The translations under genes and the position numbers were made by a program. A DNA stretch of 32,000 nt, taken from assembly GCF_018069705.1 (NCBI RefSeq), contig NZ_CP072943.1:1011260-1043259 (forward strand), in the 5' to 3' direction. This document shows, one piece after another, positions 1 to 32,000 of this stretch (its first letter is position 1; every line of letters starts with the position of its first letter). Source of the stretch: Aminithiophilus ramosus. GTDB lineage: Bacteria; Synergistota; Synergistia; Synergistales; Aminithiophilaceae. The notes below the pieces were generated by a model. The model searched no databases, was not told the DNA's origin, and saw only the letters and a list, made by a program, of their open reading frames with translations.

Positions 1-302
1 TTGCCGACGGGCAGAGGAGGAAAGGCCTCTTTCCACTCCGTATGCCAGGGACGATTATCGATCCGCCCCATGTCCACGACGGAGACACCGGGCCAGGACT
101 CGAGGACGGCGTTGACCTCCCCAAGCCAGTGGGCCAGGTCTCTGCCGCTGCGGAAAAAGAGCCGAGACCGGACGGACCGGGGCAGATCCTGAATTTCGGC
201 GCCGATGCTCCCGCAGAGCTCGGCAAGGGAGACGAGCATCTCGTCGTCACCCGCCTTCGCCTCCAGAGTGATGTACCACCAGAAACTCTCCGACATGGCC
301 AT
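1..302 (-). CDS. prmA: ribosomal protein L11 methyltransferase PrmA, N-terminal part (3' end lies beyond the window start)
   Basis: Minus-strand ORF running off the window edge, absent from the supplied track. ATG at 302 (alternative 296) is preceded by GGAGGG. Translation MAMSESFWWYITLEAKAGDDEMLVSLAELCGSIGAEIQDL...RPWHTEWKEAFPPLPVG fits the PrmA N-terminal pattern (W.EI..., W..WK..F.P..VG). It lies directly after dnaJ, as in Bacillus-type heat-shock clusters. Confidence 0.7.
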   Translation of the reverse strand, partial: MAMSESFWWYITLEAKAGDDEMLVSLAELCGSIGAEIQDLPRSVRSRLFFRSGRDLAHWLGEVNAVLESWPGVSVVDMGRIDNRPWHTEWKEAFPPLPVG

Positions 303-389
303 GGTCTCCCTCCTTCCGAAGAAAAAGGGAGGCGGTAGTCGCCTCCCTGACTCCTGCCACAGTGTATCACGAACGACGCAACCCTCGAC

Positions 390-1535
390 CTAGGCGCCGA
401 AGAACCCCTTGAGTTTGTCGAGCAGCCCCTGAGACTCCTTGACGGAGACATCCATCTCCCGAGCCAGTCCGGCCAGAAGGGCCTTCTGCTTTTCCGTGAG
501 GTTCGCCGGCACATCGACGACAACGCGGACCAGAAGATCTCCGGCCCGTCCCCCTGCCGAAAGGCGGGGCATTCCCTTGCCCTTGACGCGCAGGGTCGAA
601 CCGGACTGGGTCCCCGGCGGAACATCCAGGCTCTGAAGTCCCTCCAGAGTGGGAACCTGGATCTCGCAGCCCAGAGCCGCCTGCGGAAAGGCGATGTGCA
701 TTTCGACGTGGAGGTTGTCCCCCTCGCGCCGGAAGCGGGGATCGGCCCGGACGGAGACGACGAGAAAGAGATCGCCGGGAGGACCTCCGTTGAGCCCGGC
801 CTCACCCTCGCCGGAGATGCGCAGCCGCGTCCCCCTGTCGACGCCGGGAGGGATCCTCACCTCCACCGTCCGCCTGTCGCGGTAACGGCCGGCACCGCCG
901 CAGCGGGAACAGACCTTTTCGACGATTTTGCCCCGTCCCTGACAGTTGGGGCAGGTGTTGACGGAGACGAATTCGCCGAAGGGCGTCCTCTGGCGCTGCT
1001 CCACCTGCCCCTTGCCTCCGCAGGTCGGACAGGTCCTGGGCGAGCTGCCCGGTTCGGCTCCCGTGCCGCCGCAGCGCTCGCAGCTCTGCCAGCGAGGGAT
1101 CTCGACCTTGCGCGTCACTCCCCGATAGGCCTCTTCCAGGGTAAGGGAGATCTCCATCTCCAGATCGGCTCCCCGCCTGGGGGCGTTGGGGTTCCGGCGA
1201 CCGCCGAAGCCGCCGAAACCGCCGCCGAACATGGTCTCGAAAAGATCGCCGAAGACGTCGCCCACGTCGCCGCCCTCGCCGAAGGGGGAACCGCCGCCGG
1301 TCATGTCTCCGACGGTGCCGAACTGATCGTACTGGACCCGTTTCTGGGGATCGCTCAGAACCTCGTAGGCTTCGGCGACCTCCTTGAACTTCTGTTCCGC
1401 CTCTTTATTGCCGGGGTTGGCATCGGGATGGTATTTGCGCACCAGCCGACGGTAGGCCTTCTTGATATCCTCGACGGAGGCGTCTTTCGGCACGCCGAGA
1501 ATCTCATAGTAGTCGCGACGTCCTCCGGAGGCCAC
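390..1535 (-). CDS. dnaJ: molecular chaperone DnaJ
   Basis: 381-aa ORF with a J-domain (DYYEILGV...KYHPD), a G/F-rich linker and four CxxCxGxG zinc-finger repeats ([32 protein letters not shown]). Confidence 0.97.
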
Positions 1536-1547
1536 CTTATCTCACTC

Positions 1548-3371
1548 CTAGGCCCGGGTGGAATCGTTGAACTCGGCGTCGACCGTCGGTCCCTCCGATG
1601 CGGAACCGCCTTCCGGAGAGGCGCCGGGCTGGCCGGCCTGGGCCTGCTGGGCGTACAGGCGCGTCGACAGCTCCTGAAGCGACTGGGTCAGCTTCTCGGC
1701 GGCAGCCTTGATAGCCGCCGTATCTTCGCCCTCCTGAGCCTTGCGGGCCGAGGCGATCTCGCCCTCGATCCGTCCCCGCTCGTCGGCGGAGGCCTTGTCG
1801 CCCAGATCCTTGAGGAGCTTTTCGGCGTTGTAGCTCAGGCTCTCGATCTCGTTGCGGGCCTCGATGAGCTCCTTCTTCTTCCGATCCGTCTCCTCGTTGG
1901 CCTCGGCGTCGCGCTGCATCCGATCGATCTCCTCCTCGGAGAGGCGCGACGACTGGATGGTGATGTGCTGTTCCTTGTTCGTGGCCATATCCTTGGCCGT
2001 CACGTTCAGGATGCCGTTGACGTCGATGTTGAAGGTCACCTCGATCTTGGGAATCCCTCTCGGTGCGGGCGGAATGCCGTCGAGGGAGAAGGAACCCAGC
2101 TTGACGTTGTCGGCGGCCATGGCCCGTTCCCCCTGGAGGACGACGATCTCGACCTGGGGCTGATTGTCGGCGGCCGTCGTGAAGATCTGGCTCTTCGACG
2201 TGGGGATGGCCGTGTTGCGGTCGATGATCTTGGTGAAGACGCCGCCCATCGTCTCCAGCCCCAGGGAGAGGGGCGTCACGTCGACGAGGACGATGTCCTT
2301 GTGCTCGCCCGTCATGATGGCGCCCTGGATGGCCGCGCCGGCGGCGACGCACTCGTCGGGGTTGATCCCCTTCGTGGGCTCCTTGCCGAAGATCTCCTTG
2401 ACCTTGCGCTGGACCATCGGCATCCGCGTCGAGCCGCCGACGAGGAGAATCTTGTCGATCTGGGACGTCGAGAGACCCGAGTCCTCCAAGGCGCGACGGC
2501 AGGGAACGGCGACGCGCTCGATGAGATCGGTCGTCATCTCCTCGAAGCGAGCCCGGGTGAGGGCCATCTCGAGATGTTTGGGGCCGCTCTGGTTGGCCGT
2601 GATGAAGGGGAGAGAGATGGTCGTCTCGGCCATGGAGGAAAGTTCGACCTTGGCCTTCTCGGCCGCCTCGCGGAGACGCTGAAGGGCCATGCGGTCCTTG
2701 CTCAGGTCAATTCCCTCGGCCTTGCGGAACTCCTCCGTGAGCCACTGAACGATCCGCTCGTCCCAGTCGTCGCCTCCCAGAAGGTTGTCGCCGCTCGTGG
2801 AGAGGACCTCGAAGACGCCCTCGCCCACGTCGAGGATGGAGACGTCGAAGGTGCCGCCGCCAAGATCGAAGACGAGGATCTTGTTCTCGCCCTCCTTGTT
2901 GGCGCCGTAGGCCAGGCAGGCCGCCGTAGGTTCGTTGATGATGCGCAGGACCTCGAGACCGGCGATCTGACCGGCATCTTTCGTGGCCTGCCTCTGGGCG
3001 TCGGTGAAATAGGCCGGAACGGTGACGATGGCCTTCGTCACCGTCTCTCCCAGATAGTCCTCGGCGTCCTTTTTCAGCTTCTGAAGGACCATGGCCGAGA
3101 TCTCCTGGGGCGTGTAGGGCTTGCCGTCGATGGAGACACGATGGTCGGTCCCCATCTTGCGCTTGATGGACTGGATCGTCCGATCGGGATTGACGATGGC
3201 CTGACGCTTGGCCAGCTGACCGACGAGACGCTCCCCCTCCTTGGTGAAGGCAACGACGGAGGGCGTCAGACGACTCCCCTCGGCGTTGGCAATGATGGTG
3301 ATATTTTCTCCCTCTTTGACGGCGACGACGCTGTTCGTCGTCCCAAGGTCGATTCCGATAACCTTTGCCAT
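1548..3371 (-). CDS. dnaK: molecular chaperone DnaK (Hsp70)
   Basis: Hsp70 signatures [18 protein letters not shown] and [12 protein letters not shown] at 3371 has AAGAGG about 8 nt upstream. The track ORF starts three codons earlier at GTG 3380. Confidence 0.97.
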
Positions 3372-3404
3372 AAAAGTCACCTCTTCAGTTTCGTATCGTT
3401 CGGA

Positions 3405-3989
3405 TTAGCTCTTTCGACCCACCTGGACCTGAGCGGGCCTGATGACGCGCTCCTCCAGGCAGTAACCCTTTTGAATCTCGCAGACCACGCAATCCTCTCC
3501 GCCCTCATCAGCCGGGCAGAGGGCCACGGCCTCGTGACGGGCCGGATCGAAGGGCAGGCCGACCGTCTCGATGGGAACGACGCCGATGTCGGCAAGAACC
3601 TGCAGGAACTGGCGCTGAACCATGGAGACGCCGCTGCGAAGATCCCTGGCCGAAACGTCCTCGCCCGCAGCGAGGGCCCTGTCGAGATTGTCCATCACGG
3701 GAAGAAGGCGGACAACCAGATCTTCGAGGGCCATCTGGCGCATACGGACCCTGTCCCGCTCCATCCGTTGGCGGTAGTTGAACAAATCCGCCTTGGCCCG
3801 GGCCGCCTCGGCCTTGAGATCCCCTGCAAGGGTCTCGAGCTCCCTGACGCGTTCTCTCAAATCGACGCCATCTCCCATCTCCTCGACGGGAGGGACTTCC
3901 TCGGGGGAGACCGTCACCTCAGCAACCGGTTCCACCGGGGAGAGCTCCTCGTCGGGAGCCGTCTTCTCCTCTTTTTCCGTCATCGACAT
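3405..3989 (-). CDS. grpE: nucleotide exchange factor GrpE
   Basis: 194-aa ORF with an acidic N-terminus, a coiled-coil segment (LKAEAARAKADLFNYRQRMERDR) and a GrpE C-terminal domain. AAGGAG lies 6 nt before ATG 3989. It sits between hrcA and dnaK. Confidence 0.93.
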   Translation of the reverse strand: MSMTEKEEKTAPDEELSPVEPVAEVTVSPEEVPPVEEMGDGVDLRERVRELETLAGDLKAEAARAKADLFNYRQRMERDRVRMRQMALEDLVVRLLPVMDNLDRALAAGEDVSARDLRSGVSMVQRQFLQVLADIGVVPIETVGLPFDPARHEAVALCPADEGGEDCVVCEIQKGYCLEERVIRPAQVQVGRKS

Positions 3990-4004
3990 TCACACTCCTT
4001 GTTT

Positions 4005-5027
4005 CTAGCGGTCGTCATCCCGCGTTCCCGTCAGGTGGGGCAGAAGGCCTTCGAGAAGGACGATGGCCCCTTCGTAATCCATGCGCTGAGGACCGATGAG
4101 GCCGACGACCATCCGTTTACCCTCGAACTGCCCCGAGCTGAGAACGAGAGAACAGCTCTGCATCTCCTCGAGAGGATTCTCCTCGCCGATGAGGACGGAA
4201 AGACCCTCTTCGAGGGAGACGCTTCGAACGAGCCTCTCCAGCGAGGACTCCTCCTCGAGAAGGGCCATCAGGGCCTGAAGCTTGCCGATATCCTGAAAAT
4301 CGGGAAGGCCCAGGATATGATGGGCTCCTCCCGTGAAGACCTTCATGGAGCGGCTCGTCAGCATGGCATCGATGGCCTCGAGGGCCGAAAAGCAGCTCTG
4401 CGAAAGGTGATCGAGCGTCCCGGCCAGATAGGCGCTCAGATTCTGGCGCACCTCGCTCCAGGCCTTGCCCGAGGCCAGCAGGTTGAGACGGAGGGAAAGC
4501 TCGTCCAGCTCGGAGGGCTTCACTTCGAAGGCGAACTCGATCATCCGGTGATGAACGAGCCCCCCCTGAAGAACCGTCAGCACCAGGGCATGGCGGCTGT
4601 CGACGGGAAGGAAGTCGATGCGGTGCACGAGGACCTCCTCCAGAAGCTCCACGCCGGCGAGACCGACGCTCCGCGTCAACCGGGAGAGGAGATGGGAGAT
4701 CATGGCCAAGGCCGCCTCGACATCCTGTCTTTTGGCCCTGAGATCTCTCAGAAAGGGCGCCAGCGTCGACGAAGGCTCTCGTCTGCGCTGCAGAATGGCA
4801 TCGACGTACAGGCGGTAGGCCTTGGCCGTGGGAATGCGACCGGCCGACGTGTGAGGCTGGTTGAGGTAGCCCATCTCGCTCAGCTCGGACATTTCGTTGC
4901 GGATCGTCGCCGCACTCTTTCCCGTCAGGTAACGCCGTGATATGGTCCGAGAGCCGACGGGCTCGCCTGTCGTGATGTAGTCGTAGACTACGGACAGCAC
5001 CACCTCCAACTGCCTCTCTGTCAGCAC
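4005..5027 (-). CDS. hrcA: heat-inducible transcription repressor HrcA
   Basis: 340-aa ORF. The N-terminal winged-helix region (GEPVGSRTISRRY...SAATIRNEMSELSEMGYLNQPHTSAGRIPT.KAYRLYVD) is characteristic of HrcA. GTG start; a CIRCE element lies just upstream. Confidence 0.95.
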   Translation of the reverse strand: MLTERQLEVVLSVVYDYITTGEPVGSRTISRRYLTGKSAATIRNEMSELSEMGYLNQPHTSAGRIPTAKAYRLYVDAILQRRREPSSTLAPFLRDLRAKRQDVEAALAMISHLLSRLTRSVGLAGVELLEEVLVHRIDFLPVDSRHALVLTVLQGGLVHHRMIEFAFEVKPSELDELSLRLNLLASGKAWSEVRQNLSAYLAGTLDHLSQSCFSALEAIDAMLTSRSMKVFTGGAHHILGLPDFQDIGKLQALMALLEEESSLERLVRSVSLEEGLSVLIGEENPLEEMQSCSLVLSSGQFEGKRMVVGLIGPQRMDYEGAIVLLEGLLPHLTGTRDDDR

Positions 5028-5046
5028 AGGTCACACCCCCCCTCTT

Positions 5047-5074
5047 GGTAGCACTCTCGCTCGACGAGTGCCAG
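5047..5074 (-). promoter_or_regulatory. CIRCE operator (HrcA binding site), slightly degenerate
   Basis: GGTAGCACTC-N9-GAGTGCCAG compared with the consensus TTAGCACTC-N9-GAGTGCTAA. It lies between the candidate promoter and the hrcA start codon. Confidence 0.85.
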
Positions 5075-5096
5075 TTCGGACGCTTTCGCTTTCAGT

Positions 5097-5125
5097 ACCT
5101 TATCAACCCCCGCGCCCATTGTCAA
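5097..5125 (-). promoter_or_regulatory. candidate sigma-70-type promoter of the hrcA operon
   Basis: On the minus strand, TTGACA (5125-5120), a 17-nt spacer, then TAAGGT (5102-5097), immediately upstream of CIRCE. Confidence 0.55.
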
Positions 5126-5210
5126 GACAGGTCAAAAAATCCGGGCCCTTCCTTTGTCTATAATGACAGGACAATGGGAAGATGCCGTTCAGATCGGAAG
5201 GGAGAACTCC

Positions 5211-5861
5211 ATGCGACAGAGAGAGGAAACGAAAACGACGATCATCCTCGCCCGCCACGGCGAAAGCGAGGGAAACGAAAGGGCTCTTTTTCGAGGACGA
5301 AGGGATTTTCCCCTCACCGAGAGGGGAGTCAGCCAAGCCCGTGCCCTGGCCCAGGCCCTGATCCCCCTCTCGGTGACGCGCGTCTTCACCAGCCCGCTCT
5401 CCCGGGCCCTCGCGACGGCCCAGTCCATCGCGGAAGCCGTCGCGGCTCCGCTGGAGACCATCCAGGGCTTCACCAACATGGCCCTCGGCCCCTGGGAGGG
5501 GCATTCCAAGGAAGAGGTGGCCCAAAACTACGCCGAAGAGTGGGAACTCTGGCTCAGAAACCCCGAAAGGCTCCGCCTTCCCGGCGCCGAGACTCTCGAT
5601 CAGGTCCAGAGCCGGGCCTACTCCAATCTCCAGCACCTCATCAACCGTCACAGAGGCGAGACGCTCGTCATCGTCAGCCACCGCACCGTCCTTAAACCTC
5701 TCGTCGCCGCCTGTCTGGCCATCGCCGAGCCCTATTTCTGGCGACTCCATTTCGACACGGCCTCCTGCTCTCGGCTCCTCTTCGAAGGGAAACGGGGCTT
5801 CACCCTCGTCTCCCTCAACGAGACGCACCATCTCGACACCTTCACCTCCGAATGGGTTTGA
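5211..5861 (+). CDS. histidine phosphatase family protein (phosphoglycerate-mutase-like)
   Basis: RHG catalytic motif (IILARHGESEGN) and the overall family pattern. ATG 5211 is preceded by GGAAGGGAG. The track ORF starts earlier at 5154. A perfect TATAAT lies at 5159-5164. Confidence 0.8.
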   Translation: MRQREETKTTIILARHGESEGNERALFRGRRDFPLTERGVSQARALAQALIPLSVTRVFTSPLSRALATAQSIAEAVAAPLETIQGFTNMALGPWEGHSKEEVAQNYAEEWELWLRNPERLRLPGAETLDQVQSRAYSNLQHLINRHRGETLVIVSHRTVLKPLVAACLAIAEPYFWRLHFDTASCSRLLFEGKRGFTLVSLNETHHLDTFTSEWV

Positions 5862-5930
5862 TATATACCCCTCAAGGGTATATACTGGACGGGATGTGAT
5901 ATTCCGCAAAAAGAGAACGGGAAAGGATGT

Positions 5931-7376
5931 GTGGATCGGATGGCTCCTACCCTGAAGAAAAAGGTCCTTATCGTCGGCGGCGGTCCCGGAGGGCGGGTCT
6001 CCTATATGGTTCTGAGGAACATGGGCTTCGACGACGCCGCCATCGTCGTCAACGAGGAACCCACGATCATCTGCAGCCTCCCCTACGCCGTGGGACGGAA
6101 GCTCGTCCCCGAAGGTCCGGAACAGGTCGTCGTCGACATGGCCCGGGCGGACAGGCTGCCTCCGGACATGATGAAGGATGTCCTCTTCGGCGAAGCGGTC
6201 CGACTCGATCTGGAGAACCATTCAGCCCTCATCGAGGGCGGAGAGGAACCTCTCGAGGTCACCTTCGAGAAACTGATCCTCGCCCCAGGGGCGGTCCCCT
6301 GGATTCCTCCCGTCCCGGGCGTTCTCGGCGAGGGATCCGCCGACGGCGGGACCTGGGTCTGGTACGGAAGAGAGCTGATCCGCCGCGATCGCCTGGCCCC
6401 CAACGTCTACAGCCTTCGCGGCGCCGCCGACGCCCGCGCTCTCGACGCCTTCGCCGAGAAGGCGAAAAGGGCCGTCGTCGTCGGCACGGGCGCCATCGGC
6501 CTCGAGCTCGTCGAGGCCCTCGTGGATCGAGGGCTGACGGTGACGGTCCTCGAGGCTCTTCCCCACGTGACGTCGGCCCTGGACGGAGAAATGGCCGCCC
6601 ATCTTGAGGAACGTCTCGTCTCGCGCGGTGTCACCGTCGCTACGGGAGCCCTTCTGGCCGAGGTGACGCCGCGCGGCGTCGTCCTCGGAGACGGCACGAC
6701 GATCGAGGCCGACGGCGTCCTCTTCGCCACGGGAGTCAGGCCCAACGCCGAACTGGCCCGGGCAGCGGGCCTCGTCGTCGGGCGGGGCATCGTCGTCGAC
6801 GAGGCCATGAGGACCTCTCACCCCGACGTTTTCGCCGTCGGAGACGGCGCCGAAATCATCGACGGTCCCACGGGAAAGGCCGTTCTCCCCCTCATCGGGA
6901 CTCTGGCCATGCGTCAGGCCCTCGTCGCCGTCTCCCAGATCCTGGGGCGGCCCATGACCCTTCCGCCGGCCACGCCCTGGGGCGTCAGCGAAACCCTGGG
7001 ACTCCACTGGGCCAGCGTCGGCTGGACGGAGGAGGCCGCCTCGGGGATCGGCCTTCCCGTCGTGGGCCTGACCCTTCCCTACAACACCCGCGAACCCTAC
7101 ATGGCCCTCAACAGGAAGGGATTCTGGAAGCTCGTCGTGGCCAGAGGAGACGAGGCCAAGGGCATCACTCCGGGACAGATCGTCGGCTTTCAGGCCATCA
7201 TGGAGGACAAATCGCCCCTCTTCCTGGCCGAGCGTTTCCTCGACATCGTCACCCGCCGGGAGACGGTCATGGACCTCCTGAATCACTACTTCATTCACTC
7301 CCCGGCCCACAACGACGTCAACGACCCGTACCTGCAGCTGGTCTTCATGGCCCAGCGGATGTTCCAGAACCCCTGA
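5931..7376 (+). CDS. FAD-dependent pyridine nucleotide-disulfide oxidoreductase (NADH oxidase / CoA-disulfide reductase family)
   Basis: VLIVGGGPGG and VVVGTGAIGLE dinucleotide folds, and FAVGD. The Cys in TIICSLPY is placed like the redox-active Cys of Nox/CoADR enzymes. Start is GTG 5931 or ATG 5940. Confidence 0.8.
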   Translation: MDRMAPTLKKKVLIVGGGPGGRVSYMVLRNMGFDDAAIVVNEEPTIICSLPYAVGRKLVPEGPEQVVVDMARADRLPPDMMKDVLFGEAVRLDLENHSALIEGGEEPLEVTFEKLILAPGAVPWIPPVPGVLGEGSADGGTWVWYGRELIRRDRLAPNVYSLRGAADARALDAFAEKAKRAVVVGTGAIGLELVEALVDRGLTVTVLEALPHVTSALDGEMAAHLEERLVSRGVTVATGALLAEVTPRGVVLGDGTTIEADGVLFATGVRPNAELARAAGLVVGRGIVVDEAMRTSHPDVFAVGDGAEIIDGPTGKAVLPLIGTLAMRQALVAVSQILGRPMTLPPATPWGVSETLGLHWASVGWTEEAASGIGLPVVGLTLPYNTREPYMALNRKGFWKLVVARGDEAKGITPGQIVGFQAIMEDKSPLFLAERFLDIVTRRETVMDLLNHYFIHSPAHNDVNDPYLQLVFMAQRMFQNP

Positions 7377-7395
7377 GCCATCGGAACGACCGCCC

Positions 7396-7435
7396 TTGAC
7401 CCCCGCCGTCAGCCGGTTCTATGATGGCGGGGGTC
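7396..7435 (+). promoter_or_regulatory. candidate promoter TTGACC-N18-TATGAT embedded in a 10-bp perfect inverted repeat
   Basis: TTGACC at 7396-7401 and TATGAT at 7420-7425. GACCCCCGCC (7398-7407) pairs with GGCGGGGGTC (7426-7435), so the same sequence could terminate the upstream oxidoreductase gene. Confidence 0.4.
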
Positions 7436-7463
7436 TTCATGTTCCCGAAGGGAGGTCGCCTCT

Positions 7464-8228
7464 TTGTTTCTGTGCCCTTTGTCTCCGCCGGGAAGGGGCT
7501 TTTCCCTTCTCCTTTTCGCCCTTCTCTTTTCCGTCCTTTCCGAAGGCACTCCCGCCCAGGGCGGGACGAATCTTCATATCCTTTCGGCGCCGGGACACCC
7601 CCTTTCGATCCTCCTCGACGAACGCGACGGCCTGATCCGTTCGGCCTATCTCCGCAGCCCGGCAGGGACGGAACCTCTCGACTCGCTCAAGGGGCATCGA
7701 TTGGTCCGGGACCACCGCAGCACACCCTATATCGACGCCGACTGGAAGCCCGACCTCCTCTGGCAACTCTCCTTCGCCCAGGACGACGCCAAAAGGGGTG
7801 TCGACCTCTGGATCGCCTATCTGTCGGGCCGCCCCCGTCTCTGGGTCGCCGAGAGTCCGACGGCGGCCACTCTTTGGGATGCGCTCTCCCTCAACGTCGA
7901 CATTCCCGAGGGAACGGCCCTTTACGTCTCTCCGGCCCTGCCACGCTACAGCGACGAGGAGCCGACCCGGGAGGGACGAACGCTCTCCTTCATCTACACC
8001 GTCGGCCTCACTCCCGACGGACCGGGTTTCACCATCGTCCCCGCCATCTACCGCCAGCTCCAGGAGATCACCCTTCTCGTTGCCCAGGCCGAGGGAGACG
8101 AGGTCCTTCGCCGGGGCTACGACAGCCTGGCCAAGGATTTCGGGACCATGTCCAAGGGGCAGCATCCCTCGGCGGAAGCGCTATCCAGCTTCACCTGGAA
8201 GAAGCTTCTCTACCGAGAATGGCCATGA
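7464..8228 (+). CDS. hypothetical secreted protein (N-terminal signal peptide)
   Basis: 254-aa ORF with a TTG start 8 nt after GAAGGGAGG. It has a hydrophobic N-terminus (LLLFALLFSVLSEGTPAQG), protein-like composition and high third-position GC. The opposite-strand ORF is G/R/D/E-rich, typical of an antisense shadow. No family recognised. Confidence 0.6.
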   Translation: MFLCPLSPPGRGFSLLLFALLFSVLSEGTPAQGGTNLHILSAPGHPLSILLDERDGLIRSAYLRSPAGTEPLDSLKGHRLVRDHRSTPYIDADWKPDLLWQLSFAQDDAKRGVDLWIAYLSGRPRLWVAESPTAATLWDALSLNVDIPEGTALYVSPALPRYSDEEPTREGRTLSFIYTVGLTPDGPGFTIVPAIYRQLQEITLLVAQAEGDEVLRRGYDSLAKDFGTMSKGQHPSAEALSSFTWKKLLYREWP

Positions 8229-8280
8229 TCGCGAGAAGAATGGGGGGATCCCGACGGGATCCCCCCATTCTTCTCGCGAT
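8228..8280. terminator. bidirectional hairpin between convergent genes (25-bp perfect stem, 3-nt loop)
   Basis: ATCGCGAGAAGAATGGGGGGATCCC (8228-8252) is the exact reverse complement of 8256-8280. It begins within the stop codon of the 7464-8228 gene and ends 6 nt before the stop of the 8286 gene. Confidence 0.7.
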
Positions 8281-8285
8281 CGGCC

Positions 8286-8627
8286 TCAGGGGACCCTGTA
8301 GGTCACCTCGCGAGAGCCGAAAATGTTACAGTGTGCCCTGACGGCGATGACCGTCCCCGGAGCTAAAGCCCCCAGCGGAAAGGCAACGACGAGTCCTTTG
8401 GGACTGAGCTGGGAGGCGAAGACCTTTTCGGCGACGAGCTTGGAGTCGAGACGGACCTCCACCTTGTCGATGAAATGCTTCGATCCGTTGTCGACGCCGT
8501 GAATGACGCGGACCTCGAGCTTTTTCTCCCCGTCGTAGTTGAGGCGGATCTCGCTGGGGGGATGGGCCGACGCGACAGAGCCAAGGGACAGCAGGAGAAG
8601 AAGAGCCGCGGTGATCGTGAACCTCAT
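8286..8627 (-). CDS. small exported protein with a desulfoferrodoxin/superoxide-reductase-like sequence pattern
   Basis: ATG 8627 lies 8 nt after GAAGGAGG. Signal peptide MRFTITAALLLLLSLGSVASA. The mature part, HPPSEI...LEVRVIHGVDNGSKHFIDKVEVRL...AVRAHCNIFGSRE, parallels SOR center-II spacing (KHVPVI...HP....HyI.wIEL...yCN.HGlW). Confidence 0.6.
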   Translation of the reverse strand: MRFTITAALLLLLSLGSVASAHPPSEIRLNYDGEKKLEVRVIHGVDNGSKHFIDKVEVRLDSKLVAEKVFASQLSPKGLVVAFPLGALAPGTVIAVRAHCNIFGSREVTYRVP

Positions 8628-8680
8628 GGACATCCCCTCCTTCAATGGACGATAACCTCCCGGCGAGCGTCGCGTCGACA

Positions 8681-9262
8681 CTACTTTCCCGTGGCGTTGA
8701 TGCCCCGATTGCGGCCGTCATCGATGCAGGTCGTTCCCGTCTCGGTCTTCATGCAGTGCTGGACCTCGACGTCACCGCTGACCTCCGTGCCCGTGTACTC
8801 CCTGACGAAGGCGACGATCTCCTCGATGTCGGGAAGTTGCCTGATGGGGTAGACCTTGACGAAGACGACGACGCCTTCGCCGTTAACGATGACGTTGGCC
8901 CTTTCGGAGATGCCGTGAGAATCGCGAAAGAGCCCCAGAGACTGGGCGACGGCGCCGTGGGGCCAGAAGTCGGAGAGGATCTGAAGGCTCTCGAGACCGA
9001 TGGCCTCGGCCCAGGCCGTCTTGCAGGGCAGGGAGTCGACACTGAAGCCCAGGGGAACGGTGTTCATCGACACGAAAAGATCGAAGTTGAGGTCGAGCTC
9101 CTTCATCTGGTCGCGGCAGACCGGCGTCCAGGCCAGGGGGTGAAAGGAGAGGATGACGTTCCTCCCCTTCAGGGAGGCGAGGGAGACCTCGTTGCCGTGC
9201 TGATTCTTGAGGGTGAAATCGGGGACGAAGCTCCCCACTTCGATGGGCTTTCTTTCGGACAT
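8681..9262 (-). CDS. AhpE/Bcp-like peroxiredoxin with a ~40-aa Cys-containing C-terminal extension
   Basis: ATG 9262 lies 8 nt after AAGGAGG (the track ORF starts upstream at 9361). Peroxidatic motif FHPLAWTPVC and LSDFWPHGAV as in AhpE-type Prx. The extra tail is ...EVQHCMKTETGTTCIDDGRNRGINATGK. Confidence 0.85.
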   Translation of the reverse strand: MSERKPIEVGSFVPDFTLKNQHGNEVSLASLKGRNVILSFHPLAWTPVCRDQMKELDLNFDLFVSMNTVPLGFSVDSLPCKTAWAEAIGLESLQILSDFWPHGAVAQSLGLFRDSHGISERANVIVNGEGVVVFVKVYPIRQLPDIEEIVAFVREYTGTEVSGDVEVQHCMKTETGTTCIDDGRNRGINATGK

Positions 9263-9284
9263 GATCGTTGCCTCCTTCGGCACT

Positions 9285-10136
9285 TTACAGGGATTGGATG
9301 AGACGGTCGAGCTTCCCGAGATCGACGGAGCGAGCGTAGAGAGGGCGGTCGTCGCCGTCATAGGGAGGGAGGGAGGTCTCGAAAGAGGGGCGCTCTCGGC
9401 GGAAGAGGACGCCCAGGGCGAACCGATCGGGTTCGAGGGCCCTCTCCAGGGCCTTCATGCGATCGGCCTCGTCGTGATCCCCGTCGAGATAGTAGACGCG
9501 CTCCTTGAACCAGGCGTAGGTGTTGACTTTGTTGAAGGAGACGCAGGGCTGGAGGATGTCGACGAGGGCGTAGCCCTTGAAGGAGAGGGCCTCCTTCATG
9601 ATCTCCTTCGTCCTGTCGATGTCTCCGGCGAAGGCCCGGGCCACGAAGGACGCCCCCTGGACAAGGGCCAGAGCGACGGGATTGACGGGCGTCGAGAAGA
9701 CGCCCTCGACCTGGACGGGCGTCTTGAAGCCCACCTGGCTCGTCGGCGAGGCCTGTCCCTTCGTGAGGCCGTAGACCATGTTGTTATGGACGAAGTTGGT
9801 GATATCGGGGTTGCGGCGGATCGTGTGGAGAAAGTGATTGCCTCCCTCGCCGTACATGTCGCCGTCTCCGCCGATGGCGATGACCTTCAGCGAGGGATTG
9901 GCGGCCTTGATGGCCGTGGCGTTGGAGAGGGCCCGGCCGTGGAGGCCGTTGAAGAAGTGTCCCTTGATGTAGTGAGGCAGTTTGGCCGCCTGGCCGATGC
10001 CGGAGACGAAGACGACCCTGTCGGGCGTCAGCTCCAGTTCGGCCAGAGCCCTCTTGAGCGATTCCAGGATGGGGAAATCGCCGCAGCCGGGACACCAGGA
10101 GATCTCGATATTTTCCAGATCGAAAACGTTGGCCAT
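9285..10136 (-). CDS. 2-oxoacid:ferredoxin oxidoreductase beta subunit (TPP-binding)
   Basis: 283 aa with WCPGCGDF and the [13 protein letters not shown] thiamine-diphosphate motif. GGGGAGG RBS. Confidence 0.9.
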
Positions 10137-10150
10137 CGTCGTGCCTCCCC

Positions 10151-11875
10151 TCAGCTCAAAAGGCCCTTGAGCCCGTCACGGACCTGCTCGACGGAGAACT
10201 GGAGCCCCGAGTAGTTGAGCAGGTGATCCCTCACCTCGATGCCCGTCGTCTGACGGATCAGTCTGGCCAGCTGCGCGGTGGCGTTCCCCTCGACGGAGAC
10301 GAGACGTCGGGCCCGACTCAGGAGGCCGGCCGTCGAAGGGTGGAGGGGCCAGACCTGGCCGAAGTGAGCCATGGCCAGACCGGGACGCCCCAGCTCGGCC
10401 AGGGCCTCTTCGACGATGAGCCGCGTCGATCCCCAGCAGAGGATGAGCGTGTCGTAGTCTTCGGGACCGACAAGCGTGGGCGCCACTGTCTCGGCCAGAA
10501 GGGCCTGAAACTTGCGCAGGCGCTTGTCGTTCATGCGCCGGCGAAGGTGGAAATCCTCGTAGACGTGGCCCACCTCATCGTGCTCGTGGCTGTCGGCACC
10601 GACGAGGCCGGGGCCGAAGCCGGGAACGGCCCGGGGCGAGATTCCGTCGGGGCTCTCCTCGTAGCGGCGATAACCGGTCCCGGCCGGAACGAGGTGTTTA
10701 TCGGGCAGACTCTCTCCGACATCGAAGGGAGGAAGGTCGTAGAAGGAATTGACAAAGTACTGGTCGGTGAGGACGATGGCCGGAGACTGGAGACGGGCGG
10801 CCAGGTCGAAGGCCCGCCGCGTCAGGGAAAAGGCCTCCTCGATCGTGCCCGGGGCGAAAAGCATGCGGGGAAACTCGCCATGGCCGCCATAGAGGGCCAG
10901 CTCGAGATCGGCCTGTTCCGTCCTCGTCGCCATGCCCGTCGCCGGACCGGGACGCTGGGCCAGGTGGATCACGATGGGAGCCTCCATGACTCCGGCCAGG
11001 CTGAGTCCCTCCGTCATGAGGGCAAAGCCGCCCCCCGAGGTGGTCACCAGAGGTCTCGCCCCGGCGTAGGCGCCGCCGACGGCCCAATTGACGGCGGCGA
11101 TCTCGTCCTCGACCTGTTCGACGACGAGACCGAAGTCGCGGGCCCTCTGGGCCATGAAGGAGAGGACACCTGCCGCCGGCGACATGGGATAGGCCGTGAC
11201 CATGTCGCAACCACCGGCCAGGGCCCCGATGCAGACGGCGTCGTTGCCGTTGACGGCGACGCGTTTCGCGCCTTTCCGGGGCTTGACGTCGATGGAGAAG
11301 CGCCCCTCTTTTCGGAGACCGGCGGCGAGGGCCAGCCCTCGGCTCAGGGCCTGACGGTTCTGTTCGACGACGGCGTCGCCCTTGGAACTGAAACGCCTGA
11401 CGAAGTAGTCCTCGACGGGCTCCGTCGAGACATCGAAAAGGCCAGCCAGAAGACCGGCGGCGACGACGCTGGCATAGACTTTCCCTCCGGCCTGGCGAGC
11501 CTCCGCCAGGAGGGGAGCGCTGACGAACTGCTCCTCGTAGCCGCCGAACTCCGAACCCAGCTCCGTTCCGTCACCGATGATGATCGTTTCTCCGTCGATG
11601 CGCTCTCGGATATTGGTCCTGACGGCACCGTCGAGGGGAATCAGAAGGTCGATTCGGTCGACGAGGGCCCGCACGGGCCTGGAGGAGACGCGGATTTCCG
11701 TCGAGTTGCTGCCGCCTCGGACGCGGGACATGTACTCCCGACTGCCGAAGACATGATACCCTTCACCACGAAGGACATGGACGAGCAGATCCTCCACCGT
11801 CTGAATGCCCTGCCCTGCGGCGCCACAGACGACAACGGAGACATCGCCGCCGTCGTTCCTTGGGAATCGGGTCAT
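10151..11875 (-). CDS. 2-oxoacid:ferredoxin oxidoreductase alpha subunit with a fused N-terminal gamma-like domain
   Basis: N-terminal [13 protein letters not shown] gamma-type domain followed by the alpha core. ATG 11875 lies 6-7 nt after GAGGAGG (the track ORF begins at TTG 11881). Confidence 0.88.
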
Positions 11876-11925
11876 GGTCAACCTCCTCGATGAAAAAAGT
11901 TAAGATCCCTTCCCCCACGGCAGAA

Positions 11926-11934
11926 TCATAGCAC
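11926..11934 (-). promoter_or_regulatory. candidate extended -10 promoter (TGcTATGAT) of the oxidoreductase operon
   Basis: The minus strand reads TCTGTGCTATGAT about 50 nt upstream of the alpha-subunit start. It is 12/13 identical to the -10 region upstream of tRNA-fMet (28208-28220). Confidence 0.4.
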
Positions 11935-11942
11935 AGAGCGGC

Positions 11943-11964
11943 TGGAGCCGACAGGGCTCGAACC
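11943..11964 (-). other. orphan tRNA 3'-end fragment (T-loop, 3' T-stem and acceptor strand)
   Basis: The minus strand reads GGTTCGAGCCCTGTCGGCTCCA, which is TTCGAGC T-loop, CCTGT stem, CGGCTCC acceptor and a discriminator A. The upstream sequence cannot form the other T-stem half, and there is no anticodon or D arm. Confidence 0.5.
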
Positions 11965-12083
11965 GCAAAAACAAAAATCATACCAGTTTGCGGAGTCCAA
12001 AAAGAAAGCTACAATGGGCAAAGGACGCCCCCCTCGCCGAAAGAGGGACCGGTCCTTCAGGGACACAAAAAAGGAGAGAGACT

Positions 12084-12893
12084 ATGGACTTCATCGCCCA
12101 GCTCCACCCGACCCTACAGGCCCTTCTGGGCACCCTCTTCACCTGGGCCATGACGGCACTGGGAGCGGCAACGGTCTTTCTGCGCCGCGACCCGAGCCAG
12201 AAGCTCCTCGACGTCATGCTGGGCTTCGCCGCCGGCGTCATGATCGCCGCCAGCTACTGGTCCCTTCTGGCTCCGGCCATTGAAATGTCGGAGGAGATGG
12301 GCTTCATACCCTGGCTCCCCTCCGCCCTGGGCTTTCTCGCCGGAGGGGCCGCTCTGAGGCTCCTCGATCTCGTCGTCCCCCATCTTCACATCGGCCTGCC
12401 CCGCTCGGAGGCCGAAGGCATCCCCACGGACTGGCGGCGTTCGACGCTTCTCGTTTTGGCCATCACCCTCCACAACATCCCGGAAGGCATGGCCGTCGGC
12501 GTCGCCTTCGGCGCCGTCGCCTCAGGCATTCCATCGGCCTCTCTGGCCGGGGCGGTGGCCCTGGCCCTGGGCATCGGCATCCAGAACTTCCCCGAGGGAA
12601 TGGCCGTCTCCATGCCTCTCCGCCGCGACGGACTCAGGGCGGGCAGGAGCTTCTGGTACGGCCAGCTGTCGGGTATCGTCGAACCCCTCGCCGCCGTCAT
12701 CGGCGCCGCCCTGGTCACCCTCTCCCGTCCCATCCTCCCCTTTGCCCTGGCCTTCGCCGCCGGGGCCATGATCTACGTCGTCGTCGAGGAGGTCATCCCC
12801 GAGTCGCAGCAGAAGGGGAACAGCGATCTGGCCACCCTGGGCGTCATGGTGGGCTTCACGATGATGATGATCCTCGACGTCGCCCTGGGCTAG
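12084..12893 (+). CDS. ZIP family metal (zinc) transporter
   Basis: ATG 12084 follows AAGGAGAG. It is a multi-pass membrane protein with [10 protein letters not shown] and QNFPEGMAV motifs typical of ZupT/GufA-type ZIP transporters. Confidence 0.85.
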
Positions 12894-12947
12894 CTCCTCT
12901 TCCGGTTTCGCCTGAGGGACCAGGAGAGGTTCCTTTCGGCCCGAAAG

Positions 12948-12985
12948 AAAAAAGGGGAGCCGGGACGCCCCGGACTCCCCTTTTT
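12948..12985. terminator. bidirectional intrinsic terminator
   Basis: A6, GGGGAGCCGGG, a 4-nt loop, CCCGGaCTCCCC, then T5 (11 bp with one bulge), between the convergent ZIP and HMA genes. Confidence 0.75.
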
Positions 12986-13000
12986 CATGGTCTCCCTTCG

Positions 13001-13210
13001 TCAGATCGGCCCTTCCTTGACGGAGGCGGGATAACCGGCATCGTCGAGGGCGCCGAGAAGGGCGTCGAGGGCCTCCGTCTCGACGTCGACGGTCTTGTCG
13101 TCCAGAAGGACCTTGAACGTCGGCAGTCCCTCTTTCTCCAGCGTTTTCGTGATTCGGGCCACGCAGTGATGGCAGGCCATGTCGGGAACGCTCAGAACGT
13201 AGCGGCTCAA
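13001..13210 (-). CDS. copZ: heavy-metal-associated (HMA) domain metallochaperone
   Basis: 69 aa with the MACHHC metal-binding motif in a ferredoxin-like HMA layout. TTG start (or GTG two codons upstream) after AAAGGAG. Confidence 0.75.
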   Translation of the reverse strand: MSRYVLSVPDMACHHCVARITKTLEKEGLPTFKVLLDDKTVDVETEALDALLGALDDAGYPASVKEGPI

Positions 13211-13360
13211 AGGTCACAACACTCCTTTCGCATCTACCTGGAAATCGCCTTTTTCCCCATTATCGCACAGGCAGGGAGAGAAAGAGTGAAAGGCATTCGG
13301 AATGCCGCCGGCGGACAGGCAGAGGAAAGGTCCCTAACGTGGCGAGATCCCCACGGCGAG

Positions 13361-14242
13361 TCAGCAGCCGGATGGCTCGAAGCGATAGCGCCGGGCCCTT
13401 TCGGCGTAGAGGTCAGATCTGACGATGGGGGCGAAGTCGTCGAAGGAGGGGGACGGAACCGTTCCCGTCCGCCCCGTGGCCACGATGGCATCGAGGGCCT
13501 CCTTCATCCCCCGGACGGCGCCGTAGAGGGCGCTGAGGGCGAAGACGACATACTTGAAACCCATCTCCTGGGCCTCACTCAGCGAGAGGAGAGGGGTCTT
13601 GCCTCCCTCGATGAGGTTCAGCATGAGAGGCGCCCGGATCGCGTCGACGACGCGCTCCATCTCCTCCCTCGTTCTCAGGGCCTCGACGAAGATGACGTCG
13701 GCCCCGACGTCGAGGGCGTCGCGGGCCCGGTCGAGGGCGCTGTCCAGCCCCTCGACGGCCAGGGCGTCGGTGCGGAAGATGATGACGAAGTCACGATCCT
13801 CTCCGTCGCGGGCGTCGACGGCAGCCCGAAGCTTGCTCCGCATCTCCTCCCGGCTGACGACACGTTTGCCCTCCATGTGGCCGCAGCGTTTGGGCCACTG
13901 CTGATCCTCGATGAAGGTCCCCGAAGCCCCCGTCCAGACATATTCCTGGACGGTACGGTAGACGTTGAGGGCATTGCCGTAGCCCGTGTCGGCGTCGCCC
14001 AGGACGGGAATGGAGACGGAACGGGCGATGTTTTTGACCTGGCGGCACATCTCGCTGAAATCGACGAGGCCGATGTCGGGAGCGCCGAGAAGGGCCGCCG
14101 CCGTTCCGTAACCGGAGTGGTGAACGGCATCGAATCCGGCCAGCTCGGCCATGCGGGCGCTGAGGGCATCGTAGACTCCGGCCGAGAGGATCGCCCCGGG
14201 ACGGGCAAGCTGACGCCGGAAGAGGGTGCTTTTTCGTTCCAT
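13361..14242 (-). CDS. isocitrate lyase/PEP mutase superfamily enzyme, lyase branch (2-methylisocitrate-lyase-like)
   Basis: 293 aa with GDADTGYG and the flexible-loop signature PKRCGH, typical of ICL, methylisocitrate lyase and dimethylmalate lyase type enzymes. It starts 21 nt after the dctM stop. Confidence 0.85.
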   Translation of the reverse strand: MERKSTLFRRQLARPGAILSAGVYDALSARMAELAGFDAVHHSGYGTAAALLGAPDIGLVDFSEMCRQVKNIARSVSIPVLGDADTGYGNALNVYRTVQEYVWTGASGTFIEDQQWPKRCGHMEGKRVVSREEMRSKLRAAVDARDGEDRDFVIIFRTDALAVEGLDSALDRARDALDVGADVIFVEALRTREEMERVVDAIRAPLMLNLIEGGKTPLLSLSEAQEMGFKYVVFALSALYGAVRGMKEALDAIVATGRTGTVPSPSFDDFAPIVRSDLYAERARRYRFEPSGC

Positions 14243-14263
14243 GGCTTGAGGGCCTCCTTTTTC

Positions 14264-15547
14264 CTATCCTTTCATGGCAGCGGGCAGCCAGAGGCTGAGC
14301 TGGGGAAAGGCGACGACGATGACGAGCATGACGACCATGATGAGGAGGAAGGGAAGGACGCCGTTGATGATGTCGGCCATCCGGGCCTCTTTGCTGATGC
14401 CGCTGATGACGTAGAGGTTGACGCCGACGGGAGGCGTGATGAGGGCCATCTCCATGTTGACGGTGACGATGACGGCGTACCAGATGGGGTCGATGCCCAG
14501 CAGCCCCAGCAGAGGAGCGACGAGGGGCATGGTGAGAAGGATGATGGAGACCGTCTCGAGGACACAGCCCAGGAGGAGCATGACGACGTTCATGGCCAGG
14601 ATGAAGGCCAGGGGAGAGAGGTTGGCGGCGACGACGGAGTGGGTCAGGGCCTGGGGAATTTCGAGGAGCGTCATCACCTTGCCGAAGAGAAGGGCTCCGG
14701 CCATGATCATGGCGATCATGCAGGAGGTGCCCACGGAGCGAAGGCAGACTCCGGGAATATCCCTCAGACGGAGAGTCCTGTAGACGATGAGAGTCACGGC
14801 GAGGCTGTAGACGAGCCCCACGGCGGCGGCCTCGGTGGGCGTGAAGGCCCCCGTGTAGATGCCGCCCAGGATCAGCAGAGGAAGGACGATGCCCCAGATA
14901 TTCTGGCGGGTCACGCGCCACCGTTCCTCCCAGGAGGCCCTCTCCATGGGGCGGAAGCCGCCGCGCCTGCTTTTCCAGACGGCATAGGCCATGAAAAGCC
15001 CCGTCAGAACCAGTCCGGGGACGACGCCGGCCATGAAGAGGCGCCCCACCGACTCCTCCGTGACGGCCCCGTAAAGGATCATGGGAATGCTGGGCGGGAT
15101 GAGGATGCCCAAGGTCCCCCCTGCGGCGATGAGGCCGTAGACGAATCGGCGCTCGTAGCCCCTTTCCAGCAGGGCCGGGAGGGCCACGAGGCCCACCGTC
15201 GCCGCCGTCGCCGCGCTCGATCCTGTGATGGCGGCGAAGAAGGCGCAGCTGAGGATGGTGGCGATGGCCAGCCCTCCCGGGAGATGGCGGACCCAGACGT
15301 TCATGGCCTCGAAAAGACCGTCGCCGACCTTTCCCTCGAGAAGGATCTGGCTCATGAGAATGAAAAGCGGCACGGCGAGGAGGACGAAACTGTCCAGAGA
15401 CGAAAAAAGGGTATGGCCGATGATGCCCGCCGGCAGGTCCTGGAGCCAGATAAGCAGGGCCGACGTGGAACCGAGGGAGAAAGCCACGGGCAGGCCGGCG
15501 AAGAGAATGGTCAGAAGCAGGGCTCCCACGGCGACGAGACTCAGCAT
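14264..15547 (-). CDS. dctM: TRAP transporter large permease
   Basis: 427 aa from ATG 15547 (GAAGGAGGGA RBS); the track ORF is over-extended to 16183. It is a polytopic membrane protein of the DctM pattern, and its start overlaps the dctQ stop (ATGCTGA). Confidence 0.9.
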   Translation of the reverse strand: MLSLVAVGALLLTILFAGLPVAFSLGSTSALLIWLQDLPAGIIGHTLFSSLDSFVLLAVPLFILMSQILLEGKVGDGLFEAMNVWVRHLPGGLAIATILSCAFFAAITGSSAATAATVGLVALPALLERGYERRFVYGLIAAGGTLGILIPPSIPMILYGAVTEESVGRLFMAGVVPGLVLTGLFMAYAVWKSRRGGFRPMERASWEERWRVTRQNIWGIVLPLLILGGIYTGAFTPTEAAAVGLVYSLAVTLIVYRTLRLRDIPGVCLRSVGTSCMIAMIMAGALLFGKVMTLLEIPQALTHSVVAANLSPLAFILAMNVVMLLLGCVLETVSIILLTMPLVAPLLGLLGIDPIWYAVIVTVNMEMALITPPVGVNLYVISGISKEARMADIINGVLPFLLIMVVMLVIVVAFPQLSLWLPAAMKG

Positions 15548-16050
15548 GAGGCTCCCTCCTTCTTCATGCTTTCGACGAAGTGCGCCGTCGTCATGAGGGC
15601 GAACTGAACCGTCAGAAGGGCAAAACCCAGCAGAAGAGCCGACAGGGGAATGACGAGGGGAACGCCGAGAGGCGTCGGCGAATGTTTCTTGAAAAGAAGG
15701 GCCTTGGCGACCATGTCCCAGGCCTGGAGGACCACGACGGAACAGAAAAGAGTCCCGCCCAGGGAGGTCACAGCGGCCACGAAGGCCCGAAGGCGCCGAG
15801 GAAGACGGGTCACGACGAGATCGATGTGGACGTGACGCCCCTCCTGAAGGGCATAGGCCGATCCGGCCAACATGATCCAGATGAACAGGTAGGTGGCCGT
15901 CTCTCCCGCCCAGAGCGTCGGGGCGTTGAAGACATAGCGGGCGATGACCTCCCAGAAGAGGATGAATCCCATGAGAAGAATGCCCAGGCCGCTTGCGTAA
16001 CCGAAGAAGCGATTCACTCCCTCGACCGTTTTTCTGATCGTCTTTATCAT
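15541..16050 (-). CDS. dctQ: TRAP transporter small permease
   Basis: 169 aa with four hydrophobic segments, in the DctQ position between dctP and dctM. Confidence 0.85.
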   Translation of the reverse strand: MIKTIRKTVEGVNRFFGYASGLGILLMGFILFWEVIARYVFNAPTLWAGETATYLFIWIMLAGSAYALQEGRHVHIDLVVTRLPRRLRAFVAAVTSLGGTLFCSVVVLQAWDMVAKALLFKKHSPTPLGVPLVIPLSALLLGFALLTVQFALMTTAHFVESMKKEGASC

Positions 16051-16236
16051 TGTCTACCTCCATCAAAGCCCGTCCGGATCCGCCGAAAGAGAACCCCGGA
16101 AAACTTCTTCCGGCTTCACCCTCCGCGACCGGCCGGGGCCTTTTTCGGAGCTGCCCCGGAAAGAAGGGCCTCACCTGTCTCAAGAGAGCGTTCTTTGAGA
16201 TCGGGCCCTTTCGGGGCGGCGGCGTATCTCCATAAA

Positions 16237-16275
16237 GGCGTCCGCCCCGTCTCGACAGAGCCTGGGGCGGACGCC
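16237..16275 (-). promoter_or_regulatory. intercistronic stem-loop after dctP (12-bp perfect stem, 15-nt loop)
   Basis: GGCGTCCGCCCC (16237-16248) pairs with GGGGCGGACGCC (16264-16275). On the minus strand it is followed by TTTATGG. It lies in the 246-nt dctP-dctQ gap. Confidence 0.55.
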
Positions 16276-16296
16276 GCGTCTGAAAGGTACCGGCCC

Positions 16297-17304
16297 TTAC
16301 TGGGCCAGGGCGGCCAGTTCCATCAGCCGCCGGCCCAGCTCTCCGCTTTCAGCGATGAAGCCGTCGCGGACCGAAGATGTGGCCTCGACGAAGGCCTGGC
16401 GCTGAGCGGCGTCGAGCTCGACGATTTCCACGCCCTTTTCCTTGAGGGCCGTCAGGGCCTCCGCCTCGGAACGGGCCATCTCGGCCCTGATCCAGGAGGC
16501 CGCATCCTTGCCGGCACGCTCGAGGACATCGCGCGTCGAGTCGGAAAGCCCCTCCCACCACTTGAGGTTGGACTGAAGGGCGAACTGGGCCGCCGAGTAG
16601 TTGCAGACGGTCATATACTTCTGAACCTCGTAGAGCTTGCGCGAGTAGGCGGCGGGAGCGCCCGTCGTCGAGCCGTCGACGGTGCCCCTCTGAAGGGCCA
16701 TGTACATCTCCGTCGAGCTCAAAGCCGACGGCGTGCCTCCAAGAGCCAGCACGGCATCGGCCGTTCCCGTGCTGAAGGTGCGGATCTTGAGGCCCTTGAA
16801 ATCGGCAGGGGCAAGGAGGGGGCGCTTGCTGTTGAGGAACTGGACGAAACCGTAATCCATCCAGAAGACGACCTTGCACCCCTTTTCGTTGAAGGCGCCG
16901 TCAAGCAGGGTTCCCGCCTCGGAATCGAGGAAGCGCTCGATGGAGGCCAGGTCGGCGAAGACGAAGGGAACGCCGAAGATGTCGGCGGCGGGAATCATGC
17001 CCGACCACTGGTTGACGGGGACGAGGCCCATCTCGACCAAGCCCTGCTGAAGGGCCTCGACGATCTCCGTGTCCTTGAAGAGCTGGGCCGAATGGAAGAG
17101 TTTGATCTCCACGTCACCGCCGGAGTACTCCTTCACCTTGGCGGCGAAGACCTCGGCCGCCTCGGAGAGGAAGTGGGAGGGGGGAAGCTGATTGGAAAGG
17201 CGGAAGGACTCGGCCGCCGAGGCGGCGAAAACCGCCGACAGGACCAGGGTCACCGCAAGAAGAAGGACGGAAAGGGCTCTTTTTTCTCTTTTCACGAAAA
17301 TCAT
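16297..17304 (-). CDS. dctP: TRAP transporter substrate-binding protein
   Basis: Signal peptide (RALSVLLLAVTLVLSAVFAASAAES) followed by the DctP-family pattern. Start is ATG 17304 or GTG 17295. The track ORF is over-extended to 17727. Confidence 0.88.
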   Translation of the reverse strand: MIFVKREKRALSVLLLAVTLVLSAVFAASAAESFRLSNQLPPSHFLSEAAEVFAAKVKEYSGGDVEIKLFHSAQLFKDTEIVEALQQGLVEMGLVPVNQWSGMIPAADIFGVPFVFADLASIERFLDSEAGTLLDGAFNEKGCKVVFWMDYGFVQFLNSKRPLLAPADFKGLKIRTFSTGTADAVLALGGTPSALSSTEMYMALQRGTVDGSTTGAPAAYSRKLYEVQKYMTVCNYSAAQFALQSNLKWWEGLSDSTRDVLERAGKDAASWIRAEMARSEAEALTALKEKGVEIVELDAAQRQAFVEATSSVRDGFIAESGELGRRLMELAALAQ

Positions 17305-17332
17305 CTCCTCGAAAAAATAAAAAGCAAAAAGC

Positions 17333-18451
17333 TTATAGATGAGAGGCGACGGCGTCGCCGACGGCCGATGTCGTGCCCCGTCCGCCCATCTCCTCGGGGA
17401 GCTCGTCGGGACGTGCTCCGGCCAAAAAGGCTCCCACGGCCGCCTCGACGGAGCGGGCCGCCTCCTTCTCGCCGAGACAATCCAGCATGAGAGCCGCCGA
17501 AAGGATGGCCGCCAGGGGATTGGCCCGATTCTGGCGGGCGATGTCGGGGGCCGATCCGTGGACGGGCTCGAACATGCCCAGTCCGGCCCCGATGTTGGCT
17601 CCGGCGGCGACGCCCAGGCCGCCGCTGAGGGCCGCCAAAAGATCGCTGACGATGTCGCCGAACATGTTGGGACAGAGGACGACGTTCCACTTCCAGGGCG
17701 TGCGCACCAGATGGTAGCAGAGGGCATCGACGTTGATCGTCTCGAAGGTCAGGCCTCGTTTCTCCGTCTCGTCGCGGGCCATCTCCTCCCAGAAGCCGTA
17801 GAGCTGAGGCATGGCGTTGGCCTTCGTCGCCAAGGTAAGGCGCTTTTCGCCCCGGCCCAGGGCGCGTTCGCAGGCATCGGCCGTGATGCGCCGCACGGCC
17901 CCCTCCGTGGCGAGGCCGACCTGGAAGGCCGACCTCTGCGGCGTGGAAAAACGGACCCGCATCTCGCCCTCCATCGTGTAGAGGCCCCGCTCGAGGCCGA
18001 GGTCGACGGGCGATCCGCCGTCGCCGCCAAGGCCCACGTAGAAGTCCTCCGTGTTCTCGCGGACGACGAGAAGGTCCATCTCCCTGCCCTCCGGCAGGGG
18101 GACGGGAAGGGGGACGCGGGGGAAGGCCTTGGCCGGCCGGAGGTTGACGAACATGTCGAAGAAGAACCGGAGCTTCAGGAGAATGCCCCGCTCCAGGATG
18201 CCCGCCTTGACGCGGGGATCGCCGATGGCCCCGAGAAGAAGGGCCTGGCAGGACTGGAGTTCGTCCAGAACCGATTCGGGCAGAATCTCACCCGTCTTCA
18301 GGTAATGCTCGGCACCGAAGGGATAGTCGACCCAGGAGAGGCCGAATCCCTTGGCCGAGGCGACGGCCTCGACGACCTTGCGGGCCTCGGCGACGACTTC
18401 GGGACCGATGCCGTCGCCGGCCATCTGGGCGATGCGGTAGGAGCGGCTCAT
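17333..18451 (-). CDS. beta-decarboxylating dehydrogenase of the isocitrate/isopropylmalate family, tartrate/D-malate-dehydrogenase-like
   Basis: 372 aa with GDGIGPEV. The segment YPFGAEHYLKTGEILP...LLLGAIGDP...LKLRFFFDMFVNLRP resembles TtuC/DmlA-type enzymes more than LeuB (judged from memory of family sequences). It overlaps the leuD-like stop by 4 nt. Confidence 0.75.
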   Translation of the reverse strand: MSRSYRIAQMAGDGIGPEVVAEARKVVEAVASAKGFGLSWVDYPFGAEHYLKTGEILPESVLDELQSCQALLLGAIGDPRVKAGILERGILLKLRFFFDMFVNLRPAKAFPRVPLPVPLPEGREMDLLVVRENTEDFYVGLGGDGGSPVDLGLERGLYTMEGEMRVRFSTPQRSAFQVGLATEGAVRRITADACERALGRGEKRLTLATKANAMPQLYGFWEEMARDETEKRGLTFETINVDALCYHLVRTPWKWNVVLCPNMFGDIVSDLLAALSGGLGVAAGANIGAGLGMFEPVHGSAPDIARQNRANPLAAILSAALMLDCLGEKEAARSVEAAVGAFLAGARPDELPEEMGGRGTTSAVGDAVASHL

Positions 18452-18966
18452 CGTCTGGCCTCCTCTTTCTTCTTCTCCTCCAGACGGCGGCGGACGAAGG
18501 GGGCGAGACCTCCCGCCTCGACCAGCTCCTGGAGAGAGGGGGGAAAGGGCGCCACGGAGAAGGTGACGGCCTTCGTTCTGTTCTGCACCGTCCCCGCCCG
18601 GGCGTCGACGACGACGACATCTCCTTCCTCGATGGAGGCCGCCGCCTCGGGCGAGACGACGATGGGCAGCCCCACGTTGAGGGCGTTGCGGAAGAAGATG
18701 CGGGCGAAGGAGGAGGCGATGACGCAGGAGATCCCCGCCCCCTTGATGGCCAGGGGGGCATGTTCGCGGCTGGAGCCGCAGCCGAAATTCTCGCCTCCGA
18801 CGATGACGTCGCCTGAGGCGATCTTGTTGACGAAGTCGGCGTCGGCATCTTCCATGCAGTGCTTGCCCAACTCGACGGCGTTGTCGGTGACGAGATAGCG
18901 GGCGGGGATGATCACGTCCGTGTCGATGTCATCGCCGAAGCGCCAGGCCCGGCCCTCAATGTTCAT
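18448..18966 (-). CDS. aconitase-superfamily hydro-lyase small subunit (LeuD-like)
   Basis: 172 aa with the GENFGCGSSREHA motif. It overlaps the large-subunit gene by 11 nt. Confidence 0.88.
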   Translation of the reverse strand: MNIEGRAWRFGDDIDTDVIIPARYLVTDNAVELGKHCMEDADADFVNKIASGDVIVGGENFGCGSSREHAPLAIKGAGISCVIASSFARIFFRNALNVGLPIVVSPEAAASIEEGDVVVVDARAGTVQNRTKAVTFSVAPFPPSLQELVEAGGLAPFVRRRLEEKKKEEARR

Positions 18967-20254
18967 CGCCTTCGACCTCCTTCAGTTCCTCTTCGCTCAG
19001 GATTTCCCGGGGATCGGTGATGTGCCCCGTAAGGGCCGTCGCCGCCGCCACGAGGGGGCTGGCCAGGTAGAGTTCGCTCCCGGGATGGCCCATGCGTCCC
19101 ACGAAGTTGCGGTTGCTCGTCGCGAGGCAGCGCTCGCCCGAGGCGAGAATGCCCATATGGCCGCCCAGGCAGGGTCCGCAGGTGGGCGTGCAGACGACGG
19201 CGCCCGCTTCGGCGAAGGTCGTCAGGTAACCTCGGCGGAGCGATTCGGACCAGACCTCGTAGGAGGCGGGAATGATGATGCAGCGCAGTCCGTCACGAAC
19301 CTGACGCCCCCGGAGAAGGCGGGCCGCCAGGGCCATGTCGCGGAGACGGCCGTTGGTGCAGGAGCCGATGAAGACCTGATCGACGTCCACGCCGGAGGCC
19401 TCGCCCACGGAGCGGACGTTGGCCGGGGAGTGGGGAAAGGCCACCTGAGGTTCGAGAGAGGTCACGTCGATTTCGACCGTCTCGGCGTAGAAGGCTCCCT
19501 CGTCGGGGAAAAGGGCCGTGAAGGGACGCGCGGCCCGGGCCCCGGCATAGGCGAGCGTCTTCTCGTCGGGGACGAAGAGGCCCGCCTTGGCTCCGCCCTC
19601 GACGGCCATGTTGGCCACGGTGAAACGGTCGTCCATGGGGAGATCGGCTAGGGCCCCTCCCTCGAACTGGAAGGCCTTGTAGCGGGCTCCCTGAGTCCCG
19701 AGACGGCCCAGAAGGGCCAGGATCAGGTCCTTTCCTGTGATCCAGGGACGACGCCTTCCCGAGAAAAGAACGCGGACCGTCGGCGGGACCATGAGCCACG
19801 ACTCGCCCAGGGCCCAGACGGCGGCCAGATCCGTCGACCCGACTCCCGTCGAGAAGGCCCCCAGGGCACCGCCGGTGCAGGTATGACTGTCGGCGCCGAA
19901 GACGAGATCGCCGGGGAGGATGTAGCCCTTTTCGGGAAGAAAGGCATGCTCGACGCCGACGCGCCCCACTTCCCAGTAGAGCATGCCCTGATCCTGAGCG
20001 AAGAGGCGGGCCGTCTTGGCCTGCTCGGCGGCGGCGATATCCTTGTTGGGCGTGAAATGATCGGGGAGAATGGCGCAGCGCTCCCTGTCGAAGACCTTCT
20101 CGGCACCCATGTCGCGGAAGGCGTTGATGGCCGGGGCGCCGGTGATGTCATTGGTGAAGGCGAAATCGACCTTGACGGAACAGATGGCCCCCACGTCGGC
20201 GGGATCGGGGCTATGGGAGGCGATGAGGGCCTCTGCCAGCGTTCTTTTTTTCAC
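18956..20254 (-). CDS. aconitase-superfamily hydro-lyase large subunit (LeuC/HacA-like)
   Basis: 432 aa with GADSHT, GSCTNGR and CGPCLG Fe-S cluster and substrate motifs. Confidence 0.9.
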   Translation of the reverse strand: MKKRTLAEALIASHSPDPADVGAICSVKVDFAFTNDITGAPAINAFRDMGAEKVFDRERCAILPDHFTPNKDIAAAEQAKTARLFAQDQGMLYWEVGRVGVEHAFLPEKGYILPGDLVFGADSHTCTGGALGAFSTGVGSTDLAAVWALGESWLMVPPTVRVLFSGRRRPWITGKDLILALLGRLGTQGARYKAFQFEGGALADLPMDDRFTVANMAVEGGAKAGLFVPDEKTLAYAGARAARPFTALFPDEGAFYAETVEIDVTSLEPQVAFPHSPANVRSVGEASGVDVDQVFIGSCTNGRLRDMALAARLLRGRQVRDGLRCIIIPASYEVWSESLRRGYLTTFAEAGAVVCTPTCGPCLGGHMGILASGERCLATSNRNFVGRMGHPGSELYLASPLVAAATALTGHITDPREILSEEELKEVEGDEH

Positions 20255-20363
20255 TCCATGTCACCTCTTTCACGTTTTTCGACGGAACGGGACGCTCTCG
20301 GACTCAGCTCGGCTCGGACGTGACGGGAAGCCCCCCTTTGAGCAAATTCCACGCATGAAGACG

Positions 20364-20398
20364 AAAAAGGCCGGGGTCCCTCTTCTGGGATCCCGGCC
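20364..20398 (-). terminator. intrinsic terminator (M20D gene terminator and/or attenuator of the downstream operon)
   Basis: On the minus strand, GGCCGGGATCCC, a 6-nt loop, GGGACCCCGGCC (11/12 pairs), then T5. It lies 110 nt upstream of the LeuC-like start and about 190 nt after the native M20D stop. Confidence 0.65.
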
Positions 20399-20558
20399 CT
20401 CGGACGCCGAAAGGCGCGCGGAGGCACGCCTCAGACAGCCTCGGGGGAGACCCCGAAGCCAATAAGTCGCCGCACGGAAGAGAACACCTTTTGTTGGAAC
20501 ATAACCCGATCTCCCTCCCGTCGAATTAACTGCAAGGCCCCTCAGGAAATTGTGACGT

Positions 20559-20587
20559 ATCCTAACGCCGCAGGTCCAATCTGTCAA
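20559..20587 (-). promoter_or_regulatory. candidate promoter TTGACA-N17-TAGGAT
   Basis: On the minus strand, TTGACA at 20587-20582 and TAGGAT at 20564-20559. The -35 overlaps the native TGA stop of the M20D gene and abuts the IS insertion point. Confidence 0.4.
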
Positions 20588-20603
20588 CCCCGGTTTCGGG
20601 CGA
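20588..20603. repeat. 16-bp direct repeat CCCCGGTTTCGGGCGA, copy a (left flank of IS copy 1)
   Basis: The same 16-mer is found at 22121-22136 and 23649-23664. A preceding A could make it 17 bp. One extra T (20604) separates it from IRL. Confidence 0.85.
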
Positions 20604-20604
20604 T

Positions 20605-22120
20605 TGTCGCCGGACAATGGTATTGTCACTCGTGAAGAGGACAGGGAAAATGTCACTTATGACGACCAGGAGAGACCTACTCATGAAGACAAAAGAAGCA
20701 AGGCGCTTGGGGTTGGTGGAAGAGGCTGTCGCGGGCAACCTGACGGTTCAGGAGGTGGCCGATCGGCTCGGTCTGAGCCGCCGTCAGGTCTTTCGGCTCA
20801 AACGACGCTACCGGGAAGAAGGAGCGCAGGGGCTCCTGCACAAGGGACGAGGCAAACCGTCCCGGCGCAGAATCTCTCAGGAGACACGGGATTTCGTCGT
20901 CAGTCTGGCCAAGGGTCTTTACAGGGATACGAGCTGTCAGCACATGGCCGAACTCCTTGCCGAAGAGCATGATCTCGTGCTGAGCGCCAAGAGCATCGCC
21001 CGTTTCCTTCGCGCGGAGAACCTGTCCCTCGTTCATCGCCACCGGGCCCCGAAGCGGCGTTCCCGCAGGGTCCGACGGTCCCGACGAGGCGATCTGGTCC
21101 AGATGGACGCCTCTCCTTTCGATTGGTTCGAGATCGGTGAGCGTTGCACTCTCCACGGCGTGGACGATGCCACAGGAGAGGTCCTCGGTCTGTGGATGGC
21201 CAGGAATGAGTGCCTCTTCGGCTACTTCCGCGTGCTCCGTCAGATGCTTGATCGCCACGGCGTGCCTCGCGAGCTTTACGCCGACCGCCACACCATCTTC
21301 CTTTCTCCCAAGTCGGAAAAACTGACGATCAAGGAGGAGCTGGAGGACTCGGCGCCTGTAACCCAGTTCGGCCGCGCTCTGGAGGCTCTCGGAACTCGCT
21401 ATGTCCCTGCAGGGTCTCCCCAGGCGAAGGGGCGGATCGAAAGGCTCTGGGGAACTCTTCAGGATCGTCTCGTCGTCGCCTTCCGACTGGCCGGAGTGAA
21501 AACGATCGAAGAGGCCAACGTCCTGCTCGCCGCCTACCCGGGAGAGGTCCATAACCCGAGGTTCGCTCGTCCTCCCGCAGAGGGGGCATCTGCCTTTCTC
21601 CCTCCGCCGGACGGACCCGCTCTCGATCTCCTCCTGACTCGCCAGACCGACCGGAAGGCCTCGGGAGACTCGACGATTTCCCTCGACGGAAAACAGTACG
21701 CCCTGATAGGCCCCCGCAGACGCCCCCTGCTTCTTGCCAGGGGACAGGCGGTCAAGGTCATCGAGAAGCTCGACGGGAAACTCCTGGCTCTTGTCCATGA
21801 CGGGCTCTACGATCTCGCAGCCGTCGACAAAGAGCCCCCTGCGACTCCCCCGCCTGTCATCGAGACGAAGACAGGCACTCCATGCAAAACGAAGAAGCAG
21901 AGGAAGCCGGCGGCAGACCATCCCTGGCGACAGAATCCCGCTCCTCCTGCCGCGGCGGTCGGCTCCGAGCAAGGGACGGGTTCCCCTCCCTAGAAGGACC
22001 TCCGCCGCGGAGGAAAGCCAAGGCGGGCTGTTGACGGGGGCGATTTCAGCCCCTCGAAAGCGACACTTTCATTGTCCCTCAGACCCTCTTTTTAGATGAC
22101 ATTTTTAGTGTCCCTTGACA
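20605..22120 (+). mobile_element. insertion sequence copy 1 (1516 bp; TGT ends; IS1202/ISNCY-like)
   Basis: IRL TGTCGCCGGACAATGGTATTGTCAC matches the reverse complement of the right end, TGTCAAGGGACACTAAAAATGTCAT, at 16/25 positions. It carries a single rve-type transposase gene and is flanked by the 16-bp repeat. Confidence 0.85.
20683..21993 (+). CDS. IS transposase (N-terminal HTH plus rve/DDE integrase core)
   Basis: ATG 20683 lies 9 nt after AGGAGA. HTH segment LTVQEVADRLGLSRRQVFRLKRRY. Catalytic core LVQMDASPFDW...ELYADRHTIF...SPQAKGRIERLWGTLQDRL, as in proteins usually annotated ISNCY-family transposases. Confidence 0.88.
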   Translation: MKTKEARRLGLVEEAVAGNLTVQEVADRLGLSRRQVFRLKRRYREEGAQGLLHKGRGKPSRRRISQETRDFVVSLAKGLYRDTSCQHMAELLAEEHDLVLSAKSIARFLRAENLSLVHRHRAPKRRSRRVRRSRRGDLVQMDASPFDWFEIGERCTLHGVDDATGEVLGLWMARNECLFGYFRVLRQMLDRHGVPRELYADRHTIFLSPKSEKLTIKEELEDSAPVTQFGRALEALGTRYVPAGSPQAKGRIERLWGTLQDRLVVAFRLAGVKTIEEANVLLAAYPGEVHNPRFARPPAEGASAFLPPPDGPALDLLLTRQTDRKASGDSTISLDGKQYALIGPRRRPLLLARGQAVKVIEKLDGKLLALVHDGLYDLAAVDKEPPATPPPVIETKTGTPCKTKKQRKPAADHPWRQNPAPPAAAVGSEQGTGSPP

Positions 22121-22136
22121 CCCCGGTTTCGGGCGA
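22121..22136. repeat. 16-bp direct repeat CCCCGGTTTCGGGCGA, copy b (shared junction between the two IS copies)
   Basis: It lies exactly between IRR of copy 1 (ends 22120) and IRL of copy 2 (starts 22137). Confidence 0.85.
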
Positions 22137-23648
22137 TGTCGCCGGACAATGGTATTGTCACTCGTGAAGAGGACAGGGAAAATGTCACTTATGACGACCA
22201 GGAGAGACCTACTCATGAAGACAAAAGAAGCAAGGCGCTTGGGGTTGGTGGAAGAGGCTGGGGCAACCTGACGGTTCAGGAGGTGGCCGATCGGCTCGGG
22301 CTGAGCCGCCGTCAGGTCTTTCGGCTCAAACGACGCTACCGGGAAGAGGGAGCGCAGGGGCTCCTGCACAAGGGACGAGGCAAACCGTCCCGGCGCAGAA
22401 TCTGTCAGGAGACACGGGATTTCGTCGTCAGTCTGGCCAAGGGTCTTTACAGGGATACGAGCTGTCAGCACATGGCCGAACTCCTTGCCGAAGAGCATGA
22501 TCTCGTGCTGAGCGCCAAGAGCATCGCCCGTTTCCTTCGCGCGGAGAACCTGTCCCTCGTTCATCGCCACCGGGCCCCGAAGCGGCGTTCCCGCAGGGTC
22601 CGACGGTCCCGACGAGGCGATCTGGTCCAGATGGACGCCTCTCCTTTCGATTGGTTCGAGATCGGTGAGCGTTGCACTCTCCACGGCGTGGACGATGCCA
22701 CAGGAGAGGTCCTCGGTCTGTGGATGGCCAGGAATGAGTGCCTCTTCGGCTACTTCCGCGTGCTCCGTCAGATGCTTGATCGCCACGGCGTGCCTCGCGA
22801 GCTTTACGCCGACCGCCACACCATCTTCCTTTCTCCCAAGTCGGAAAAACTGACGATCAAGGAGGAGCTGGAGGACTCGGCGCCTGTAACCCAGTTCGGC
22901 CGCGCTCTGGAGGTTCTCGGAACTCGCTATGTCCCTGCAGGGTCTCCCCAGGCGAAGGGGCGGATCGAAAGGCTCTGGGGAACTCTTCAGGATCGTCTCG
23001 TCGTCGCCTTCCGACTGGCCGGAGTGAAAACGATCGAAGAGGCCAACGTCCTGCTCGCCGCCTACCCGGGAGAGGTCCATAACCCGAGGTTCGCTCGTCC
23101 TCCCGCAGAGGGGGCATCTGCCTTTCTCCCTCCGCCGGACGGCCCCGCTCTCGATCTCCTCCTGACTCGCCAGACCGACCGGAAGGCCTCGGGAGACTCG
23201 ACGATTTCCCTCGACGGAAAACAGTACTCCCTGATAGGCCCCCGCAGACGCCCCCTGCTTCTTGCCAGGGGACAGGCGGTCAAGGTCATCGAGAAGCTCG
23301 ACGGGAAACTCCTGGCTCTTGTCCATGACGGGCTCTACGATCTCGCAGCCGTCGACAAAGAGCCCCCTGCGACTCCCCCGCCTGTCATCGAGACGAAGAC
23401 AGGCACTCCATGCAAAACGAAGAAGCAGAGGAAGCCGGCGGCAGACCATCCCTGGCGACAGAATCCCGCTCCTCCTGCCGCGGCGGTCGGCTCCGAGCAA
23501 GGGACGGGTTCCCCTCCCTAGAAGGACCTCCGCCGCGGAGGAAAGCCAAGGCGGGCTGTTGACGGGGGCGATTTCAGCCCCTCGAAAGCGACACTTTCAT
23601 TGTCCCTCAGACCCTCTTTTTAGATGACATTTTTAGTGTCCCTTGACA
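22137..23648 (+). mobile_element. insertion sequence copy 2 (1512 bp)
   Basis: Same ends as copy 1. It differs from copy 1 by a 4-nt deletion near 22259 and at least six substitutions seen by eye. Confidence 0.85.
22215..23521 (+). pseudogene. IS transposase, frameshifted by a 4-nt deletion after codon 15
   Basis: The start equivalent to copy 1 (ATG 22215) reads MKTKEARRLGLVEEAGAT then TGA at 22269. The rest of the transposase continues in another frame (track ORF 22115-23521). Confidence 0.75.
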
Positions 23649-24814
23649 CCCCGGTTTCGGGCGAGAAAGGCCAGGGCCGAGGCGGCGTAGTAGGCCACGC
23701 CGCAGGGAAGGGCCCTTTCGTCGATGTCGAAGCGAGGATGATGATGGGGCCATAGGGCGGCCCCGTCGCTGCCGACGCCCAAGAAGGCAAAGTGAGCCGG
23801 GACATGGCCGCCGTAAAAGGCGAAATCCTCGCTGACGGCGACGGGAGCCATGGAGACGATCCGATCGGCGCCAAAAAGGGCCGCGACGACGGAAGAAGCC
23901 GCTTCGGCAAGCTCGGCATCGTTCGCCGTCACGGGACAGAGCTCGTCGTAGGTCACCATCGCCTCGGCCCCGAAGGCCGAGGCCGTCGACTGGGCGACAC
24001 GTTCCACGCGAGCCCGGGTCCCCTTCTGAAGCTCTTCATCGAAGGCGCGCACCGTTCCTTCGATGCGCCCCTCCCCTGCGATGATGTTCCAGAGGGATCC
24101 GCAGCGCAGCGTCCCAAGGGAGAGGACAAGGGACTTGAGGGGATCCGTCTCGCGGCTTACGACGGTCTGGAGGTTCATGACGACGGCGGAAGCGGCCACG
24201 ACGGCATCGACGGTCTGATGAGGCTTTCCGGCATGACCGCCCCGACCTCGGATGTCGATGGCGAGGCGATCGCAGGAGGCCATGCGAGGCCCGGCCTCGA
24301 CGGAAAAGGTTCCCGAGGGGAGATCGATCCAGACATGAAGACCGAAGAGGGCCTCGACACCCTCCAGAGCGCCGCCGTCGACCATCAGGCGGGCTCCGGC
24401 CGAGATCTCCTCTCCGGGCTGAAAAAGGAGACGGACCGTGCCCGCAAAGGACCGTCGCCGCGCGAGAATCCCTGCGGCTCCGAGGAGCATGGCCGTATGG
24501 GCATCGTGACCGCAGCCATGCATCAGCCCCGGGCGACATGAGGCATAGTCTTTTTCGCTTTCCTCCTGAAGGACGAGGGCGTCCATATCGGCCCTGAGGG
24601 CCACGACAGGTCCGTCAGCGTCGCCGACGATGTCGGCGACGACGGCCGTCTCCCCCAGGCGGCGAGGAGCCAGTCCCAGGCGTCGCAACTCCCTCTCGAC
24701 GGAAGCGGCCGTCTCGAATTCCTTGAGGCTCTCCTCGGGATGACGATGGAAATGGCGCCTCAAAGTCCGAACCTCTTCCTCCATGGACAGGGCCTCAAGA
24801 GCGATCTCTTTCAT
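23633..24814 (-). CDS. M20D family amidohydrolase (N-acyl-amino-acid / hippurate hydrolase-like); the last four codons and the stop are supplied by the IS end
   Basis: 393 aa with MHGCGHDAHTAMLLGAA and the overall M20D pattern. GGAGGAGG RBS. The C-terminus ...ARNRG|VKGH* crosses into IRR of IS copy 2. Confidence 0.88.
   Translation of the reverse strand: MKEIALEALSMEEEVRTLRRHFHRHPEESLKEFETAASVERELRRLGLAPRRLGETAVVADIVGDADGPVVALRADMDALVLQEESEKDYASCRPGLMHGCGHDAHTAMLLGAAGILARRRSFAGTVRLLFQPGEEISAGARLMVDGGALEGVEALFGLHVWIDLPSGTFSVEAGPRMASCDRLAIDIRGRGGHAGKPHQTVDAVVAASAVVMNLQTVVSRETDPLKSLVLSLGTLRCGSLWNIIAGEGRIEGTVRAFDEELQKGTRARVERVAQSTASAFGAEAMVTYDELCPVTANDAELAEAASSVVAALFGADRIVSMAPVAVSEDFAFYGGHVPAHFAFLGVGSDGAALWPHHHPRFDIDERALPCGVAYYAASALAFLARNRGVKGH
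23649..23664. repeat. 16-bp direct repeat CCCCGGTTTCGGGCGA, copy c (right flank of IS copy 2)
   Basis: It lies inside the 3' end of the M20D gene, where the minus strand encodes ...ARNRG. Confidence 0.85.
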
Positions 24815-24844
24815 GGTCCTCCTCCTTCCCTGACAGGGGCCTTG

Positions 24845-24873
24845 AGCCTAGCCCTCCCGCTCCTGCCTGTCAA
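24845..24873 (-). promoter_or_regulatory. candidate promoter TTGACA-N17-TAGGCT of the M20D gene
   Basis: On the minus strand, TTGACA at 24873-24868 and TAGGCT at 24850-24845, about 30 nt upstream of the start codon. Confidence 0.45.
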
Positions 24874-25040
24874 TCGGCGGGATATCCGCCTAGATCGGCA
24901 GGCAAAAACAGGATGGAAGTCCATCGGCCCGGCCAGGAGGCGCCTGAAGGGCGGAGTCGACGGCCTCGACCCCGCGCCGGCGAGATGATTGGAACGGACC
25001 TTGAATCGGCGGATCCGACGGAGCTCCCCTTGAAGAGCCC

Positions 25041-25052
25041 GCGGATCCAGGG
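25041..25052 (+). repeat. 12-bp direct repeat GCGGATCCAGGG, left copy
   Basis: Perfect match to 25211-25222. The pair brackets a 158-bp visibly AT-richer segment. Confidence 0.8.
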
Positions 25053-25210
25053 TGACGCTTTTCGATTGGCTTTCTATTGAGTAGTGGAACGGGAGAGCCT
25101 TTTAAGATGCCATCAATATCACCTCGTTGGTGTGGGTTTGGGTGTGGTAACCAAAACTCTATCGCCGCTCTAGCAGCGGTGCCAACGAGGTCTTTCTATG
25201 TCTTTAGCCT

Positions 25211-25222
25211 GCGGATCCAGGG
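25211..25222 (+). repeat. 12-bp direct repeat GCGGATCCAGGG, right copy
   Basis: Perfect match to 25041-25052. Confidence 0.8.
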
Positions 25223-25235
25223 AAACAGGAGAGAC

Positions 25236-25265
25236 TTGACAGAAGGACACAGGGGAGAGTAAGGT
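25236..25265 (+). promoter_or_regulatory. candidate promoter TTGACA-N18-TAAGGT of the symporter operon
   Basis: TTGACA at 25236-25241 and TAAGGT at 25260-25265, the same hexamer pair as the hrcA promoter. Confidence 0.5.
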
Positions 25266-25423
25266 GCTTGAGCGCGTCATGCAGCAATATCACCGTTCCG
25301 GGGAGGTGTCGACCTTGTCCTGCAGGAAACCGCTTCAGACCTCTCGATTTTATTTTTATTACGTTGTCGCGGGGAGCCTGCCTGGTCTGGTCGGCGTCTG
25401 AGATGACGTGGACAAGAAAACCG

Positions 25424-25452
25424 GCGGGCCCCCTCAGGGGGTCCGCTTTTTT
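25424..25452 (+). terminator. strong intrinsic terminator inside the symporter leader (candidate attenuator or riboswitch expression platform)
   Basis: GCGGGCCCCC, loop TCA, GGGGGTCCGC (10 bp including one G-U), then T6. It ends 47 nt before the GTG 25500 start. Confidence 0.75.
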
Positions 25453-25499
25453 GTTCCCGTCCTTATCGAGTGGAGTTCGAGAAAGGAGAGAGAAGAAAG

Positions 25500-26951
25500 G
25501 TGAACGTACAACTTGTCATTTTGGTGATTTACGCCATCGTTCTGGCCGCCATTTCGGCGGCGGCCTCGAAGTTGAGGCAGAAAAGCAAGGGAGAGGCCCT
25601 GGAATATCTCCTGGCCGGGAGAAGGCTGCCGGCCGTCGTCGTCGCCGCCATGCTAGCCGGTCTGGCCATAGGAGGCGTCTCCACCGTAGGCGTCGCGCAG
25701 GACGCCTACAACCGGGGCCTTTCGGCCGGCTGGTACAACGCGGCCTGGGGCATCAGCGGCATCGTCGTCGGTCTTTTCGCCGCCTCCTTTTTCCGCCGCA
25801 GCGGCGTCACGACCATCCCCGAAATGATGGGACGTCTCTACGGTCGCAAGGCCCGCTTCGTCGGAGCCCTGGCCCAGATCCTGGTCCTCATGGTCATCAC
25901 CTCCCTGCAGTACGTGGCGGGAGGCGCCATCCTGACGGCCATCCTTCCTGCCGTCTTCACCTTCAAGACGGGCATGATCGCCACGGCCCTCCTCTTCGTC
26001 GGCATCGCCTTCATCGGCGGCTACTGGGCCGGAGGGATCAGCAACATCCTCAACGTCGTCGTCATCTATGTGGGCATCATCGCCGCTCTCATCGCCGCGA
26101 CGGGGCAGTTCGGCGGCTGGGACAACGTCGTCGCCGCCCTTCCTCCCGACAGGCCCTGGTTCGACTGGACGGCCGGAGCGGGAGTGGCCGTCATCGCCGC
26201 CTGGATGGTCGTCATGCTCACTCAGGCCTTCTCTCTCCAGGCCGTCTCCCAGATCGCCTTCGCCGCAAAAGACGCCCCGACGGCCCGTCGCGGCTTCATC
26301 CTCGGCGGCATCATCATCCTTCCCGCCGGCTTCCTCTGCGCCCTCTTCGGCGTTCTCGCCGCCGCACAGTTCCCCCACCTGGAAAACGCCGCCATGGCCC
26401 TGCCCACCTTGGCGACGGCCATCAATCCCCTCATCGGCGGCCTCTTCCTGGCCGGACTCTGGGCTGCCGACATCTCCACCGCCGTGGCCCTCCTCCTGGG
26501 CAGTTCGACTCTCGTCGTCGAGGATATCGTCAAATCCCTGCTGCCTGAAAAAAGCTGGAGAGGGCGGGAGATGTTTCTCTCCCGCACCGTGATCCTCGTC
26601 GTCAGTCTCGGGACCTTCTTCCTGGCCCTGACGGCGGCCGATATTCTCAGGACGGTGACGACGGCTCTGGCCATAACGGCCTCCTTCACCCTCCTCATCC
26701 TCTCTCGCCTTCTCGTCCCCTCTCTATGCCGTCGAGCCAACGGATTCTGGACCATCGCCACCTCCCTTCTCGTCTGGCTCCTCTGGACCTTCGTCCCCTC
26801 CTTCCGCATCACGCCCCACATCGTCTACCTCGAATGGCCCCTCTGCCTGACGGCCTTCGTCCTCTCCTCCCTCCTCGGCCGGGAGGGACTGCCCGCGGAG
26901 GAGCTCTCTCCGTCGGAACTCACCGTCGCCCCCGCCGCCGAAGGGGAGTAA
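25500..26951 (+). CDS. sodium:solute symporter (SSS) family transporter
   Basis: GTG 25500 lies about 8 nt after AAAGGAGAGAG (an alternative GTG at 25470 is the track start). It is a polytopic membrane protein with the SSS N-terminal pattern (EYLLAGRRLP...GGVSTVG). Confidence 0.85.
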   Translation: MNVQLVILVIYAIVLAAISAAASKLRQKSKGEALEYLLAGRRLPAVVVAAMLAGLAIGGVSTVGVAQDAYNRGLSAGWYNAAWGISGIVVGLFAASFFRRSGVTTIPEMMGRLYGRKARFVGALAQILVLMVITSLQYVAGGAILTAILPAVFTFKTGMIATALLFVGIAFIGGYWAGGISNILNVVVIYVGIIAALIAATGQFGGWDNVVAALPPDRPWFDWTAGAGVAVIAAWMVVMLTQAFSLQAVSQIAFAAKDAPTARRGFILGGIIILPAGFLCALFGVLAAAQFPHLENAAMALPTLATAINPLIGGLFLAGLWAADISTAVALLLGSSTLVVEDIVKSLLPEKSWRGREMFLSRTVILVVSLGTFFLALTAADILRTVTTALAITASFTLLILSRLLVPSLCRRANGFWTIATSLLVWLLWTFVPSFRITPHIVYLEWPLCLTAFVLSSLLGREGLPAEELSPSELTVAPAAEGE

Positions 26952-26983
26952 GATAGCTTCCAAACCCCAAAGGAGATGGTCCC

Positions 26984-28057
26984 GTGATCACCTACGACAC
27001 ACTGAAGACCCTTGCGTCCCACATCCTTCAAGGTCTCGGCTATGGCGCCGAGGCGGCCGATCTGACGGCCCGCGTCCTCGTCGAGGCCGACGCCAGGGGC
27101 GTCGCCTCCCACGGAGTGGCCCGCCTCGCCTTCTACGAGAGCAACCTCAAGGGCGGCGTCGTCGACCTCGAGGCGACGCCGGAGATCGTCCACGAGACCC
27201 CCCTCTCCCTCGTCGTCGACGGCCACGGAGCCGTCGGCCCCATCGTCTCCCGCTTCGCCATGGACCGATGCCTCGAAAAGGCCCGGGCAGTGGGAGCGGG
27301 CTTCGCCTCGGTGCGCAACTCCAACCACTACGGCATGGCCGGGCTCTGGGCCGAAGAGGCCGCCGCCGAGGGGATGATCGGCCTCTCCTTCACCAACACC
27401 CGAAGCTGCGCCATCGTCACCTTCGGCAAGAGAAGCCTCATGGGGACCAACCCCATCGCCGTGGCCATCCCCACGGGCGAGGAGCCTTTCCTCCTCGACA
27501 TGGCGACGACGACGGTGGCTCACGGCAAGATCGAAGTCTGCGACCGCCGGGACAAGGCCATGCCCCTGGGCTGGGCCGTCGACGAAGAGGGACGGGGAAC
27601 GACAGACGCCCATCTCGTCGTCGATCACTTCCACAAGGGCGTCCCCTACGGAGGCCAGCTCTATCTCGGAGGCGAGGGGGAGCTCCTCGGTGGCCACAAG
27701 GGCTACGGCTTGGCCCTGCTCGTCGAACTCCTCTGCGCCGGCCTCTCCCTGGGGAGCTGGAGCCCGCGCATCTACGGCGAAAGGGGAACGAAAAACGGCA
27801 TCGCCCACTTCTTCGCCGCCCTTCGCCTCGACCTCTTCGGCGAGAGGGAGGCCATAGAGAGACATGTGGCCGCCATCCTCGACGAGATCCGCCGGAGCGA
27901 AAAGGCCGAGGGGGAATCGCGCATCTACATCCACGGCGAGAAGGAGAGAGAAAACCGCCGACGGGCCCTCGAAGAGGGCATCGACCTCGACGAGGCCACG
28001 AGAGACCTCCTGGCCCGCTACTGTCAGCGTTTTGCTCTCGCCTGCCCCTCCTTCTGA
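26984..28057 (+). CDS. Ldh_2 family (malate/L-lactate/sulfolactate, ureidoglycolate or cyclic ketimine) NAD(P)H-dependent oxidoreductase
   Basis: 357 aa with a GTG start after AAAGGAG. Family motifs SHGV.R, NSNHYGMAG and GGHKGYGLA. Confidence 0.85.
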   Translation: MITYDTLKTLASHILQGLGYGAEAADLTARVLVEADARGVASHGVARLAFYESNLKGGVVDLEATPEIVHETPLSLVVDGHGAVGPIVSRFAMDRCLEKARAVGAGFASVRNSNHYGMAGLWAEEAAAEGMIGLSFTNTRSCAIVTFGKRSLMGTNPIAVAIPTGEEPFLLDMATTTVAHGKIEVCDRRDKAMPLGWAVDEEGRGTTDAHLVVDHFHKGVPYGGQLYLGGEGELLGGHKGYGLALLVELLCAGLSLGSWSPRIYGERGTKNGIAHFFAALRLDLFGEREAIERHVAAILDEIRRSEKAEGESRIYIHGEKERENRRRALEEGIDLDEATRDLLARYCQRFALACPSF

Positions 28058-28067
28058 AGGACGAAAA

Positions 28068-28097
28068 AGAGGCCCCTGTCGAAAGACAGGGACCTCT
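28068..28097. terminator. hairpin terminator between the Ldh_2 gene and the convergent tRNA
   Basis: AGAGGCCCCTGTC, loop GAAA, GACAGGGACCTCT (12/13 pairs), preceded by A5. Confidence 0.6.
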
Positions 28098-28107
28098 TCG
28101 TGAAGAC

Positions 28108-28185
<78 letters not shown>

Positions 28186-28207
28186 GCGTTGAGGGCTACA
28201 GTTAGGC

Positions 28208-28216
28208 ATTATAGCA
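28208..28216 (-). promoter_or_regulatory. candidate extended -10 promoter (TGcTATAAT) of tRNA-fMet
   Basis: The minus strand reads TCTGTGCTATAAT, ending 22 nt upstream of the mature tRNA 5' end. Confidence 0.5.
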
Positions 28217-28315
28217 CAGATCGGCAGAAAGACCAGAGGCAATATGAAGAAAATTCCCCTTTCCTGCCTGACGGGTTTCGACTCACAGGAAAGGCAGAAG
28301 ACCAGGAGGCCTCAC

Positions 28316-29020
28316 ATGAAGGATCTTTTCGCCCATCTGCCCGCAGCGGGCACGCTCGTGAACGCCCTGGCCGTCGTCATCGGCAGCACGGCAGGGCTTC
28401 TCATCCGATCCAGACTGCCGGAGAATCTCATGAAGGCCATCTTCCAGTCCATCGGCCTCTTCACCCTCTTCCTGGGCGTCCACATGGCCTCTCAGACGGG
28501 AAACTTCCTCGTCCTCATCTTCAGCCTCGTCCTGGGCTCCATCCTGGGAGAACGGATCGACCTCGACGGTCTCCTCCAGAAGTTCGGCGAGGTTCTCAAA
28601 AAACGCTTCAGCAAGGGCAACGACCGTTTCGTCGAGGGCTTCATCACGGCCTCCCTCCTCTTCTGCACGGGATCGATGGCCATTCTGGGGGCCATCGAAG
28701 AGGGGCTGGGCGGCTTTCCCAACCTGCTTTTCGCCAAATCCCTCCTCGACGGCGTCTCCTCTTTGGCTCTGTCGGCCTCCCTGGGACTGGGCGTCCTCTT
28801 CGCCGCCATCCCTCTCGTCCTTTACCAGGGTAGTCTCACCTTCTTCGCCGGAGCGGCCCAGACCTATCTCTCCCAGGCCGTCATCAACGAAATGAGCGCC
28901 GTCGGCGGCCTCATTCTCCTCGGACTGGGACTGGTCATCTTGGACATCAAGGCCATCAAGGTGACGAACATGCTGCCAGGTCTGATTCTGGCCGCCCTCA
29001 TGGCCGCTTTCTTCCTCTAG
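28316..29020 (+). CDS. DUF554 (YqgA-like) membrane protein
   Basis: ATG 28316 lies 6 nt after AGGAGG. GTLVNALAVVIGS...LLFCTGSMAILGAIEEGL...SAVGGLILLGLGL...VTNMLPGLILA parallels E. coli YqgA along its whole length. Confidence 0.85.
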   Translation: MKDLFAHLPAAGTLVNALAVVIGSTAGLLIRSRLPENLMKAIFQSIGLFTLFLGVHMASQTGNFLVLIFSLVLGSILGERIDLDGLLQKFGEVLKKRFSKGNDRFVEGFITASLLFCTGSMAILGAIEEGLGGFPNLLFAKSLLDGVSSLALSASLGLGVLFAAIPLVLYQGSLTFFAGAAQTYLSQAVINEMSAVGGLILLGLGLVILDIKAIKVTNMLPGLILAALMAAFFL

Positions 29021-29108
29021 GCGGGCCGGGGCTGGATTGCGGCTGCCTCTTTCGCTATAATGGGGACGTAAGCTTTTCTATGAGAAAACCTTACGGGAGG
29101 TGGCCTAG

Positions 29109-29282
29109 GTGCGCAAGTTCCGTTGTCTCAGTTGCAGGCATGAATTCGAAGCGGCTCCCAATGTCGTTCCCGCCCACTGCCCCAAGTGCTACAACCGCTA
29201 CGTCGAACTCGTCGAGGGACCGGCCGTCAAGGGCAAGTCCTGGGGCAGCAAGAGCTACAGCGTGGCCCCGAGGAAGAGTTAG
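29109..29282 (+). CDS. small zinc-ribbon protein (57 aa)
   Basis: GTG 29109 follows GGGAGGTGG. Translation VRKFRCLSCRHEFEAAPNVVPAHCPKCYNRYVELVEG... has two CxxC pairs. It is below the track size cut-off and is followed by a terminator. TATAAT lies at 29056-29061. Confidence 0.6.
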   Translation: MRKFRCLSCRHEFEAAPNVVPAHCPKCYNRYVELVEGPAVKGKSWGSKSYSVAPRKS

Positions 29283-29310
29283 GTTCCAGGAGTGCGCCGC
29301 TGAAAGGACA

Positions 29311-29345
29311 GGGGAGAGACGGCCATGCCGTCCCTCCCCTTTTTT
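29311..29345 (+). terminator. intrinsic terminator
   Basis: GGGGAGAGACGG, a 5-nt loop, CCGTCCCTCCCC (11/12 pairs), then T6. Confidence 0.75.
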
Positions 29346-29367
29346 CGGATTTTTCGGTGGAGGCAAG

Positions 29368-29493
29368 ATGATGTACGAATTAATTCAACTGGGTCAACGA
29401 AGCTATTACATCAACAGCCCTGTCAAAGTCGGGGTTTACAGGAACAATGAAACCGAAGTCTGTCTCATCGATAGTGGGAACGACAAAGATATA
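29368..29493 (+). pseudogene. MBL-fold metallo-hydrolase, N-terminal fragment (interrupted by IS3-family element)
   Basis: ATG 29368 lies 5 nt after GGAGG. MMYELIQLGQRSYYINSPVKVGVYRNNETEVCLIDSGNDKDI then runs into the IS left end. Only the last part of track ORF 29080-29523 is genuine. Confidence 0.75.
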
Positions 29494-29576
29494 GTGGACC
29501 CCGAAAACTGGACCACGAGCTAAGTTGCAGTTGAAGTCGGGCTGTATCATAGGGTCCCAGAAAGAGAGGGGACATC

Positions 29577-29861
29577 ATGGCAGCCAAGCGACAGAGGCGT
29601 TCAGCGGAGTTCAAAAGCAAAGTAGCCTTCGCTGCCCTGAAAGGGGATAAGACCCTGGCTCAATTGTCGGGTGAGTTCGAGGTTTCCGCCGTCCAGATCG
29701 GTCAGTGGAAGAAGCAGCTTCTGCAAGGGGGTCCGGAGATCTTTCAACGCAAAGGCACTCCGATGGATGTCGAGACGTCGATGGCCCCCCTCTACCAGGA
29801 GATCGGTCGGCTCAAGATGGAGCTCGACTGGCTCAAAAAAAAATCAGGCGCTGACGCTTGA
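29577..29861 (+). CDS. IS3-family transposase OrfA (HTH)
   Basis: 94 aa: MAAKRQRRSAEFKSKVAFAALKGDKTLAQLSGEFEVSAVQIGQWKKQL... with a leucine-zipper-like C-terminus. The A9 run lies at 29835-29843. Confidence 0.9.
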   Translation: MAAKRQRRSAEFKSKVAFAALKGDKTLAQLSGEFEVSAVQIGQWKKQLLQGGPEIFQRKGTPMDVETSMAPLYQEIGRLKMELDWLKKKSGADA

Positions 29862-30708
29862 GGGAAAGCGGACCTCCATCGATCCCGAGCACCCTTCGAT
29901 CAGTGTTCGTCGGCAATGTGACCTCCTTGATCTTAACCGGTCCAGCTTCTACTACGCGAGCTCTTCCGCGACGGAGACGGCGGAGAACCTTGAAATCATG
30001 GAGCTCATCGACGGCCGGTACACCTGCGCCCCCTCTTACGGGAGCCGCCGGATGACGGCCTGGCTGCGTCGACAGGGACAGGACGTGAACCGCAAACGGA
30101 TCGGACGGCTGATGAGGCTTATGGGGCTCGAAGGGATTGGCCCCAAACCGGGAACCAGCAAGCCTCACCCCGAACATGAGATTTATCCCTACCTGCTCCG
30201 GAACGCCGTCATCGTCAGACCGAATCAGGTCTGGAGCACCGATGTCACCTACCTCCCGATGAGTGGCGGTTTCATGTACCTCGCGGCCGTCATCGATTGG
30301 CACAGCCGCTTCGTTCTCTCCTGGGAACTTTCCAACACCCTGGACGCAGAGTTCTGCGTCGTCGCCCTCGACAGGGCCCTTCGGCAGGGAACGCCGGAGA
30401 TCTTCAACACCGACCAGGGCTGTCAGTTCACCAGTAAGGCCTTTCTGTCTCTGCTCAAGGAAAAGGAGATCCGGATCAGCATGGACGGTCGTGGCAGGGC
30501 CCTCGACAACATCTTCGTGGAACGCTTCTGGCGGACCCTCAAGTATGAGTGGCTCTACTTGAACGACTACGAGCGGGTCCGCGATCTCCGCTGCGGCCTG
30601 CGGGAGTATATGGACTTCTACAACGACGAAAGGCTTCACTCCTCACTGAACTACAGGACACCGCGGGAGGTTCACTTTGCCGACCGGGAGGGACCGATGG
30701 CGGTCTGA
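29833..30708 (+). CDS. IS3-family transposase OrfB (DDE/rve core), expected to be made as an OrfAB fusion
   Basis: DDE core VWSTDVTYLPM, IFNTDQGCQFTS and LDNIFVERFWRTLKYE. There is no convincing independent start. The frame is +1 relative to orfA across the A9 run. Confidence 0.85.
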   Translation, partial: SKKNQALTLEGKRTSIDPEHPSISVRRQCDLLDLNRSSFYYASSSATETAENLEIMELIDGRYTCAPSYGSRRMTAWLRRQGQDVNRKRIGRLMRLMGLEGIGPKPGTSKPHPEHEIYPYLLRNAVIVRPNQVWSTDVTYLPMSGGFMYLAAVIDWHSRFVLSWELSNTLDAEFCVVALDRALRQGTPEIFNTDQGCQFTSKAFLSLLKEKEIRISMDGRGRALDNIFVERFWRTLKYEWLYLNDYERVRDLRCGLREYMDFYNDERLHSSLNYRTPREVHFADREGPMAV

Positions 30709-30759
30709 CTTTAACTAACTTCGGGCCTCAAATGGTCTTGACAATGGGGTCCACCATAA

Positions 30760-31530
30760 GAGGCCGGCAAAAAAATACTCAAAATACTGGAAAGCAACGA
30801 CTGGAAGTTGGGATGCATCATCAACACCCACTCCAACGCCGATCACATCGGAGGCAACAACTACCTCCAGCAGCACACAGGCTGCACGATATTCTCCAGC
30901 GGGATAGAAGTCGCCTTCTCCAAGTTTCCGATCTTAGAACCGTCCTTTTTATATGGGGGGTACCCGTGTAAGGATCTACGGCACAAGTTTCTTCTAGCTG
31001 CTGAAAGCAACGTCATTGATCTGACTAGCGAAAATTTTCCCAAGGACTTGCACGTCATTCCTCTTCCCGGCCATTTCTTTCATATGGTAGGAATTCGTAC
31101 ACCAGACGACGTCGTATTCCTTGCAGACAGCGTTAACAGCGAAATGATACTCGAAAAATATCAAATTTCCTTTATTTACGATGTCAGTAAATATCTAGAA
31201 ACGCTTTCCATGATAAAAACCATTCAAGCTGAAATTTTTGTTCCAGCTCACGCGGAAGTCACCCGTGACATCAGGCCTCTAGCGGAACTAAACTACAAAA
31301 AAATAATGGAAATATCGGAAAAAATCCTGGAGATATGTCGGCAACCTCTCTGTTTCGAGGACATCCTGCAAAAAATTTTCGCTGCCTATCAGTTGACAAT
31401 GACCTTCGAGCAGTATGTCCTTGTAGGAAGCACGGTCCGCTCCTATCTCTCCTGGCTGAAGGACGAGGGCAAATTAAATGTCCAATTCAAGGAGAACAGG
31501 CTCCTCTGGCAGGCAAAGTCGGGTTCCTGA
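30760..31530 (+). pseudogene. MBL-fold metallo-hydrolase, C-terminal fragment
   Basis: The frame is open from 30760: EAGKKILKILESNDWKLGCIINTHSNADHIGGN... (HxNxDH variant of the MBL motif). The sequence is markedly AT-richer than its neighbours. Confidence 0.75.
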
Positions 31531-31556
31531 AGGGGACCTCGCCGAAAACGGAGACC

Positions 31557-32000
31557 TCAGCACCCCTTCCACGAGGGGGGGCGTCGGGCCAAGAAGGCTT
31601 CGACGCCCTCTCGGGCGTCTTCCGTGACGGCCAAAGCGGTGAACTGCTCTCCGGCCACGTCGATGGCCCGTTCCAGCATGAGGGCCTCGATGCGGTGCAT
31701 ACCTCTCTTGCCCGCAGCCAGGGAGAGAGGGCTTTTCGCGGCCAATCTCCGCGCCAGTTCGAGGGTGGCCGCGGCGAGCTCCTCGCGAGGAACGGCGCGA
31801 CAGACGATTCCCATCCTCTCCGCCTCGGCGACGGGAAGGAAGTCGCCGGAGAGGACATAATGAAGGGCCCGCTTGGGGCCGATCCACCGGGCCAGCTGAT
31901 AGCCTGGCTCAAGACAGATGAGCCCTACGTTGACGGCCGTCGTTCCCAGCACGGCGTCATCGGAGGCGACGATAAAATCACAGGCCAGAGCCAGCCCGGC
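31557..32000 (-). CDS. enoyl-CoA hydratase/isomerase (crotonase) family protein, C-terminal part (5' end beyond the window)
   Basis: The minus-strand ORF is open to the window end. ...ACDFIVASDDAVLGTTAVNVGLI...G..RA..Y.LSG....A.EAERMG...EDAREGVEAFLARR fits the crotonase-fold C-terminal half. Confidence 0.8.
   Translation of the reverse strand, partial: AGLALACDFIVASDDAVLGTTAVNVGLICLEPGYQLARWIGPKRALHYVLSGDFLPVAEAERMGIVCRAVPREELAAATLELARRLAAKSPLSLAAGKRGMHRIEALMLERAIDVAGEQFTALAVTEDAREGVEAFLARRPPSWKGC

Follow-up and report, generated by a model that had tools for sequence, protein, structure and literature searches.

A head-to-tail pair of IS1202-family elements in Aminithiophilus ramosus probably reflects two successive insertions beside one sigma70-type promoter

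Two copies of an IS1202-family (ISNCY_2) insertion sequence of Aminithiophilus ramosus, an element that makes target duplications of 16-17 bp, lie head to tail in the window, the 32,000-nt stretch analysed here (NZ_CP072943.1, positions 1,011,260 to 1,043,259). The pair very probably consists of two successive, independent insertions at one promoter, made by a subgroup of elements that homes to promoters. The evidence comes from the junctions of the two copies, from empty sites in related strains and from a survey of insertion sites of related elements.

The 16-mer CCCCGGTTTCGGGCGA occurs exactly three times in the window, at 20588, 22121 and 23649 (0.09 expected; none of 100 shuffles reached three). 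Each occurrence lies at an IS terminus, giving the order repeat-IS-repeat-IS-repeat that an earlier note on this DNA had described. As that note also had it, the promoter-proximal copy W1 and the promoter-distal copy W2 both start with TGTCGCC and end with CCCTTGACA and are not identical: all of the differences listed there, six substitutions, a 4-nt deletion and an extra T, were recovered. The deletion (TCGC, equivalent to W1 20729-20732) shifts the frame of the W2 transposase after 27 codons, and this frame ends at a stop at 23521. The extra T of the left junction is position 20604. With it the repeat becomes a 17-mer that is found twice, so that W1 has a perfect 17-bp target duplication and W2 a perfect 16-bp one, the two being nested. 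The middle 16-mer plays a double role, as the right copy of the W1 duplication (together with T 22137) and as the left copy of the W2 duplication. The W1 transposase ORF has further in-frame ATGs upstream at 20617, 20650 and 20665, and the promoter-like site inside W1 has its W2 counterpart at 22155-22183 (Table 1).

Table 1. Features of the tandem pair and its host locus (window coordinates).
Feature	Position	Strand	Evidence or remark
Aconitase/3-isopropylmalate dehydratase large-subunit gene	18956..20254	-	Pfam Aconitase, NCBIfam PRK00402/LEU2
Host sigma70-type promoter of leuC-like operon	20559..20587	-	promoter scan 10/12; fires leftward, away from the IS
Left copy of W1 17-bp duplication, CCCCGGTTTCGGGCGAT	20588..20604	.	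identical 17-mer at 22121-22137
IS copy W1, 1516 bp, promoter-proximal	20605..22120	+	ends TGTCGCC...CCCTTGACA; IR match 16/26
Promoter-like site in W1 left end, TTGTCA-17-GAAAAT, toward the transposase gene	20623..20651	+	9/12 match
W1 transposase ORF, 436 aa, ATG 20683	20683..21993	+	NCBIfam NF033594 ISNCY_2
Middle 16-mer	22121..22136	.	exact matches to the outer 16-mers
IS copy W2, 1512 bp, promoter-distal	22137..23648	+	4-nt deletion between 22260 and 22261
M20 amidohydrolase gene	23633..24814	-	last 5 codons = target 16-mer
Right copy of W2 16-bp duplication, then original host GAAAGG	23649..23664	.	exact match and empty-site comparison

The W1 transposase, identical to P0129 (RefSeq WP_274374465.1), scored 366.2 bits with NF033594 (ISNCY_2; cutoff 250). 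The IS481 model gave 108.5 against a cutoff of 224, and the IS630, IS3 and IS21 models also stayed under their cutoffs. This score and the duplications of 16-17 bp agree with the IS1202/ISNCY element with a long duplication that had been recognised earlier. The accompanying description, a transposase of about 436 aa with HTH and rve domains, holds for the length and, by Pfam, for the HTH, whereas Pfam rve was undetected at E<=0.001. Alignment A1 shows invariant D142 (QMDAS), D161-D162 (DDATG), D201, E253 and Q260 (E+7); in the HG(V/A)IDDATG motif the W1 protein lacks the Ile that is otherwise nearly invariant. Between the N-terminal HTH and sigma70 region 4 the similarity was below threshold and generic. 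The ends are of the TGT...ACA type (TGTCGCCGGACA...TGTCCCTTGACA, 16 of 26 positions matching), like the imperfect IRs of ~24-26 bp of the family, and carry its inner repeats, TGTCAC at IS positions 21-26 and TGTCAT 20-25 from the right tip. Copies of the element measure 1512-1519 bp and encode 436-459 aa, which fits the family (~1.3-1.75 kb, ~394-507 aa).

Target duplications are 16 bp at W2, L001, L002 and L003 and 17 bp at W1 and L004, the length of the ISTde1 subgroup (15-17 bp), and 15 to 19 bp in relatives. Duplication length and the family model suggest an ISTde1-like placement; the ISTde1 subgroup is otherwise defined by a transposase indel of its own, an insertion that splits the DDE motif, and by its place in a transposase tree. 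Members of the ISAba32 subgroup make 5-6-bp duplications and insert 5 bp from the XerC arm of xrs; the elements here have 16-17-bp duplications, with promoters and no Xer sites at their left flanks. The duplications of 27-28 bp of the IS1202 subgroup proper were not seen either, none of 41 sites having a repeat longer than 19 bp in a search up to 30.

On the left the pair adjoins a host promoter with -35 TTGACA (20587-20582, read on the top strand as TGTCAA at 20582-20587), a 17-bp spacer and -10 TAGGAT (20564-20559). We propose this promoter as the target landmark. The first gene downstream of it is the aconitase/3-isopropylmalate dehydratase gene, and Rfam found no leader RNA between the two. 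Before the insertion the stop TGA of the M20 gene lay inside the -35 hexamer; the ORF now reads into the IS end and gains four residues (VKGH), encoding 393 aa against 389 aa. The empty site is preserved in contigs L085-L089, from strains with 98% identity, which read GGCCTTTC, TCGCCCGAAACCGGGG and TTGACA-17-TAGGAT in succession, with one 16-mer, no IS and the gene order M20 - aconitase - aconitase_C - Iso_dh. The empty-site sequence predicted beforehand, TCTGTCAACCCCGGTTTCGGGCGAGAAAGGCC, is present verbatim. A strain with 92% identity (L090) keeps both promoter hexamers, with an altered spacer. Because related strains carry the empty site with a single copy, the 16-mer is host DNA, a duplicated target and not a part of the IS.

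The same 16-mer flanks both copies, and the earlier note had read this as strong sequence-specific targeting of the 16-mer or of its CCCG-GTTT-CGGG hairpin. We read this exact IS at six sites and, outside the window, in six copies, all from the sister genome CP074691 of 'Aminirod propionatiphilus'. Its five sites there have repeats of 16-17 bp whose sequences (GTTTGCGGTCCCGCCC, GGGGAGGATAGCGTTT, CGCCTCTGAGCCATTCG and GACGGACGAAGCGAAA among them) are unrelated, with GTCAA (four sites) or GCAA (one) just before them. Repeats at 35 sites of relatives are unrelated as well. The 16-mer is therefore not the target signal, and we give its direct recognition, or that of the hairpin, almost no credence. 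Searching metagenomes with 25 nt of the left end returned only a solo end, on the 1.3-kb contig L092, and the plasmid relatives L094 and L095 have no clear element boundaries.

What the sites share is a promoter. The survey covered 41 independent sites of at least 20 related ISs (23 distinct IRL 12-mers) in several phyla. At 28 of them a full promoter abuts the repeat boundary. Among control positions this criterion is satisfied by 0.10% overall (p 4e-74) and by 0.30% of those free of ORFs (p 4e-61). The offset scan placed all 28 at offset 0, with at most one at any other offset. A -10 element accompanies 21 of the 22 TTGAC sites, whereas 27% of ORF-free TTGAC controls have one (p 1.6e-11); for non-TTGAC sites and their controls the figures are 15 of 19 and 10.8% (p 8e-12). 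Outside the repeat the position matrix recovers TTGACA, the extended -10 TG and TAnAAT, followed by a purine where transcription should start, and 32 of 38 sites have a 17-bp spacer; inside the repeat the matrix holds almost no information. Of 34 sites, 27 have their closest long ORF on the promoter flank running away from the IS; for the opposite flank the split was 17:20. No promoter was found at two of the 41 sites (L022 and L058). We are confident that the promoter abutting the repeat, and not the duplicated 16-17 bp, is the targeting determinant. Two other candidate promoters were considered: an outward hybrid of IRR tip, repeat and flank appeared at 4/41 sites only and was rejected, and no circle-junction promoter with a 16-17-bp spacer was evident (IRL starts TGTCGC).

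These same patterns bear on how the promoter is recognised. On sequence statistics we somewhat favour a landmark consisting of the promoter occupied by RNA polymerase holoenzyme over one of bare DNA. It is also conceivable, if rather unlikely, that targeting is real and the transposase reads promoter DNA directly, without RNA polymerase: its HTH domains would bind the nTGACA repeats of its own ends, and the -35 TTGACA would serve as a further site ~22 bp outside IRL. The resemblance of this end-binding motif to the -35 hexamer is in keeping with such reading. The TGTCA(C/T/A) repeats of the IS ends are ~20 bp apart, with the host TGTCAA extending the array at 22-23 bp, and the -35 hexamer at the sites is conserved (T 90%, T 90%, G 83%) beyond what is found in E. 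coli promoter compilations. Against direct reading, the -10, the extended -10 TG and the start purine stay in phase even at sites with a poor -35, the 17-bp spacer is preferred, and sites with no recognisable -35 (GTGCTT, TGGTAT, TAGAAA, TTTGAA) keep the -10 at the right distance. Recognition of the -35 as a mimic of the TTGACA tip of the IS was likewise considered and is weakened by ISKpn21, which has the same tip and yet uses Xer sites; the tip motif therefore does not set the target.

We suggest the following course of events for promoter homing. Elements of the subgroup would find a sigma70-type promoter without reading the 16-17 bp that become duplicated. The promoter-side edge of the duplication would abut the -35 hexamer and the other cut would fall 15-19 bp further upstream, with IRL facing the promoter and the transposase gene directed away from it. 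Neither the promoter nor the duplicated DNA (about -36 to -52) would be lost. With both intact, the target would be regenerated between the promoter and the resident copy and could be used again, and the newest copy would therefore lie nearest the promoter. In the window, W2 would have inserted first with a 16-bp stagger; W1 would have followed at this promoter, its 17-bp stagger reaching 1 nt into W2. The extra T would then arise because the 17-bp duplication of W1 takes in the first T of W2. We infer that W2 arrived before W1 and that, in the left copy of the W1 duplication, the first 16 nt are host target and the last T was copied from the first base of resident W2. Extra nucleotides at a left junction could alternatively be carried over from a donor flank, and two old, mutated relatives (L005 and L041) have a mismatched terminal base there that is not T.

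Local duplication of one inserted copy with later divergence in place, whether by unequal crossing-over at the 16-bp repeats, replication slippage or homologous re-integration of an IS circle with a 16-bp flank, would produce the same repeat-IS-repeat-IS-repeat order. Homologous recombination works poorly on repeats of only 16 bp. Local duplication also copies a junction exactly, and the nested 17/16-bp duplications would therefore need an extra, precisely placed 1-nt event. Of the seven places at which W1 and W2 differ, at least four are not private mutations: the 4-nt deletion and the variants at columns 168, 216 and 272 recur in another genome, in copies at other loci. A fifth (column 1099, A->S) matches the paralogue P0123. 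Three variants, a deletion of ATT, T887 and G1140, are common to W1 and W2 and absent from all six readable sister-genome copies; local duplication or gene conversion between neighbours would also fit these. For ISKpn21, circles with a flank-length spacer between the joined ends are on record (bioRxiv 10.1101/2022.12.17.520857). We consider local duplication improbable as the origin of the pair.

False duplication of one copy in the assembly has even less to recommend it. Repeats are error-prone in assemblies and the window pair was judged from the assembly alone, but the copies differ at seven places, including the 4-nt indel, each has its own perfect duplication, and equivalent arrays exist in an independent complete genome and a long-read MAG; we regard an artefact as highly improbable. 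The earlier note had inferred a second insertion into the occupied site from the single shared repeat, and had argued from the differences between the copies against a trivial assembly duplication or a very recent segmental one; both readings are supported here.

The same note had offered a fixed, transposase-made (IS)2 dimer as an alternative. Dimers of the IS30, IS21 and IS911 type resemble the pair in their head-to-tail copies and IRR-spacer-IRL junction. In classical dimers the spacer measures only a few bp and the junction is highly unstable. The junctions of IS30, IS21 and IS911 have 2-3-bp spacers, with the transposase acting on its own ends; a dimer would have a single outer duplication, whereas here the spacer is the 16-17-bp target duplication and each copy has a perfect one of its own. 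The family probably transposes by copy-out-paste-in (bioRxiv 10.1101/2022.12.17.520857), in keeping with a dimer. The nested duplications, the extra T, the two sequence lineages and the triple array described below would all be left unexplained, and we hold a dimer origin to be very improbable.

Successive insertion at a reusable site is also the pattern of other arrays. Locus L004 in the sister genome is a triple array with four copies of its 17-mer. In another phylum, locus L043 of a Bacillota MAG holds a double array sharing one repeat, whose proximal copy has 35 private substitutions against two in the distal copy, which has two deletions; such counts are not clock-like, contrary to local duplication and divergence. 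These arrays show the same pattern as the window pair, and QTX32760/QTX32761 are suspected to be a second pair. Arrays of clearly different family members on one repeat were not found among L026, L069 and L059: at L026 the insertion is nested and again lies beside a promoter-like TTGTAT-17-TATACT, the L069 locus is rearranged, and L059 is no tandem.

Taking the whole subgroup with 15-19-bp duplications, we are evenly divided on the proposal that promoter-bound housekeeping RNA polymerase holoenzyme is the target selector, with integration in fixed orientation just upstream of the -35. Our literature search found no report of promoter targeting by bacterial insertion sequences, so that, to our knowledge and within the literature searched, this would be the first promoter-homing group of bacterial ISs. 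Promoter homing would account for the head-to-tail pile-up of such elements and would give their long, unexplained target duplications a functional meaning, that of fixed-geometry insertion beside a promoter. It would also amount to a safe-haven strategy, in which genes and core promoters escape destruction and transcription from the host promoter runs away from the transposase gene. The insertions would mark active sigma70-type promoters to the base pair in organisms without transcript maps. Should RNA polymerase prove to be the selector, the transposase would become a candidate tool for directing DNA insertions to promoters, with a new transposase-RNA polymerase interface to study.

Among known elements, ISTde1, ISHahy13, ISCARN53/62/63, ISShha1 and ISVisp7 (16-17-bp duplications), compared here by description, resemble the window IS in duplication length, TGT...ACA ends, imperfect IRs of ~24-26 bp, a size of ~1.3-1.75 kb and a single transposase of ~400-500 aa; the literature searched reports no target preference or tandem occupancy for them. 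Harmer and Hall describe the transposase as TnsB-like. Tn7 at attTn7 (TnsB with the selector TnsD) also inserts in one orientation at a set distance from the site it recognises, into a 'safe haven' that keeps the host gene, but it uses separate target-selector proteins and shows target immunity, whereas the window IS has a transposase only and its site is reused. Ty3 of yeast integrates at Pol III start sites through TFIIIB, at a fixed distance from the promoter. In both Ty3 and the window IS the transcription-initiation machinery or its binding site would position integration; Ty3 differs as a eukaryotic LTR retroelement whose integrase makes a proven protein contact, the role of RNA polymerase here being inferred.

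The closest parallel is the sister subgroup of ISKpn21, ISAjo2 and ISAba32, which uses XerC/D sites (xrs, dif, pdif). The earlier remark that tandem occupancy had not been highlighted stands for the subgroup with 15-17-bp duplications but not for this one, in which ISKpn21 forms arrays of two and four at Xer sites (bioRxiv 10.1101/2022.12.17.520857). Run as a positive control, the ISKpn21 plasmid locus L093 reproduced the XerC arm at the landmark. Both subgroups belong to the same family and insert in one orientation with IRL toward the landmark and a duplication abutting the surviving landmark; both form head-to-tail arrays spaced by one repeat with the proximal copy newest, and both have a TTGACA right tip. 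They differ in that the landmark is an Xer site with a duplication of 5-6 bp in one and a sigma70 promoter with 15-19 bp in the other. The classes of 5-6, 15-17 and 27-28 bp lie about one helical turn apart, which suggests one docking geometry re-spaced by subgroup-specific indels. If the proposal for RNA polymerase is true, the promoter-homing elements would be a bacterial DNA-transposon counterpart of Ty3/TFIIIB, parallel to the XerC/D-bound sites of their sister subgroup.

The 16-mer CCCCGGTTTCGGGCGA occurs exactly three times in the window, at 20588, 22121 and 23649 (chance expectation 0.09; no shuffle reached three), and brackets two copies of an insertion sequence (IS), here denoted W1 (left, promoter-proximal) and W2 (right, promoter-distal). 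The window holds no third copy. Both copies start with TGTCGCC and end with CCCTTGACA. Their full alignment showed six substitutions, a frameshifting 4-nt deletion in W2 and one additional T at 20604. Count and alignment thus bear out the pair of non-identical copies alternating with three repeats that the earlier note had described. A perfect 17-mer, CCCCGGTTTCGGGCGAT (20588-20604 and 22121-22137), stands on either side of W1, the final T of the second 17-mer being the first base of W2, and the perfect 16-mer stands on either side of W2. An assembly artefact is unlikely, as the copies differ from each other and independent arrays exist.

Coordinates, flanking repeats and other-strand promoters of the features discussed
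Feature	Position	Flanking repeat	Promoter, other strand	Remark
IS copy W1	20605-22120	17-mer		~1.5 kb, head-to-tail with W2
IS copy W2	22137-23648	16-mer		~1.5 kb, head-to-tail with W1
Missing Ile codon region	21161-21175 (W1), 22689-22703 (W2)
4-nt deletion	22260/22261			in W2
Window insertion site			TTGACA-17-TAGGAT
IS copy L001 (CP074691)	3855-5369	GGGGAGGATAGCGTTT	TTGACC-17-TACAAT	has the 4-nt deletion
IS copy L002 (CP074691)		GTTTGCGGTCCCGCCC	TTGACA-16-TATCAT
IS copy L003 (CP074691)	4172-4189 (extra TG)	GACGGACGAAGCGAAA	TTGCGT-16-TGgTACAAT
IS copy L004 (CP074691)		CGCCTCTGAGCCATTCG	TTGACA-17-TAGAAT
M20 stop within -35 hexamer	20582-20587
M20 stop replaced by insertion	23633-23664
Promoter to leuC-like start codon	20255-20558			~300 nt
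Inverted repeat	8227-8281			perfect, 27 nt, 1-nt gap (GATCGCGAGAAGAATGGGGGGATCCCG / CGGGATCCCCCCATTCTTCTCGCGATC)
Nested elements, L026	2640-6190	TGGGGTAGTTTATCCAAC	 	18-bp repeat
Left-end fragment, L092	267-291			metagenome contig
ISKpn21 tandem, L093	2371-6260	TAGAT		plasmid NZ_CP056182.1

The W1 ORF scored 366 bits against the NCBIfam model NF033594 (ISNCY_2; cutoff 250) and under the family cutoff for every other transposase family. Alignment of the W1 transposase with 32 homologues showed D142, the pair D161-D162, D201, E253 and, seven residues past it, Q260; such hallmarks are described features of the IS1202 family (bioRxiv 10.1101/2022.12.17.520857). The IS tips are TGT...ACA, with inverted-repeat identity of 16/26 and an inner TGTCA(C/T) repeat ~20 bp from either tip. 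Score, hallmarks and ends agree with the family assignment of the earlier note, and this IS adds a new member to the known IS1202 family; of the HTH and rve domains claimed for its transposase, Pfam finds N-terminal HTH domains and no rve. Target site duplication (TSD) length and the family model together make an ISTde1-like subgroup probable. The nearest database protein, 99% identical, is from Aminithiophilus ramosus (Synergistales) and belongs to a cluster of 52 sequence variants common to A. ramosus and 'Aminirod propionatiphilus'; the IS is therefore multicopy in both.

In both W1 and W2 the ATT codon that encodes the nearly invariant Ile of HG(V/A)IDDATG, beside the conserved DD pair, is missing, and each has an R->L change (AFRLAG); Ile and Arg are kept in all six copies of the sister genome CP074691 ('Aminirod propionatiphilus') and in most A. 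ramosus paralogues. Because of these two changes W1, even if 'intact', may be impaired and mobilised in trans. W2 is not alone in having the 4-nt deletion, which is also present in a sister-genome copy (L001) and apparently in the proteins P0122 (three accessions, two genomes) and P0126, annotated at 412-413 aa. The frameshifted lineage has therefore spread, presumably through mobilisation by intact copies. In A. ramosus, P0126 and P0122 are two different transposase variants with consecutive accessions (QTX32760.1 and QTX32761.1), a numbering that suggests a further head-to-tail pair elsewhere in that genome.

Right of the pair, the reading frame of an M20 amidohydrolase gene crosses the 16-mer into the IS end and encodes 393 aa, compared with 389 aa in 98%-identical homologues. 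The contigs of these homologues from related strains (L085-L089) read GGCCTTTC, TCGCCCGAAACCGGGG and TTGACAGATTGGACCTGCGGCGTTAGGATAC in succession, with the 16-mer once and no IS, followed by an aconitase/leuC-like gene. This is exactly the empty site that the earlier note had predicted, and it demonstrates that the 16-mer is duplicated host DNA. The TGA that originally ended the M20 gene falls within the -35 hexamer of the promoter of the next operon. With the insertion this stop is replaced, and the IS end supplies the codons for four additional residues (VKGH). At four sister-genome loci (L001-L004) the copies are again flanked by repeats of 16-17 bp, with no sequence kinship among them. 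These unrelated repeats contradict the proposal that the 16-mer itself is the target signal.

Directly before the left repeat stands GTCAA, in the window and at the sister-genome sites (five), with GCAA instead at one. Read on the other strand, the window site and L001-L004 each show a promoter directed away from the IS toward a same-strand gene; a promoter scanner independently called the window site (10/12) and the L004 site (11/12). A genome scan based on alignment yielded relatives at 80 loci, their proteins 36-47% identical, from Bacillota, Synergistota, Chloroflexota and other groups. Boundaries were called from three features alone, TGT/ACA tips, identity between the inverted repeats and a direct repeat in the flanks; 36 of the 80 loci were resolved, every one with a 15-19-bp repeat. 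Together with the window and L001-L004 these bring the set to 41 independent sites, among which the left-end 12-mer takes 23 distinct forms. The promoter criterion was found exactly at the repeat boundary in 28/41 sites, compared with 0.10% of all flank positions (p = 4e-74) or 0.30% of ORF-free positions only (p = 4e-61); every other offset gave at most one site, a shift of 1 nt killing the signal. A -10 element lies 16-18 bp after TTGAC in 21/22 sites (27% of ORF-free TTGAC; p = 1.6e-11), and sites without TTGAC have one in 15/19 (control 10.8%; p = 8e-12). The position matrix is a textbook sigma70 logo, with TTGACA, an extended -10 TG at 21-22, TAnAAT at 24-29 and, where transcription should start, a purine. 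Of 38 sites, 32 have a 17-bp spacer, and 15/36 have TG before the -10; where the -35 is missing (GTGCTT, TGGTAT, TAGAAA, TTTGAA), an extended -10 promoter is still present in exact register. On the promoter side, the closest long ORF points away from the IS in 27/34 sites (17:20 on the other flank), and the right flank shows promoter signal at background only. The insertion landmark is a sigma70 promoter abutting the left repeat, and what is targeted was thus misidentified in the earlier note.

Repeats are 15-19 bp long depending on the site, yet the -35 box adjoins the repeat in every case; the promoter-side cut is therefore fixed and the far cut variable. Five elements that no longer have a repeat (L009, L034, L049, L062, L081) keep GTCAA 16-18 bp outside the left end (IRL), and in a 92%-identity strain both hexamers of the window promoter are conserved and the spacer has diverged. 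Rfam detected no leader or riboswitch at E<=1 in the stretch between the predicted window promoter and the leuC-like start codon. In L026 a family member is nested in another; its repeat adjoins a promoter-like TTGTAT-17-TATACT, antisense within the disrupted transposase gene, and the locus has an extra left-end fragment of 48 bp. L092 has only the first 25 nt of the window IS's left end followed by unrelated sequence, and may be a solo end or a chimeric contig. Elsewhere in the window, the inverted repeat is of unusual length and perfection for a terminator.

The transposase itself might read promoter DNA: the IS ends carry nTGACA repeats ~20 bp apart, and the host TTGACA extends this series 22-23 bp past the IRL. 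However, the TTGACA tip is family-wide, and ISKpn21, of a sister subgroup, has the same tip and targets Xer sites. From the site patterns we lean modestly towards a transposase that would dock on promoter-bound RNA polymerase holoenzyme, because the -10, extended -10 TG, start purine and 17-bp spacer are in phase even without a -35, and because a -10 element follows 95% of TTGAC at IS sites versus 27% at intergenic TTGAC.

All recognised information lies outside the duplication, which preserves the stretch from about -36 to -52. In the mechanism we propose, each insertion would therefore restore 'promoter + 16-17 bp' next to the resident copy, on its promoter-facing side. A second insertion there would give promoter-DR-IS(new)-DR-IS(old)-DR, where DR is the shared direct repeat. 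In the window W2 would have come first and W1 second, its 17-bp stagger from the fixed promoter-side cut entering W2 by 1 nt, and this model reproduces both junctions exactly. Had W1 preceded W2, nothing could have supplied the extra T; the frameshifted, distal W2 would be the older copy. The differences between W1 and W2 are not private: the deletion and the variants at columns 168, 216 and 272 recur at other sister-genome loci, and an A->S difference recurs in the paralogue P0123. Nested 17/16-bp duplications and recurring variants uphold the second insertion into an occupied site put forward earlier.

Other arrays have the same layout. L004 is a triple, GTCAA-[17]-IS-[17]-IS-[17]-IS-[17], and L043, in a long-read Bacillota MAG, a double of a different IS, GTCAA-[16]-IS-[16]-IS-[16], with 35 private substitutions in the proximal copy versus 2 in the distal copy, whose transposase is truncated by two deletions. 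Local duplication, whether through unequal exchange between repeats or through a circle re-integrating by homology, produces the same overall architecture and would fit three variants common to W1 and W2, but it copies junctions exactly and leaves the nested duplications, the shared polymorphisms and the L043 asymmetry unexplained. A classical (IS)2 dimer, for its part, shows a spacer of a few bp and a single duplication around the whole dimer. L003 is a single copy with a 16-bp repeat and an extra TG, the first two IS bases, at the left junction only, possibly a scar left by a second insertion with an 18-bp stagger and the later collapse of the tandem through recombination between copies.

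The literature searched, with subscription journals thinly covered, contains no report that these or other bacterial ISs target promoters, and the sigma70 promoter appears to be new as a landmark. A routine-looking IS pair exposes a general, apparently undescribed target-choice rule (41 sites, sharp controls), and the proposed mechanism is directly testable. Published work covers the IS1202 family with its TSD classes, three in number (5-6, 15-17 and 27-28 bp), as well as oriented insertion beside Xer sites and head-to-tail ISKpn21 arrays with a shared 5-bp repeat and the proximal copy newest; of the ISTde1 and IS1202 subgroups the authors of the ISKpn21 work state that they showed no targeting (bioRxiv 10.1101/2022.12.17.520857). 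The classes are spaced ~11 bp apart, about one helical turn, a spacing that hints at one docking geometry in which subgroup-specific indels alter the distance. The plasmid locus L093 independently reproduces the sister-subgroup behaviour: one ISKpn21 copy lies 5 bp from TTATGCGCACT of the Xer site TTCAACATAA-GGTTCA-TTATGCGCACT, in tandem with a second copy that shares its 5-bp repeat. ISKpn21 and the window IS thus both form head-to-tail arrays at a regenerated target, and the tandem is this known phenomenon in a new subgroup; whereas ISKpn21 uses an Xer site and a 5-bp repeat, the landmark here is a sigma70 promoter with a 16-17-bp repeat.
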